A DNA stretch of 61,936 nt, the filler included, from Actinomycetota bacterium (GTDB lineage: Bacteria > Actinomycetota > Actinomycetes > JAKEEW01), in the NCBI GenBank assembly GCA_046725875.1. It is 4 parts of 4 records of this genome, joined end to end, with 100 filler letters (N's around TTAATTAATTAA, not from the genome) between each part and the next. Parts side by side here need not be neighbours in the genome. Positions count along the whole stretch, not along the records: positions 17,793 to 42,912 come from JBKOZJ010000058.1; 3 more parts are not named here. One strand, given 5' to 3'. The position numbers and the translations under genes are program-made. Within the stretch, counting starts at the first letter, position 1; every line of letters starts with the position of its first letter. The notes under the pieces are model-generated. The model had not been told where the DNA came from. It did not search any database and saw only the letters and a list, made by a program, of their open reading frames with translations. Below are positions 1-61,936 of this stretch, piece by piece.

Positions 1-498
1 GGCCGTCCGCGCGGATGCGGTCTTCCGCCCGGTGGTCCTCTTCGCGGTGGTCCGCTTGGTGGCCGGACGCCGCGCGGCGGCCTTCTTCGCCGTGCTCCTA
101 CGTGCCGTCGTCCGCCTCGCGGTCGTCTTGCGGGCGGATGCAGCCGCGGTCCGCTTTGCTGCAGTTCGCTTCGCAGTCGTGCGCTTGGCGGTCGTCTTGC
201 GGGCGGTGGTCTTGCGTGCTGCCGCCGGCCGAGCCGTGCTCTTTCGCGCGGTCGTTCCCCGCGCCGTGCTCTTTCGCGCGGTCGTCTTCTTGGCGGTCGT
301 GCGCTTGGTCGCCGGCCGGCGGGTTGTCGTCTTACTCGCCGTCGTGCGCTTCGCGGCTGCTTTCCGCGCGGTGGTGGCCTTACGTGGTGTGGTGCGTTTG
401 GTAGCCACCTTCCTGACCGTCCGCTTCGCCGCAGCGGTCGTACGTTTGGCCGCCGGTCGACCTGTGGAGCGCTTTGCCGCGGTCTTCTTCGCGGGCAC
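1..498 (-). CDS. Histone H1-like Lys/Arg/Ala/Thr-rich basic protein (runs off window edge)
   Basis: Not in ORF track. GTG at 498 follows an AGGGAGG RBS. The open frame reads MPAKKTAAKRSTGRPAAKRTTAAAKRTVRKVATKRTT... with repeated (K/R)(K/R)TTA pentapeptides and no acidic residue in 166 codons. Confidence 0.85.
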   Translation of the reverse strand, partial: MPAKKTAAKRSTGRPAAKRTTAAAKRTVRKVATKRTTPRKATTARKAAAKRTTASKTTTRRPATKRTTAKKTTARKSTARGTTARKSTARPAAARKTTARKTTAKRTTAKRTAAKRTAAASARKTTARRTTARRSTAKKAAARRPATKRTTAKRTTGRKTASARTA

Positions 499-611
499 AG
501 GTGCCTCCCTAACGGATCAGTTCGGTCTCTCGTGCCGAACTTGTTTCCAAAAGCACAATCCCACTGAAAGGCGCTTTGTAACCACCCGTTCGTCAAATTC
601 CGTCCCGCAAT

Positions 612-2078
612 TCACCCGTCCGCCATACTGACGGCGTCACTCGTAACTGCCGAGCGCACTTCACGTTGCCGAACGGCGTGCTCATTCGTTCGTTCGTCGT
701 ACTGCCAGAAACGCGGCAACGCGGCGGCCAATCCGCCGACCGACGCGATGCACATCAACCCGCCGGAGACAATTGACGTGCGTACGCCGGACAACGCGGC
801 GACTCCGCCCGCTCGGGCTTGGCCGAGCAACGGACCGGACGTATAGCTAAGAAGCTCGATTCCGGCGAGCCGGCCGCGATACTGGTCCGGAATCGTCTGG
901 TTCCACATCGTGCTCCGGAATAGGCCGCTAACCATGTCGGCGCCCCCCGCCACAGCAAGGAAGAGCAGCACCAGCCAGACGTTGTCGACGAGCCCCGCCG
1001 CGGCAATCGCGGCACCCCAACCGATCGCCGCGTAGGCGATTGCTCGGCCATGCCGGTGTATTCGCCCGGTCCAGCCGCTGGTGAGCGTCGCGCACAACGA
1101 TCCCACCGAGATGGCCGCATAGAGCATGCCTAGCACCCACGGCGCGTCAAGGTCGTCGGCGAGGAATGGGTAGAGCGAGATCGGCATCGCGAAGAGCATC
1201 GCGGCCATGTCCACGACGTAGGTACCTACCAGCTCCTGGCGGCTCCCGGCATAGCGGATCCCGTCGACGATCCCGCGCAGGCTCGGCCGGTCTGCGTCCG
1301 GCGGCGGCGGGACCCTGCGCATCATCGACAGCGCCAGGAGGCAGACAAGAAAGGTCGCGACGTCGATGGTGTATGCAACCGCAAGCGGTGTAGTGACTAC
1401 GAGGACGCCGCCCACGACGGGCCCGAGAATCGATCCCGCCTGCCATCTGAACGAGGAGACGGCGGCCGCCGCCGCAAGTTGGTCGTGCCGAACAATCCGC
1501 GGGATCAGGGCTTCGAGCGAGGGTCGCTGGAGCCCGTCGAGCGCGCTGACCAATCCGACGACGAGATAGAGCGGCCACAACAGCGGCTTCGCGAGCAGTG
1601 AGTTGACAAGGAGCACGCAGACGAGCAGACACATGCCAGCCTCGCAAGCGAGCACCATCCTCCGGCGGTCGACGACGTCGGCGAGCGCGCCGCCCCACAG
1701 GCCGAAGCCGATGAGTAGCGCCAGTTCGGCGACGCCGAGCAGCCCGACGGCGACGTAGGATCCGGTGAGCTCCTTGACTTGGTACGGGATCGCCACGAAC
1801 GTGATGAAGCTGCCGAACATAGAGACTGCTCCGCCTCCGATGAGCAGGCGGAAGTCGCGGCTTGAGCACAGCGGCGCGATATCAACGGCAATGTGGCGGG
1901 CAAGGACTGCGAGTCTGGGCCGGTGGGCCGGTCGTACCTCAGTCTCGGCTGCGTCTGGTCGTACACCTTCCTTGGGGGGCGCCAGCGGGCGGTCAGGTAG
2001 TACCCGGCCGAGCTGAGGTTGGGGGTGGTCAGGCACGATGCGCGACGGTATGTCGCACCGCGAGTGATCGCCAGTCAT
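612..2078 (-). CDS. MFS transporter (EntS/MFS_3-like); true start probably downstream of 2078
   Basis: About 12 hydrophobic helices, motif A-like GALADVVDRRR, and RSTMWNQTIPDQYRGR...GPLLG typical of EntS-like exporters. Confidence 0.85.
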   Translation of the reverse strand: MTGDHSRCDIPSRIVPDHPQPQLGRVLPDRPLAPPKEGVRPDAAETEVRPAHRPRLAVLARHIAVDIAPLCSSRDFRLLIGGGAVSMFGSFITFVAIPYQVKELTGSYVAVGLLGVAELALLIGFGLWGGALADVVDRRRMVLACEAGMCLLVCVLLVNSLLAKPLLWPLYLVVGLVSALDGLQRPSLEALIPRIVRHDQLAAAAAVSSFRWQAGSILGPVVGGVLVVTTPLAVAYTIDVATFLVCLLALSMMRRVPPPPDADRPSLRGIVDGIRYAGSRQELVGTYVVDMAAMLFAMPISLYPFLADDLDAPWVLGMLYAAISVGSLCATLTSGWTGRIHRHGRAIAYAAIGWGAAIAAAGLVDNVWLVLLFLAVAGGADMVSGLFRSTMWNQTIPDQYRGRLAGIELLSYTSGPLLGQARAGGVAALSGVRTSIVSGGLMCIASVGGLAAALPRFWQYDERTNEHAVRQREVRSAVTSDAVSMADG

Positions 2079-2141
2079 TTAATCGAGCAGACGGCACGCT
2101 CATTTCGAGTCGGCCAGCGAGCGTATCACCGAGCGGCCGGC

Positions 2142-2810
2142 CTACCAGTCGGGGCGGGCGGGCGGGCCGGCGATCACGTCGAGGAAGCGGGCGAGCCTGC
2201 CCTGCGCCCGGCGGATGCGGCCTGGCTGGTCACTGGCCGCTACCGGCACGACATGCTGGCCGACGTTGAAGGTCAGCGGGTAGCCGGACACGGTCAGGGC
2301 GGGCCCGGGCCGCGCCGCGCGCCCCGACTCGTCCTCGCTCGCGCTGTCGGGCCCCCGGTCGGGCGGGAGCACGAGAGCATCGTGCGCGAGATCGCCAAGC
2401 TCGCGATCGCCGGTGTCCATCGTGAAGACCGTCGCGCCGACCTTGCGCGCATCGGCAATCCGCTCGAGCAGCGCCGCCGGTGCGACCTCCTCGGTGACGA
2501 CCATCAGCGTCTCGCCGCGCCGAGCCGCCTCGAGCCGGTCGAGGGACACCGCAAGATGCGCCGGCGCGTCCTGCGGCACCGACCAGCGGATCAGCGTCGC
2601 CTCCAGCTCCGGCAGCCCGGAATAGCGGGCCTCGTCGGCGAGGTGTGCCGTGAAGTGCCACGGTTCATAGCCCGGGGTGCCTACCACGAGAAGATCGCCG
2701 GATCGGCGGGCCGCGGACCGTCGCAGCGAGCCGGCGAACTCCCGCACGCGGTCGACGTGACCGGTCGGCGCGAGCGTTTCGAGGAGCAGCCGGGCCCGAG
2801 CGAGATCCAT
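2142..2810 (-). CDS. Conserved actinobacterial hypothetical protein (SIS-like fold possible)
   Basis: GC-rich codon usage; LLVVGTPGYEPWHFTAHLADEAR segment looks like a conserved domain; ATG at 2810. Confidence 0.7.
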   Translation of the reverse strand: MDLARARLLLETLAPTGHVDRVREFAGSLRRSAARRSGDLLVVGTPGYEPWHFTAHLADEARYSGLPELEATLIRWSVPQDAPAHLAVSLDRLEAARRGETLMVVTEEVAPAALLERIADARKVGATVFTMDTGDRELGDLAHDALVLPPDRGPDSASEDESGRAARPGPALTVSGYPLTFNVGQHVVPVAASDQPGRIRRAQGRLARFLDVIAGPPARPDW

Positions 2811-3020
2811 GCGACCATCTTGCCGGTAGAACCGTTGGCTCCCAAAGTCGGCGGGTCCAGCTGCCATGAACCGCGCCTACGCTGGGGACCCATACAGACC
2901 GTAACCAGCCACCGAGACCGGGCGTTGGCCACCTGAGCAGGGCCAATCTTCAAGATGTCCGGACAGCGACCGAAACTGGTGGCAAGCTTGCCGCTAACGG
3001 ACTGTGAAGTCTGGGGTGCC

Positions 3021-5207
3021 ATGAGTAGTGCTCAGCCGGAGCAGTTGCGTCGAATCCTCGACGAGCTGGCCGACGCGATCATCGCCACCGACCGGCTCTG
3101 CCGGGTGACGGTGTGGAGCCGGCGCGCCGAGGCACTCTTCGGCTGGAGCGAGCACGACGCTCTGGGGCGAACGCTTGTCGGGCTCGGCCTGGCGCCCGAT
3201 GGTTCCGACGGCGTCCGGATGACCGAGCAGGCCGCCGCCGGTAGCCCGTGGGACGGTACCTATCCGGTGAGCACAAAGTCCGGCGAGATCATCTACGTGC
3301 GGTTCCGCGCGACCCCTCTCTGGGAGGACGACGGCACGGTCGCCGGCATCGCCATCTTGTGCCGTAATTCAATGCAGCAGACCGTACAGCACGAGCGGTC
3401 CGCCGCCCGGATCGCGCTCCTCTCGAATGCCGGCACCGCACTGGGCGGCTCGCTCGATCTGCGCAGGACACTGAAGGACCTAGGTGCGCTGTTCGTGCCC
3501 GCGTTCGCCGACCACTGCATCATCGACCTATTCGACGACGACGGTGTACTGCGCCGGCTGGGCGTGGAGGACCCGCCCGGCTTCGAAGACCTCGACGCAT
3601 GGCTGAGGGACGGCGAGGTCGTCGAGTATCCGTCCGGACACCTGTGCGCGCAGGCGATGAGTTCCGGTCGCCCGCTGCTCCGGCATGTGTCCGAGGACGG
3701 CATGTCTGAGGTCGCGGGGACCGAGCGGATCGCCGAGATCTATCGGCGGCTAGGCGTCAAATCGATGATTGCCATGCCGCTGCCACGCGCGGAGCAAGTC
3801 AGCCAGCTCACGGACGACGGGCGCGCCGTGAGCGGTGTTGTCACCCTGCTCCGATCGGCGAACAGCACGCAGTATGAGCAGGAGGATGTCGACCTTGTCG
3901 AGGCGGTCGGCCAGCGCGCCGGCCTCGCCCTCGACAACGCCTGGCTCTACAACCATCAGGTGCAGACCGTCGAGACGTTGCAAGAGAGCCTGCTGCCGAA
4001 GGACCCGCCGGCCCGCGACGGCATCCGCATCGGCGTGCAATACCGGCCAAGCGCAAAGGCGCGCGTGGGGGGTGACTTCTACGATGTGGTCGAGCTGTCC
4101 TCCGGCCGAGTCGGCCTCGTCATCGGAGACGTGCAGGGCCGCGGCGCCGGAGCCGCCGTCATCATGGGCCAGTTGCGCGCTTCGCTGCGCGCATTTGCCC
4201 TGCAGGACATGGAACCCGTGCGGCTCCTCGGCTTGATGGATGACGCGGTCCGGCACCTCGGCGAGGAGCTCTTCGTCACCCTCACCTACGCGGTCTTTGA
4301 CCCGTTCACCAAAGAGTGCCGGATCGCAAACGCCGGCCATCCACCGCCGCTGTGGGTCAGGCACGTCTGCAAGCCGGCATATGAGGTGCCCCCGAACGTG
4401 CCGCTCGGCATCGGCGGCTTCAACTTCTCCGAGGCTGTGGTGACGCTCAAGCCGGGCGACTCGCTCCTCTTCTACACCGACGGTGTGGTGGAGCGGCGCG
4501 GGGTCTCGTGGGACGCCGGCCTCGAGCGGGTCAACCTCACGCTTGGCCAACTCGCCGGCCGGGGCCTCGGTCCACAGGAACTTGCCAACGCGCTTATGGA
4601 TGCGATCCCCGGAAGCGCGCTCGACGACGCCGCGGTCCTCGCCGTACAGGCGACCGACGATGACCTCCCCTACACGTCCTACAGTCTGCCGCTCGTCGCC
4701 ACGGCCGTGGGCCATGCCCGCCGCCATACCCGTGACACGCTGTCGGCCTGGAAGCTCGACGAGGACGTTGACCTCGCCGAGCTGCTCGTGTCCGAGCTGG
4801 TGACCAACGCCCTCCGGCATGCCATCGAGCAGAAGGTAGTGGTGTCGCCGGCCGACCTATGGCCGGACGCGCAGCCGTCGCGGCGGGCGGGCGGGCGGAA
4901 AAACGGCCGCATTCCAATGGGGCTGCGGCGCGGCTCTGGCTCGCTCTGGATAGAGGTGCACGACTTCGACGTCCGGCTGCCCCGGATGGCCCCGCTGGAT
5001 AGCAGCGCGGAGGCCGGTCGCGGCCTTGTGCTGGTGGATGCGCTGGCGAAGCGCTGGGGTGCCCGGCCAACCGCCGACGGCAAGGTCGTCTGGGTTGAGC
5101 TGGAGCCGTCCCGCGGCGCGAACGGCCGACCGGTCACCTTATCGGCCGACCGGCCCGGCGCGACCCGGCGCGACCCAGCTTTCCGCGGCACCTTCACTCG
5201 ACCCTAG
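3021..5207 (+). CDS. PAS-GAF-SpoIIE(PP2C)-HATPase_c signalling protein
   Basis: PAS (WSRRAEALFGWS), GAF (AGLALDNA), PP2C motifs (VGGDFYD, IGDVQGRG, FYTDGVVE, DDAAVL) and anti-sigma kinase-like domain (ELVTNA, GRGL, GKVVW). Confidence 0.92.
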   Translation: MSSAQPEQLRRILDELADAIIATDRLCRVTVWSRRAEALFGWSEHDALGRTLVGLGLAPDGSDGVRMTEQAAAGSPWDGTYPVSTKSGEIIYVRFRATPLWEDDGTVAGIAILCRNSMQQTVQHERSAARIALLSNAGTALGGSLDLRRTLKDLGALFVPAFADHCIIDLFDDDGVLRRLGVEDPPGFEDLDAWLRDGEVVEYPSGHLCAQAMSSGRPLLRHVSEDGMSEVAGTERIAEIYRRLGVKSMIAMPLPRAEQVSQLTDDGRAVSGVVTLLRSANSTQYEQEDVDLVEAVGQRAGLALDNAWLYNHQVQTVETLQESLLPKDPPARDGIRIGVQYRPSAKARVGGDFYDVVELSSGRVGLVIGDVQGRGAGAAVIMGQLRASLRAFALQDMEPVRLLGLMDDAVRHLGEELFVTLTYAVFDPFTKECRIANAGHPPPLWVRHVCKPAYEVPPNVPLGIGGFNFSEAVVTLKPGDSLLFYTDGVVERRGVSWDAGLERVNLTLGQLAGRGLGPQELANALMDAIPGSALDDAAVLAVQATDDDLPYTSYSLPLVATAVGHARRHTRDTLSAWKLDEDVDLAELLVSELVTNALRHAIEQKVVVSPADLWPDAQPSRRAGGRKNGRIPMGLRRGSGSLWIEVHDFDVRLPRMAPLDSSAEAGRGLVLVDALAKRWGARPTADGKVVWVELEPSRGANGRPVTLSADRPGATRRDPAFRGTFTRP

Positions 5208-5272
5208 GGCGAGCGCACCCCAGCCGAGCGTGTCGAGCGAAGGTGCCCTCCAACCGAGATCCGCAAGGTGTG

Positions 5273-6115
5273 TTAGTGGTAGCTGTGCTCATCGGACGGG
5301 TATGTGCCGGCCGTCACCTCGTCGGCGAACTCGCGCACTGCATCAGCGAGCACGCTACCTACATCCGCGTACCGCTTGACGAACTTCGGGCCGGGCGGCG
5401 GCGTTAGGCCGGCCATGTCCTGCCACACGAGCACCTGCGCGTCGCAGTCGGGGCCGGCGCCGATGCCGATCGTCGGGATGGCGAGGGACGCGGTGACCCG
5501 GGCGGCGAGCTCAGCCGGGACCACCTCGAGAACGAGCGCGAACGCCCCCGCTTCCTGCAGCGCTTTGGCGTCTTGTACGAGCCGCTCGCCGGCCTCGCCG
5601 CGGCCCTGCACCCGATAGCCGCCGAGTACGTTGACCGACTGCGGCGTCAGGCCGAGATGCGCCATGACCGGAATGCCTGCCGAGACCAGTGCCTCGACTT
5701 GGGGCAGCACCCGGCTGCCGCCTTCGAGCTTGACCGCTTGCGCGAAGCCCTCCTTCATGAACCGGGCAGCCTCGTCCAGCGCTTGTGCCGGCGACGCCTG
5801 GTAGGAAGCGAAGGGCATGTCCGCGACCACCATCGCGCGCTTGGTCGCGACGCTTACCGCGCGGACCAGTGGTACGAGTTCGTCCATGGTGACCGGAATC
5901 GTGGTGTCATATCCGTAGACCACATTGGCGGCACTATCCCCGACGAGCAGGACGGGAATCCCCGCCTCGTCGAAGATTCGCGCAGTCAGCGCGTCATAGG
6001 ACGTGAGCATCGGCCACCGCTCGCCCCGTCGCTTTGCGGCCGCGACGTCGCGAACCGTGACCCGCCGACCGGGGTCGCCGCCGTACAGCGTCCCGGGCCG
6101 TGCTGAAGCAGGCAT
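5273..6115 (-). CDS. panB: 3-methyl-2-oxobutanoate hydroxymethyltransferase
   Basis: [36 protein letters not shown] and IGIGAG motifs; ATG at 6115 lies 8 nt after GGGAG. Confidence 0.97.
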
Positions 6116-6128
6116 GATGTGATCTCCC

Positions 6129-6159
6129 ATCTCGAGGCGCCACGGTGGCGTCCCCGGAT
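6129..6159 (-). promoter_or_regulatory. Leader hairpin with two bulged A's abutting the panB RBS (pan RNA motif-like)
   Basis: Minus strand AUCCGGGG(A)CGCCA-CCG-UGGCGCCUCG(A)GAU folds into one stem with one bulged A on each strand. Confidence 0.55.
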
Positions 6160-6208
6160 TAGATCAATCGTGCCATGGCAGCGCGCGCGGGCGGAAACGT
6201 CTCTCGAG

Positions 6209-7195
6209 TCACAACGCGCGCAGGCGGGGGAGTACGTCAGCGCCGACCATCCTGATAGCGGCCATCGGATCGAGGCTCGCCACCTGGATGGATACGTACC
6301 GCGCGCGGATGTCGGTGATCAGCGGTTGGTACGCATCCACAAGCGCATCCGGTCCGTCGACAATCGTGTACTTGCCTAGAATGTCGGCCCGGTCCATCGC
6401 GTGGGCCCGCTCCCGGAGGATTGCGGGATCGGTCACCGAGTCACGCCCGGGCGCCCGCAGCCCGCACATGGAGCCGAGCGCTCGCCACGCCTCATCCTCG
6501 TCGGATGCGAGCACGACCCACCGCGTCGTCGCGATCGGCGGATCGGGCCGGCCACCGGCCGCCGCGGCACTAGTGAAGGGCTCGATCACCCGCTCCAGCG
6601 TCTCCTTCGGGTCCTTCACGCTGGTGAGTAGCCCGTCGGCGTGCGATCCGGCGAACGCGGCCGCCTTTGGTCCACCCGCCGCCATATAGACAGGTACCGG
6701 CCGAAGCGGCGGGCTATAGAGCTTCGCTGCTGACGTTGAGTAATAACGCCCGGAGAAGTCAACCTTCTCTCCGGCCAGTAGCCGGTGGATGATCTCGAGC
6801 GCCTCGTCCATCCGAGCCAGCCGCTCGGCGAAGCCAGGGAACGTGAAGCCGAGCTGCGTTTCGTTGATCGCCTCGCCCGTTCCCACGCCGAGAATGAACC
6901 GACCGTCGGATAGCCGGTCCACGGTCGCTGCCGCCTGCGCAATCAGCGCCGGGTGGTAGCGGAAGAGCGGGCTTGTCACGGACGTGGCAAGCTCGACGCT
7001 CTTGGTGCGGGCCGCCACCGAGCCAAACCACCCCCATACGAAGCCGGCCGCGCCGGCATCATCGACCCACGCCGTGAAATGGTCGGACGCGAGGACGAGG
7101 TCGAAGCCCACCTCCTCCGCGAGGACCGCCTGCTCGACCAGATCCTCCGGCTGGTAGGACTCGTGGCTGCACAGCCACCCGAACTTGGTCGCCAC
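6209..7195 (-). CDS. LLM-class F420-dependent oxidoreductase (FGD/G6PDH-like family)
   Basis: SHE, SDHF, TSVTSPLFRYHPA, GVGTGEAINE and AAGGPKAA motifs; GTG start after GGGAG. Confidence 0.9.
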   Translation of the reverse strand: MATKFGWLCSHESYQPEDLVEQAVLAEEVGFDLVLASDHFTAWVDDAGAAGFVWGWFGSVAARTKSVELATSVTSPLFRYHPALIAQAAATVDRLSDGRFILGVGTGEAINETQLGFTFPGFAERLARMDEALEIIHRLLAGEKVDFSGRYYSTSAAKLYSPPLRPVPVYMAAGGPKAAAFAGSHADGLLTSVKDPKETLERVIEPFTSAAAAGGRPDPPIATTRWVVLASDEDEAWRALGSMCGLRAPGRDSVTDPAILRERAHAMDRADILGKYTIVDGPDALVDAYQPLITDIRARYVSIQVASLDPMAAIRMVGADVLPRLRAL

Positions 7196-7345
7196 GGAGT
7201 ACTCCCGGTTTCGGGCTGACAGGGGCGCCTTCCCCCCGCAGCACTCTTCCACGGCCGAGTCGGCGGGGGCCATACCCGAAGGGATTGCTTTCCGGATCGG
7301 CCCCGACCTGGGCCGCACATGGCTGAACTTTTGCCAAGAATTTAA

Positions 7346-7418
7346 ATACGAACCCGTTGCGTATCGAAATGAGGGAGGGGTAGCGTGGCCCGGTAACGAA
7401 ACGAGACCGATCTGTATC
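7346..7418. promoter_or_regulatory. Two putative TetR operators upstream of the DHA2 MFS gene
   Basis: ATACG-N9-CGTAT (7346-7364) and AAACG-N9-TGTAT (7399-7417) share spacing and lie in an AT-rich promoter region of the MFS-tetR operon. Confidence 0.6.
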
Positions 7419-7438
7419 GGATCCGAGGAGGAAGATTC

Positions 7439-9028
7439 TTGACCGCGGAAGTCCAAGCACAGCAGACCGGCCATCCACGCCGCTGGGCGATCCTCCCGGT
7501 CCTGGTGGTCAGCCTGCTCGTCGTCGTCCTTGACAACACCGTCCTCAACGTCGCACTGAAGACGATCCAGGATGATCTAGGAGCCTCGCAGAGCGAGCTC
7601 GAATGGTCCATCAACTCGTACACCCTGGTCTTTGCGGGACTGCTGTTCACCTTCGGTCTGCTCGGGGACCGGTTCGGTCGCAAGCGGGTCCTACTCGCCG
7701 GCCTGATCCTCTTCGGGTTGTCGTCAGCGCTTTCGGCGTATGCGCAGACCCCTGGGCAGCTGATCGGGGCGCGGGCGATCATGGGAGTCGGGGGCGCCGC
7801 GATCATGCCGGTCACCCTCGCGATCATCCAGAACATATTTCCGCCGAACGAGCGCGGCCGGGCGATCGGTATCTGGGCCGGTGCAGTGGGCATCGGCGTC
7901 GTGCTCGGCCCGGTTCTCGGCGGCGGGCTGCTCGACCACTTCTGGTGGGGCTCCGTCTTTCTGATCAACGTCCCGGTCGTCGCCATCGGTGCCGCCTTGG
8001 TTGCCGCGATCGTGCCGGAGACCCGGAACCCGAACCCAGGCAGGCTCGATCCGACGGGCGTGCTGCTCTCGATCGCCGGTTTGGTGCTGCTCGTCTACGG
8101 CATCATCAAGGGCGGCGAGCTGGGCACCGTCGCGGACGTAGCGGTGCTCGGGCCGGCGCTCGCCGGGCTCGCGCTTCTGGCGTTCTTCGTGTGGTACGAG
8201 TGGCGCAGCGACCACCCGGCCCTCGACGTGCGGCTGTTCCAGAACCGGCAGGCGTCGGTGTCGGTGGCCGCCCTCTCGCTCATCTTCTTCGCGATGATGG
8301 GTTCGTTGTTCTTCATGACCTTCTATCTGCAGAGCGTCCGCGGCTACTCGCCGTTCGAGGCCGGGCTGTGGTTCCTGCCGTTCGCGGCCGGGCAGATGGT
8401 CTTTGCGCCGCTGTCGGCGCGGCTGGTCAACCAATTCGGTATCCGCGCCGTCTCCACGTTCGGTCTGGCCTTGCTGACGCTCTCGCTCGCCGCGTTCCTG
8501 CTCATGGACGTCGACAGTCCAATGTGGTATTTCGGCCTGGTCGGTGTGATCCAGGGAGCGGGAGCAGGCAGCGTCATGCCTCCAGCGACGACCGCCATCC
8601 TGGCGGCCTTGCCGAGGGAGCGGGCCGGCGTCGGTTCGGCCGTACAAAACACCATGCGCCAGGTCGGCGGTGCACTGGGGGTCGCCATCCTCGGATCGGT
8701 CCTCGCGGCGCAGTATCGCGACCAGATCACGCCACACCTGTCCGCACTGCCGGACCAGGCGCAGCAGGCGGCCGGTGAGTCGATCGGTGCGACATTGGGG
8801 GCCGCAGCTCAGGCCGGCCCGCAGGCAGTCGCGCAGATCCAGGGACCGGCGTTCGACGCCTTCATCCACGCGATGCATGTCACCGTTTCCGTCGCGAGCG
8901 TGGTCGCGTTGGCGGCCACGATGCTCGCCTTCCGCTTCCTCCCGAGCATGCGTCCGGCGCAGGCGGCGCCCGCCGAGGTTTCGGCCGAGCAGCGACAAGA
9001 GGCAGTAGAAGCCGTTCCAGGCGGCTAG
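7439..9028 (+). CDS. DHA2 (EmrB/QacA) family MFS efflux transporter
   Basis: LDNTVLNVAL, GLLGDRFGRKR, GPVLGG and WGSVFLINVP motifs; 14-TM pattern; TTG start after GAGGAGG. Confidence 0.93.
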   Translation: MTAEVQAQQTGHPRRWAILPVLVVSLLVVVLDNTVLNVALKTIQDDLGASQSELEWSINSYTLVFAGLLFTFGLLGDRFGRKRVLLAGLILFGLSSALSAYAQTPGQLIGARAIMGVGGAAIMPVTLAIIQNIFPPNERGRAIGIWAGAVGIGVVLGPVLGGGLLDHFWWGSVFLINVPVVAIGAALVAAIVPETRNPNPGRLDPTGVLLSIAGLVLLVYGIIKGGELGTVADVAVLGPALAGLALLAFFVWYEWRSDHPALDVRLFQNRQASVSVAALSLIFFAMMGSLFFMTFYLQSVRGYSPFEAGLWFLPFAAGQMVFAPLSARLVNQFGIRAVSTFGLALLTLSLAAFLLMDVDSPMWYFGLVGVIQGAGAGSVMPPATTAILAALPRERAGVGSAVQNTMRQVGGALGVAILGSVLAAQYRDQITPHLSALPDQAQQAAGESIGATLGAAAQAGPQAVAQIQGPAFDAFIHAMHVTVSVASVVALAATMLAFRFLPSMRPAQAAPAEVSAEQRQEAVEAVPGG

Positions 9029-9039
9029 GTTCGGGAATC

Positions 9040-9666
9040 ATGACGGATGTGCAGGATCTCGACGCGCCGGCGCCCCCACGTCCGGGGCGCCCGCGCAGCG
9101 AGCAGGCCGAGCGGGCCATCATCGAGGCCACGCTCGACCTGCTCATCGAGGAGGGCCTCGATGGCATGTCGATCGAGCAGGTGGCGGGGCGGGCGGGCGT
9201 CGGTAAGGCGACGATCTACCGGCGCTGGCCGAACAAAGAGGCGCTGATCGTCGACGCCGCGGCGTCGTTGAGGGAGCCCCTGCCGGAGCTACGCGGCCGG
9301 TCGATCCGGGAGGACCTGCGGATCCTGGCTGATGCGATGGTGGCGGAGAAACAGTCGGCCCGCAACCGTGATCTGTACACATGCTTCGTCGCGGAGGGGC
9401 GTCGCCATCCAGAGTTGGCGCGGAAGTTCCAGGAGCGGGTGCTCGAGCCCCGCCGTGAGTTCATGCGGAGCTTCCTGCGCGCCGCGGTCGCCCGTGGCGA
9501 GCTCCGGGACGATGTCGACATCGACGCGATGGTCATCGCGGTCACCGGGCCGTTCCTGTACCTGTCGATGGCCGGAGCCCATTACAAATTCGCCGAAGGC
9601 CGGCTCGAGGACGTGACCGACCATCTGGTCGACACGATCCTCGACGGCCTCCGCGGCCCCCGTTAA
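9040..9666 (+). CDS. TetR/AcrR family transcriptional regulator
   Basis: GRPRS...SIEQVAGRAGVGKATIYRRWPNK helix-turn-helix. Confidence 0.95.
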   Translation: MTDVQDLDAPAPPRPGRPRSEQAERAIIEATLDLLIEEGLDGMSIEQVAGRAGVGKATIYRRWPNKEALIVDAAASLREPLPELRGRSIREDLRILADAMVAEKQSARNRDLYTCFVAEGRRHPELARKFQERVLEPRREFMRSFLRAAVARGELRDDVDIDAMVIAVTGPFLYLSMAGAHYKFAEGRLEDVTDHLVDTILDGLRGPR

Positions 9667-9690
9667 CCCCACCTCCCCACTTTCTTTGGC

Positions 9691-9901
9691 ATGAATGTGC
9701 CGTTGGCTCGTTAGGTTCGAGCGAATGGCACATTCATCTCGGCCGGTTCCGATACAACGGCACATTCATCCACGGTCAGGTAGGGCGCGCTTCGGGAACC
9801 GACCTGAGCGCAGTGCTTGGCAATGAATGTGCCGTTCGCTCGAAAGGCACCAAGATGAATGGGCCGTTGAGCCGATAGGTTCGAGCCAACGGCACATTCA
9901 T
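9691..9901. repeat. Composite palindromic (REP/BIME/MITE-like) element
   Basis: Six copies of ATGAATGTGCCGTT or its complement at 9691(F), 9724(R), 9756(R), 9823(F), 9855(F) and 9888(R), forming two mirror-image 79-bp arms around a 53-bp core. Confidence 0.85.
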
Positions 9902-11661
9902 TGCGCGGTGGGCGGCGAGCCCTCTCGCCAGCGGTTGGTGATTGGCAGCCGGCGGTCCCGGCCGAACGCGCGGAAGGAGATTTTCGGCCCGGGCGGATAC
10001 TGGCGCCTCTTGTACTCGGCCGCGTCGACCATGCGGATCACCCGGTCGACGAGCGCGGGGTCGAATCCGGCCGCCACGATGTCCGCGTGTCCGCGGTCCT
10101 GTTCGACGTACTCGTCGAGGATTTGGTCGAGCAGCTCGTAGGTGGGCAGGGAGTCGGTGTCGAGCTGCCCGGGCCGCAGCTCGGCCGACGGCGGTTTGCT
10201 GATCGAGCGCTCTGGGATCGGCGGTCGCTCGCCGCGCTCCTCGGCTGCCGTGTTCCGCCATTTGGCGAGCCGCCACACCAGAGTCTTTGGTACGTCCTTG
10301 AGCGGGGCGAAACCGCCAACCGAATCGCCGTACAACGTCGAGTAGCCAACGGCGAGCTCACTCTTGTTCCCGGTTGCGAGCACAAGATGACCGTGCTGAT
10401 TCGATAGCCCCATCAGGGTGGTGCCCCGCACCCGCGCCTGCAGGTTCTCCTCCGCGATGCCGTCAAGCTTCACCGACGTAAGGAAAGCGTCCACCATCGG
10501 TGCGATCGGCACGGTCTCGAAGTGGATGCCGAGCCGGTCGGCGAGGTCGGCGGCGTCGCTTTTCGAGTTCTCGGAGGAGTAAGCGCTCGGCATGGACACA
10601 CCGTGCACTGCGTCGGCGCCGAGCGCATCGACGGCGATCGTCGCGGTGAGGGCCGAGTCGATCCCGCCGGATATGGCAACCACGACGGAGGCGAAGCCGT
10701 TCTTCTCAACGTAGTCGCGCAATCCGGTCACCAGCGCCGCATATACCTCCGCTTCGTCGTTGATGCGCGGCGCGATGCTTGCCCTCATTGGTGTGTACGG
10801 AGACAGGAGCGCGTCAGTTATCTCCACGCGCTCGATTGCAATCCCATTCACGGTTCCTGACGGTGCGTCCGCCGCCGGCTCCGGCAGCTCGAGGTCGACG
10901 ATCAGGCAGCCGTCCTCGAACTGCGGCGCCCGCGCGAGCACCTCGCCATTGCTCCCGACGACGATCGAGTCCCCGTCGAAGACCAGCTCGTCCTGGCCTC
11001 CGACCATGTTGACGTACGCGAGGGTGCAGCCCGCTTCGGCAGCTCGCCGCTGGACAAGCGCCAGCCGCACGTCGTCCTTGTTCAGCTCGTATGGGGAGCC
11101 GTTGATCACGAGCAGCAGGCCGGCCTTGGCCACGCCGGCGACCGAGACCGGTCCGCCGTTCTGCCAAATGTCCTCGCAGATCGTCAGCGCCACGTCGACG
11201 CCATGCAGCCGGGCAACCGACAGGCAGTTACCGGGCAGGAAATAGCGAAACTCGTCGAATACTCCGTAGTTGGGCAGGTGGTGCTTGGCCGTCTTGGCGA
11301 CGACGCGACCTCGGTGGATCCAAGCGGCCGCGTCCTTCGGGGCACCGGTCGGTCGTCCCACAACCGGGGCGGCCGTAGGCGATCCGTCGAGGTAGCCGAC
11401 CACCACGACCGTCTCGCCCAGCCCCTCCGCCATGAGCCTGGTCGCGAGCCCGTCGAGGGCATCTCGCGACGCGGTGATGAACGAGGCGCGGAGGGCGAGG
11501 TCCTCAACCGGATAGCCGGTCAACATCATCTCGGGGAAGGCCACGAGGTGGGCTCCGCGCTCCGCGGCATGCCGGGTCCAGGTGACAACGAGGTCGGCAT
11601 TTCCGGGCAGATCACCAACGGTGGGGTTCACCTGAGCGAGCGCGAGTCTCAGCTGGGCCAC
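9898..11661 (-). CDS. nadE: Glutamine-dependent NAD+ synthetase
   Basis: Nitrilase domain (FPE, KHHLPNYGVFDE, ICEDIW) plus synthetase domain (SGGIDS, ENLQAR, TGNKSE, PPSAEL). Confidence 0.97.
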   Translation of the reverse strand: MAQLRLALAQVNPTVGDLPGNADLVVTWTRHAAERGAHLVAFPEMMLTGYPVEDLALRASFITASRDALDGLATRLMAEGLGETVVVVGYLDGSPTAAPVVGRPTGAPKDAAAWIHRGRVVAKTAKHHLPNYGVFDEFRYFLPGNCLSVARLHGVDVALTICEDIWQNGGPVSVAGVAKAGLLLVINGSPYELNKDDVRLALVQRRAAEAGCTLAYVNMVGGQDELVFDGDSIVVGSNGEVLARAPQFEDGCLIVDLELPEPAADAPSGTVNGIAIERVEITDALLSPYTPMRASIAPRINDEAEVYAALVTGLRDYVEKNGFASVVVAISGGIDSALTATIAVDALGADAVHGVSMPSAYSSENSKSDAADLADRLGIHFETVPIAPMVDAFLTSVKLDGIAEENLQARVRGTTLMGLSNQHGHLVLATGNKSELAVGYSTLYGDSVGGFAPLKDVPKTLVWRLAKWRNTAAEERGERPPIPERSISKPPSAELRPGQLDTDSLPTYELLDQILDEYVEQDRGHADIVAAGFDPALVDRVIRMVDAAEYKRRQYPPGPKISFRAFGRDRRLPITNRWREGSPPTAQ

Positions 11662-11904
11662 GCTCTCAGCGTAGTTCGGCACCCGCCGCCAGCCCCGTGC
11701 ATCATCTCTGCCGCTCTACGGCTGGTAGCGCGGGTCAACTGGTCGATTTGGCCGGTTGGTGGCCGGCCGTAGGAGGCCGGTCGGGTGACACGGATCTTTG
11801 GCGACGCCGGGTTACCTATTGTGACTAATGGGGGAAAAGATGCTGGTGGGCTTATTGATTCATTTGAAGAGTTCGCCCGTCATCACCGACCCGTGGGGGA
11901 GACC

Positions 11905-13281
11905 GTGAGCCGACCGCTTCGGCTGTTCGCACCGATCGCGCTAATGGTCTTCGGCAGGTTCACACAGATGCCGTTGCTCCTCCGGACGGCGGGCCTGCCA
12001 GCCTTAATCGTCGCGGCTGCGGCCGCGCTTGTCGTGGCGTTCGCTCGGCCGGCGGCGGCCGAGCCCGGAACCCCCGTTGCCTATCCCGCCGGGGCGGCGA
12101 GCACCGGCTACTCAGGTGCCGCGTTCGACACGTGTACGGCCCCGAGCCTTAGCACGATGCGGGCCTGGTCTACGTCGCCGTACCGCGCCATCGGCATCTA
12201 CATCGGCGGCTACCGGTCGTGCTCCCAGCCGCAGCTGACGGCGAGCTGGGTGTACGAGCTCACGAAGCGGGGCTGGCGGCTGCTGCCGATCTACGTCGGG
12301 CGCCAGGCGCCATGTGCATACCGCTCCTTCAAGTACGTGATCAGCAGATCGACCCTCGCGACGAGTCAGGGTCGAGATGCCGCGACGGACGCGGTGGCCC
12401 GGGCGAAGGTGCTCGGGCTGCGCAGCGGCAGCGGCATCTACCTGGACATCGAGTACTACGATCCGAACGACAGCAGCTGCCGGACAGCGGTTCGGCGCTA
12501 TATCAGCGGCTGGACCAAGCAGCTGCACGCGAAGGGATACCTGGCCGGCGTCTACATCAACACGGCCGGCCTCAAGCATCTCGTCGGCACGTATATGTCG
12601 ACCTCCTACGCACGGCCCGACGCGGTCTGGCTGGCCCGCTGGGACGGCTCGTCCGCGCTGACCGGCTGGTCGGGCATCCCGAACGACAAGTGGTCGGTGC
12701 ACCAGCGGGCCAAGCAATATCGCGGGGACCACACTGAGAGCTACGGGGGTGTGAGGCTTCGCATCGACACCGACCGGCTCGATGCTCCCGTAGGCACAGT
12801 CGCCTACGCGTACCGCGTGACCGCGAACGGACTCAACGCCAGGACCGGACCGGGCACCTCCTACCCGGTGGTGCGGGTGCTCCCCAAGGGCTCCGCCGTA
12901 CGGGTCGTGTGTCGGACGACCGGTACCAAGATCGGCACGACGTCCGTGTGGAAGAAGCTGACCGACGGGACCTACGTCAGCGATTACTACCTGGATCCGC
13001 CGCCGCGCACGTCCTACCCGGTTCCGCCGCCGCGCTGCGTGTATCCGTACCAAGTCACCTCGAAGACGGGCCTCTATCAACGCACCGGCCCGGGTACGTC
13101 GTACCGCATTGCCGGTGTGCTGTCGCCGGGCGCCCTGGCCTGGGTTGTCTGCCAGCGTGCCGGGTCGAAGGTCGGGACGACCAGGATCTGGAACCGGCTC
13201 CTAAACGGCCGGTGGGTCAGCGACTACTACGTCGCCACGCCGAGCAACACCACCTACAGCAAACCCATCCGGCGCTGCTGA
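11905..13281 (+). CDS. Secreted DUF1906 (Rv2525c-like) peptidoglycan hydrolase with two C-terminal SH3b-like repeats
   Basis: Signal peptide ending AAA-E; FDTCTAP, IGIYIGG, YLDIE and AKQYRG motifs; repeats LNARTGPGTSY/LYQRTGPGTSY...VSDYY. Start is 11905 or 11968. Confidence 0.85.
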   Translation: MSRPLRLFAPIALMVFGRFTQMPLLLRTAGLPALIVAAAAALVVAFARPAAAEPGTPVAYPAGAASTGYSGAAFDTCTAPSLSTMRAWSTSPYRAIGIYIGGYRSCSQPQLTASWVYELTKRGWRLLPIYVGRQAPCAYRSFKYVISRSTLATSQGRDAATDAVARAKVLGLRSGSGIYLDIEYYDPNDSSCRTAVRRYISGWTKQLHAKGYLAGVYINTAGLKHLVGTYMSTSYARPDAVWLARWDGSSALTGWSGIPNDKWSVHQRAKQYRGDHTESYGGVRLRIDTDRLDAPVGTVAYAYRVTANGLNARTGPGTSYPVVRVLPKGSAVRVVCRTTGTKIGTTSVWKKLTDGTYVSDYYLDPPPRTSYPVPPPRCVYPYQVTSKTGLYQRTGPGTSYRIAGVLSPGALAWVVCQRAGSKVGTTRIWNRLLNGRWVSDYYVATPSNTTYSKPIRRC

Positions 13282-13355
13282 AGCTCGCTCGGGGTTCCCG
13301 GGCCCCGACCATCCTCAACCCATTTGTCGCAACCAGAAATCCCGCGACGAGGGCC

Positions 13356-13371
13356 GTAACGTCGGGTTAAC
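13356..13371. promoter_or_regulatory. Putative GlnR box upstream of glnA2
   Basis: GTAAC-N6-TTAAC resembles the GTnAC-N6-GaAAC consensus and lies 23 nt upstream of a glutamine synthetase-family gene. Confidence 0.5.
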
Positions 13372-13394
13372 ACGGCACGGGAAGACTGGAAGTC

Positions 13395-14840
13395 GTGGAT
13401 AAGCAGCAAGAGTTCGTGCTTCGTACGCTCGAGGAGCGGGACATTCGGTTCGTCCGGTTGTGGTTCACCGATGTGCTCGGCTTCCTGAAGTCGGTTGCTG
13501 TCGCGCCGGCCGAGCTGGAGGGCGCGTTCGCCGAGGGCCTCGGGTTCGACGGCTCGGCGATCGAGGGCTTTGCCCGCGTGTATGAGTCCGACATGCTCGC
13601 CAAACCCGACCCGGCGACCTTCCAGATCCTCCCGTGGCGGGCCGAGTCGCCGGGTGCCGCGCGGATGTTCTGCGACATCCTCATGCCGGACGGCAACCCT
13701 TCCTACGCGGACCCGCGCTATGTACTCAAGCGGGCGCTCGGCCGGGCCGCGGAGCTCGGCTTCACCTTCTACACCCACCCGGAGATCGAGTTCTTCCTCT
13801 TCGAGCGCGGCCCCGAGCTCGGTGGCGGCGTCCAAGGGGGTCGTCCGCCAGGGACGCTTGGGGACGGGGGCGTTTGGGGGAGTCGTCCCTCATGGATTCC
13901 GGACGCCGAGCGGCCGGTCCCCATCGACGCCGGAGGCTACTTCGACCACACTCCCCATGCGGTCGCGCACGACTTCCGCCGCACCGCGATCACCATGCTC
14001 GAGAGCATGGGCATATCGGTCGAGTTCAGCCACCACGAGGGTGCGCCCGGCCAGCAGGAGATCGACCTGCGTTACGCGGACGCCTTGACCACCGCCGACA
14101 ACATCATGACCTTCCGGCTGGTGATGAAGGAGGTCGCGCTCGAGCAGGGCGTGTTCGCCTCGTTCATGCCGAAGCCGCTCACCGAGCATCCCGGCTCCGG
14201 CATGCATACGCACCTGTCGCTGTTCGACGGCGACCGCAACGCGTTCCACGAGGCCGGGGCGGAGTATCAGCTCTCCAAGATCGGCCGGACCTTCATCGCC
14301 GGGCTGTTGCGGCATGCGGGCGAGATCACCGCGGTCACCAACCAGTGGGTCAACTCGTACAAGCGGCTCTGGGGCGGCGCCCGGCGGACGGCCGGCGCCG
14401 GCGGCGAGGCGCCCGCCTACGTCTGCTGGGGCCACAACAACCGCTCGGCGCTCATCCGGGTCCCCATGTACAAGCCGCAGAAAGGACAGTCGACCCGGAT
14501 CGAGGTGCGCTCGCTCGACTCCGCCTGCAACCCATACCTGGCTTTCGCGCTGCTTCTCTCCGCCGGGCTCAAGGGCGTCGAGGAAGGGTACGAGCTCCCG
14601 CCCGGCGCCGAGGACGACGTGTGGCAGCTGACCGATGCCGAACGCCGTGCCATGGGCATCGAGCCGCTGCCGCAGAACCTGTCCGAGGCGATCACGCTGA
14701 TGGAGCGCAGCGAACTCGTGGCCGAGACTCTGGGCGAGCACGTCTTCGACTTCTTCCTTCGCAACAAGCGGCGGGAGTGGGAGGACTACCGCAGCCAGGT
14801 CACGCCGTACGAGCTCGAGCGCTATCTCCCGGTTCTGTGA
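13395..14840 (+). CDS. glnA2: Glutamine synthetase-family protein, GlnA2 type
   Basis: MDKQQEFVLRTLEERDIRFVRLWFTD start, FDGSAIEG, HHEGAPGQQEI, FMPKP, GSGMHTH and WGHNNRSAL motifs; location near nadE/panB. Confidence 0.93.
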   Translation: MDKQQEFVLRTLEERDIRFVRLWFTDVLGFLKSVAVAPAELEGAFAEGLGFDGSAIEGFARVYESDMLAKPDPATFQILPWRAESPGAARMFCDILMPDGNPSYADPRYVLKRALGRAAELGFTFYTHPEIEFFLFERGPELGGGVQGGRPPGTLGDGGVWGSRPSWIPDAERPVPIDAGGYFDHTPHAVAHDFRRTAITMLESMGISVEFSHHEGAPGQQEIDLRYADALTTADNIMTFRLVMKEVALEQGVFASFMPKPLTEHPGSGMHTHLSLFDGDRNAFHEAGAEYQLSKIGRTFIAGLLRHAGEITAVTNQWVNSYKRLWGGARRTAGAGGEAPAYVCWGHNNRSALIRVPMYKPQKGQSTRIEVRSLDSACNPYLAFALLLSAGLKGVEEGYELPPGAEDDVWQLTDAERRAMGIEPLPQNLSEAITLMERSELVAETLGEHVFDFFLRNKRREWEDYRSQVTPYELERYLPVL

Positions 14841-14880
14841 GCCGGCACAGCCGTAGAAGGTCCGCGCCAACCTCGCTGGG

Positions 14881-14925
14881 GTAGCAGGGTCCTTGCTCCC
14901 ACATTGGGAGCAAGGACCCTGCTAC
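14881..14925. terminator. Perfect 21-bp inverted repeat after glnA2 (terminator or REP-like)
   Basis: GTAGCAGGGTCCTTGCTCCCA-cat-TGGGAGCAAGGACCCTGCTAC. Confidence 0.75.
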
Positions 14926-15051
14926 TGCTACTGGATGTGACGTGACGTGGTTCACCTCGGCGTTGCGAGCCGTTCCGCTTTCGATTAGCTGGGTAGCGTC
15001 ATCGTCATGAAGGTTCAAACCGAGGTCCCGGTTGATCATTTCCCCGGACCG

Positions 15052-15822
15052 ATGACAGAAGCTCCAGAGGTTCGCGGACCGGCGCCGACCGTGCTCGCGA
15101 TCCAGAACTCACCAAGCGGCGGACCCCGTCTGTTCGGAGACTGGTTGTCCGCCGCCGGCATTCGGATCGATCTGGTGGAGGCTTACGCCGGAGCGACAGT
15201 CCCGGCGCGGATGGAGGCACACGGACTCCTCGTGCTCGGCGGTGCGCCGTCACCGCGGGAGGACGACATCGCGCCGTGGTTCCCGGCCGTGCGTGACCTG
15301 CTCGCCGCCGCGGTCGCGGACCGGGTCCCCACGCTCGGTATTTGCCTCGGCCACCAGCTGCTCGCCATCGCCTGCGGCGGCGACGCCGGCCCCACAAGGG
15401 AAGAGGTCGAGGTCGGGCTGCACGACGTGACGGTGGATCGCACGGCGGCCGAGGGGGAGCCGCTGTTCGGCCCGCTGCCCGCCGTCGTTCCGGCCGTCGA
15501 GTCGCACAAGGACGAGGTGTGGGAGCTGCCCCCCGGCGCGGTACCCCTCGCGTCGACGCCCGGCTGCCGCTATCAGGCCTTCCGGGTAGGTCCATGTGCG
15601 TGGGGGGTGCAGTTCCATCCGGAGGTCACCGCGCGGCGCTACGTCGACTGGGCCGAGCGGGGGAGTCCACTGATCGCGGCATCGGGGAACGACCCGGCCG
15701 AGCTGGAAGCCGAGTGCGTCGAGGCAGCCCCGAAGCTGGTCGCGACCTGGCGCCCGTTCGCCTGGCGTTTCGCCCAGGTGGTACGGAAGCACGCTCGCGC
15801 GGTCGCACCGGCAGCGCGGTAG
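15052..15822 (+). CDS. Class I glutamine amidotransferase
   Basis: LGICLGHQLL nucleophile elbow and QFHPE triad motif. Confidence 0.9.
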   Translation: MTEAPEVRGPAPTVLAIQNSPSGGPRLFGDWLSAAGIRIDLVEAYAGATVPARMEAHGLLVLGGAPSPREDDIAPWFPAVRDLLAAAVADRVPTLGICLGHQLLAIACGGDAGPTREEVEVGLHDVTVDRTAAEGEPLFGPLPAVVPAVESHKDEVWELPPGAVPLASTPGCRYQAFRVGPCAWGVQFHPEVTARRYVDWAERGSPLIAASGNDPAELEAECVEAAPKLVATWRPFAWRFAQVVRKHARAVAPAAR

Positions 15823-15947
15823 CCAGCAGGCCTTGCGGAACGGTCCGCCTTCGAAAGCGGGACGCCCACTGCTGACCGTGCTCGTGCATGTGAATAGGCT
15901 GCGCCGATAGCTTGTGCCGATTTGTTGGTCAGCCACGTCAGGACAAG

Positions 15948-15963
15948 GTCACGACTAGGCAAC
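15948..15963. promoter_or_regulatory. Possible GlnR box upstream of amino-acid binding protein
   Basis: GTCAC-N6-GCAAC. Confidence 0.4.
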
Positions 15964-16087
15964 GCGTGGTTCGCGAAATGCCCAGATGTCTAGTCTCTGG
16001 CGAAGACCCTCTATAGGTTCGCCAAGACCAACCCCCCAAAAGAGCCGGTCGCGTCGAGGCGACCCACGCTCATGCGAAGGAGAACCA

Positions 16088-17356
16088 ATGATCCGCCCCA
16101 CTCCCGTATGGCGAACCCTCGCCGTGCTGGGCGCGGCCAGCCTCATCCTCACTGCATGCGGTGGCGACGACGACGACACCGCCGGTGGCGGTGGCTCGCC
16201 CACCAGCACCATCCCGCAAGGCGACGGAACGCTCACGATTGGCGCACTGCTACCGCAGACCGGAGACCTTGCCTTCCTCGGCCCGCCCGAGTTCGCAGGT
16301 GTCAAGCTCGCGGTCAAGGAGATCAACGCGGCCGGCGGTGTGCTCGGCAAGCCGATCAAGGAGATCGACACCGACTCCGGCGACGACGCCCCGGACGTGG
16401 CCAACCCCTCCGTCGACAGCCTGATCAACCAGAAGGCGGATGCCATCGTCGGCGCGGCGGCCTCTGGTGTCTCGCTAAACGTCATCGACAAGATCACCGG
16501 CCATGGCATCGTCCAGTTCTCGCCGGCGAACACGTCCGACAAGCTGTCGACCTACCCGGACAAGGACCTCTACTTCCGGACCGCTCCGCCTGATGTGCTT
16601 CAGGGCCGAGTGCTCGCCGACCTGATCGCCGAGGACGGCCACCAGAAGCTTGCGATCATCGCTCGGCAGGACGCCTACGGCACCGGCCTCGCCGAGAACA
16701 CGGAGAAGTTCTTCACCGAGGGCGGCGGCGAGGTCGTCGCGAAGGAGATCTACGGCACCGACACGACGAACTTCGCCTCGGTCGTCTCGAAGATCAAGGC
16801 AGCAAGTCCGGATGCGATCGCGCTGGTCGCGTTCAACGAGACCGAGAACATCGTCCCCGAGCTGGTCGCGCAGGGCCTACCGAACAAGTCGATCCCGTGG
16901 TACTTCGTGGACGGCAACCTGTCGAACAGCTACAAGTTCCCGAAGGGCACGCTCGAGGGCGCCAAGGGCACGCTGCCTGGGGCGGCGTCCCCGGAGGAGT
17001 TCCAGCAGAAGGCGCTCGCGGTCGACCCGAAGCTCGAGGATTTCAGCTACGCGCCTGAGTCCTACGACGCGGTGAACCTGATCGCTCTTGCCGCGGAGGC
17101 CGCGAAGAGCGACAGCGGCCAGGCGATCGGCTCCCAGCTGATCAATGTGAGCAAGGGCGGCGAGAAGTGCAGCGACTTCAAGTCCTGCAAGGCGCTGCTC
17201 GACGCTGGCAAGGACATCGACTACGACGGCGTCTCCGGCCCGGTCGAGTTCAACGACGTCGGCGACCCGGCGGTAGCCACCATCGGCATCTACAAGTACG
17301 GCGCCGACAACCAGTACAAGAACCTCGACTACAGGGAGGGCGACATCTCTGGCTGA
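16088..17356 (+). CDS. Branched-chain amino acid (Liv-type) ABC substrate-binding lipoprotein
   Basis: AAGGAG RBS, lipobox LTAC, IGALLPQTG, EINAAGGV, FRTAPPD and DYDGVSG motifs. Confidence 0.92.
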   Translation: MIRPTPVWRTLAVLGAASLILTACGGDDDDTAGGGGSPTSTIPQGDGTLTIGALLPQTGDLAFLGPPEFAGVKLAVKEINAAGGVLGKPIKEIDTDSGDDAPDVANPSVDSLINQKADAIVGAAASGVSLNVIDKITGHGIVQFSPANTSDKLSTYPDKDLYFRTAPPDVLQGRVLADLIAEDGHQKLAIIARQDAYGTGLAENTEKFFTEGGGEVVAKEIYGTDTTNFASVVSKIKAASPDAIALVAFNETENIVPELVAQGLPNKSIPWYFVDGNLSNSYKFPKGTLEGAKGTLPGAASPEEFQQKALAVDPKLEDFSYAPESYDAVNLIALAAEAAKSDSGQAIGSQLINVSKGGEKCSDFKSCKALLDAGKDIDYDGVSGPVEFNDVGDPAVATIGIYKYGADNQYKNLDYREGDISG

Positions 17357-17387
17357 GCATTACGCCCAGACCAGATATCGCCTAATC

Positions 17388-17421
17388 ACTGTGGGCCCGA
17401 CCGTATGGCCGGGCCCACAGT
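17388..17421. terminator. Hairpin between convergent genes
   Basis: ACTGTGGGCCCG...CGGGCCCACAGT. Confidence 0.75.
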
Positions 17422-17446
17422 CGTGTTTCCAGGCAGCCAGACGTGG

Positions 17447-17692
17447 CTAGCCAGCGGTGGTCGACGCGCAACCGGCCACGACCTGCTGTGCCGCTTCGTG
17501 GTAGTCCCGGAGGACGGTTACCTGAGTCTGGTGCGAGGCGCTTGCCGGGACGAGCTTCCTGCCGTCCGCCGCGAGACGCTCGGCAGCTGGCCGAACAGAT
17601 ACCGGTAGCTGGGTACCGTAGCGGTCCACGGTCCCCACGACCTCGGCGATGGCTCCGCGAGCCGCATCGTCGAACACTTGCCGGGCTTCCTG
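17447..17692 (-). CDS. C-terminal fragment of hypothetical protein (5' end lost at spacer)
   Basis: Open frame from the spacer edge (QEARQVFDDAARGAIAEVV...) ending just before the hairpin. Confidence 0.5.
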   Translation of the reverse strand, partial: QEARQVFDDAARGAIAEVVGTVDRYGTQLPVSVRPAAERLAADGRKLVPASASHQTQVTVLRDYHEAAQQVVAGCASTTAG

Positions 17693-17792
17693 NNNNNNNN
17701 NNNNNNNNNNNNNNNNNNNNNNNNNNNNNNNNNNNNTTAATTAATTAANNNNNNNNNNNNNNNNNNNNNNNNNNNNNNNNNNNNNNNNNNNN
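17693..17792. other. Artificial contig spacer
   Basis: N44-TTAATTAATTAA-N44; stop codons in all six frames. Confidence 0.98.
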
Positions 17793-17794
17793 TC

Positions 17795-19480
17795 GTCGCC
17801 TTCCTCTCGGGAGATCTGACCCAACGTCAGATCGGCGTCGGTTGGGCCAGCCTGCGTGACATGCCCGACCCCGCCGGCGAGCCGACGCTGACCGTCGATG
17901 AGGTGGACGAGATCTTCGGCCAGATCGGTCGGCGGTCGGGAGCGGGCTCGCAGGCCGAGCGGCGGTCGGCACTTGCCGATCTCTTCCGCCGGGCCACGGT
18001 GGAGGAGCACCGGTTCCTCTACGGCTTGCTGTCGGGTGAACTCCGGCAGGGAGCGCTCGATGGAGCCATGACCGATGCGATAGCGCGTGCGGCTGACGTG
18101 CCTGTCGCCGATGTTCGGCGAGCTGTGATGCTCCAAGGCGCCCTCGGCCCGGTCGCGTACGCCGCACTCACCGGCGGCTCTGCGGCCCTTGCTGAGGTCG
18201 GCTTGCAGGTCGGTCGTCCGGTGAAGCCGATGCTCGCGGAAACCGCGGAGAGCATGGAGGCGGCGCTGGCCCGGCTGAGCCGGGTGCCGAGCGAACAAGC
18301 CCGTGAGACTCCGAGTGGGTTGTCATCTGCCTCAACACGCGAGGTCGCGCTGGAATGGAAGATCGACGGGATCCGTGTGCAGATCCATCGTGTCGAGGAT
18401 GAGGTCTGGGTCTTCACCCGCACGCTCGACGACATCACCACACGAGTTCCGGAGATCGTCGACGGTGTTCGGGAGCTACCAGTCCACCAGGTCGTGCTCG
18501 ACGGCGAGGCGATCGCGCTACGTCCTGATGGGCCGCCGCATGCCTTCCAAGACACTGCGAGCCGGACCGGCAGCCGCCGTGACGTTCAGCGGCTCCGTGA
18601 GGAGCTCCCACTCAGCACGTTCGTCTTCGACGTCCTGCACGTTGACGGCAAGGATTTGCTCGACCTGCCGTCTACGCGCCGACACGAAGCCCTCGCCGCG
18701 GTCGTACCTGAGCCTCCCGCGTCGATCGCACCTCCGACAGTCGGGCGATTGGCAGCCGCAACCACACAAACGGGCGCAGGTTCGACGTCCGCCACGGCGA
18801 CTCCGGCACCTCCTGCGGCTCTCCACGAACAAGCCGTCGGCGCTGATGGTTCATCTACTTCCCCAGCAGCGGCGCACAGCCTTCCGGTGTCGAAGGCTCA
18901 TCGGGCATCAGCGGATGAGGCCGGACCGCGAGCAGTGATCGCGCGGATCCCGCGGCTCGTAACCGCCGATGCCCAGCGCGCAGCCGAATTCTTCGCCGAC
19001 GCCGTCGCCCGTGGACATGAGGGTGTCGTCGTGAAGTCGCTCGACACGCCCTATACGGCGGGCCGCCGTGGAGCCGGTTGGATCAAGGTGAAGCCGCGGC
19101 ACACGCTCGACCTGGTCATACTCGCGGCCGAGTGGGGTCATGGCCGCCGGCGCGGTTGGTTGTCCAACCTCCATCTTGGTGCTCGCGATCCCCGCACCGG
19201 GGAATTCGTCATGCTCGGCAAGACCTTCAAGGGCCTCACGGATGAGCTGCTTGCTTGGCAGACCGAGCAGTTCCTCGCTCGGGTGACAGAGCAGAACGAT
19301 TGGGTCGTCTACGTGAAACCGGAGCTGGTCGCCGAAATCGCTTTCGACGGTGTGCAGCGCAGCTCTCGCTATCCGGGCGGCGTGACGCTGCGCTTCGCCC
19401 GCGTTCTGCGTTACCGCGATGACAAGACTCCCGACGAGGCCGACACGATCGACACTGTTCGGATGCTGGGAGGCATCTGA
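17795..19480 (+). CDS. ligB: ATP-dependent DNA ligase (LigB type), 5'-truncated
   Basis: VKPMLA, motif [30 protein letters not shown] and LRFARV motifs; frame is open back to the spacer ([17 protein letters not shown]). Confidence 0.93.
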
Positions 19481-19568
19481 GCAGCAGGGTGTCATGAGTC
19501 ATTGCCGTTGTTAGTACTGTTGGTCCGTGGAGGAGAGGGCGGTCGGCGCGGGTCGAGTGAACCGGGAG

Positions 19569-20519
19569 ATGCGGCCGGGTTTGGGCTACGCGCTTGTCCT
19601 GGCGGCAGCTGCCCTCTTTGCCGTGAACGGCAGCGTGAGCAAATTCGCCCTCACCGGAGGTCTCGAGCCCGAGCGACTGACCGCACTCCGGGTCACCGGC
19701 GCGTTCCTGGTCCTGCTGCTGATTACGCTGCTCCGCGATCGCGCGTCGCTGCGGGTAGGGCTGCGTGAGCTTCCGCTGCTCGCGGTCTACGGCCTGGTCG
19801 GCGTCGCGCTGATTCAGTACCTGTACTTCGTTGCGATCCTCCGGCTTCCCGTCGGCATTGCGCTCATCCTCGAGTTCACCGGACCGGTGCTCGTTGCCCT
19901 CTACGCACGAGTTGTTCAGCGGCAGCAGGTCAGGCGGCGAGTGTGGCTCGCCATCGGGCTCTGCCTCGGTGGACTCGCGTTGGTTGTCCAGATCTGGCGC
20001 GGCGGCGGTGGACTCGATGCGGTCGGCCTGCTCGCCGGTGCAGGGTCAGCGCTAGCTCTGGCCGGGTACTTCCTGATTGGCCAGCATGCGGTTCGCGGCC
20101 GCGATCCGCTCTCGCTCATGTGCTGGACGTTCTTCTTCGCGACCATCTTCTGGGCTGTGGCCGCCCCGTGGTGGTCGTTCGACTGGTCTGAGCTTGCGGC
20201 CAGGACGGAGGTGTCCGGCGACCTCTTCGCCCCGGTGACCGTTCCAGTTGGTGCACTCGTCGCGAGCGTTATCCTGCTCGGCACCGTCGCGCCCTATCTG
20301 CTGTCGATCAACTCGCTGCGGCACGTCTCGGCCACCGGCGCCGGCATCGTCGGCACGGCCGAGCCGGTCATTGCCGCCGGAGTCAGCTGGATCTGGCTTG
20401 GCGAGAGACTCAACACGATTCAGGTCCTCGGTGGATTCGTCGTACTCGCCGGCATCACTCTTGCCCAAACCGCCCGAGACACCGCCGCCCTCCCCGAGGC
20501 CCTACCCGAACCGGTCTAG
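19569..20519 (+). CDS. EamA/DMT family transporter
   Basis: Ten hydrophobic helices in two EamA repeats (LEFTGPVLV; AEPVIAA...LGE). Confidence 0.9.
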   Translation: MRPGLGYALVLAAAALFAVNGSVSKFALTGGLEPERLTALRVTGAFLVLLLITLLRDRASLRVGLRELPLLAVYGLVGVALIQYLYFVAILRLPVGIALILEFTGPVLVALYARVVQRQQVRRRVWLAIGLCLGGLALVVQIWRGGGGLDAVGLLAGAGSALALAGYFLIGQHAVRGRDPLSLMCWTFFFATIFWAVAAPWWSFDWSELAARTEVSGDLFAPVTVPVGALVASVILLGTVAPYLLSINSLRHVSATGAGIVGTAEPVIAAGVSWIWLGERLNTIQVLGGFVVLAGITLAQTARDTAALPEALPEPV

Positions 20520-20619
20520 TACTCCGGCCACATGTCCTTGATTCCCTAGCGCTGGCCAAACGTGAGGGGCGCGCCTCACTACTGCGAGTGCCGTCGCCAG
20601 CGTGAGGTGTCACGTCCTG

Positions 20620-20960
20620 GTAGCGGATGCAACGACCGTACGAGACCCGTCGATCATATTTGTTGTCATGGTGTTGGCGTCGTTCCCGGCGTTGCTTGCA
20701 TGCACAACGAGTCGAACGATCGACCGGGGACCGGCTGGATAAGATTCATCGCCTGCGGCGTGGGTTGTTGATGTATTCGCTGCTCTGGCTCGTTGTCGTG
20801 CCACTTGCCATTCTCGAACTCGGCTCGTGAACTGGACGGCCTTGACCGAGTCCTTTCGGTGCTCCTCCTCATCAGCGTCTTCGTGGTTTGCATCGCGTCG
20901 CAGTTGGCCGCGTACCTTGGCATCCGACCCAGCTATGCGCGGTTGCGTGGCATCGAAGGC
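20620..20960 (+). pseudogene. Possible degraded membrane-protein gene
   Basis: Successive hydrophobic segments lie in alternating frames (IIFVVMVLASFPALLAC; LLMYSLLWLVVVPLAILE; VLSVLLLISVFVVCIAS); GC is lower than flanks. Confidence 0.35.
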
Positions 20961-21311
20961 GCCGCAAAGGGTGGTGGGCCGCAGCGAGTGGCGCGCGACA
21001 GTCACCGGGTGAGGACGACTACACTGAGCACAGCTGCTAGTACGAGGAGTAGCACGGCGTTCGGTTTCTATTGGAGCCTGGGCGCAGAGGAAATGCGCGG
21101 TCAGACGCAACAACGGGTCGTCCCGACGCGGACTGGCGGCCATGATGGTCCGGCCGCTCGGCGTGAGTTCGTGGCGACCTTCCACCTGCCGACCGAGCAG
21201 TTGACTCTCGTCATCATGAAGCTGTTAATCCACGACGAGTGCTCGTGTCCGACCTGTCAACAGCTGAGAGTCACAAAGCCAGGCTCGATCGGCAAACCTG
21301 CCCAGCCAGCC

Positions 21312-23849
21312 CTACTCCATTGGCTGGCGGGCGAGGTAGGTCGGCTCGCGTCCGGAGAACAGCCAGCCGCCGATGGCCGCGACGAGCGGGACGCCGACTG
21401 CGATTGCGGCGAGCTGGAGCACCGGGATGGGGTACAGCGCGTGCAGGTGGTGGGCGAACCCTGCGGCAAGGGCAACGTAGGTAGCACCAACGCCGAGCAG
21501 AACCGCCAGGACTGCCAGGCCACCGGCGGTGGCCGCCGTGATGGTACGGCGGGTCGCCCGCCGCGCTCCGGTGGCAGTCAAGACACGCAGGTCTCGGCCG
21601 GTCTCGCTGCGCACGAGCCCGACGGTCATTGCCAGGATTCCCAATGCCACCAGGATCCCGGCGATGGTCGCGCCGTTTCGAAGCATGGCCAAGCCGTGTT
21701 GCTTGTCACGGGACTCGACCGTAAGCCCGGCACCGGCGGCGATCTCCCGGGCCGAGGCAAGCTCATCCTCGGTCAGCGAATGATCGGTCTGGATGAGCCA
21801 CGCGCCAGAGGGCACGGCCTCCCAGTGTCGGTCCCGGAGTTCCGCGGGTGTGACAAAGGTGCCGGGCAGCGAGGTGTACGTGGCGTCCAGCGGTTCGAGG
21901 TCGGTGACCCGCTCCGGCTCAGGGCGCCTGTCGCCGGCCGTGCGGTCGGCGCCCAAGGCTACGCCGATGATGCGTAGGTCACCCGTCTCCGCGCTGATAA
22001 ACCCAGAGGCCGAGTCGTCGGGTGCCTGCCCATACAGCGAGAGCAGTTGGGGCGTCGCGACATAGACCGGGCTGACATCCTGCCAGACGTCGCCGTGCGG
22101 GCGGACAAAGGTAATCGGGAATCGCCGCTGGAACTTCGGGTCCTCCACCGAGGCCCGGTCGAACGCCACGGTGAGTTCGGTTACCGCCGCGCCATCCAGC
22201 TCGGCCGCGATCCGACCGACCTGCGGCCGAAGCCGATTGACATCGGCCTGGTCTGGCAGTTGCGGGTCCCGCAGCTCGGCGTCGCGGAGGATGAGCTGCC
22301 GGTCGGATAGGTTCCCGCTGGCAGCCGAGGCCTTCGCGGCGGTCGTGGCCACGGTGATCGTAACGGCGATGGCGAGCACAAGGCTGATTGCGGCGAGTGC
22401 GGAGCCGGAGCGGGCCCGAAAGCGGGATAGATCGGCGAACGCCAGCCGGACTGCGACCGGTAGCCACCTGGTGCCTTTCGCCAGCAAGCCGATCGCGGTA
22501 GGGGTGGCTAGGACGAGGCCGAGAGCCAGGGCCAGCGTCCCGGCCGGGATCAGCACGGTGTTGACCCAGCTGAGCCCGGTGTTCGCGGCTTCGTCAGGGA
22601 TGTCGCCGCCGACAACGAGGCAGCCGACCCCGGTCGCGGTGGCGGCCACCGCGACCGCTGCGGATCGCCGGGCCGGCCGCGGCCGCGGCGGGCGGCCGGA
22701 CAGAGCCGTCACCGTGGGCATCCGCGCCACGGCTCGGGCCGGCCACCAGGCGGCCGCGGTCGCCGTGCCGACCGCCAGCACCATCCCGGCGCCGATCAGT
22801 AGCCAGGGCAGGTCGAACTGGTCGATGCGGTAGCCGACGGCGGACTCCACCCGTGGCGCGGCGGCCACCCAGCCGGTGAGACCGGCGGCACAGCCGATCA
22901 ACGCCGCCGCCGCGCCAATGACAGCGCCGTTGATGACAGTGACACTGCGCAGCTGCTTCTCCGTGGCCCCGATCGCGGCCAGCATGCCGAGCTGGCGCGC
23001 TCGCCGCTGGGCCATGACAACGAAGCTTGCGGTGGCGACCAGCGCGGCCAGCAGCAGCACCACGGTCGACATCACGAGCACGATCACCGCGGCGATGACG
23101 TTCTCGTTCGGTGACCGGATGCCGACCTCGACCGAGCTGGCCACACGCTGGCCGCGCTGCGCGCCGGAGCGATCGACTACCTGCCCTGGGTGGAACGCCG
23201 AGACCCGATCCTCGTCGGCATCGAGGAGCACGGTCACCGACGTCGGATTGCCAGCCGAAGGTGCCACCAGTGCGAAATCGTCTCCGAGGTCGCTTGGGTT
23301 CTCGACGATCCCGACCACGGTCCGGGTCACGCCGTCCAGCGTCAGCGCAGAGCCGAGCCCAACCCCTAGGACCGACGCAAGATTGTCGGTCAGCGCGACC
23401 TGGCCGGTACCGATTGGATAGGCGCCCCGCCGGAGGCCGAGCAGCGGGCCGGAGTAAGGGCCGTTCGGATCCTGGGAGCGCAGGTCCACCGGTTTGAACA
23501 GCCCCGGCACAGCAACCTCGCGATGGCCGATGACGTCGATCGTGCCGAACTCCTGCCGAGCGGCGGCCACGCTCGCGTTGACCGCCTGCGGGTCCGGGTC
23601 CTCGAACCCTAGGAGCTGGTTACCCGAGCCAAACGTAGCGTTCCCCGACACCGGAGCCATCGTGTACGCGGCGGACATTGACCCGATCGCGGCGGCGACG
23701 GTCGCCGACAGCAGGACCAGGATCATGATCTGCTGGCGCCACTCGCGACGGAACAGCCGCCACCCCCACCTGGCGACCGCCCGCCTGGCCGGAACTCCCC
23801 CCGAGCCTGCCCGGACTACGGGCTCGCTGACCTGGACCTCGGTTGTCAT
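21312..23849 (-). CDS. FtsX/MacB-like ABC permease
   Basis: AQRRARQLGMLAAIGAT and RDLRVLTATGA FtsX motifs; ATGA overlap with the ATPase stop. Confidence 0.9.
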   Translation of the reverse strand: MTTEVQVSEPVVRAGSGGVPARRAVARWGWRLFRREWRQQIMILVLLSATVAAAIGSMSAAYTMAPVSGNATFGSGNQLLGFEDPDPQAVNASVAAARQEFGTIDVIGHREVAVPGLFKPVDLRSQDPNGPYSGPLLGLRRGAYPIGTGQVALTDNLASVLGVGLGSALTLDGVTRTVVGIVENPSDLGDDFALVAPSAGNPTSVTVLLDADEDRVSAFHPGQVVDRSGAQRGQRVASSVEVGIRSPNENVIAAVIVLVMSTVVLLLAALVATASFVVMAQRRARQLGMLAAIGATEKQLRSVTVINGAVIGAAAALIGCAAGLTGWVAAAPRVESAVGYRIDQFDLPWLLIGAGMVLAVGTATAAAWWPARAVARMPTVTALSGRPPRPRPARRSAAVAVAATATGVGCLVVGGDIPDEAANTGLSWVNTVLIPAGTLALALGLVLATPTAIGLLAKGTRWLPVAVRLAFADLSRFRARSGSALAAISLVLAIAVTITVATTAAKASAASGNLSDRQLILRDAELRDPQLPDQADVNRLRPQVGRIAAELDGAAVTELTVAFDRASVEDPKFQRRFPITFVRPHGDVWQDVSPVYVATPQLLSLYGQAPDDSASGFISAETGDLRIIGVALGADRTAGDRRPEPERVTDLEPLDATYTSLPGTFVTPAELRDRHWEAVPSGAWLIQTDHSLTEDELASAREIAAGAGLTVESRDKQHGLAMLRNGATIAGILVALGILAMTVGLVRSETGRDLRVLTATGARRATRRTITAATAGGLAVLAVLLGVGATYVALAAGFAHHLHALYPIPVLQLAAIAVGVPLVAAIGGWLFSGREPTYLARQPME

Positions 23850-24574
23850 CGCGCCGCCCCGCCGTGGGCAAGCAGAGTCTCCGGGCCGGCCGGGCGTACG
23901 GTCTGGTCCACCATGCGGCCGTCGCGCAGGAACACGATCCGGTCCGCCCAAGACGCCAGCTGTGCGTCGTGGGTGACGACGACCCCGGCGACGCCGCGCT
24001 TGCAGGCCGCACGGAGCAGTCGCATCACGGCCTCTCCGTTGGCCGAGTCAAGTGCACCGGTCGGCTCGTCAGCGAGCACGAGGCGTCGGTCGCCGACGAT
24101 CGCCCGAGCGATCGCGACCCGCTGCCGTTCGCCGCCGGCCAGGTCGTCGGGGTAGCGAGGCGCCCGATCGGCCAGACCGAGCTCCTCGAGAACCCCGAGT
24201 GCGATCTTGTGCGCTGCGCGGGCTCGCATCCCGTCGAGCTCCAGCGGAAGCGCAACGTTCTCGACTGCGGTCAGCCCGGCGAGGAGGTTGAAGTCCTGGA
24301 ACACATAGCCGATCCACCGCCGGCGCAGGCTAGCCCGCTCGTTGCTCGACATCCGGCCGACCAGCTCGCCACCGGCTAGCACATCGCCGTTGGTCGGCAT
24401 TTCGAGCGTGCCGGCGATGGTCAGCAGCGTGCTCTTACCCGAGCCGCTCGGCCCCATGATCGCAACGAGTTCGCCTTGGTCCACCATCAGATCGATGTCG
24501 CTCAGCGCGTGCACCTCGCTGGCGCCGGTGCCATACGTCTTGGAAACTCCGCGCAGCTCGAGTGCGGGTCTCAT
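23846..24574 (-). CDS. ABC transporter ATP-binding protein (LolD/MacB-like)
   Basis: GPSGSGKST, LAGGERQRVAIARA, LADEPTGALD and VTHD motifs. Confidence 0.95.
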   Translation of the reverse strand: MRPALELRGVSKTYGTGASEVHALSDIDLMVDQGELVAIMGPSGSGKSTLLTIAGTLEMPTNGDVLAGGELVGRMSSNERASLRRRWIGYVFQDFNLLAGLTAVENVALPLELDGMRARAAHKIALGVLEELGLADRAPRYPDDLAGGERQRVAIARAIVGDRRLVLADEPTGALDSANGEAVMRLLRAACKRGVAGVVVTHDAQLASWADRIVFLRDGRMVDQTVRPAGPETLLAHGGAAR

Positions 24575-25206
24575 CTTGGTATCTCCGCTCGGTTGTTCTG
24601 TACGGGCTGATCCGGTGTGCCGGCTAGAGACTGCCGAGTGGGCGGCGTCTGTGCCGTGTCCAGATGTCGGGCGCCGGCCGGCTCGAGGCCACCGACGAGC
24701 TGCCGAAGCCGGGCGTCGGTGGCGTCCAGCCAGCGGACGATCGATTCCAGCCGGAAGAGCTCGGCATCCGCGACGAGCGCCAGGCTCAGGTCATCGGGAG
24801 ACGCCTCGGCCTTCAGATGGGTGTAACGCTGCATGAGCTCGATGACCGATCGGCGATGCACCTGCAGCAACTCGGTCACGTCGATGCCGGGCAGGCGGAG
24901 CGCGACGAGTACCTTGATCACGAGCTCGTCGCGCGGCGGCGTGGTCAGGTCCGGCGGTGTTCGCAGCCACTCCGTCAGCTCCCGGCGTCCCTGTCGAGTG
25001 ATCCGGTACGCCTTTTGCGGGCCCTCGTTGCCCTCACCGTCGGACTCGACCAGCCCGTCGCGCTCTAGTCGCTGCAGGGTCATATACACCTGGCCGACGT
25101 TGAGCGGCCACACGTCACCGGTCCGCTCCTCGAACTCCTGGCGCAGCTGCAGGCCGTATTTCGGCTCCTCGGCGAGCAGAGCGAGCAGCGCGTGGCGGAC
25201 GCTCAT
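24571..25206 (-). CDS. PadR family regulator (AphA-like C-terminus)
   Basis: MSVRHALLALL...YGLQL...NVGQVYMTLQRLERDGLV. Confidence 0.93.
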   Translation of the reverse strand: MSVRHALLALLAEEPKYGLQLRQEFEERTGDVWPLNVGQVYMTLQRLERDGLVESDGEGNEGPQKAYRITRQGRRELTEWLRTPPDLTTPPRDELVIKVLVALRLPGIDVTELLQVHRRSVIELMQRYTHLKAEASPDDLSLALVADAELFRLESIVRWLDATDARLRQLVGGLEPAGARHLDTAQTPPTRQSLAGTPDQPVQNNRAEIPR

Positions 25207-25227
25207 GATCCGGCTCGTGTTGCTGCC

Positions 25228-25250
25228 ATACTCGGTATAATACTCGGTAT
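25228..25250. promoter_or_regulatory. Putative PadR operator
   Basis: Tandem quasi-palindromes ATACTCGGTAT at 25228 and 25240, just upstream of padR. Confidence 0.7.
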
Positions 25251-25337
25251 ATAGCCTTGGGCAAGCCCCAAATTTCTCGGAGCGAGAGCAGGGCGCAGGT
25301 CCAGGAGTCGACTGTGCCGCGGGTCCGGCCGCGGCGG

Positions 25338-26741
25338 TTACGAGTCGTAACCGAGGCCGGCGCGGTCGAGCGTGCGAAGCCAGAGGTTGCGCCTCCCGCC
25401 GTTGCGGTCGGCACGCGCGAGTGACCAGCGGGTCAGTTGTACGGCGGCATAGCGCGCCGGTTCTGGCGGGAACGGCAGGGGCTTGGTGCGTACCAGACGC
25501 AGCGACGTGACCTCCGGGTCGTCGCGATACAGCAAGCCGAGCATCACCCGCGCCCCGAATCGGCTGGCGGCGACACCAAGACCCGTGTAGCCGAGGGCAT
25601 AGGCGACCCGACCCGCATAGGCGGTCCCGAAGAAGGCGCAGAACCGCGTACACGTGTCGATCACGCCAGCCCAGGCATGGCTGAAGCGCACGCCGTCGAG
25701 CTGGGGGAAGGTCGTCAAGAAATGCTCAGCGAGCCGGTCGAAGGTCTCCGGCCGCCGCTCGAGTTCCGGCCGGATCGCGCTGCCGAAGTGATAGATGGCG
25801 TCGTAGCCGCCCCACAGGATGCGGTTGTCGGCCGTCAGCCGATAGTAGTGGAACTGGTTCCCCGAGTCGCTTATGCCCTGCCGGTTGCGCCAGCCGACCG
25901 ACGACAATTGCGCAGCACTCAGTGGCTCGGTCACGAGGACATAGTCGTAGACCGGTACCGTGTGCCAGCGCAGCCGGCGGAGCAGGGGCCGGAAGGCGTT
26001 CGTGGCCAACACCACCCGCGTGGCCTCGGCAACACCGTGTTGTGTCCGGGCCTCGACGCCGGTACGGGTCGATGTCAGTCGGGTGACCGGGCTCCGCCCG
26101 TGAATCCGTACGCCCTTGATAAGGCATGCTGCGTGCAGCCCGAGGGCGAGCCGGGCCGGATCGACGATCGCCTGCTGGCGTCGAGTCCACAGTCCGGCGA
26201 GGTAGGTCGGGGAGTGGACCTCGGCCCGGACTGCCGCCTGGTCCAGAAGCTCGACCGTGGCGCCGTACTCACGCGCGATCGGTGCCAGCTCGGCCAGGTC
26301 ATCGACCTGCCATGGCTCGGTCGCCACTGACAAGTCACCGGTGCGCTCCCAGTGGCAGTCGATGCGATAGTGGGCGAGCGCCGACTCGATGGCGTCCAGG
26401 TTCTCCCGTCCGAGCCGTTCCAGCGTCGGCAGCTCGGATCGAAACCGGTGGAGGCCGTTGTCCAGGCCGTGGGTGAGGCTCGCCGAGCAGAAGCCACCGT
26501 TGCGCCCCGATGCGGCATGGCCGACCCGATCGGCCTCCAGCACGACGACCTCGTGCGCCGGGTTGCGCTCCTTGGCGAGCAACGCAGTCCACAGACCGGT
26601 GTAGCCGCCACCGACCACGACCAGGTCGGCGCAAGTCCGCCCAACCAGCCGCGGCGTCTGATCCGCGCGGAGGTCGAACTGATCCAGCCAGTACGGGCGA
26701 AGGACCGCCTCCGCCAACGCCGGATGCGCTCCTGCCTTCAT
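25338..26741 (-). CDS. FAD-dependent oxidoreductase (DAO/PuuB-like)
   Basis: VVGGGYTGL, ASGRNGG and GYTGLGV motifs. Confidence 0.9.
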   Translation of the reverse strand: MKAGAHPALAEAVLRPYWLDQFDLRADQTPRLVGRTCADLVVVGGGYTGLWTALLAKERNPAHEVVVLEADRVGHAASGRNGGFCSASLTHGLDNGLHRFRSELPTLERLGRENLDAIESALAHYRIDCHWERTGDLSVATEPWQVDDLAELAPIAREYGATVELLDQAAVRAEVHSPTYLAGLWTRRQQAIVDPARLALGLHAACLIKGVRIHGRSPVTRLTSTRTGVEARTQHGVAEATRVVLATNAFRPLLRRLRWHTVPVYDYVLVTEPLSAAQLSSVGWRNRQGISDSGNQFHYYRLTADNRILWGGYDAIYHFGSAIRPELERRPETFDRLAEHFLTTFPQLDGVRFSHAWAGVIDTCTRFCAFFGTAYAGRVAYALGYTGLGVAASRFGARVMLGLLYRDDPEVTSLRLVRTKPLPFPPEPARYAAVQLTRWSLARADRNGGRRNLWLRTLDRAGLGYDS

Positions 26742-26770
26742 GGCTGACCACTGTGGCAGACGCCCCGCGG

Positions 26771-28552
26771 TCAGCCGGGCCGGAACTCCTGGACCTTGGT
26801 CTTGATGCCCTTGGTGAAGACGTCCCAGGCGTCCGGATCGCCCCGCAGCAGCGCCGCCGCCGTGTCCTTCATCTGCTGGTACGTCGCGTGCGGCGGAAGC
26901 GGCGGGATGTTCGGGTCGCAGCGAATGTCGAGCACCACCGGCCGGTCGGCGGACAGGGCTCGGTCCCAGGCCGGACCGAGCGCATCCGGCTTTTCAACTT
27001 CTATCCCGTCCATGCCAAGGCTGCGCGCGAACCCCGCGTACGACACCTCGGGCAGGTCCTGTGACGGCGCGAATTTGGGGTGACCGCCGAACGCGCGCAG
27101 CTCCCACGTCACCATGTTGAGGTCGTTGTTGTGGAGTACGGCAACGATGCAGCGCGGGTCCGTCCAATTCTGGTAATAGTGCCGGATCGTGATGACCTCG
27201 TTGAGGCCGTTCATCTGCATTGCGCCGTCGCCGACCAGAGCGATGACCGGGCGGGACGGATGCGCGAACTTGGCGCCGATCGCATAAGAGACACCTGATC
27301 CCATGCTCGCGAGCGTTCCCGAGAGTGACCCGCGCATCCCGTCGCGAACCTTCAGCAGCCGCGCATACCAGTTGGCGATCGAGCCGGAGTCGGCTGTGAC
27401 AATTGCATCCGAGGGGAGCCGTGATGAGAGCTCCCAGACGATCCGCATCGGGTTGATCGGATCGGCCTCGATCATGGTTTGTCGCTCCATCACCTGCCAC
27501 CAGTCGGCGACGTTGCGCTCGACTTGCTCCCGCCAGGATCGGTCCTGCTTCGGCTCAACCAGGGGAATCAGGGCGCGCAACGTCGTTGCCGCGTCGCCGA
27601 CCAGGTTGACCTCTGTCGGGAAGCGCATCCCGATGAACTTGGGGTCGAGGTCGATCTGGATACCTCGGGCCTGGCCAAAGTCGGGCAGGAACTGGGTGTA
27701 TGGAAGGTTCGACCCGACGATCAGCAGCGTGTCGCAGTCGCGCATCAGCTCGTAGCTCGGCCGGGTGCCAAGCAGCCCGATCGACCCGGTCACGAACGGC
27801 AGGGTGTCCGGCAGTACGTCCTTGCCGAGCAGAGCCTTCGCAACGCCGGCGCCAGTGAGCTCGGCGAGTTGGGCGATCTCGCCGGCTGCGCCGCGGGCAC
27901 CCTGCCCGGCCAAGACGGCGATCTTCGAGCCGGCGTTGATAATGTCGGCGGCTCGGCGGATCTCCTCGTCCGGCGCTCGAGTCAGCGGCGGGGTGTACGA
28001 GGGCATGCTGGACGGTACGGTTTTGTACTCGTGGCCGGGCGCCGCCCAGTCGAGTTCCTGAACGTCCGAGGGGATGATCACGCAAGTGGGGCAGCGCTCG
28101 GCAAGGGCGATCCGGATCGCCCGGTCGAGCGCGTTCGGCAGCTGCTCGCCGACGCTCACAGTCACCACGTACGCGCTCGCGACATCTTTATAGAGCGACT
28201 GCAGGTCGACCTCCTGCTGATATGAGCCGCCGATCGCGCTTCGGGCGGTCTGCCCGACGATCGCGACAACCGGCACGTGGTCGAGCTTGGCGTCGTACAG
28301 GCCGTTGAGCAGGTGAATCGCGCCTGGCCCTGACGTCGCGAGGCAGACGCCGACCCGACCGGAGAACTTTGCATAGCCCACCGCCTGGAGCGCGGACATC
28401 TCCTCGTGCCGGCTCTGGACGAAGTGGGGCCGGTTTCCCGCCTGGCCGAGCGCCCCGATGATCCCGTTGATCCCGTCGCCTGGATAGCCGAAGACGTGCT
28501 CGACTCCCCACTCCCGGAGCCGCCGAACCAAGTAGTCGCCAACCGTCGCCAT
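26771..28552 (-). CDS. Thiamine pyrophosphate-requiring enzyme (PoxB/pyruvate oxidase-like)
   Basis: GYPGDGING, RHEE, TSGPGAIHLLNGLYDA and GDGAMQM...NN TPP motif. Confidence 0.93.
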   Translation of the reverse strand: MATVGDYLVRRLREWGVEHVFGYPGDGINGIIGALGQAGNRPHFVQSRHEEMSALQAVGYAKFSGRVGVCLATSGPGAIHLLNGLYDAKLDHVPVVAIVGQTARSAIGGSYQQEVDLQSLYKDVASAYVVTVSVGEQLPNALDRAIRIALAERCPTCVIIPSDVQELDWAAPGHEYKTVPSSMPSYTPPLTRAPDEEIRRAADIINAGSKIAVLAGQGARGAAGEIAQLAELTGAGVAKALLGKDVLPDTLPFVTGSIGLLGTRPSYELMRDCDTLLIVGSNLPYTQFLPDFGQARGIQIDLDPKFIGMRFPTEVNLVGDAATTLRALIPLVEPKQDRSWREQVERNVADWWQVMERQTMIEADPINPMRIVWELSSRLPSDAIVTADSGSIANWYARLLKVRDGMRGSLSGTLASMGSGVSYAIGAKFAHPSRPVIALVGDGAMQMNGLNEVITIRHYYQNWTDPRCIVAVLHNNDLNMVTWELRAFGGHPKFAPSQDLPEVSYAGFARSLGMDGIEVEKPDALGPAWDRALSADRPVVLDIRCDPNIPPLPPHATYQQMKDTAAALLRGDPDAWDVFTKGIKTKVQEFRPG

Positions 28553-28759
28553 CGTGGCCTCTCCTCAAGATCCGTTGCGTCGCATCTGGAATGCCGCGAG
28601 AAGCCCGCCTTCCGCGTGATGGGCACAGCAAACGTGTGCCCGCGGTCGAAATGCTGGTCAAGGCCGCGCGGGTCGGCAAACCGGGCTTGGATGTCGGCTG
28701 CCCAGTGCGGACGCCGAGTGATGGCCGGATCACGTGGCGCTTGGTGGCTGAGCAGCGGC

Positions 28760-29248
28760 TCAGCTGCCGAGCTTGCCCGCACCGGTCCCCACGGCTTCGA
28801 GGTCGATGAGGGCCAGTCCGCTGGCTTCGTCGAAGCGGCGGACGAGCTGTGCCGGCGTCTGCGTGATCATGACCTCGAGAGTTGGCCTCACCCTGGCTTG
28901 CTGGAGATGGCCGCCGCGGGTGGAGCCGTCCCGGCGCCCCAGCACGACGTGGGCGTGGACCAAAGGTCGCCCGCCCTCGCTTCGGGCGATGTCGCCCGCG
29001 AGCGCGAGTACCTCGACCTGCTCGTCGACAGGAATACCGACATATTGCTTCTGCTCGGGATCGAAGTAGGCGATCATCGCGGACTCGAAGGCACCGATCG
29101 CGGTGAAGGAGGCCGCGTGCACTCCCTGCTGTTCGGCGAACCTGATGATCTCGGTCATCGCCTCGTCGCCCGCATCGAGGACCAGGATGTGGATGCGCTC
29201 CGTGCCCCGGTAGTGGTCGCCGCTGCTAAGCGCCGTGCTCTTTGCCAT
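28760..29248 (-). CDS. PPC/DUF296 domain protein
   Basis: AIGA, EVLALAG, HAHVVLG, GGHL and TLEV motifs; GGAGG RBS. Confidence 0.88.
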   Translation of the reverse strand: MAKSTALSSGDHYRGTERIHILVLDAGDEAMTEIIRFAEQQGVHAASFTAIGAFESAMIAYFDPEQKQYVGIPVDEQVEVLALAGDIARSEGGRPLVHAHVVLGRRDGSTRGGHLQQARVRPTLEVMITQTPAQLVRRFDEASGLALIDLEAVGTGAGKLGS

Positions 29249-29760
29249 CCACCCATCCTCCAGGCAAGTCGGAGAAGCACGCTCAACGTTCTCCGTCCGC
29301 GGTCCCGATCCCTGATGGCCGCCAGTGTGCCGGCAGCCGCCAGGCCGAACGCGGCATGAGGAAGGACATCGGCCACCCAGTCCGCGGGCTTCCACCGTCG
29401 AGGGTCGGTCAACCCAATGGCTGTCATCGGTGCGTTTGAGACGGCCATCGCACACAGGCCGAGCAATGCCGCATCGGCGGCCATGTTTCGCCGGACTCGC
29501 CCGAGCGTTGCCGCGTAAGCGGTGCCGACGCCGACGCCGGTGGCGATCCCCAGGAGTGCCCCCAGCCCGGACTTCCTGTTCGATGCTCTGCGCTCGTCGC
29601 CGAGCGGGATGTGTGCCGCCTTGGAGATCCTTTCGACCGACTCCTCCGGCACGGTGCTCGGCGGGCGGCCGCGCAGCGCCATGTCCAGATACGTGACCGC
29701 ATCCAGCGCGGTCGTACCGGCCGCGCCGGCTGCCATCCCATACAGCAGTTCTCTCCGCAT
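29155..29760 (-). CDS. Hypothetical membrane protein
   Basis: GAAGTTALDAVTYLDMALRGRP...GLTDPRRW...DVLPH; C-terminus overlaps the next gene by 94 nt. Confidence 0.75.
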   Translation of the reverse strand: MRRELLYGMAAGAAGTTALDAVTYLDMALRGRPPSTVPEESVERISKAAHIPLGDERRASNRKSGLGALLGIATGVGVGTAYAATLGRVRRNMAADAALLGLCAMAVSNAPMTAIGLTDPRRWKPADWVADVLPHAAFGLAAAGTLAAIRDRDRGRRTLSVLLRLAWRMGGWQRARRLAAATTTGARSASTSWSSMRATRR

Positions 29761-29996
29761 GGTCGCCGCGCCTACCCGGCCCCGAGGGGCCCAATCGTGA
29801 TCGCGCTGGCTGGGGTAGGAACCGGTCGCGACAGGGGAAAGGGGTCGCCGTCCGCTCGCCCGCCTTCGGCGTGCTCGTTTTACGCCCGGCCACACCCCCG
29901 ACCCTTTCCGTGCCCCGACCTTCGCGCCCGTCTCCCGGTCGGCCCCGCCGCCGAGCGATCGACAGACGGTCAGGCGTCCCTCCGCCCTCGGCCGAG

Positions 29997-30695
29997 TCAG
30001 CCCGGCTCCCAAACCGACTGGTCGTGTGCGAAGAAGACCCGCCGTGGGTCGAGTTCGAGCAGTCGGTCGAGCCATGGGTAGTAGGACGGCAGCGGGCCCC
30101 TCGCTCCCTCCCGGCGAGCCCGAGCGGCGAGCGTGTCGGCCCCGAACTCGGTCGCTGTGTCGTGCGCCTGCCCCGCAAGGACGATGGTCCCGTCGGTGCA
30201 CCGGACCGCCAACGACTGATGGCCATGAGTGTGTCCAGATGTGCCGAATGCGAGCACGTCCGGAAGGACTTCCGTCTCGCCGTCGATCTCTTCGTACGTC
30301 ACACCGGCGAAGTCCACGAGCCAAGGCATCGTGTAGTCCTCGGTCGTTCTTGCCATGGCGAGCTCGGTCCGCTGCGTGAAGATCGGTCGGCCGGCAAACT
30401 CTGGATTGCCACCGCAATGGTCGAAGTGCAGATGGCAGTTGATGACCCAGCGCACCTGGTCGGTGCTGACCCCGACTGCGGACAGGGCCTCGGACAGCGG
30501 CCGCCGCGTCGGCCGATAATGTGCGTCAACGTCCGGGTGACCGGCCATCCCGGTATCGAACAGCAGGAACCCATTGGCCAGCCGTACGAGATAGCCGAGG
30601 ACCGGCTCGACCCGGGCCCGGCCGGTGTCAGTCTCCTCGGCCGGGCGGATGAAGTAGCCGAAGTCAACCCGCCGGACATCGTGAGGGGCCACCAC
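29997..30695 (-). CDS. MBL-fold hydrolase, N-acyl-homoserine lactonase-like
   Basis: LFDTG, HLHFDHCGGN (HxHxDH) and GHTHGHQS motifs. Confidence 0.88.
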   Translation of the reverse strand: MVAPHDVRRVDFGYFIRPAEETDTGRARVEPVLGYLVRLANGFLLFDTGMAGHPDVDAHYRPTRRPLSEALSAVGVSTDQVRWVINCHLHFDHCGGNPEFAGRPIFTQRTELAMARTTEDYTMPWLVDFAGVTYEEIDGETEVLPDVLAFGTSGHTHGHQSLAVRCTDGTIVLAGQAHDTATEFGADTLAARARREGARGPLPSYYPWLDRLLELDPRRVFFAHDQSVWEPG

Positions 30696-30789
30696 GCTTA
30701 CCGATCGAACCACGACCGCCAAGCGGACCCGCAACCGGGCAGCGTGACCAGGTCGACGCTCGGGATCGCGGCAGGCGACACTGGTGACG

Positions 30790-32022
30790 ATGGCACTGCA
30801 CATCACTGGCGTCACATACCAGCCCGCCTTGCTAGACCTGCCCTGGTCGACCCCACTGGAGGAGTGGCCGGAAGGGGCCCTGGTCATGCTTCCTCGCGGG
30901 CTGTCCCGACACGTTGTGCGATTTGTCCGCCTCGGCGACGAAGTGTACGCGATCAAGGAGCTGACGGAGCGCTTCGCGCAGCGCGAGTACCAGCTCCTGC
31001 GTAGCCTTGCCAAACTCGACGTGCCTGCGGTCGAGGCAACTGCGGTCGTGACCGGGCGGGTTGCGGAGGATGGCGGGCCGGTGGACCCGGCATTGATCAC
31101 CCGGCACCTGGAGTTCTCCTTGCCCTATCGGGCGTTGTTCTCCGGCACCCTCCGGCCAGACACCATGACGAGGCTGCTGGATGCGCTCGCGGTCCTGCTC
31201 GTGCGGCTTCACCTAACCGGGTTTTACTGGGGTGACTGCTCGCTGTCCAACACCCTCTTCCGGCGGGACGCGGGTGACTTCGCTGCCTATCTTGTCGACG
31301 CGGAGACCGGCGAAATGCATGCCCAGTTGAGCGACGGGCAGCGAAGCCACGACATCGAGATCGCGCGTACCAACATTGCGGGCGACCTTCTCGACCTCCA
31401 GGCAGGGGACCTGCTGGACGAGTCGATCGACCCGTTGGACACCGCGGACGATATCTGCCGCCGTTACCACGGGCTCTGGTCCGAGCTGACCGGGCCCGAG
31501 GTGCTCGACGTTGCGGAGCGACATCGCGTCGATGCAAGGATCCGGCGGCTGAACAAGCTCGGCTTCGACCTTGCCGAGCTACAGATACAGCACGACGCTG
31601 GCGACCCGCGGGCTGTGGTGTGGCCGAAGGTCGTCGAGGCCGGTTATCACCACCGCAAGTTGCTCGGGCTGACGGGACTCGATGTCGAGGAGAACCAGGC
31701 TCGCCGGCTGCTCAACGACATGGAGGCGTTCCGTGTCTACCTTGCGGACACCGCCGGGGAACGCGACGAGGAGATCGCTGCACACCGCTGGCTGCTGGAG
31801 TGCTTCCAGCCGACGGTGGTAGCGGTGCCGGCGGATCTGCGGCGAAAGCTCGAGCCGGCGCAGGTCTACCACGAGGTTCTGGATCACCGCTGGTACCTGT
31901 CCGAAGCAGCCGGCCGGGATGTCGGGCTGGAGGCGGCGACCCGGTCGTACGTCGACAATGTCCTCACCCGCAAGCCCGACGAAGAAGCAGTTCTCGTCCA
32001 GGCAGAGGGTGACCTCGGCTAA
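30790..32022 (+). CDS. DUF4032 / Kdo-kinase-like domain protein
   Basis: LPRGLSRHVVRF, WGDCSLSNTLFRRDAG, YLVDAET and HRWYLSE motifs. Confidence 0.85.
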   Translation: MALHITGVTYQPALLDLPWSTPLEEWPEGALVMLPRGLSRHVVRFVRLGDEVYAIKELTERFAQREYQLLRSLAKLDVPAVEATAVVTGRVAEDGGPVDPALITRHLEFSLPYRALFSGTLRPDTMTRLLDALAVLLVRLHLTGFYWGDCSLSNTLFRRDAGDFAAYLVDAETGEMHAQLSDGQRSHDIEIARTNIAGDLLDLQAGDLLDESIDPLDTADDICRRYHGLWSELTGPEVLDVAERHRVDARIRRLNKLGFDLAELQIQHDAGDPRAVVWPKVVEAGYHHRKLLGLTGLDVEENQARRLLNDMEAFRVYLADTAGERDEEIAAHRWLLECFQPTVVAVPADLRRKLEPAQVYHEVLDHRWYLSEAAGRDVGLEAATRSYVDNVLTRKPDEEAVLVQAEGDLG

Positions 32023-32225
32023 CCAACCGTCGCTTGTAATTCTCGCTGTATGCCGGTCGCAGAGCCTTACGCGCAGAAGCACTGCTTCATGCGCTATCTG
32101 GTCGTACAAAGGCCGTAAAACGGGCAGGATTCCGGCCACTTCGCGACTTAAGCCGGAACTCGGCGTACAAAGCGCGGGCGGGTGGATCCGCGCGCCAGCC
32201 GAGATGACTGTCCACAGATGGTCAG

Positions 32226-32849
32226 ATGTGGCTCCGCCTGCGCCGACCGGGTCTTACCGTCTATGCGGCGGCGCTGCCACCCGAACACCGAGCGAAGCCC
32301 GGATTGTTGCCAGCGACCAGCATTGCTCGGACGATCATCGACCTTGGGAGACGCGTTGCGCTTGTCGACGCCGTGACCGCCGCTGACGCTGCCCTGCAGG
32401 GGTGTCTGATCAGCAAGGGTGAGCTTCGCGAGGTGCTCGAGTTCCAGACGGGTTGGCCGGGCGCCGTCGGCGCGGAACGGGTGATCGAGCTCGCCGACGG
32501 TCGGGCGGAGTCACCGCTTGAGTCCCGCTCTCGGATGCGGCTTCTGGAGGCCGGCTTGCCACCTCCCGAGCTCCAGGTCGAGCTCGTCGACCACCAGGGC
32601 ATTTTTCTCGCCCGGCCGGACTTCTTCTGGCCAAAGCTCGGGGTGGTCGGTGAGGCGGACGGTCGCATCAAGTATTCAGACGGACGCGGCCGAACCCTAT
32701 GGGACGAGAAGCAACGGGAAGACCTGCTGCGGCAGCAGGGATACGAGGTCGTGCGCTGGACCTTCGAGGAAATCGAATACCAGCTCGATGACGTTGCTCG
32801 TCGCTTCTGGGTAGCCGTGGACCTCGCCGCTCGCCGGAAGGCGCGGTAG
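32226..32849 (+). pseudogene. AbiEi/DUF559-like endonuclease-fold protein, N-terminally truncated
   Basis: ARTIIDL, ADAAL, ADGRAESPLES, PELQ, PDF...GEADGRIKY and EKQRED...GYEVVRW motifs; N-terminal part is missing or garbled. Confidence 0.75.
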
Positions 32850-32926
32850 CTCCACGTTGTGAGCCAGCGGGCGCACGTCCATGTGCGCCTTCCCTAAGTG
32901 ATCTTAGGTGCACTAGCCTGTCGCCC

Positions 32927-33124
32927 ATGGAGCCACATGAGCAAAGACGTGTTCACGATGCAACCGCCGCCTATATCGCGTCGCTGGAGAAGGTGCGGCA
33001 GCTCGTTGCGCGGGAGCCGGTTTCGGCAGATGACCGTTCCGAGTGGGAGGCTCTTAGCGCCGAGGTTGAACAGGCCGAGCAGGAGTACAAGAGCGCACTG
33101 CGCGCTGCGCGGTTTGTGATCTAA
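32927..33124 (+). CDS. Small helical hypothetical protein (65 aa)
   Basis: ATG start, amphipathic composition, ends toward a strong hairpin. Confidence 0.55.
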   Translation: MEPHEQRRVHDATAAYIASLEKVRQLVAREPVSADDRSEWEALSAEVEQAEQEYKSALRAARFVI

Positions 33125-33195
33125 CTCCGGACTCGGGTGATGGTAATTCCGGCGCCTTAGGCGTGGTGGCTCCGTGACCGAAAGGCTGCTGAACA

Positions 33196-33238
33196 CGGCT
33201 TCCTGTGCCTTTGGCTCGTACAAAGGCACAGGAAGCCG
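33196..33238. terminator. Perfect 18-bp hairpin between convergent small ORFs
   Basis: CGGCTTCCTGTGCCTTTG-N7-CAAAGGCACAGGAAGCCG. Confidence 0.75.
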
Positions 33239-33299
33239 GGCAGCAGGTCCGGCGCGTTCACGTGTAGAACTTCGTCGACGCGCGTCAAGAGAGGCGTGC

Positions 33300-33512
33300 T
33301 CAAGAGCCCCCGCCGTGGAACGCGACGTATAGGACAGCGAGAAGGACGATGGCCGGTCCGACGAGACCCGCGACCGCCTTCGAACGCACCCGCCTGGCCG
33401 TCGCGATATTCGTCGCGAGGCGTCGCACCTCCGCCCATGCAGCGGCATTGCGTCGCCATTTGATGCCGAGCCAAATCCCCAAGGCGATGCCTGCGATCAA
33501 TGCGGCTTCCAT
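33300..33512 (-). CDS. Small two-TM membrane protein (70 aa)
   Basis: Purine-rich RBS (GGGGAA); two hydrophobic helices flanking a basic loop. Confidence 0.6.
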   Translation of the reverse strand: MEAALIAGIALGIWLGIKWRRNAAAWAEVRRLATNIATARRVRSKAVAGLVGPAIVLLAVLYVAFHGGGS

Positions 33513-33774
33513 GATTCCCCACGGCGAGTCGTCGCGCTGATCAGGAGACTAGCCTCGGCCTGGCGGTCATCGTGGGACGTTCGTGCCCACGCTTGGCAAT
33601 GTCGCTGTCCACGTACCGGCGAGCCACGGTTCGGCGCATCCTGCTGCTCGAATGGAATCCAAAACGATCTTGGGGGTGGGTCTGGTCGGGAATGTCGGTG
33701 AGTTGTTGGATATCGGTGGGCTGACCAAAGTCGCGTCCCCGATGCAAAGCCGTTCGTGGAGGAGGTCGACAGAC

Positions 33775-34335
33775 ATGCCGAAGGTCCTGATCTTGGCCGG
33801 AGACGCCGCCGAGTCGCTCGAGGTCATGTACCCCTACCAGCGGTTGCGCGAGGAGGGCTACCAGGTCGACCTTGCCGGCCCGTCCCGCAAGAAGCTGCAG
33901 TTCGTGGTGCACGACTTCGTCGATGGATTCGACACCTACACCGAGAAGCCTGGCTACAGTTGGTCCGCCGACCTCGCCTTCTCCGAGGTAAACCCGGAGG
34001 AGTACGTCGCGCTGGTGATCCCGGGCGGTCGCGCGCCCGAATACATCAGGAACGACCCGGACGTCCAGCGGATCATCCGGGCCTTCTTCGGTGAGGACAA
34101 ACCCGTCGCACAGCTCTGCCACGCGCCGCTCGCGCTCGCCGCGGCTGGTGTGCTGTCGGGTCGCCGGACCGCCGCCTACCCCGCGCTCGCTCCAGACGTC
34201 GCGGCCGCTGGTGGCGAGTTCGTTGACAGTGAGGCAGTCGTGGACGGCGTGATGGTCTCCGCCCGTGCCTGGCCCGATCACCCGGCCTGGATGCGGGAGT
34301 TCATCCAGGTGCTACGCGGCAAGGCGCCGGCCTGA
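33775..34335 (+). CDS. DJ-1/PfpI family protein
   Basis: GGAGGAGG RBS; ESLE, PGGRAPEY, CHAP and ARAWPD motifs. Confidence 0.93.
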   Translation: MPKVLILAGDAAESLEVMYPYQRLREEGYQVDLAGPSRKKLQFVVHDFVDGFDTYTEKPGYSWSADLAFSEVNPEEYVALVIPGGRAPEYIRNDPDVQRIIRAFFGEDKPVAQLCHAPLALAAAGVLSGRRTAAYPALAPDVAAAGGEFVDSEAVVDGVMVSARAWPDHPAWMREFIQVLRGKAPA

Positions 34336-34403
34336 GGCCGTCCCACCACACGCCTTCTCGTAGTCACCGGCAGTCCACCGGGGTGGGCAACCCGCGCCGG
34401 TGA

Positions 34404-35414
34404 CTACGAGACGCGAGCAGCGTCGGGGGGCCATTGGTGGAAGTAACCGCGGAGCCGATCCTCGGCCGACTGGTCCGCACCGAGAGCGTCTAGGCCCAGC
34501 AAGGCCGCTCCCACGATCGGAGGTACGTCCACCAGCACCGGCTGCGCCTTGGGCGCTTGCTGAGCGAAGCCGGCGAAGACCGCGTCGAGCAGCACGCGGT
34601 TGCCGGCGGTTAGGACGCCACCGCCCAGGACGATGACCGTCGGCTGGTCGATGAGTCCGAGACGGCGCAGCGCGACGGCTCCGAGCAGTGCGATCTCGTC
34701 GGCCATCTGGGTCAGCAGCCGATACGCCACCTCGTCCGCGGCATCCGCACATCGGAAGATCACCGGTACCAGCTCGCGCAAGCGCGAGCTGGCGAACTCC
34801 TTGAGATGAAACGCCGCGGACACGTCGGCAATGGAGGTGCGGCCGAAGTGGTCCGCGATTGCCAGCTGAAGCATGGTGTGCGGCCCGCGACCGTCCTCGC
34901 CTCGAGCCGCCCACCAGAGCGCCTGCTCGCCTAGGCCGTATCCGCCACCCCAGTCTCCGGATACTGTCCCCAGGGCGGGAAAGCCGGTGACTGTCCCATC
35001 CGGCGCCACGCCGACACAGTTGATGCCTGCACCGCAGACGACCGCCACCCCACGGCCATCGCGGGTGCCTGATCGCAGCAGGGCGAATGTGTCGTTGTGT
35101 ACGCGGGTCTGCAAGCCCCAGCCGTTCGCCGCGATGGCCAGTCGCAGGCGCTCCTCTTCGACGGGCAGATCGGCTCCGGCGAGGTAGGCCTCGACTCGCT
35201 CAGCAATCGGCTGACCATCCAGACCGATGGTGGCGTCGGCGCACGCCTTCTCCACGAGCGTCTGGAGAACGGCGAGGCTTGGCTCGAACCCGCTCGTTTG
35301 CGGCGACGATCCGGGACCGCGTGCCACGGCGAGTACCGACCCGTCGGCGGCGATCAGCGCGGCGTCTGTCTTGCTGTTTCCGCCGTCGATTGCCAGTACC
35401 GCGACCCTGGTCAT
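34404..35414 (-). CDS. csnK: BadF-type sugar (GlcN/GlcNAc) kinase, CsnK-like
   Basis: IDGGNSKT, NDTFA, CGAGIN and GDWGGG motifs; last gene of the ROK-ABC-GH4 operon. Confidence 0.8.
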   Translation of the reverse strand: MTRVAVLAIDGGNSKTDAALIAADGSVLAVARGPGSSPQTSGFEPSLAVLQTLVEKACADATIGLDGQPIAERVEAYLAGADLPVEEERLRLAIAANGWGLQTRVHNDTFALLRSGTRDGRGVAVVCGAGINCVGVAPDGTVTGFPALGTVSGDWGGGYGLGEQALWWAARGEDGRGPHTMLQLAIADHFGRTSIADVSAAFHLKEFASSRLRELVPVIFRCADAADEVAYRLLTQMADEIALLGAVALRRLGLIDQPTVIVLGGGVLTAGNRVLLDAVFAGFAQQAPKAQPVLVDVPPIVGAALLGLDALGADQSAEDRLRGYFHQWPPDAARVS

Positions 35415-36676
35415 GGGCTCCTCGTCCAGGGCAGGAAGTCCCGGTTGGCGGCCAGAAGCTTGTCGGTGAGCCGCTCGGCGATGTCGTACTGCCCGATCAG
35501 TGGATGGGCGAGCAGCGCCCCCGCGACGCGGTCGCGACCGCCCCGAATTGCGGCGGCGAGTGCGAGCTCCTCGTAGGCGGCCACATGTGCGACAAGGCCC
35601 GCATGGATCGGTTCCAGCGGGCGGACCGGCAGTGGACTTATGCCCTCGGCGTCTACGTTGGCCAGGACCTCGATCACGGCGGCATCGGGCAGGAACGGCA
35701 GCGTGCCCTGATTGCGGATGTCGACGATATGCGTGCCAGCGTTCCCCCCGAGCAGGGAGGCGGCGAGGCCGAGCGCCGCCTCGGAATAGTACGCGCCGCC
35801 GCGCTCGCCGAGCAGGTCCGGCTTCTCGGCAAGGGTTGGATCCGCGTACATGGCGAGCAGCTCTCGCTCGATCGCGGCGACTTGGTCCGCTCGGGACGGC
35901 GTTCGCCGCTGCTCCTCCACGACCGCGTCATGGAAGTAGAAGTAGTGCAGGTAGTAGGAGGGGACGACGCCGAGCCGCGTGATCAGCTCGGCAGGGAGTT
36001 GGACGCCCGCCGCGAGTTCCTCGATGTTCGATTTGAGCAGCTCGGGCAGGACGTCTGTGCCGTCGATCAGGACCTGTCGCTCCCAGGTGAGGTGGTTCAG
36101 CCCCACGTGGTCGAGACCGACGGCCGCGGGCTCCACACCGAGCAGGCCGGCCACGAACCGCTGGAAGCCGATGGCGACGTTGCACAACCCGACGGCGCGG
36201 TGGCCGGCGTCGAGCAGCGCCCGCGTGACAATCCCCACGGGGTTGGTGAAGTTGACGAGCCAGGCATCGGGCGCCGCCGCGGCGACCGTCGCAGCGATGT
36301 CCAGTACGACCGGGACCGTGCGGAGGGCCTTGGCCAGGCCGCCCGCGCCCGTCGTCTCCTGACCGACACAGCCGAATTCGAGCGGCAGCGACTCGTCGAG
36401 GGCGCGGGCCTGTTGCCCGCCGACGCGAATCTGCACGAGGACCGCGCTCGCACCTTCTGCTCCTGCGGCCAGGTCGGACGTGCAAACAACTCGGGCCGGG
36501 TGACCATGGTGGTCGAGGATTCGCCTGGCGAGGCCACCGACCGCGGCGAGCCGATCGGCGCTGGGATCGACCAGTACCAGCTCGTCCACCGTGGGAAGAC
36601 CAGGCTGGAGCCGGGCGATGCCGTCGACGAGCTCCGGCGTGTACGTGGACCCGCCACCGACGACGGTAAGTCTCAT
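35411..36676 (-). CDS. csnH: Family 4 glycoside hydrolase (6-phospho-beta-glucosidase-like), CsnH-like
   Basis: GGGSTYTPE, QETTGAGG, NFTNP, GLCN and GLNH motifs. Confidence 0.85.
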   Translation of the reverse strand: MRLTVVGGGSTYTPELVDGIARLQPGLPTVDELVLVDPSADRLAAVGGLARRILDHHGHPARVVCTSDLAAGAEGASAVLVQIRVGGQQARALDESLPLEFGCVGQETTGAGGLAKALRTVPVVLDIAATVAAAAPDAWLVNFTNPVGIVTRALLDAGHRAVGLCNVAIGFQRFVAGLLGVEPAAVGLDHVGLNHLTWERQVLIDGTDVLPELLKSNIEELAAGVQLPAELITRLGVVPSYYLHYFYFHDAVVEEQRRTPSRADQVAAIERELLAMYADPTLAEKPDLLGERGGAYYSEAALGLAASLLGGNAGTHIVDIRNQGTLPFLPDAAVIEVLANVDAEGISPLPVRPLEPIHAGLVAHVAAYEELALAAAIRGGRDRVAGALLAHPLIGQYDIAERLTDKLLAANRDFLPWTRSP

Positions 36677-36710
36677 CGAGCCACCCCGGTTCCCAGCACT
36701 CCCACCGGCT

Positions 36711-37589
36711 TCATCCCTTCACTCCGGTGAGCGTCACTCCACGGACAAAGGCCTTCTGGGCAAAGAAGAACAAGATGATGACCGGCACCATGACAAGGAG
36801 GGTGGCGGCCATGGTCAAGTTCCACTGGACCCGATGCAGGTCGCGGAAGCTCGCCAGGCCGAGCGCCAGCGTCCAGTTGTCTGCGTTCTCGCCGGTATAG
36901 ATCAGCGGCCCGAAGTAGTCATTCCAAGTCAGGAAGAACATGAACAGTCCGGCCGCGGCGATGCCGGGTTTCGCGAGCGGCAGGATGATCTGCAGCATGA
37001 CCCTCAGCTCCGAGCAGCCATCAGCGCGCGCCGCGTCGGCGTACTCCTCGGGGATGGTGAGCAGGAACTGCCGGATCAGGAAGATCGAGAATGCGTCGCC
37101 AAACAGGTTCGGCAGGATCAGCGGCCACAGCGTGCCGGTCAGGTCCCAGCGCGCCCAGAGAACATACAGCGGAACCACGGTGACCTGCGGCGGTAGCATC
37201 ATCATGACGAGGACGCCGAGAAAGGCAAGATTTCGGCCGCGCCACCGTAGCCGGGCAAGCGCATAGGCCGCCGGGATGCTCGACAGCAGCATGAAGCCGG
37301 TGGCCAGCACCGAGTACATCAGGCTGTTGGCGAGATAGCGCAGCATCGGGGCGTTGTCGAAGACCTTCCCGAAGTTGTCGAAGTGCCACGACTGCGGCCA
37401 CAGGTCTGGCGTAAGCGCCTGTTCGTTCGTCATCACCGAGGTGAGCACGATGAACACGAACGGCGCCAGGAAGGCGAGCGCCAGCGCGATCGCGAGAGCA
37501 TGCTCCCCGATGAAGGTGAGAGTCCTCCGCCGTCGGCCGGCTGCCCTGCGGGCAACCGGGCGCCGGATCGTCAAGCCTTGAACGGTCAT
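36711..37589 (-). CDS. csnG: Carbohydrate ABC permease, CsnG-like
   Basis: EAA-loop (DAARADG), WNDYFGP; ATGA coupling. Confidence 0.85.
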   Translation of the reverse strand: MTVQGLTIRRPVARRAAGRRRRTLTFIGEHALAIALALAFLAPFVFIVLTSVMTNEQALTPDLWPQSWHFDNFGKVFDNAPMLRYLANSLMYSVLATGFMLLSSIPAAYALARLRWRGRNLAFLGVLVMMMLPPQVTVVPLYVLWARWDLTGTLWPLILPNLFGDAFSIFLIRQFLLTIPEEYADAARADGCSELRVMLQIILPLAKPGIAAAGLFMFFLTWNDYFGPLIYTGENADNWTLALGLASFRDLHRVQWNLTMAATLLVMVPVIILFFFAQKAFVRGVTLTGVKG

Positions 37590-38599
37590 GCGCCCTCCGC
37601 CCCGTACAAGAAGACGCGTGAGCGTCGAAGCAGCACCGCGGTGAACGCCAGCGAGACGACGAACAGCAGCACTGCCATTGCGCATGCGTAGCCGAGCTGG
37701 AAGCTGGCGAAGCCTTTCTCGTACAGCCAGATCGGGAAGGTCAGCATCGAGTTGTCCGGGTAGCCGAGCCGACCGCCAAATCCCTCCCCAACCGGAGCAA
37801 CACCGCTTGCGACTGATGATGCGACGGCGGCTTGGGTGAAGAACTGCAGCATCTGGATCACGCCGGTGACCGCGGCGAAGAGCAGGACCGGCGAGATATT
37901 CGGCAGGGTCACATACCTGAACCGCTGCCACGCGTTGGCTCCGTCCAGATGCGCGGCCTCGTACTGCTCGGTCGGCACTTGCAGCAGCGACGCCAGAAAG
38001 ATCACCATGACGTCGCCCATCCCCCAGACGCAGAGGATCAGCAGGGTGGGTTTGGCTAGCGCCGGGTCCGAGAACCACAGCGGCTCCCAGCCGATGCCGA
38101 GCTTGCCAATGAACTGGTTGACCGGCCCAGTGGCCGGGTTGAACAGGTAGGTGAAGGCAAGCGTCGCCGCCACTGGCGGCGCCAGCGCGGGCAGGTAGAA
38201 GACGGTACGCAGGACGTTGCCGCCGCGCTTGATCAGGATGACCAGTTGGGCGATGAGCAGCGCAAAGAGGATCTTCGCGGGCACGACGAAGCAGGTCAGC
38301 CACAGTGTGTTGCGGACCGACTGAAGAGAGTACGGGTCCTGGGTGAAGAAGAAGCGGTAATTGCGCAGGCCGATGAAGACGGGCTGATCCAGCAGGTTGT
38401 ACCGGGTAAACGAGAACCACAGGGTGGCCCCGAGCGGATAGAGGAAGAAGACGCTGAACCCGATCGCCCACGGTGCCATCAGGGCAGCGACGAAGAGCCG
38501 ATGCCTGCGCCGCTTCTTCCGAAGCGGCGCAGGCACCTTTGCCCGGGCGGCGGGCGGGACGACTCGCTCGTCCGCGGCCGGCCGGACAAGCGTCGTCAC
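37586..38599 (-). CDS. csnF: Carbohydrate ABC permease, CsnF-like
   Basis: YEAAHLDGA, TLPNISP and GYACAMA motifs. Confidence 0.85.
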   Translation of the reverse strand: MTTLVRPAADERVVPPAARAKVPAPLRKKRRRHRLFVAALMAPWAIGFSVFFLYPLGATLWFSFTRYNLLDQPVFIGLRNYRFFFTQDPYSLQSVRNTLWLTCFVVPAKILFALLIAQLVILIKRGGNVLRTVFYLPALAPPVAATLAFTYLFNPATGPVNQFIGKLGIGWEPLWFSDPALAKPTLLILCVWGMGDVMVIFLASLLQVPTEQYEAAHLDGANAWQRFRYVTLPNISPVLLFAAVTGVIQMLQFFTQAAVASSVASGVAPVGEGFGGRLGYPDNSMLTFPIWLYEKGFASFQLGYACAMAVLLFVVSLAFTAVLLRRSRVFLYGAEGA

Positions 38600-39969
38600 G
38601 AACCCGTTCCCAGGTTGAGGCTGTCATCGATCTGCTTGGCGACGCTCTCGAGGCCGCCCTGCAGGTCTGTGGCTCGGCCGGTCTGCCACTTGACCAGCCA
38701 GGTACCAAACAGGTTCTGGTACTCGGCTCCGTTCTCCGTCGAGGGCGAGGTGGCGCTGTTCGGGTTGGCGAAGATGTCGAGGAACGTCTTGAAGTGGTCG
38801 TCGACCTGGAGGTCGGGCGACGCGAGTGCCGCGGTCGTCGTGGGCACGTTCTTGATCCCGTTAGACAGCTTGACGATCGCGCCGGTGTCCGTCGTCAGGT
38901 ACTTGATGAGCTCCCAAGCGGCCTCCGGGTTATCGGATCCGCGCGAGATTCCGACGATGTTGCCGGTGACGTAGCCACCGCCGTAGAGGTTCTGCTTGTC
39001 ATCGGCTGCCGGGAACGGTGCCGTCCCGTAGTCGAGATTCGGCTTGTCGGCGTCGATGAAGGCGATGCGCCACTCGCCGTCGAGCATCATGGCGACCCTG
39101 CCACGCTCGAAGTCGTTGGCGGCTGACCATTCGTCACCCTTGCCCGCGGAGAACTTTGTGAGCTTGTCCGCCCCGTAGTAGTCCACCAGCTGCTTCTGCC
39201 AGGTCAGCATCGCCTGCCATGCCGGATCGGTGGCGAGGGCGGACTTACCGCTTTGGTCGAACCAGGTCGCTCCCCAGTGCGGTGCCCAGTGGGCGGGGGA
39301 GTTCTCGTAGTAGTCGAGGTACGGCATGAAGCCGATCACGTCGATGTCGCCGTTCCCCTTGTGGGTCGTCAACTTCTTCGCCATTTCGGTGAGCTGCGAG
39401 AGCGTTCTTGGCGGCTCCGTGTACCCGGCGTCGGCGAGCAGCTTCTTGTTGTAGTAGAGGCCGTAGGTATCGGCGAGGACCGGCATCGAGCACCGGGTGC
39501 CCTTGTACTCCGTGTAGCTCCGGACCACGGGGGCCAGCTGGTTCATGTCGATCTTGTCCCGGTCGATGTAGGGCTTGAGGTCGCGCCACGCGCCGGTGGT
39601 GCAGAAATTGCCGACGATGTCCGTCGAGTAGGACAGTCCGACGTCCGGGCCCTTCCCAGCGGAGATCGCCTGGCGCATCTTTTCGTCGTCCTGGCCGCTG
39701 CTGACCTTGACGGTGACGCCGGCGTGGGCCGCCTCGAAGTCCTTCACAACGGCGTCGATGGCTTTCGCCTCCCGGCCGGTGAAGAAGTGCCAGAACTTGA
39801 CCTCGCCGGACGCACTTGCCGTCGGCGAAGCCAGCGGCTCGTCGCTCTTGTCCTCGGTAGCGGTACAGGCCGCCGTGAGCAAAGCGACTGCACCCAGCGC
39901 GAGTGTGAGCCGGCGCGGGATGGCTGCCGCTAGCTTGGCGGAACGCTCGGTCGATCGGGTCATGGTCAT
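38596..39969 (-). CDS. csnE: Sugar ABC substrate-binding lipoprotein, CsnE-like
   Basis: Lipobox TAAC, LYYNK, AMMLDGEW. Confidence 0.85.
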   Translation of the reverse strand: MTMTRSTERSAKLAAAIPRRLTLALGAVALLTAACTATEDKSDEPLASPTASASGEVKFWHFFTGREAKAIDAVVKDFEAAHAGVTVKVSSGQDDEKMRQAISAGKGPDVGLSYSTDIVGNFCTTGAWRDLKPYIDRDKIDMNQLAPVVRSYTEYKGTRCSMPVLADTYGLYYNKKLLADAGYTEPPRTLSQLTEMAKKLTTHKGNGDIDVIGFMPYLDYYENSPAHWAPHWGATWFDQSGKSALATDPAWQAMLTWQKQLVDYYGADKLTKFSAGKGDEWSAANDFERGRVAMMLDGEWRIAFIDADKPNLDYGTAPFPAADDKQNLYGGGYVTGNIVGISRGSDNPEAAWELIKYLTTDTGAIVKLSNGIKNVPTTTAALASPDLQVDDHFKTFLDIFANPNSATSPSTENGAEYQNLFGTWLVKWQTGRATDLQGGLESVAKQIDDSLNLGTGS

Positions 39970-41231
39970 GGGTGGGCTCCAGACGCTGGGGCGGTCGGGG
40001 GATGAGGTGGGGCGTGGTGTACGAGCGGCGCGCCCGCGACCGTTGATCCGAAGACGACATCGCGGGCGCGTTCCAGCGCGGCGAACGTGGCGCCGGCGAG
40101 AACCGGGTTTCCGCTGACTGTGGACAGTCGTAGCGGCGGCCTGGGAATGGTGAGGCGGGTGAGGTGCTGCTGTACCAGATCACGGAGCGGTTCGCCTCCG
40201 GCCGCGCAGACCTCTCCAGAAAGCACGACGAGGGTTGGGTCCAGGGCGGCGATCGCCGCGGCGAGGCCCGCCGCCAGGCGTTGCGCGAGTTCGTAGAGGA
40301 ATGGGCTCTGCCGGACGTCCGGATCGGCCCGGCTCGCGGCGGCGATCGCCGCCGGGGCGTTCTGGGCTCGGATACCGTGCCGCCTTGCCAGGGCGAGGAC
40401 CGCTGGGCTTCCAACCGACGACTGAAGCGCCCCTTTTGCACTAAGGCCGACATGATCGGGGAGTGGGGCGCCGGGGACCGGCATGTAGCCGATCTCGCCG
40501 GCGCCGCCGGTCGCCCCGCGGTAGAGATCCCCGCCGATGACGATCGCCATGCCGACGCCGGTGCTCACCCAGAGGAGGAGGAAGTCGGCGACCCCGCGGG
40601 CGGTGCCCGTTCGGCTCTCCGCAACCGCCGCGAGGTTGACGTCGTTCTCGATCTCGACGGGGGCGCTGAGCGCCTCGCTGAGCCGCTCCACCAGGCCGCT
40701 GCCATGCCAACCCGGGAGGTGGTGCGCGTACCCGAGCTGTCCGGTCTGTGGGTTGAGTGCGCCGGGGGTGGCGACCACGACATGGGTCAAATCTGTTGTG
40801 TCCAGGTCGATCGCCTCGGCCGCCGCCGTCAGTGCCGCCGTCGTCGCACGTATCGCATCCGCGCCCGCCCGCCCCGGTGTTCTGTACGTTCCTCGGGCGA
40901 CCACGCGGCCGGTGATGTCCGCGACGGCCGCCTCGATACCGGCGGGCGTCACGTCCATCGCAGCGATGTACGCCGCACCCGGGTTGACTTCGTACAGCTG
41001 AGCTGTGCGGCCGGAGGCTCGCGGGCCAACCGGGATGACCAGGCGGGCATCCTCGAGGCGGGCAAGTAGCTGGGACGCGGTCGGTTTCGAAAGGCCGGTG
41101 AGCCTTCCGATCTGGGCCCGGGAGAGCGGACCTCGCTCCAGCAGCAGTTCCAGCGCTGCTCGGTCGTTGATCGCACGCAGAAGTGCGGGCTGGCCGGGCA
41201 TCGCTCCCGCTTGCTGATAGGTGCGTTGCAT
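39966..41231 (-). CDS. csnR: ROK family transcriptional repressor, CsnR-like
   Basis: HTH (LSRAQIGRLTGLSKPT), ENDVNLAA and GAGEIG motifs; first gene of ROK-SBP-2 permeases-GH4-kinase operon. Start is 41231 or 41201. Confidence 0.85.
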   Translation of the reverse strand: MQRTYQQAGAMPGQPALLRAINDRAALELLLERGPLSRAQIGRLTGLSKPTASQLLARLEDARLVIPVGPRASGRTAQLYEVNPGAAYIAAMDVTPAGIEAAVADITGRVVARGTYRTPGRAGADAIRATTAALTAAAEAIDLDTTDLTHVVVATPGALNPQTGQLGYAHHLPGWHGSGLVERLSEALSAPVEIENDVNLAAVAESRTGTARGVADFLLLWVSTGVGMAIVIGGDLYRGATGGAGEIGYMPVPGAPLPDHVGLSAKGALQSSVGSPAVLALARRHGIRAQNAPAAIAAASRADPDVRQSPFLYELAQRLAAGLAAAIAALDPTLVVLSGEVCAAGGEPLRDLVQQHLTRLTIPRPPLRLSTVSGNPVLAGATFAALERARDVVFGSTVAGAPLVHHAPPHPPTAPASGAHP

Positions 41232-41269
41232 CGACCACCGCCCTAATCCCTGGCACCGAGAGGCGTTGG

Positions 41270-41288
41270 GTGAGTAAAGTTTCCTCAC
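41270..41288. promoter_or_regulatory. CsnR-type operator
   Basis: Palindrome GTGAGGAAACTTTACTCAC (minus strand), one mismatch from the CsnR box AGGAAA-N-TTTCCT. Confidence 0.8.
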
Positions 41289-41381
41289 GCGACTTTGGTG
41301 CCGTCAAGGGCAACGGCTAGATCGTTATTTCATCGCGCCGGAGCACATGCCTGTCGCCATTCCGCGTGGGATTGTCTCAAC

Positions 41382-41828
41382 GTGGACTCCAAGACTCGGA
41401 TCGTCGGCCGCCGCTTGGCCGTGGCAGCCGTGGTGCTCGGCCAGCTCTTTTTCGTCGCCCGGGGCTACTGGTCCACCCACAAGGAGTTCGCGTTCCAGAT
41501 GTTCCCCGAGTCGAGCACTTGGCAGGCGTCCATCGTGCGGGTCATTGGGGACGGCGAAAGGATCTCGGTTACGGAGCCCTGGGCGGGCTATACCTGGAAC
41601 GACCTGGTAAGCGGTCGTGGTCTTCAGAGCCCATGGATTAGGCACCACGCGGACGCCGGCGTGGACAACCAACTCGCCTTTCTGCGCAGCGCCCTGCAGT
41701 GGGTGGCCGACCATACGCCCCGGGACCGCCAGACGCGGTATCTCGAGGCAACCGTGACCTACTGGCACAACCTCGACCCACCGCAGACGCTCGTGCTGCG
41801 TACCGACAAACGCGAGGAGTCACGCTGA
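41382..41828 (+). CDS. Membrane-anchored protein resembling the C-terminal/lumenal domain of vitamin K-dependent carboxylases
   Basis: One TM ending GQLF, then FAFQMF, HHAD and YLEATVTYWHN..PQ; coupled to the downstream HTTM gene. Confidence 0.7.
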   Translation: MDSKTRIVGRRLAVAAVVLGQLFFVARGYWSTHKEFAFQMFPESSTWQASIVRVIGDGERISVTEPWAGYTWNDLVSGRGLQSPWIRHHADAGVDNQLAFLRSALQWVADHTPRDRQTRYLEATVTYWHNLDPPQTLVLRTDKREESR

Positions 41829-42912
41829 CCGCCACGGGCGTCGCCACCGCCACCGGCCGGGCGGGGCTCATCGCACGCATCGATGAGCTCGTCGGCCGCC
41901 GGGTGAGCATGCGGGCGCTGGCTCTGCTGCGGACCCTCGTCGGGCCGGTTGTGCTGCTATACCTGCAGCCATTCCTGGTCGACGCCGCAGAGGGCCGGAT
42001 CTATAGCGACGCCTTCTATGAGCCGTACGCGACCTGGTACCCCGAGCTGCCGCGCTCCCTTTACGTCGGCCTGCTGTGGCTCGGTGCGGCCGCCGCCGTC
42101 GCCATGTCGCTGGGCCTACTGACCCGGGTTGCCGCCCCAGTGACGTTTGGCGTGGTCGCTTACAACCAGTTCCTCTCCACTACGCATTTCCACAACAACC
42201 GGGCATACCTCCTGATCGTCCTCGCCGCACTCGCGATCACTCCGTGCGGGCGCGAGATCTCCCTCGACTCGTGGCTGCGCGCCCGGCGTGGGCTGCCCCC
42301 GCTGGACGAAAGCGGGCCAGCGTGGCCGCTGTGGCTGCTCCGGTTCGAGGCGTCCGCTGTATACGGCGCGTCGGGGTTGAGCAAGCTGCTAGATCCGGAC
42401 TGGTTCGGTGGCGCGGTGACCTGGGACCGAGTGGTCCAAAAGCGCGACCAGCTGGCCGCGACGCCGCTGCCGGAGTGGATCGTGTCGCTGCTGACCGACC
42501 GTTCGTTTCATGAGTACGCCGCCAAGCTCATCGTGCTCACCGAGCTCTTCATCGCTGTCGGCCTCTGGTGGCGCGGGACTCGCTACGCCGCCGTCTGGGT
42601 CGCCGTCTGCTTCCACCTCTCCATCCAGGCATCGGCCGATGTAGAGGTGTTCTCATACCTGGGCATCGCAGCGCTGGTGATCTGGGCGGTGCCCACAACC
42701 CGCGATCGAGTCGTGCTGCTTGACCTGGCAATTCCGGCGCATCGTCGGCTTGCGGACGTGATCAAGTCACTCGACTGGCTTGCGCGCTTCCGCATCGACC
42801 CGTCGGACGGACCAGGTCGACTTCGTGTCGTTGATCGTGACGGCAGTACGTACGACGGACCTGCGGCGCTCGTCCTCGTATTCAGCCGCCTCCCACTTAC
42901 CGCCTGGTTCGC
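41825..42912 (+). CDS. HTTM-domain (VKGC-like) membrane protein with C-terminal DCC-like domain; 3' end lost at spacer
   Basis: HNNRAYLL, SLD, LLRFEASAVYGASGLSKLLDPDW, ELF and FHL motifs; tail LDWLARF...VVDRDG...G..A....SRLP. Start is uncertain (CTG 41825 or GTG/ATG 41903/41909). Confidence 0.85.
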
Positions 42913-43012
42913 NNNNNNNNNNNNNNNNNNNNNNNNNNNNNNNNNNNNNNNNNNNNTTAATTAATTAANNNNNNNNNNNNNNNNNNNNNNNNNNNNNNNN
43001 NNNNNNNNNNNN
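42913..43012. other. Artificial contig spacer
   Basis: N44-TTAATTAATTAA-N44. Confidence 0.98.
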
Positions 43013-43423
43013 CCGGTTCGGTTGGTCAGCGCCCACCTCTCCGGCGAACCGGCACACGTCTCGGCGGCCCAGGTCCGCGCCTTGCGGCGCTTCGTGGGGT
43101 CGCCCAACGTGCCGGTCATCGTCGGTGCGGATCTGAACCTGCCCCCCGACAGCCCGCCGGTCGTCGCATTGGCCGGCCAGTGGACGGACGTTCTTGCCGC
43201 GGCGGACCCGCCCGACACCGCGGCCACGTGTTGTGTCGACGAGCTCACCGCGGTGGCTGGAGAGGGGCTGCGGGAGCGGGTCGACTACCTCTGGTTGGCC
43301 GGCGCTGAACCGCGGATCGAGGCAGCGCGGCGCATTTTTGTACGTCCAATGCGGGTCGACGGCGGTTGGCTGCGCGCGTCGGACCACGTAGGCCTGCTCA
43401 CAGCGATCGAGCTAAGCCGATGA
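43013..43423 (+). CDS. Endonuclease/exonuclease/phosphatase family, C-terminal fragment
   Basis: SAHL, VGADLN, RVDYLW and ASDH motifs. Confidence 0.85.
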   Translation, partial: PVRLVSAHLSGEPAHVSAAQVRALRRFVGSPNVPVIVGADLNLPPDSPPVVALAGQWTDVLAAADPPDTAATCCVDELTAVAGEGLRERVDYLWLAGAEPRIEAARRIFVRPMRVDGGWLRASDHVGLLTAIELSR

Positions 43424-44019
43424 CGGCGTCACCCGCTGGTCCCATGGACGCCGCGACTGGCGTGGTCAGCCATCCGGTCAGCGGCGCCGGCGGCACAATC
43501 GTCGCCGCGGCAGCCGGCGGCTGCTCGATGGCCGCGGCGGCCGCATTCACCGTGGACCTGCTGAACGGCCTCGATGCGCGGTGGGCCGTCGCCGCAAACC
43601 TGCTGCTCTTCGCGCCGGCGGTGGTGCTCGCCTTGCTTGCCCGGCAAAGTTCTGGCGGGGTAGCCGTGGCGCTGACCACCGCGGGACTCTTGGTCGCTCC
43701 GACCGGAGCATTCCTTGGAGATCAGGCTGGGCACACTTGGTGGTGGCTCCTTTTCGAGCTGGCTTGGTGGACCGGCCTGATGCTGGCGTTCTGGCGGTCG
43801 CGTCCCGGTCTGTCGGTCGTCAGCGGAGCCGCTGCCGCCGGCGCGCTCGTCGCCGCCGTCCTCGTCGGCCTGTCGGTGCCCGAGCCGGTTGCGTCGGCAG
43901 CCGGGCTCCGTGTTCCGCTCACCATCGTCTGGGCGGTGTGGGCGGCAGCCGACCTCGCCGTCCGGCCCATGCGGCCGACCGAACGCCGCGCAGCGAGGCC
44001 GGGGCTCGCCGGTGGTTAG
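43420..44019 (+). CDS. Hypothetical membrane protein
   Basis: ATGA overlap with the EEP stop; about 6 hydrophobic segments. Confidence 0.7.
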   Translation: MTASPAGPMDAATGVVSHPVSGAGGTIVAAAAGGCSMAAAAAFTVDLLNGLDARWAVAANLLLFAPAVVLALLARQSSGGVAVALTTAGLLVAPTGAFLGDQAGHTWWWLLFELAWWTGLMLAFWRSRPGLSVVSGAAAAGALVAAVLVGLSVPEPVASAAGLRVPLTIVWAVWAAADLAVRPMRPTERRAARPGLAGG

Positions 44020-44102
44020 CCAACTCGGGCAAAGGGGAGATGCAACTCCTATCTAGCGGGCTAGGCTCCCGGACAGATCAGCTCGCGAGGAAGGGGCCAG
44101 CG

Positions 44103-44309
44103 ATGGGAAGTGTTGCCCGGGTAACCGAAATCAGTGCAACGTCCGACACGAGCTTCGAGGACGCGATCGCGATCGGCGTGTCGCGTGCCACCCAGACTCT
44201 CCGCCAGGTGAAGTCCGCTTGGATCAAGGAGCTGCACGTGGACGTGTCTGACGGACAGATCACCGGCTACCGAGTGAACATGCTCGTGACGTTCGTTCTC
44301 GAGGACTGA
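44103..44309 (+). CDS. Dodecin family protein
   Basis: SVARVTEISATS..SFEDAI...RATQTLR...AWIKE...YRVNMLVTFVLED. Confidence 0.92.
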   Translation: MGSVARVTEISATSDTSFEDAIAIGVSRATQTLRQVKSAWIKELHVDVSDGQITGYRVNMLVTFVLED

Positions 44310-44317
44310 CGCTCTGG

Positions 44318-44956
44318 CTAGCGCACAGCTCGATACTTGACGTGGGTCACGCCGGGGGCCTGGACCGCCCGTACGAGATCCAGCTTCAGGTCAGGACCGA
44401 CGCCCTCGAAGAGGCGCGCACCGCCGCCAAGTACGAGCGGCACGGTGTGCAGCTCCAGTTCGTCGACGAGTCCGGCGGCCAAATACTGGTTGATGATGTT
44501 CGCACCGCCGCCGATCGTGACGTCCTTGCCGGCAGCGGCCGCACGCGCCTGCTCGAGTGCCGACTCGATGCCGTCGGTCACGAAAGTGAACGTCGTGTCG
44601 GACAGGCTTAGCGGTGCCCGGGAGTAATGGGACACGACGAAGACCGGCATGTGGAACGGCGGGTCGTCACCCCACCAGCCGGGCCACGGGTCGTCGCCCC
44701 ACGGGCCTGGACCGCCGCCGAACATTCCCCGGCCCATAACCTCCGCGCCGACATTGGCCAGTCTCTCCTCGACGACCGGAGTGCTCTCATTGACCTCGCC
44801 GCCGTCCATCCCGTGGGGTTCCCGAAAGGCCTTGAGCGCGAACGCCCAGTCATGCAGGCGCTCGCCGTCGACTCCGAGCGGTTCCTCCAAGGTCTGGTTC
44901 GGTCCAGCGACGTAGCCATCGGCCGACACCGATATGTGAACTCGTACCTTGCTCAT
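44318..44956 (-). CDS. Dihydrofolate reductase/RibD C-terminal family protein
   Basis: SADGYVAGP, MGRGMF, IGGGA and GLVDEL...P.VLGGG motifs; GGAGG RBS. Confidence 0.9.
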   Translation of the reverse strand: MSKVRVHISVSADGYVAGPNQTLEEPLGVDGERLHDWAFALKAFREPHGMDGGEVNESTPVVEERLANVGAEVMGRGMFGGGPGPWGDDPWPGWWGDDPPFHMPVFVVSHYSRAPLSLSDTTFTFVTDGIESALEQARAAAAGKDVTIGGGANIINQYLAAGLVDELELHTVPLVLGGGARLFEGVGPDLKLDLVRAVQAPGVTHVKYRAVR

Positions 44957-45119
44957 GCATCCTCCACTTGGGTGCGGTGCGCGCGTTGCTCGTCCAACCT
45001 GGGACTTAGACCTGGGTCCGACCGGAAAGTCATCTGTACGGTCCACGTCCTGATGACCGGCGAAGCCGCGCCGAGGGCCTTAGCGGGCGGCGGCCCCGTC
45101 TCGGGTTTGGCCGGGCGGG

Positions 45120-45500
45120 CTACCTCAGGGCTGACCGAGCGGCCTTCAGGTCCTCAGTCGCAATGACGATCTTCACACCACCGAAGGTCGGGTAAGCAAG
45201 ATCGATGTTGACGTTCGCCGCGGCAAGCTGTCGGGTGAGCTCACCGAGCGTTCCCGGCCGGTCCTCGATGTCGACCACGATGACCTCGCGCTCGTCCGCC
45301 ACACCCATGCCGGCGCGCACCAGCGCCTCGCGGCACCGGTCGACCGCGTCGTCGTCGACGAGCACATGTACGACGCCCTTGCCCTCGCCGGTGAACGCCG
45401 CCAAGCCGCGGATGTTCACGCCGGCAGCGCCGGTCGTCCGCCCTAGGCGAGCGAGCTGGCCGGGCCGGTCCTCGAAGATCACGGTTAGGTCGGTGGGCAT
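45120..45500 (-). CDS. Tandem ACT-domain protein
   Basis: Two EDRPG.L...L....VNI repeats. Confidence 0.88.
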   Translation of the reverse strand: MPTDLTVIFEDRPGQLARLGRTTGAAGVNIRGLAAFTGEGKGVVHVLVDDDAVDRCREALVRAGMGVADEREVIVVDIEDRPGTLGELTRQLAAANVNIDLAYPTFGGVKIVIATEDLKAARSALR

Positions 45501-45933
45501 GGCATCTCGATCTTTGCACCGCCACCGCCGCTGAGCAATCCGGCTCGGGGCGGATGAGCGGGGTTGGCCTCGGTCAGGCTGCCTGATCCGCTAGCTCCGG
45601 TAAGCGGGGATCTGGCGGATACCGACGCTCCAGTTGCGCTCCGGCAAAGTTGAGGCGTACCGATCACCGAACGTCTGCCCCGGTAGCCGATCATGCACCT
45701 TGGCTGGGTCGCGAAAGGTGCGGATCATGTCGGCTGACAAACCAATAACCCGGTTAGAAAGGCACGCACCGCCGTGGCGGGTCGCTGGTCGGGGGTGGAT
45801 GGTGCTCGTTGGCCTGACGGCGAGCGCCGGCGCGCCTAGGCTGACCCCCGGACACGTTTGTCAAGGCCCAGGCCATCCGTGTGGCGAACGCTCCGCTCGC
45901 CCGGACCTGGGCCGCGTGGAGGAGGAGTCCACC

Positions 45934-47712
45934 ATGCGTTCCGCACGACGATGGTTGGTCCCGGCAGCCGCGCTTGCGCTCGTCGCTCTCGGAGCGCCGG
46001 CGCATGCCGCACCCGCCGTCGACGCTCTGGTCAGTGTCGGCAGCCCCACCAACAACCACCCGCAGAACTCCCAGAACGAGCCCGCCTTAGCGGTCAGTGC
46101 GATCCGGCCCGACGTGCTCGCCGCCGGTGCCAACGACCTCGTGGACATGCAGCCGTGCTCGCGGGCGGCGTCCACTCAGCACGCCGCTTGCTCGTTCCCG
46201 CTCGGTACCTTCAACCTCGGCGTCGGCCTGGCCGGGGTGTACTTCTCGTTCGACCGCGGCCACACCTGGGTCCAGCCGACGTACACCGGCCTGACAGCGG
46301 CCGACTGCAGCCCGACCGTCGAGCCCTGCACCCCGCACGTCGGCCCCATCCACACCGTGCCGAACTACTACGAGAACGGCCTGCGGTCGCGCAGCGACCC
46401 GGGAGTGGCCTTCGGGCCGGCGCCCGGTCCGAACGGGTTCTCCTGGGCCAACGGTGATCGGCTGTACTACTCCAACATTGCCACCAACCTCACCGACACG
46501 GTCATGCGCAACACCGGCTCGAGCCAAAACGGCTTCTTCGGGGTGACGGTCTCGCACATCGACAACGTGACCCCGACGCGGATCGCCGTTCAATCGAACT
46601 GGTCTCGGCCGTACTTTGCGGCGCCGCACGCGGCGTCCAGCTCCGGGCTGGACAAGGAGCAGATCTGGGCGGACAACGCCGCGTCCAGCCGGTTCTTCGG
46701 CAACGTGTACGTCTGCTACTCCGATTTCCACAGCTTCAGCGGCGGCAACGCGTTCCCACTCAAGCCGATGGTGTCGGTGTCGCGCAACGGCGGGGTCACC
46801 TGGAAGCAGCATCAGGTCGCGCAGCCGATCGCCAGTGCCACGAAGGGCGCGTATGACGGCTGCACGATCCGCACCGACAGCCACGGCGTGGTCTACGCCT
46901 TCTTCACGCACTTCGGTGGTACCAGCCTGGCCGGCGCGCACACCGTGATCATCTCGCGGGACGGCGGGCAAACCTGGCGGCAGCCACGCGACGTCGTGTC
47001 GATCACCGATCCCTGCTTCTTTGTCGACCGGGTGAGCGGCCGCTGCGTCATGGACGGGATCGCAGGCGCCCGGACCGACCTGTCCGCCATGCCGAGCATC
47101 GACATCGCCAACGGCGCGCCGACCGGCTCGGACGCGACCAACGAGATCGTCGATGCCTGGGTCGACGGGCGCGACGGCCCGAACCACGAGAAGGTGTTCT
47201 TTGCCTACTCGACCAACGGGGCGGCCTCGTTCAGCACCCCGACCCCGATCTCCCCGGCGAGCGACATCTCCGCCTACGCCGCGCCGGCGATCAGCCCGGA
47301 CGGCCGGCGGGTCTACGTGGTATCGCAGGCGTACGCGCTGCCCTTCCAGACGACCACGGCCAATCCGCGCCCGGAGCACGGCGTGCTGCAGTCCGCCTCC
47401 ATTGGAGCGGCAGGCGCGCCCGGTGCGTGGACCACGGAGTACTCCGGACCCTTCGGTGACGCGCGCGGTACCTCCCAGGGCCGGATCCTCTACAACGAGT
47501 TCCTCGGCGACTACGTGTACGCCATCGCCACCCGCGCCTACGGCGCCGGCGTGTGGACCGACGTACGCCGCACCGCGGACTGCCCGGCGATGGACGCCTG
47601 GCGTCAGGCGTCCTGGACGGCGGGCCACGTGGTGCTGCCGGCGCCCTGGCCGCTGGGCGACTGTCCGGCCAACTTCGGCAACAACGACATCTTCAGCGCC
47701 ACGACGGGCTAA
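45934..47712 (+). CDS. Secreted BNR/Asp-box (sialidase-like beta-propeller) protein
   Basis: GGAGGAGG RBS, signal peptide (AHA), Asp-boxes SFDRGHTW, SRNGGVTW, SRDGGQTW and STNGAASF; GDY and WTD.R motifs. Confidence 0.88.
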   Translation: MRSARRWLVPAAALALVALGAPAHAAPAVDALVSVGSPTNNHPQNSQNEPALAVSAIRPDVLAAGANDLVDMQPCSRAASTQHAACSFPLGTFNLGVGLAGVYFSFDRGHTWVQPTYTGLTAADCSPTVEPCTPHVGPIHTVPNYYENGLRSRSDPGVAFGPAPGPNGFSWANGDRLYYSNIATNLTDTVMRNTGSSQNGFFGVTVSHIDNVTPTRIAVQSNWSRPYFAAPHAASSSGLDKEQIWADNAASSRFFGNVYVCYSDFHSFSGGNAFPLKPMVSVSRNGGVTWKQHQVAQPIASATKGAYDGCTIRTDSHGVVYAFFTHFGGTSLAGAHTVIISRDGGQTWRQPRDVVSITDPCFFVDRVSGRCVMDGIAGARTDLSAMPSIDIANGAPTGSDATNEIVDAWVDGRDGPNHEKVFFAYSTNGAASFSTPTPISPASDISAYAAPAISPDGRRVYVVSQAYALPFQTTTANPRPEHGVLQSASIGAAGAPGAWTTEYSGPFGDARGTSQGRILYNEFLGDYVYAIATRAYGAGVWTDVRRTADCPAMDAWRQASWTAGHVVLPAPWPLGDCPANFGNNDIFSATTG

Positions 47713-47718
47713 CGGGTT

Positions 47719-47762
47719 GACCCCGGTCTGTCCAGGCCCTGTGGCCCGGGCAGACCGGGGTC
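47719..47762. terminator. Hairpin after BNR gene
   Basis: GACCCCGGTCTG...CAGACCGGGGTC. Confidence 0.75.
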
Positions 47763-48605
47763 TCGAACTGCCCACCGGTGCGACTACCTTCCTGCGGACG
47801 GCATGGTCGCCCGCGACCGCGCCCGAGGTTGTGTCGAGCACGGCCACATCTCGGGTGGCGCGGTCATTGGCCCAATCGGACCCGCAGAAGTCGGCTGTGA
47901 AGTGCACGTTGTGGTTTGCCGGGATCCGTTACCACGCGCGGTACTGACCGGAGCCGTCGGTGCACGCGTAGGCAAGTCCTCCGAGCCGACGGCCCCGGAC
48001 GCGTAGGCCGCCGACGGGTGGATCATCACTTCCTCGATCGCGGCGCGGAACCGCTCGGTCTGCGCATCCCCCAGCCGCGCACAAAGCTCCCGGACCGGCC
48101 CATTTCAGGTCTGGCATTACCCCGGCCGCGGCGGCGTCGACATCGACGAACGAGGTCAAACCGTGGGTGGCTGCGCCGCCAATGCGGCTCGAGCAGCCAC
48201 CGCATCTGCCGGGCACGGGTCTCTGCGTCATGAACGAACTTGGACCAACCGCGTGACTGGCATATCGAGCAGGCGATTCCCCCATTCCTTTGAAGTCGGG
48301 CCGCCGGCCGGGCTCATAGGTGTCCAACCCGTCGACTTGCGAAACAACCGGCGGTGGCCGATGGTCCGGCGGGTGCTGGCCGGCAACAGTGGACCGTGAG
48401 CTCGAAGATGATCAGTCGATTCGAAGTTAGATGGACCGTTACATCGCCTGAGAAGCCGGATTCTTCGGGACGACGGTCCTTTGATCTTCGAATCCGTTCT
48501 GATTTTCTAGGCGATGGTCCACCGTTCCTACCTTGGGCTGGAGGCTGCCGCTCGGCGACTTGTGGCGGCATATCGCCTAGGTAAGGGAGCCGAGCGATCT
48601 CGGCG

Positions 48606-49100
48606 TTATTGCATCTTCAGCGGAGTCTCCGGGAGTTGCCAGCTCTCCGCCTTCTTCTTTGGTGCATCGCCAGGAAGCGTCCCGATGTGCTCCTCGATTC
48701 GCCGCAGCGAGGCCTCGATCTTCTCATCGCTGTCCTTGGACTCGGCACTCCCCTTGTGTATATACAGCGTTGCCAATACCACAAACGCGAATAGCTGCAA
48801 GAATTCGGACTGCCAGTTCTCCAAAGTTGACTGCGCAAACTCGCTGATAAAGTCGCCGGCTTGGGTCGACTGACCATGCGCTGTCTGCTCGTCCGTGTAG
48901 ACCTGCCACTCACTAATGCCGTGTGCGATCCAGGTCACGAAGAATAGGATCATCAAGGAGAGCCCAAGGCCGAATTCACGCCATACGCCATAGCGGGACC
49001 GATTGTCCAAAATGCTACGAACCAAGGCGAACATGACAAATAGCAGCGCCCCGAGGGCCAACGACACCGCCACAACCATCATCCATGCACCCGCGCTCAT
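48606..49100 (-). CDS. DUF6766-like membrane protein
   Basis: TLENWQSEFLQL...GSAESK motif; GGGAGG RBS. Confidence 0.8.
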   Translation of the reverse strand: MSAGAWMMVVAVSLALGALLFVMFALVRSILDNRSRYGVWREFGLGLSLMILFFVTWIAHGISEWQVYTDEQTAHGQSTQAGDFISEFAQSTLENWQSEFLQLFAFVVLATLYIHKGSAESKDSDEKIEASLRRIEEHIGTLPGDAPKKKAESWQLPETPLKMQ

Positions 49101-49159
49101 CGGTCCTCCCACCATCAACAGCTTGACGGGCATTGCCAGTAAATTCGGGCTGCCTCTCA

Positions 49160-49184
49160 ATACCCGGCGCTTGGAAGACCAAAC
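49160..49184 (-). promoter_or_regulatory. SigB/SigF-type stress promoter
   Basis: Minus strand GTTT-N15-GGGTAT about 60 nt upstream of the DUF6766-like start. Confidence 0.65.
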
Positions 49185-49566
49185 AGATAACACATTTCGG
49201 TTGAATTGCCGGCCGGCTCGCCAGTGCCACCGAGGGCCGGGCAGGCTTCGCTGCTCCGCGTCCGCCGCTTCGGGTATGCGATGACGATCCGCTGGCCGAA
49301 ACGCCTCGGGTCAAACTCGCTAATGACGCGGGTCCGAAGTCTCTTTGACCGGTCCCGTGGGTGTACGCACCGCACGGAAACGCTCCGCTTGGTTCACGTC
49401 CCCTAGGGAACCCGCAAGGTCCGGCCCCATCCCGGTGCCAGGCGGCGCTGCTACTTTGGGCTCCCTGCAGCCTTTCCATGCATCCCCGCGGTCCCTCCGG
49501 CCAGCGTCAAAGGACCTCGAACACGCGCCACTAGCCAGAACCGTGCACCGGTGCCAAGGTGCGAAG

Positions 49567-50214
49567 ATGCGCAAGTACGTGATCATGGGCGTGCAAGGGA
49601 GCGGCAAGAGTACTCAGAGCTCACTGCTCGCCCACGACCTGGATCTCAGCCAAATCAGCGTCGGCGACATCTTCCGCTGGCACGTGCAGAACCACACCAA
49701 AATCGGTGCGCAGGTGCGACGGGTCATGGCAGCAGGTGAGCTCATCGATGACGATCTTGTCGAATCCGTCGTACGTCAGCGCCTCGACCAGCACGACTGG
49801 AACTACGGCTTCGTCATCGACGGCTTCCCCCGTAACCCACGCCAGGCTGAGTTCTTCCTCGAGAGCTACGACATCGACGGCGTGATCCACCTCGATCTTC
49901 CCGACGACGAGGTCCGGCGGCGAGTGCTAGCCCGGCGGCTTTGCTCCAACTGCGGCATGGACTACAACCTCATCGCGCACCGGCCCGAATCCGAGGACCG
50001 ATGCGACGTGTGCGGCGGCGAGCTGGTCAGCCGCGAGGACGACACCGAGGAGGCGCTGGCGGCGAGATTGCGTGACTATCACGGCAAGACCAATCCGGTC
50101 CTGGACATCTTCCGGCGGAAGGAGTTCGTCTTCACTGTCGACGCCCGCCCCGAGCGAAGCGCCGTACAGCAAGCCATCCGCGCCCAGCTTGGCCTTCCGG
50201 CATATCACGGCTGA
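49567..50214 (+). CDS. adk: Adenylate kinase family protein (Zn-lid type)
   Basis: P-loop GVQGSGKST, SVGDIFR, IDGFPR, lid CSNC...CDVC and REDD motifs. Confidence 0.85.
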   Translation: MRKYVIMGVQGSGKSTQSSLLAHDLDLSQISVGDIFRWHVQNHTKIGAQVRRVMAAGELIDDDLVESVVRQRLDQHDWNYGFVIDGFPRNPRQAEFFLESYDIDGVIHLDLPDDEVRRRVLARRLCSNCGMDYNLIAHRPESEDRCDVCGGELVSREDDTEEALAARLRDYHGKTNPVLDIFRRKEFVFTVDARPERSAVQQAIRAQLGLPAYHG

Positions 50215-50277
50215 AGCCCAACCCTCAGGCGGCGCGGGCGAGCATTAGCATGAGCGCACGACCGGCGGGAGGCGCAA

Positions 50278-50619
50278 ATGCACTATCGCGTTTTGGTCCC
50301 CGCCATCGTCCTGAGCCACTTCGGCTACTTGGCCTACCTCGTCCTGGGCGGCTTCCTGACGTGGTGGTGGCCGGCCGCGATCTGGCCGCACCTGGTCGCG
50401 ACCGGCTGGGCTGTACTCATCGTCGCCTGCTCGCTCAGCTGCCCGTTGACCGCGGCCGAACGCTGGGCCCGCCGCGGTGCGGGACAACAAATCCCAACCC
50501 GCGGATTCATGGACCGTTACGTCGAGAACGTGATCTACCCCGCTCGCTATACGAATCAGGTCCGGCTGGGGTGCGCCGTGATCGTGGTCGGTTCATGGCT
50601 GCTCGGAATAGCGCATTAA
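50278..50619 (+). CDS. DUF2784 family membrane protein
   Basis: HF...GG, CPLT..E and GF...Y....YP motifs; GGGAGG RBS. Confidence 0.85.
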   Translation: MHYRVLVPAIVLSHFGYLAYLVLGGFLTWWWPAAIWPHLVATGWAVLIVACSLSCPLTAAERWARRGAGQQIPTRGFMDRYVENVIYPARYTNQVRLGCAVIVVGSWLLGIAH

Positions 50620-50752
50620 CCAACCAGAAGACGCCGACGCCGGTGTTCCCCTGAGCCCCGCTGATGAGTCGGGCCGCGTGCTCCACCACCCCGGGGGGCG
50701 GACGATTCGGCCGAGCCCGAATCATGGAGTGGTCCCTCGGCTGCATGACAGT

Positions 50753-50786
50753 CTGTTAGGTGCTGCGGCCTGTTAGGTGCTGCGGC
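50753..50786. repeat. 17-bp perfect tandem duplication
   Basis: CTGTTAGGTGCTGCGGC x2. Confidence 0.9.
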
Positions 50787-50904
50787 AAGGCCAGCCACGC
50801 CGGACCTATCAGTATCCGATGGAATCCGCCACCATAGATGAGGTCGCCAATGCGGCGGCTCTACGGCGGTCTGGCGACCACGGACGGGACTCTGGGGGTG
50901 CCCG

Positions 50905-53109
50905 ATGAGGTTCTCAACCGCGTCCTTGGCTGACGCATGCAGCCGCCATCCCGGCCGTACGCTGGCGGCGTGGGGCCTCGTGCTGGTGGGCTCGATCGCG
51001 GCTCTCGCCTTTGTGCTGACTGAATTCACGACCGAGGCGACGGCTTCGAACAATCCGCAGTCCGAACGCGCCGACGAGCGGGCCACCGCGGCCTTCCCGG
51101 CCGATCCGCAACAATCGCTCAGCGATATGGTCATCGTGCGGTCGGCGACTTTGACGGTCACCGACGAGGGTTTCCGCACGTTCGTGGAGGGGCTGGTCCG
51201 GGCGGGCCGGGACAGTGGTGCGGTGCTGAGCGCGGTCACCTTTTACGACACGAACGACACCTCGCTGGTGTCGGCGGATCGGCACGCAACCCTGGTACCG
51301 ATCAACGTCGAAGACGACGACGCCGCGGGCGGGGTGATCGACGCGGTGCAGCGGGCGGACGCTGACCCCGATTTCGTCGTCAATGTGACCGGCAACACGA
51401 CCCGCGACCATGATTTCAACGACCTGTCCGAGCGGGATCTGCAAAACGGGGAGCTGAAGTTCGGACTGCCGGCGGCCCTGATCATCCTGCTGCTCGTCTT
51501 CGGCACGGTGGTGGCCGGCCTGGTGCCGCTGCTGATGGCGATCGTGGCGATCACGACGGCGCTGGGACTGGTCGCGCTGCTCACCCAGCTGTTCAGTCTG
51601 TCGATATTCACCACGAACATGCTGACCGGGATGGGCCTCGCGCTCGGGATCGACTACGCGCTGTTCGTCATCTCCCGCTACCGCGAGGAGCGCGGTTACG
51701 GGCGGAGTCCGGATGACGCGATCGTGGCCAGCGGTGCCACGGCCAGCCGGGCGGTCCTGTTCAGCGGGACGGCGTTCGTCATCGCCATGTTCGGCCTGCT
51801 GATCGTTCCGTCGTCGATCTTCCGCAGCCTGGCCGCGGGCGCGATCCTCGTCGGCATCACCTCGCTCGCCGTCGCGCTCACCCTGCTTCCGGCGCTGCTG
51901 GGGATCCTCCACGACCGGGTCGACTCCGGTCGGTTGCCCATCGTCGGCCGCCGCTCAGTGGAACGAGCGAACCCGGAGGGTCGCTTCTGGGCTGCGATCA
52001 TCGACCGGGTGCTGCGCCGTCCCGCGCTGAGCCTGATCCTGTCGGCCGGCGCGCTCGTCGCGCTCGCCATCCCAGCCTTCGGCATCAACATCGGTACCGC
52101 CGGCGTGAGCACCCTCCCCGACGACCTGCCAGCCAAGCAGGGCTACCTCGTACTGCAACGCGACTTTCCAGCCCAGACCGCGGATCCGGTCCACGTGGTC
52201 GTCATCAACCACACCGGCCCGGTGGCGACGGCGCTCCAGCAGCTGCGGGACAGTCTCGCCGCCGACCAACGCTTCGGGCCCGGCCAGATCCGGACCGGCA
52301 CCGGCGGCGTCGCCGATCTCGTCGTCCCGGTTCGCGGGGACCCTTCCGGCGATCAGGCCATCGCCGCCGTCCGCGACCTGCGTGACAACCTCGTCCCCAC
52401 CGCGTTCGAGCAGACCAACGCCGACCCTGTCGTCGGCGGCACCACCTCGGAGAACATCGACTACATCGACACCGTCACGAACCCCGCCCCACTGGTGTTC
52501 GCGTTCGTCCTCGGCCTGTCTCTGATCCTGCTGACCGTCGCCTTCCGGTCAGTCGTAGTCGCGCTCACCGCGATCGCGCTCAACCTGCTCTCCGTCGGCG
52601 CCGCCTACGGATTGCTCGTGCTGGTCTTCCAGCACGGCGTCGCAGCGGACTTCTTCGGGTTCCAACAGATGGACGTGATCGAGGCCTGGGTACCGCTGTT
52701 CCTCTTCTCGGTCCTTTTCGGCCTCTCCATGGACTACCAGGTCTTCTTGCTCAGCCGCATCCGCGAACGCTACGACCAGGTCGCCGACACGGCCGCCGCA
52801 ATCCGCTGGGGCGTCGCCTCCACCGCCCGGATCATCACCGGCGCAGCGCTCATCATCGTCGCGGTCTTCTCCGGCTTCGCCCGCGGTGACCTGGTCATGT
52901 TCCAGCAGATGGGCTTCGGCGTCGCCATCGCTCTGCTGCTCGACGCGACGGTCATCCGCTCCGTCGTACTCCCCAGCGCCATGGTGCTGCTCGGCGACCG
53001 GAACTGGTACCTCCCCGCCTGGCTCGGCTGGATCCCCCACCTCGAAGTCGAAGGCCACCTGGCTCCGGCCCCGGCTGCCGCGCCACGGGCCGAACCACGT
53101 CCTGTTTAG
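50905..53109 (+). CDS. MMPL/RND family transporter
   Basis: GIDYALF...RYREE, FGLSMDYQVFLLSRIRE and DATVIR motifs. Confidence 0.93.
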   Translation: MRFSTASLADACSRHPGRTLAAWGLVLVGSIAALAFVLTEFTTEATASNNPQSERADERATAAFPADPQQSLSDMVIVRSATLTVTDEGFRTFVEGLVRAGRDSGAVLSAVTFYDTNDTSLVSADRHATLVPINVEDDDAAGGVIDAVQRADADPDFVVNVTGNTTRDHDFNDLSERDLQNGELKFGLPAALIILLLVFGTVVAGLVPLLMAIVAITTALGLVALLTQLFSLSIFTTNMLTGMGLALGIDYALFVISRYREERGYGRSPDDAIVASGATASRAVLFSGTAFVIAMFGLLIVPSSIFRSLAAGAILVGITSLAVALTLLPALLGILHDRVDSGRLPIVGRRSVERANPEGRFWAAIIDRVLRRPALSLILSAGALVALAIPAFGINIGTAGVSTLPDDLPAKQGYLVLQRDFPAQTADPVHVVVINHTGPVATALQQLRDSLAADQRFGPGQIRTGTGGVADLVVPVRGDPSGDQAIAAVRDLRDNLVPTAFEQTNADPVVGGTTSENIDYIDTVTNPAPLVFAFVLGLSLILLTVAFRSVVVALTAIALNLLSVGAAYGLLVLVFQHGVAADFFGFQQMDVIEAWVPLFLFSVLFGLSMDYQVFLLSRIRERYDQVADTAAAIRWGVASTARIITGAALIIVAVFSGFARGDLVMFQQMGFGVAIALLLDATVIRSVVLPSAMVLLGDRNWYLPAWLGWIPHLEVEGHLAPAPAAAPRAEPRPV

Positions 53110-53137
53110 ACAGCATCGGCGCGCGTGCTAACCGTGC

Positions 53138-54187
53138 TTATGCGGCGGCGCGATCGGCGAGCGGGCGCCGCCGCTGTGCCTTGTCGGCCAGTACCGGCGG
53201 GCTCCAGGCACCGTCCACGTCGTACATGTTGGTTCCCGGCGGCACGAGTTCGTCGATCCGATCGAGGGCCGCGTCGTCCAGGGCGAGCGAGGCGCCCTTC
53301 AGCAATTCCTCTAGCTGATCCATGGTCCGCGGCCCAATGATCACTGATGTGACGGCGGGATGCGCCACCGGGAAGGACACCGCGAGCTGGGGGAGCGAGC
53401 AGCCGATGCTGTCAGCGAGGTCGACCAGCTCTTCGACAATCTCGAGCTTGGCGGCGTTCTCCGGAATCGAGGGATCGAAGCGGCTCGGGCCAAGCGCGGC
53501 GCGGCCGCTGGACAGATCCACCGGTTGCCCCTTGCGGTATTTCCCGGTCAGGAACCCCCAGGCGAGCGGGCTCCAAGTCAGCACCCCCATCCGGTAGCGC
53601 TGGCAGACGGGAAGCACCGACGTCTCGATCCCGCGGGAAAGGATCGAGTACGGCGACTGCTCGGTCCAGAACCGCCCAAGCGCTCGGCGCTCGGCAACGT
53701 AGTGTGCATCGACGATGTCCTCCGGCGGAAAGGTCGAGCAGCCGAAGGCTCGGATCTTCCCCTGGTGCACGAGGTCGCTCAGCACGGAGAGCGTCTCCTC
53801 GATGTCGGTGGAGTGATCAGCGCGGTGAACCTGGTAGAGATCGATCCAGTCGGTGTTGAGGCGCCGCAAGCTCTCCTCGACCTCCTTGAGGATCCAGCGC
53901 CGCGAGTTGCCGCTGCGGTTGCGGCCCTCGCCCATCTGGAAGTAAACCTTTGTGGCGAGCACGACGTCGTCGCGGCGACCGCGAAGAGCCTTTCCGACGA
54001 TCTCTTCGGACTCACCGTCGGAGTACATGTCTGCGGTGTCGATGAAGTTGATGCCCTCGTCGAGGGCGGCATGGATGATGCGGACACAGTCGTCATGGTC
54101 CGGGTTGCCAATCGCGCCGAACATCATGGCGCCGAGGCATTGGGCACTCACCTCGATACCGGTGCCGCCCAGGACGCGGTAACGCAT
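53138..54187 (-). CDS. Aldo/keto reductase
   Basis: IDTADMY, LATK, IDLYQVH, WSPLA and IIGPRT motifs. Confidence 0.95.
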   Translation of the reverse strand: MRYRVLGGTGIEVSAQCLGAMMFGAIGNPDHDDCVRIIHAALDEGINFIDTADMYSDGESEEIVGKALRGRRDDVVLATKVYFQMGEGRNRSGNSRRWILKEVEESLRRLNTDWIDLYQVHRADHSTDIEETLSVLSDLVHQGKIRAFGCSTFPPEDIVDAHYVAERRALGRFWTEQSPYSILSRGIETSVLPVCQRYRMGVLTWSPLAWGFLTGKYRKGQPVDLSSGRAALGPSRFDPSIPENAAKLEIVEELVDLADSIGCSLPQLAVSFPVAHPAVTSVIIGPRTMDQLEELLKGASLALDDAALDRIDELVPPGTNMYDVDGAWSPPVLADKAQRRRPLADRAAA

Positions 54188-54219
54188 GATCACACTCCGG
54201 GAAGAGGGCTATGCGTCGC

Positions 54220-54250
54220 AGCCTAGGATCTAGAGTGGGCTCTAGGTCAA
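54220..54250 (-). promoter_or_regulatory. MerR-type promoter/operator for AKR
   Basis: Minus strand TTGACC-19 bp-TAGGCT with dyad CTAGAG-CCCA-CTCTAG in the spacer. Confidence 0.85.
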
Positions 54251-54296
54251 CCAGTCACCGTGGATGTCATTGCTGAGGTCGCTCATTCGTCGCCGA

Positions 54297-54899
54297 TCAC
54301 GATTCGGGAAGGCGCATCGGTGGGCGCCTGCCGCGGCGGGGAGAGGGTTCCTCCGATCGGCCGAGCATGGCCGGCGTCCAGTCGAGGCGGTCGTCCTCGC
54401 CGGACGGCCGGATCGTCGGGGCCTCCAGGTCGATCGGCCCGGCTTGCGTGGTCTGCGCATGACAGCGGGCTTTGCCGCGATGTCGTACCCACCACATGCC
54501 CGTGCCAGCGGCTACGGCGACAACGGCCAGCGGCGGCACGACAATCGCGGCGAGGCCGGCGCTGAGCCCGACTGCGCTGAGCACGGCCAGCAGCGGCCCG
54601 GCGCAGCAGACCGCGCATACCCCCGCAACGGCGGCCCACAGCACGGCGAGGCCACGCCGGTCGGCAGGCCCGGACGGGCCGTTTGGGGCCGCCCCGGCCA
54701 GCTCAACCTGCGCCGCGTCCAGCTGAGCCGAGAACCGGATCAGCTCCGCGACCCGCGCGCGCACCTCGGCGGACTTGGCGGCCACCTGCTGGGTCAGCCG
54801 GTCGCGGACATGCGCGCACAGTCCGCCGTCCCACACCGCGACAAGCTCACGAATCTCCTCCAGCGGCAGCCCGAGCTGCTTCGCCCTATCGATGAACCG
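54297..54899 (-). CDS. MerR-family regulator (5'-truncated) fused to a Cys-rich two-TM module
   Basis: RFIDRAKQLGLPLEEIRELV...C coiled coil continues in frame into CAVCCAGPLL and two TM helices. Confidence 0.75.
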   Translation of the reverse strand, partial: RFIDRAKQLGLPLEEIRELVAVWDGGLCAHVRDRLTQQVAAKSAEVRARVAELIRFSAQLDAAQVELAGAAPNGPSGPADRRGLAVLWAAVAGVCAVCCAGPLLAVLSAVGLSAGLAAIVVPPLAVVAVAAGTGMWWVRHRGKARCHAQTTQAGPIDLEAPTIRPSGEDDRLDWTPAMLGRSEEPSPRRGRRPPMRLPES

Positions 54900-54900
54900 C

Positions 54901-55000
54901 NNNNNNNNNNNNNNNNNNNNNNNNNNNNNNNNNNNNNNNNNNNNTTAATTAATTAANNNNNNNNNNNNNNNNNNNNNNNNNNNNNNNNNNNNNNNNNNNN
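54901..55000. other. Artificial contig spacer
   Basis: N44-TTAATTAATTAA-N44. Confidence 0.98.
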
Positions 55001-56328
55001 ATAGGCTCCGGTGGCGTCCCTGGTGGTGATCGCCACAAGGTTCCCGTTGCTCGCCGTGCTCTCGTACGTGGGACGGCAGCCGGTCAGCGCCCGCGTTCCC
55101 ATCCGTACCGCGTAAAAGCCGAGCCGCCTGGCGCCGGTACCGTCGACCAGGCCCTCGAAGTTCTGGAAGCCGCCGCTGAAGCCGTCCCAGTCATAGAACG
55201 TGAAGAGATGGCTTCCGTCGATGTGCTCGTTGCCCGGCCTGGCGCCACGGATCATGTTGGCGAGTACGGTCTTCACCCGACCGCGGCCTTGTTATAGCCG
55301 CCGCGGTAGGTCGCCCACTCGCTGAGCCAGAGCGGGTAGTCACCGTGTCCCGTGCTGTTCATCCAGCCGTGCACCTGCTGGGTGTAGCCGGTGATATCGC
55401 TGGAATAGTTGTGGACGTCCACCGCGTCAAACGACTCGGGAACCTGTTGCAGCGCCGCGAGCGGCCAGTCGCTGCCGCCCGTGGTCACCGGCGCGTAGAC
55501 GTGGTAGGTCCGCCCCGGAAGGTACGTCCGGTAGACGTAGTCGATCGCGTCCTTGGTCATTTGGACCATTCTGAAGTAGTCGGCCTGGGTCCCGCCGAAT
55601 CCCTGGCCCTGGTTGTTCGGCTCGTTGTGCACCTCGAAGTCGTCCACCCGGTAGTCGTTGCGGACGTTCAGCCAGTAGACCGTGGCGAACACGTGCTCCC
55701 ACCATTCGTTCCAGTCCGCGGTTGTGATCGGCGGGTTGGGCGACCAGGCGGGGTTCCCGTTGTTGTCCTGGTTGCGGATCGTCAGGACTGTACGGATTCC
55801 CGCGGCCTTCAGACCGCTGAAGAGGGTGACGGCGTTACCTTGCCAGAGGTTGTCGTTGCCGGACCACCAGTAGTCGCTGCCAGCGGGCGGCGTGGTCATG
55901 GCGGCATCCCACCATGCCCAGTTCACGGCGTTGGGGTCAGCTTTGATCGCATCAATGGACGGTGACCCGTAGACGCCGTCGTCGTCCTGCCACTCCCAGC
56001 GGGACATGCCGCCGTACACGCGGTAAGTCGTCATGCCCGCCTCCTGAAGGTCTGCCGGTGCGAAGCGGACGTTGCCCTCGGTCGCGCCGAAGTAGCAGGT
56101 GCTTATCCCCCACTGCGTTCCCGAGACGGTGACGGTGGCACTCATGCCCCCCGCGGGAGCGGCGAGAATATCCTCCGCGTTGGCCGCTGCCGGTCCCAAG
56201 GCAGCTACGGATCCGACCGACAGCATCAGCGCCGTTGCGGGCATCGTCCACGCACGCCCCGGCCGGAGAGGCCGGCCGGCCGATCCGTCATGTCGAGTCG
56301 ATCGCGTGTATTTGGGCCTGGTTGTCAC
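55001..56328 (-). CDS. Secreted clan GH-A glycoside hydrolase with apparent frameshift at ~55276; 3' end lost at spacer
   Basis: GGAGG RBS + GTG at 56328, signal peptide (ANA), EVHNEP acid/base and WLSEW nucleophile; the frame stops at 55273 and protein-like sequence continues in an overlapping frame. Confidence 0.7.
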
Positions 56329-56402
56329 CTGAGCCTCCAACCGCCGTGCCACCGTCGGAGACCTCGCCGACCCCACCCCTTGATTCTTTCCGGCGAGGGT
56401 CT

Positions 56403-56506
56403 TGTTACCGGTCACAGTGACCGGTAACATCCGCGAGCGTAGGGATGGTGGCGCATCTCGTCAAGTGCAGCGAACCGAACTGGTGGGATAGGTGTGAGCG
56501 GTAACA
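56403..56506. promoter_or_regulatory. LacI-family operators
   Basis: TGTTACCGGTCACA and GTGACCGGTAACA back to back (56403-56429, one 27-bp palindrome) plus TGTGAGCGGTAACA (56493-56506). Confidence 0.85.
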
Positions 56507-56554
56507 TTCGGCTCGTCGTACCTGTCTTCGAAGAACGAGGCGGAACGCAAGCGG

Positions 56555-57595
56555 ATGCAAAGACAGCCGACGATCCGGGACGTGGCCAGGCACGCTGGCG
56601 TTTCCCATCAGACCGTCTCGCGCGTCATCAACGGCCACGAGCTGGTGAGCGCGCAGACCAGGCAGCGGGTCGAGCAGGCGATCCGCGAGCTGAACTACGT
56701 GCCGAGCCCGATCGCCAGGGGCCTGATCGCGAACCGGACGCACAGCATCGGCCTGGTGAGCACCGAGATCTCCGGGTCGTTCTTCGCCGAGGTGGCGGCG
56801 GGCGCGGAGATCGCCGCACGCCAGCGGGGCTACTACCTCGTAATCGCCAGCGTGGAGGAGCATGCGGAGGCGGACGAACGGGCCTACCTGCGGCTGATGC
56901 TCGAGCGACGAGTCGAGGGATTGATCGTGGCACGGTCCCGCGTGCCACTGAACGCCGACCGGGTTACCTCGGAGCTGACCAGGCTTCCGTTGGTCGCAAT
57001 TGCGTCCCGCGAGGCGCCGGGCTTGACGGTGGTCGACGTGGACAACAAGCGCGGCGGTCTGGAGGCGACCACCCACCTGCTGGCCCACGGCCATCGGCGG
57101 ATCGCGACGGTCACGGGTCCAATGGAGTGGCAGTCGTCGCGCGCGCGGCTTGCGGGATACCTCGACGCGCACAACCGCGCGGAGGTGGAATCGGACTTGT
57201 CGCTCGTGGAGTCCGCACCGGATTGGGGACTCGCCGACGGTCAGGCCGCTGCCACTCGGCTGCTCGCGCGAGGTGCGGAGTTCACCGCGCTGTTTGCCCA
57301 CAGCGACCTGATCGCGATCGGTGCGATCAAGGAACTCCGTTCGCAGGGGATGCGAGTGCCCGAGGACGTGTCCGTGGTGGGGTACGACGACCTCCCCATC
57401 GCCGAGTATGTCGATCCGGCCCTGACGACGATCAGGCAGCCGATGCGAGCCGTCGGCGAGCAGGCCGCCCGCCTCGTGCTGGATGCGATCGCGGCCGGCG
57501 ATGCCGACGGCCCGCTTCGCCGGTCCGCTGTTCAGCTGCTGCCGGTCCATCTCGTGTCTCGCGACAGCGTGCGTCGACCGGCATCCGGCGGATAG
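56555..57595 (+). CDS. LacI family transcriptional regulator
   Basis: TIRDVARHAGVSHQTVSRVIN, VPEDVSVVGYDD and LTTIRQP motifs. Confidence 0.96.
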   Translation: MQRQPTIRDVARHAGVSHQTVSRVINGHELVSAQTRQRVEQAIRELNYVPSPIARGLIANRTHSIGLVSTEISGSFFAEVAAGAEIAARQRGYYLVIASVEEHAEADERAYLRLMLERRVEGLIVARSRVPLNADRVTSELTRLPLVAIASREAPGLTVVDVDNKRGGLEATTHLLAHGHRRIATVTGPMEWQSSRARLAGYLDAHNRAEVESDLSLVESAPDWGLADGQAAATRLLARGAEFTALFAHSDLIAIGAIKELRSQGMRVPEDVSVVGYDDLPIAEYVDPALTTIRQPMRAVGEQAARLVLDAIAAGDADGPLRRSAVQLLPVHLVSRDSVRRPASGG

Positions 57596-57754
57596 CTACG
57601 CGGTCCGCGATCCAATCGCCCGACTCCCAGCACAGCCTTACGCCCTCCGGGGCCGCTTCAGGTCCGATAGCGGCAATCGGCGCCGCCTGGTTTGTCAGAT
57701 TCTCAGCCCGCTACCAGTCGTAAAGCGGCATCCCTGAGCGGAGGTGACCGGCTA

Positions 57755-58924
57755 GTGAAGATCACTGACTTCCGTCTGACCGTCGTCGGTGCGCCGTGGC
57801 GGGAGCTGACGTTCCTCGAGCTGTTCACCGATGAGAGCCTCACCGGCATCGGTGAGGTCAGGATGGTGAACAAGACCGACACCCTGCTCGCCTGCGTCGC
57901 CGAGCTCGCACCTCGCTACGTCATCGGGACCGACCCGTCGGATGTCGAGCGGCTCGCCTGGAACATTCAGCGCGCCGAGTACGGGCGGCCCGGTGAAGTC
58001 GCCCAGTCCACGCTTGCGCTGTTCGACATGGCGTGCTGGGACCTGGTCGGGCAATCCCTCGGCGCGCCAGTCTGGCGACTGCTCGGCGGGAAGTTCCGCG
58101 ATCGGGTGCCCGCATATGCCAACGGCTGGTACAGCACCGGACGCGACCCGGTCCGAATGGCCGAGCGCGCCGGCGCGGTGGTGGCCCGCGGCTACCGCGC
58201 ATTGAAGCTGGACCCGTTCGGCGCGGCGAGCGCCGAGCTCACGAGCAGCGAGCGGCGCCGCTCGGCGGCGATCGTCGCGGCGGTCCGCGAGGCCGTCGGA
58301 CCTGACGTCGCGGTCATGATCGAGATGCACGGCCGGTTCACGCCTAGCGAGGCGGTGCGGGTGGCGGCGCTGCTCGAGCCGTTCGACCCGGAGTGGATCG
58401 AGGAGCCGATCCCACCGGAGAACCCCGCGATGCTCGCATCCGTACGAGCAGCGACCCGGATCCCGATCGCGACCGGCGAGCGCGTTCATGCTGTTCCAGA
58501 GTTCCGCGAGCTGTTCGAACGCGGGCTCGTCGACGTGGTGCAAGCCGACCTGACCCACATCGGCGGCTTCCTCGCGATGAAGCGACTGGCCGGCTGGGCG
58601 GACGCATATCTAGCGCTGATGGCACCGCACAACGTTGCCGGTCCGGTGGCGACGGCCGCCAACCTCCATTTCGCCGCTTCGACGCCGAACTACAAGATCC
58701 TCGAGCACTTCAACGACTTCGCCGACCCGTGGCTCGCCGATCTGGTCGATGCGGCGCCAACGGTCGACCCCGCGGACGGCTGCCTCGCGGTGCCCGACCG
58801 GCCTGGCCTCGGCCTCCGGCTCAACCGCGACGCCTGCCTCGCGCATCCCCGCACTGGTGCCCGGATCGAGCTCTTCCGGGACGGCTGGGAAACGCGCGGG
58901 ACCGCACCCGGATCGAGCGGCTGA
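57755..58924 (+). CDS. Mandelate racemase-superfamily sugar-acid dehydratase (galactonate dehydratase DgoD-like)
   Basis: YANGW, KLDP, EMHGR, IEEP, TGER and APHN motifs; GGAGG RBS. Confidence 0.85.
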   Translation: MKITDFRLTVVGAPWRELTFLELFTDESLTGIGEVRMVNKTDTLLACVAELAPRYVIGTDPSDVERLAWNIQRAEYGRPGEVAQSTLALFDMACWDLVGQSLGAPVWRLLGGKFRDRVPAYANGWYSTGRDPVRMAERAGAVVARGYRALKLDPFGAASAELTSSERRRSAAIVAAVREAVGPDVAVMIEMHGRFTPSEAVRVAALLEPFDPEWIEEPIPPENPAMLASVRAATRIPIATGERVHAVPEFRELFERGLVDVVQADLTHIGGFLAMKRLAGWADAYLALMAPHNVAGPVATAANLHFAASTPNYKILEHFNDFADPWLADLVDAAPTVDPADGCLAVPDRPGLGLRLNRDACLAHPRTGARIELFRDGWETRGTAPGSSG

Positions 58925-61119
58925 TGCGCTTCGGGGCCGCGTACTACCCGGAATACCAGCCCTACGAGCGGCTGGATCGGGACATCGCGCTCATGCAGAA
59001 GGCGGGCTTCACCTGGGTGCGGGTCGGCGAGTCGACCTGGTCCAGCTGGGAGCCGGCAGACGGGCGGTTCGAGCTCGGCTGGATGGAGAAGGTGCTCGAC
59101 GCGCTCGACACGGCCGGCATCGGAGTCGTCCTCGGCACGCCGACCTATGCGATCCCGCCCTGGCTGTGGCGCAAGCATCCGGAGATCATGGCGGTCCGCA
59201 TCGGCGGGGAGCCAATCCCCTACGGAGGACGTCAGAACGTCGACTTCACCCACCCCGCCTACCGGTTCCACGCCGGGCGCGTCATTCGCGCGGTCATCGG
59301 GCACTTTGCCGACCACCCTGCCGTCATCGGGTACCAGGTCGACAACGAGACCGGCATCGAGCTCCTCCACAACCGCGGCGTCCTCGAGCTGTTCACCGAT
59401 CGGTTGCGAGAGGCGCACGGGTCGGTGGAGAGACTGAACGAGCTGTGGGGGCTCACCTACTGGTCGCACCGGCTGGAGACATGGCACGACCTTTGGCCGC
59501 CGGATGGGAACACCAGCCCCGGCTATGCGCTCGCGTGGCGTCGCTTCCAGGCCGACCTGGTCACCGAGTTCCTCGCTTGGCAGGCCCAGATCGTGAGGGA
59601 GTACGCCAGGCCCGATCAGTTCGTGACGACCTGCATCGCCGGCGGTCACGGCATGTCGGCGACGGACCGGGAGGCCATCGGTCGAGTCGTCGATGTCACC
59701 GCGGAGAATGTCTACTACCCCACGCAGGACGGGCTGAGGGTCGCGAGTGCAGAGGACGCGCAGATAAGCCCGGCGTGGAATGCTCCACCCCGGGCAGCCC
59801 TTAGCGCGCCGGAATGGATGGGCGACACCGACGGCGGGCCGTGGACCCTCTTCCTCTCCGCGGACCTCGCCAACAGCTCGACCCGGGATGGCTTCCTCGT
59901 CAGCGAGACGAACGCCGGCCCGATCGGCGGACCGCACACCAACTTCCCGCCATACGACGGCCAGCTGCGACTGGCGGCGTACTCGCTCATCGCCCGAGGC
60001 GCACGGGCGATCGAGTACTGGCACTGGCACACCCTTCACTACGGACACGAGATGTATTGGGGCGGCGTGCTCGGCCACGACCTCGAGCCAAGCCGGGTCT
60101 TCGCCGAGATTGCGCGGATCGGAGCGGAGCTCCAAGAACTTGGGACGACCCTCGCCGGTCTTGTGCCAGAGCATGATTCCGGGCTTCTCTACTCGGTCGA
60201 CAGCAAGTGGTCCTTCGAGTTCCAGCCACCGCTCGCGCTGCCCGGCTCGCGGGTGCCGGACGTGCGGTCGTACGAGCGGATCGTGAACGCCTTCTACCGG
60301 ATGCTCTTCGACGCCGGACTGGATGTGTCGATCAAGCATCCGGCCCAGCTGACAACCAGCCGCGACATGCCTCCGATCCTGGTAGTGCCTGCCCTGTATG
60401 TCGCGGCGGACGAGCTTCTCGCCAGGCTTACCGACTACGCCCGCAGCGGCGGGCACCTTGTCCTGACGTTCCGCAGCGGCTACGCGGACGAACACGGCCG
60501 AGCACGGTGGCAGCGGGCGCCGGGGCCGCTGCGGGAGGCGGTCGGCGCCAGCTACCAGGAGTTCTCCACTCTTACCGCTCCGGTTGCGGTCCTGGCTGCG
60601 CCCGGGGCCCGGTTGCAGGTGCCGCCGAGAGCGGCGGCGACGGCGTGGGCGGACGGCCTTGTTCTGGAGGACGCCGAACCGCTGCTCCAGTACGACCATC
60701 CGCACCTGGTGCGATTCCCCGCCGCGTGTACCCGGCCCCACGGTGCTGGTCGGGTCACGTACATCGGGATGCTCCCGGACCAAGCGCTCGCCCGGGCGCT
60801 CGGCGAGTGGATCGCCGGTGTATCCGGGCTGAACCTGAACGGGCCGAGCCACCCAGAGACAGTACGGGTGAGCAAGGCACGCACGGCCGCCGGCGACCGG
60901 CTGTGGTTCGTCGGCAACTGGTCATGGCACGAGGCGTCGATACCGGCTCCAGCCGATGTCCTCGACCTCCACTCCGGCACGGAGCTGCCTGCCGGTGGCC
61001 CGCTTGCGCTCGGTGCCTGGGACGTCCGCGTACTCAAGTGCCTCCCCGGGGAGGACCTCCAGACCCCCCGGGCGACGCAAGTCCTCAGGATGGGAGAACG
61101 GAATGAATACCATGGGTAG
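58924..61119 (+). CDS. GH42 beta-galactosidase
   Basis: FGAAYYPE, RVGE..WS..EP, GTPT...P.W, QVDNE acid/base and VSET nucleophile; TGATG coupling. Confidence 0.92.
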   Translation: MRFGAAYYPEYQPYERLDRDIALMQKAGFTWVRVGESTWSSWEPADGRFELGWMEKVLDALDTAGIGVVLGTPTYAIPPWLWRKHPEIMAVRIGGEPIPYGGRQNVDFTHPAYRFHAGRVIRAVIGHFADHPAVIGYQVDNETGIELLHNRGVLELFTDRLREAHGSVERLNELWGLTYWSHRLETWHDLWPPDGNTSPGYALAWRRFQADLVTEFLAWQAQIVREYARPDQFVTTCIAGGHGMSATDREAIGRVVDVTAENVYYPTQDGLRVASAEDAQISPAWNAPPRAALSAPEWMGDTDGGPWTLFLSADLANSSTRDGFLVSETNAGPIGGPHTNFPPYDGQLRLAAYSLIARGARAIEYWHWHTLHYGHEMYWGGVLGHDLEPSRVFAEIARIGAELQELGTTLAGLVPEHDSGLLYSVDSKWSFEFQPPLALPGSRVPDVRSYERIVNAFYRMLFDAGLDVSIKHPAQLTTSRDMPPILVVPALYVAADELLARLTDYARSGGHLVLTFRSGYADEHGRARWQRAPGPLREAVGASYQEFSTLTAPVAVLAAPGARLQVPPRAAATAWADGLVLEDAEPLLQYDHPHLVRFPAACTRPHGAGRVTYIGMLPDQALARALGEWIAGVSGLNLNGPSHPETVRVSKARTAAGDRLWFVGNWSWHEASIPAPADVLDLHSGTELPAGGPLALGAWDVRVLKCLPGEDLQTPRATQVLRMGERNEYHG

Positions 61120-61936
61120 CTTCGGCCGCCGGCGGCGCTGGCGGATTTCCCTCGGGATCGCCCTGGCGGCGACGTTGCCGCTCGCGGCGTGCGCTGGCGG
61201 TGATGACGACTCGGCGGAGCGCGCCGCGCCGGTCACCCTCACCTTGTGGTCGTGGGTCCCCGACTTGCAGCAGCAGGTCAACATGTTCGAAAAGGCCCAT
61301 TCAAATATCAAGGTCAAGCTGGTCAACGCCGGGCAGGGCGCGGACGAGTACACCAAGCTGCGGACGGCATTCACCGCCGGGTCGGGCGCGCCCGACGTCA
61401 CGCAGATGGAGTTCCAGTTCCTGCCGTCCTTCCGGATCACCGGCGACCTGATCGACATCTCGAAGTACGGCGCCAACGACATCAAGGAGGACTACGTCGA
61501 CTGGGCGTGGGCGCAAGTGTCCGACGGCGACGCCGTCTACGCCGTCCCATGGGACTCCGGACCGATGGGCTTGCTCTACCGCGAGGACCTATTCAAGAAG
61601 TACGGGATCGAGGTGCCGACGACCTGGGAGGAGTTCGCCGCCGCGGCCAGGAAACTGCACCAGGCGAACCCAAAGGTCTACTTGACCAACTTCCCGCCGA
61701 ACGAGGGCGGCGTCATCACCGCGCTTGCCTGGCAGGCGGGCTCGCGGCCCTTCCAGATCTCGGACGAGGAGACGGTCAGCGTGCATCTGGACGACCCGCC
61801 CGCACTGTCGGCGATGCAGTATTGGGATGGGCTCATCAAGGAAGGTGTGGTGAGCACCGATCCGGACTTCACCGACGAGTGGTACCGCGGCCTCAACGTG
61901 GGCAGGTACGCGGCCTGGGTCACCGCCGCCTGGGGG
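61103..61936 (+). CDS. Sugar ABC substrate-binding lipoprotein (runs off window)
   Basis: Not in ORF track. Lipobox LAAC, TLWSWVP, GAPDV, VPWDSGPMGLLYREDLF and PTTWEEF motifs. Confidence 0.92.
   Translation, partial: MNTMGSFGRRRRWRISLGIALAATLPLAACAGGDDDSAERAAPVTLTLWSWVPDLQQQVNMFEKAHSNIKVKLVNAGQGADEYTKLRTAFTAGSGAPDVTQMEFQFLPSFRITGDLIDISKYGANDIKEDYVDWAWAQVSDGDAVYAVPWDSGPMGLLYREDLFKKYGIEVPTTWEEFAAAARKLHQANPKVYLTNFPPNEGGVITALAWQAGSRPFQISDEETVSVHLDDPPALSAMQYWDGLIKEGVVSTDPDFTDEWYRGLNVGRYAAWVTAAWG

Follow-up and report, generated by a model that had tools for sequence, protein, structure and literature searches.

The gene for the small protein SdpA of Bacillus subtilis is followed by an overlapping gene for SdpB, an HTTM protein. 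Two-piece arrangements of this kind can be compared with gamma-glutamyl carboxylase (GGCX), in which Lys218 is the catalytic base, Trp223 stacks on the lysine, D263, F286 and F299 form the quinone/CO2 pocket, and loop LL9 acts as a lid (PMC12647623, in the parts available to us). Bacteria also encode minimal fused GGCX-like proteins, in which one chain comprises an HTTM core, a helix, a loop of the FAWHM type and a ~140-aa lumenal domain, as in a 513-aa example (L107:403-1941). MloH of malonomycin biosynthesis is a fused bacterial carboxylase, reported to be an aspartyl carboxylase; in the accessible parts of two sources it is the sole non-animal (bacterial) GGCX relative cited with an assigned reaction (bioRxiv 10.64898/2026.08.19.745780; PMC12647623). 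A split version of the enzyme has already been proposed, in a 2026 preprint, for pairs of DUF5819 (PF19136) and HTTM/DCC1-like proteins, whose complex was modelled as GGCX-like (bioRxiv 10.64898/2026.08.19.745780).

We analysed a window of 61,936 nucleotides, that is, the whole stretch of DNA under study, from an Actinomycetota bacterium (GCA_046725875.1). It carries a gene for a small membrane protein, A, followed by an HTTM gene, B, and this A/B pair is probably a further variant of the split design. As far as the accessible text of the preprint goes, A/B and the DUF5819 pairs are alike in that the gene for a small single-pass protein immediately precedes that for an HTTM protein with an extra C-terminal domain, the predicted complex resembles whole GGCX, and a post-helix hydrophobic pair lies at the quinone pocket (Leu59/Phe60 there, M40/F41 in A). 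The two differ in that A is not DUF5819, the C terminus of B is not detectably DCC1-like, and the A/B system includes a third conserved gene. The earlier note had found the system reminiscent of SdpA/SdpB; the closest published parallel is the DUF5819/HTTM pair (bioRxiv 10.64898/2026.08.19.745780, from its accessible text). The locus differs from SdpA/SdpB in that A has no SdpA-family match, no SdpC-like precursor or immunity genes accompany it, and the third conserved gene is a different one.

Organisation of the A and B genes

Gene A extends from a GTG at 41382 to a TGA at 41826-41828 and encodes 148 aa. Gene B begins at 41825 in another frame and runs to 42912, where its contig (G000:C58) stops (Table 1). 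These reading frames and the PF05090 match of B agree with the earlier note, which had described overlapping genes for a single-TM protein of 148 aa and an HTTM protein and had placed them correctly; however, B is incomplete at the contig end, and the overlap rests on a CTG codon. Full-length B orthologues have ~388 aa, whereas 362 codons remain here; therefore, ~26 residues are absent from the window's B.

Table 1. Features of the A/B locus, in window coordinates.
Feature	Position	Strand	Description
Gene A, single-pass membrane protein, 148 aa	41382..41828	+	N-terminal helix and ~110-aa extracytoplasmic alpha/beta domain
A membrane helix, residues 3-26	41388..41459	+	AF2 helix; proposed GGCX TM9 counterpart; carries GQLF
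A residues 33-44 (HKEFAFQMFPES)	41478..41513	+	Proposed counterpart of GGCX lid loop LL9 (YSWDMM)
CTGA junction	41825..41828	+	A stop overlaps B start position; 4-nt NTGA overlap
Gene B, HTTM polytopic membrane protein	41825..42912	+	PF05090; counterpart of GGCX TM1-TM8; 3'-truncated
HFHNNR, B residues 121-126	42185..42202	+	Aligns with GGCX WNNH region (N159/H160, substrate-carboxylate binding); register ambiguous by one residue
K187 codon of B	42383..42385	+	Equivalent of GGCX catalytic base K218 (chained alignments)
Start of B C-terminal alpha/beta domain, residues 296-362	42710..42912	+	AF2 secondary structure of orthologue (residues 293-378); remainder beyond contig end
Contig joint	42913..43012	.	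N run with TTAATTAATTAA linker; joins two contigs, not biology

The start codon of B in the window is CTG 41825, and alignment shows that homologues have ATG, GTG or TTG at exactly that codon. Later canonical in-frame starts (GTG 41903 and ATG 41909) would cost invariant N-terminal residues. Among 80 related loci, the junction reads GTGA in 48, ATGA in 19, CTGA in 6, TTGA in 4, GTAA in 2 and CTAG in 1, and an NTGA overlap with a canonical start is found in 71 of the 80. The CTGA of the window is therefore a recurring minority form. The 4-nt overlap of start and stop would couple the translation of A and B.

The association between the two genes is conserved, well beyond what chance would give. 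An HTTM gene lies directly downstream of A on the same strand at 79 of the 80 loci fetched with A, and the contig of the 80th ends 56 nt after A. Thus, the small ORF and an HTTM gene are adjacent in other genomes at 79/79 testable loci approached from A and at 3/3 approached from B, one of which (genome G527) holds copies of A and B that have decayed together. Adjacency was assessed among A proteins that share 59% or more identity with the one in the window (alignment A1), a range that ends short of the distant Myxococcota-like members.

Protein A belongs to a large family of at least 1990 clusters (E<=0.01), which reduces to 185 representatives at 50% identity. All names among the matches listed are "hypothetical". 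The hosts are soil Acidimicrobiia, Thermoleophilia, Actinomycetes and Chloroflexota, and the distant members are Myxococcota-like. The window's A is 72-73% identical to its orthologues in relatives G003, G005 and G006. Whole-library scans with A returned no Pfam-A or NCBIfam family at E<=1; SdpA-family matches are absent from these scans because A matches nothing in the whole Pfam-A scan. DUF5819 (PF19136) likewise gave no match to A at E<=1, and an A profile compared with 14 DUF5819 sequences reached only 0.9% in hhalign. True DUF5819 is absent from this genome, where the sole six-frame match (E<=10) is an unrelated ORF on another contig. A PDB sequence search with the A profile yielded 5cof_A (E 0.013) and 5w7m_A (E 0.65) only, and not GGCX. 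Our literature search found no paper on the A family, which has no name to search by and might be included in the preprint's supplements or Zenodo deposit. Ten of the 24 proteins longer than 200 aa listed in a representative search looked like A+B fusions; we rejected these as mostly wrong-frame ORF calls that span both genes.

The AF2 model of the A monomer has a pLDDT of 83.9, with K/R residues preceding the predicted N-terminal helix. Q21 is invariant in alignment A1. In a set of 45 diverse members, F41 is invariant, A104 is invariant family-wide and V108 is nearly so.

Protein B and its predicted complex with A

Protein B matches the HTTM family (PF05090) over residues 28-288 (E 7.7e-22; 78.6 bits, cut-off 27.7). 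HTTM is the sole family above cut-off in all 28 of 28 B homologues, and the homologues form at least 2068 clusters. For the fold we used an AF2 model of the 388-aa B orthologue of relative G003, which is 72% identical to the window's truncated B. This model is of moderate confidence (pLDDT 69.0). In Foldseek, the top 16 rows for the orthologue model were all chains of human GGCX (best E 8e-7, TMq 0.50-0.55); 15 matches had E<=0.001, and the first non-GGCX row stood at E 0.1. B also aligned with a fused GGCX-like protein in hhalign (98%, E 1.7e-13), and PDB sequence searches gave no match with either the B orthologue or the B profile. The fold search supports the earlier note in matching the HTTM protein to the N-terminal membrane half of GGCX.

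The lysine that the earlier note placed at about the catalytic-base position is kept. Chained alignments equate K187 of B with K218 of GGCX, and W193, E240, F263 and F276 with W223, D263, F286 and F299. All five residues are invariant in 29 B sequences (alignment A5), as are H121, H123, N125 and R126. GGCX His160 falls on N125 or R126 in alignments that differ by one residue, and is not clearly kept. The human GGCX chain contains every GGCX string quoted in the earlier note, in the order WNNHSYL, LRGQ...VYFIAGVKKLDADW, EQLF, YSWDMM, DHAD and IYFDIWVSIN..QQ.

DCC1-like thiol-disulfide oxidoreductases carry a DxxCxxC motif. We considered a DCC1-like identity for the C-terminal domain of B and found no support for it. 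The domain has no Pfam match, none of 28 homologues is DCC1-like there at E<=1, the isolated C-terminal 105 aa found no match, and the corresponding stretch of the alignment contains no cysteines. In the 29-sequence alignment, B has a single invariant cysteine (C141), and no CxxC was noted.

Modelling of A together with B predicted an interface between the two proteins, with an ipSAE of 0.82 (0.83, 0.82 and 0.80 in individual runs) compared with 0.00 for the best of three controls. At least 97% of the predicted contacts agree between runs, and partner pLDDT is at least 86. Of 157 solved complexes, 116 reach the mark set by the interface tool; of 215 mismatched pairs, 2 do so. In the predicted complex, the helix of A packs on B residues 165-187, and A residues 33-44 contact B residues 178-199 and 119-128; the FAFQMF segment of A lies over the putative catalytic lysine of B. 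The conserved F41, A104 and V108 of A fall in this predicted interface. The complex predictor may have placed A by its likeness to solved GGCX, in which case the model would report resemblance and not binding.

Protein A and the C-terminal part of GGCX

We compared A, as a 45-sequence alignment, with 68 lumenal-domain sequences of fused HTTM proteins. The hhalign result was 75.8% (P 2.3e-5, score 38.0), with 127 collinear columns running from the helix to the last strands and the helix of A aligned with the helix that precedes the lumenal domain in the fused proteins. A 170-sequence alignment of the A family gave 68.4% (P 4.7e-5), and the two runs span 123-127 collinear columns. Control comparisons scored 12-13 for reversed alignments and 15.3 for the single-pass DUF5819 family; the DUF5819 profile thus has no such lumenal-domain similarity, whereas the A family has it. 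When the helix was removed, the result dropped to 23% (score 26.3, 42 columns), and 30 column shuffles of this trimmed pair reached at most 16.4, compared with the observed 26.3. The close-family alignment A1 gave only 0.8% against one fused sequence; therefore, the signal needs a diverse alignment.

Other methods gave no link of this kind. The Pfam lumenal-domain family PF22777 (VKGC_lumenal_dom) did not match A at E<=1 or any of 30 distant A members, nor was it found in the six-frame genome at E<=10. HMM-to-sequence searches between A and the lumenal domain, with HMMs built here, reached at most 13.7 bits. Foldseek with the A model found nothing at E<=0.001 (the best rows were kinesins, TMq 0.33), a wide VIA search peaked at Z 5.5 with proteasome subunits and other alpha/beta sandwiches, and VIA on Foldseek's top 986 chains peaked at Z 5.9; GGCX was absent among the matches listed in all three. 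The similarity of the small ORF to the VKGC lumenal domain thus stands in the hhalign comparison at 68-76%, above its controls, and not in the PF22777 or fold searches.

The earlier note had also listed short motifs in A that echo the C-terminal half of GGCX. Chaining the hhalign register with a GGCX alignment brings three of these pairs into register: GQLF with EQLF, FAFQMF with YSWDMM, and YLEATVTYWHN with IYFDIWVSIN. The proposed residue pairs are M40 with M401, F38 with W399 and F41 with M402. The fourth pair, HHAD with DHAD, misses register by ~4 residues and lacks conservation across the wider A family; it is therefore probably due to chance. Together, these results suggest that A is probably homologous to the C-terminal part of GGCX, through a likeness to its C-terminal half that is visible only from profile to profile and is probable, not proven.

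In the profile comparison, A runs collinearly through TM9, LL9 and on to the first lumenal domain of GGCX, with a methionine at the M401 position, and B shares the membrane-core fold together with equivalents of K218, W223, D263 (as Glu), F286 and F299. Unlike GGCX, A and B are separate polypeptides with the C-terminal part encoded first. A has ~110 extracytoplasmic residues and lacks jelly-roll clamp B, the C-terminal domain and a recognisable propeptide-binding site. B ends in an additional alpha/beta domain, and menaquinone would serve as the cofactor. When set against the fused bacterial proteins, A aligns with the helix, loop and lumenal part and B with the core, which in those proteins come in one chain, core then lumenal domain. 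The 513-aa example scores 258.6 bits for HTTM and 109.4 bits for PF22777, compared with 78.6 bits for B and no PF22777 match for A.

We think it probable that a GGCX-like enzyme is split here into two subunits, A and B. The adjacency of the genes, the predicted interface and the profile comparison all support the heterodimer with its halves in reverse order that the earlier note had put forward as a putative arrangement. One alternative keeps the pairing and denies the descent: A would be a lineage-specific accessory subunit, analogous and not homologous to the C-terminal part of GGCX, as DUF5819 or SdpA might be, and the motif matches would reflect convergence on a shared contact surface. The sequence-level and fold searches without a link between A and GGCX fit this reading, and HTTM subfamilies do have different single-pass partners without detectable mutual similarity (hhalign 0.9% for DUF5819 and 0.6% for the partner of a second HTTM protein, with a DUF5819-like variant in G416 and G441). 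We nevertheless regard it as unlikely, given collinear matches that lie far above the reversed, shuffled and DUF5819 controls and three motif pairs in register, one of which includes the methionine at M401. That the pair might be an SdpA/SdpB-type system, maturing or exporting a secreted antimicrobial peptide, is suggested by the same layout of a small protein followed by an overlapping HTTM protein such as SdpB; B. subtilis, used as a control, gave an HTTM match. This is the least probable of the readings considered here, because A has no Pfam-A or NCBIfam match at E<=1, and the flanks of 80 loci yielded a single conserved neighbour, a 600-aa membrane protein and not a precursor with an immunity gene.

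Protein B could also be a quinone-linked membrane oxidoreductase of the DoxX/MauE type, engaged for example in thiol or sulfur chemistry without oxygenation-driven base chemistry, with A as a structural partner. B has a sub-threshold MauE match (E 7e-4; 20.3 bits, cut-off 27) that recurs in 17 of 28 homologues, DoxX is matched by 6 of the 28, and some sources name homologues "YphA (DoxX/SURF4 family)". However, only HTTM exceeds its cut-off, the orthologue fold matches only GGCX, the residues of the GGCX quinone/CO2 pocket are invariant, and C141 is the one invariant cysteine; we consider an oxidoreductase of this type highly improbable. A further concern is the window's copy itself, which might be a non-functional, decaying remnant that has lost its start codon, with further damage hidden by the truncation. 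B does have CTG in place of ATG/GTG as its first codon and breaks off at 42912, and genome G527 holds a decayed copy of the whole cassette. Yet both frames are open throughout the sequence present and remain 72-73% (A) and 72% (B) identical to the orthologues of relatives, all invariant residues are kept, the CTGA junction occurs at six of 80 otherwise intact loci, and the third gene of the module is intact elsewhere in the genome. Decay is accordingly very unlikely in our judgement, although the CTG start position and the truncation keep us from demonstrating that this copy is intact.

Gene C and a proposed mechanism

The earlier note had described a two-gene system. At 60 of 77 testable loci, a third protein, C (~600 aa; a 605-aa gene was resolved), is encoded directly downstream of B, so this is mostly a three-gene module. 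When ORFs flanking the 80 loci were clustered, gene C was the sole conserved neighbour to emerge. It was found elsewhere in 5/5 checked genomes where it is not adjacent, and in this genome it lies intact on another contig. In a sample of the class, C occurs in 2 of 201 genomes, the same two that carry the A/B pair. Protein C has a single N-terminal helix, a ~400-aa ectodomain and a MarC-like membrane domain. The ectodomain may be an alpha/alpha toroid; sub-threshold hints to SQHop_cyclase_C (E 0.0023), LANC_like (E 0.005) and osq_cycl (E 0.0018) were obtained, the atlas pointed to GH127 for 13% of one cluster, and a PDB search with C returned 0 matches. Ten long HTTM proteins, all singletons, carry B+C (nine) or A+B+C (one) in one ORF, and may be indel artefacts.

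In the split enzyme that we favour, B would form the membrane core, bind menaquinol and carry the catalytic lysine K187. A would supply in trans what follows helix eight of GGCX, namely a ninth membrane helix, a lid loop and a small extracytoplasmic domain in the place of the lumenal domain, with the Met-Phe pair (M40 and F41 of FAFQMF) as a cover for both lysine and quinone ring. The active site would thus be built from both proteins, and we expect neither to function without the other. In a mechanism analogous to that of GGCX, K187 would deprotonate menaquinol, and reaction with O2 would then yield a strong base able to remove a proton from a substrate on the outer side of the membrane. Addition of CO2 would be the most likely next step, and a quinone epoxide would form too. 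The genome contains menA (276.6 bits against a cut-off of 102); a VKOR gene for epoxide recycling was not found in this assembly, which is 89% complete. C would be co-transcribed in most genomes and probably handles the substrate, or is the substrate; gene C would offer a specific candidate for the substrate-handling partner that has so far been missing. A fuller version of the model, which we offer only tentatively, is a three-component menaquinol/O2 strong-base enzyme with lid and ninth helix in trans, in which C presents a non-peptide or envelope substrate and animal GGCX is the fused descendant of a two-subunit ancestor, or A/B the product of its fission.

If GGCX did arise by fusion, or A/B by fission, the family would preserve a record of the carboxylase's assembly. 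Should the model be true, vitamin-K-type carboxylation or a different base-driven modification would be a widespread envelope chemistry of soil Actinomycetota and Chloroflexota. A natural two-piece enzyme would also make the lid over the quinone and catalytic lysine genetically removable or swappable. The A family would provide a sequence bridge from small single-pass HTTM partners to the lumenal domain of GGCX; the published DUF5819 case offers none, as far as the accessible comparison goes. The A/B/C module belongs to a large unannotated family, and annotators would do well to read HTTM genes jointly with the small ORF upstream.

Other HTTM genes have partners of their own. The second HTTM gene in this genome is accompanied by one that gives 0.6% against the A family in hhalign, and genomes G416 and G441 carry the DUF5819-like partner variant.

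The A/B gene pair at a contig end

The final 1.5 kb of contig C58 of the metagenome-assembled genome G000 (3.76 Mb, 197 contigs, 89% complete) carries the two overlapping genes described in the earlier note, and we confirmed both reading frames. Protein A (148 aa, single-pass) is followed by the HTTM protein B, which is cut off where the contig stops. The start codon of B homologues is GTG, ATG or TTG, overlapping the A stop codon by 4 nt; the window has CTG at this position, giving a 4-nt CTGA junction. Among 80 related loci the junction is GTGA in 48, ATGA in 19, CTGA in 6, TTGA in 4, GTAA in 2 and CTAG in 1. The window strings several contigs together, joined here by filler, so genes past 43012 are not neighbours of B.

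Coordinates of module genes and surrounding features
Feature	Coordinates	Strand	Remarks
Gene A	GTG 41382 to TGA 41826-41828	+	ORF, 148 aa
Gene B	CTG 41825 to contig end 42912	+	ORF, other frame than A, 3'-cut by contig end
N run with TTAATTAATTAA linker	42913-43012		Joint between contigs
ROK-family regulator, winged-helix N-terminus	39966-41288	-	Divergent from gene A
Solute-binding protein	38596-39969	-	Upstream of gene A, opposite strand
ABC permease	37586-38599	-	Upstream of gene A, opposite strand
Gene C, intact, ~592-634 aa	G000 contig C27:1292-3196 (locus L195), outside window	-	63% identity to gene of locus L020

The region 36711-41288 (minus strand), divergent from gene A, is an ordinary sugar-uptake locus. 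Its ROK-family regulator is also present at the locus of the relative G003, and at other loci the regulator and the sugar ABC-transporter genes showed no conservation with the module.

With A as bait we collected 80 loci from Acidimicrobiia, Thermoleophilia/Solirubrobacterales, Actinomycetes, Chloroflexota and one Pyrinomonadaceae record. B lies directly 3' of A on the same strand in 79, and the contig ends at the 80th. The reciprocal search with B, in another class, gave three loci in 2 of 151 genomes, all with A upstream and one with both genes broken, which bears out the co-occurrence that the earlier note had proposed surveying. The intact genome G527 holds a decayed second cassette copy (C10:549891-551204, minus strand; L008-L010, L192-L194), in which each gene matches in three pieces, the HTTM gene also with a TAG; A and B seem to have been lost together. 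The module is patchy: 2 genomes have it among 301 from the window's class, and 2 among the 401 sampled across the phylum.

Protein B and the membrane half of GGCX

Protein B matches Pfam HTTM (PF05090; 78.6 bits, cut-off 27.7), with MauE and DoxX matches below their cut-offs; an NCBIfam scan assigned no family. We modelled B through the complete 388-aa orthologue of G003 (28 sequences, pLDDT 69.0). Foldseek against the PDB gave 15 matches at E ≤ 0.001, and rows 1-16 were all human GGCX, the gamma-glutamyl carboxylase that depends on vitamin K (TMq 0.50-0.55, 17-22% identity). The best was 9wfc_A (E 8e-7), and the first non-GGCX row had E 0.1.

PDB sequence searches with B and with its profile returned no matches, and we therefore took a 513-aa fused bacterial protein (L107:403-1941) as a bridge to GGCX. 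A PF22777 (VKGC_lumenal_dom) search turned it up in one genome among 301 from the window's class. Its bit scores are 258.6 for HTTM and 109.4 for VKGC_lumenal_dom, and in phmmer it matches GGCX at 1.2e-41. The B family aligned with its HTTM part only (hhalign 98%, E 1.7e-13), in agreement with the earlier assignment of B to the GGCX membrane half.

Chaining the L107/GGCX phmmer alignment with the B family/L107 hhalign alignment equated GGCX K218, W223, D263, F286 and F299 with K187, W193, E240, F263 and F276 of B, all invariant in 29 sequences. The lysine that had been placed at about the catalytic-base position is thus K187. According to PMC12647623, K218 is the base, W223 a stacking Trp, D263 a neighbouring acid, F286 the floor of the quinone pocket and F299 a CO2-stacking residue. 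The GGCX WNNH region aligns with HFHNNR of B in a register ambiguous by one residue, so GGCX His160 is not clearly kept. Past the HTTM domain, the AF2 model of the orthologue has a ~90-aa alpha/beta domain and a terminal hydrophobic helix; this region matched no family, and Pfam detected no DCC1-like domain there.

Protein A and the C-terminal part of GGCX

Neither Pfam nor NCBIfam gave a family for A at E ≤ 1, none of 30 distant members had a significant Pfam match, and full-text literature searches found no paper on the family. The family spans at least 1990 clusters (E ≤ 0.01), with 185 representatives at 50% identity, and all names among the matches listed are "hypothetical". In the AF2 model of A (pLDDT 83.9) the helix spanning 3-26 is followed by a short one (29-39) and an alpha/beta domain; positive residues ahead of the helix suggest an N-in, C-out topology. 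F41, A104 and D115 are invariant in 45 diverse members, and invariance of the family-specific RHHADAG motif is restricted to close relatives.

As described in PMC12647623, GGCX has nine membrane helices, then a lid loop (LL9) that covers vitamin K and aids substrate binding, then lumenal clamps. The L107 protein shows this layout in miniature (helix, FAWHM loop, ~140 aa), and the 45-member A alignment matched its single sequence at 47% (hhalign, E 1.9e-4). We assembled a lumenal set from 80 metagenome loci with relatives of the L107 C-terminal part (106 relatives in 598 pattern matches); 75 were complete at the 3' side and covered enough of the N-terminus, yielding 67 unique sequences, or 68 with the L107 query. 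Against this set the 45-member alignment reached 75.8% (P 2.3e-5, score 38.0, 127 collinear columns) and a 170-sequence A alignment 68.4% (P 4.7e-5). Reversed alignments scored 12-13, 30 column shuffles of the helix-trimmed pair at most 16.4, and the single-pass family DUF5819 reached 15.3 with the lumenal set and 18.1 with A; the true pair without helices scored 26.3 (23%). HMM-to-sequence searches found no link, reaching at most 13.7 bits. The proposal that the small protein is the missing C-terminal half is backed by the profile alignments but not by PF22777, which matched neither A, its relatives nor the G000 genome, nor by fold searches with the A monomer model, where GGCX was absent among the matches listed. 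On balance we consider it rather likely that A is homologous to that part of GGCX.

Three of the four motif pairs proposed earlier (A/GGCX) are in register under the chained alignments: GQLF/EQLF, FAFQMF/YSWDMM and the YLEATVTYWHN/IYFDIWVSIN strand. M40 of A aligns with GGCX M401, which sits on the quinone ring and whose backbone touches K218 and bicarbonate (PMC12647623). The fourth likeness, HHAD/DHAD, is probably coincidence, because it is ~4 residues off register and HHAD is not kept across the wider A family.

We also predicted the complex that the earlier note had suggested modelling, using A and the first 296 residues of B as encoded in the window, each with its own alignment. The ipSAE was 0.83, 0.82 and 0.80, against 0.00 for the best of three controls, a score that, since the GGCX structure is solved, may mirror likeness to GGCX and is short of proof of binding. 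The runs had at least 97% of contacts in common, with a partner pLDDT of 86 or more. Among 157 solved complexes, 116 attain the tool's mark, and so do 2 of 215 mismatched pairs. In the prediction, the A helix lies on B 165-187, the helix terminating in K187; A 33-44 lies on two stretches of B, 178-199 and 119-128, the helices of A at 74-79 and 100-108 clasp B 63-66, and the N-terminal arginines of A contact B 19-24. The interface includes F41 and A104 of A, both invariant, and V108, which is nearly so.

A third gene and related pairs

The earlier observation is confirmed and its interpretation supported in its main lines. The two-gene system needs extending to three components: a 605-aa gene, C, begins at most a few bases from the B stop codon in 60 of 77 testable loci. 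The other 17 have at least 600 nt of room without C; two further loci lack room and one lacks B. C has an N-terminal helix, a ~400-aa ectodomain with alpha/alpha toroid hints, all sub-threshold, and a MarC-like membrane domain (29.8 bits in one member, cut-off 23.9; weaker in others). In G000, C adjoins a divergent trypsin/PDZ protease gene, with no HTTM gene adjacent. C was also found elsewhere in the genome in 5 of 5 further cases that lack it next to the pair. A class sample of 201 genomes has C in two, which are also the two holding the A/B pair; these are kin, so the co-occurrence counts as one observation.

Several single predicted ORFs combine HTTM and C (P0392-P0400, L022, L029), all singletons from MAG assemblies, and P0394 (1243 aa) has A, B and C parts. 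All of these ORFs are either genuine fusions or artefacts of indels where the gene ends nearly abut.

By analogy with GGCX, we infer that B would bind menaquinol, that the A helix and FAFQMF lid would close the active site, and that K187 would deprotonate the quinol. O2 addition would then generate a strong base that deprotonates a substrate on the membrane's outer face, to which CO2 would be added; C may be the substrate or a substrate handler. The G000 genome encodes menA (276.6 bits), and no VKOR gene for epoxide recycling was found in this 89%-complete assembly.

The closest published case is in an August 2026 preprint (bioRxiv 10.64898/2026.08.19.745780), which describes a DUF5819 protein (single helix plus domain) and an adjacent HTTM/DCC1-like protein modelled as a GGCX-like complex, with MloH as a fused form. 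The A/B/C module is a variant of this split design. The A family is a different family from DUF5819: A has no DUF5819 match (hhalign 0.9%), profile similarity to the GGCX lumenal region was seen for A but not for DUF5819, and a third gene accompanies A/B.

Other small single-pass proteins precede HTTM genes. On G000 contig C83 (L189:857-2394, plus strand, outside the window), the ORF before a 357-aa HTTM gene (PF05090, 32.4 bits) encodes 155 aa with a hydrophobic helix at the N-terminus, and the two overlap by ATGA. The small protein matched no Pfam family and the A family at only 0.6% (hhalign), and its C-terminal H-P-D-E-x-Q-x-V-R-L aligns with the conserved HTP.D.ET..L region of the A family. 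In genomes G416 and G441 (L101 and L102, ~1321-2834, plus strand), a 183-204-aa protein with a QNWNLFAPDP motif precedes an HTTM gene and only just reaches DUF5819, with 28 bits confined to positions 20-55. These cases suggest a spectrum of small HTTM partners with a common hydrophobic pair right after the helix. All 9 genomes sampled from a single actinomycete genus with large genomes have DUF5819 genes (L092-L100, L104-L106), several of these with long Pro/Gly/Ala-rich N-terminal extensions; at least L094, L095, L097 and L099 are followed by an HTTM-like reading frame.
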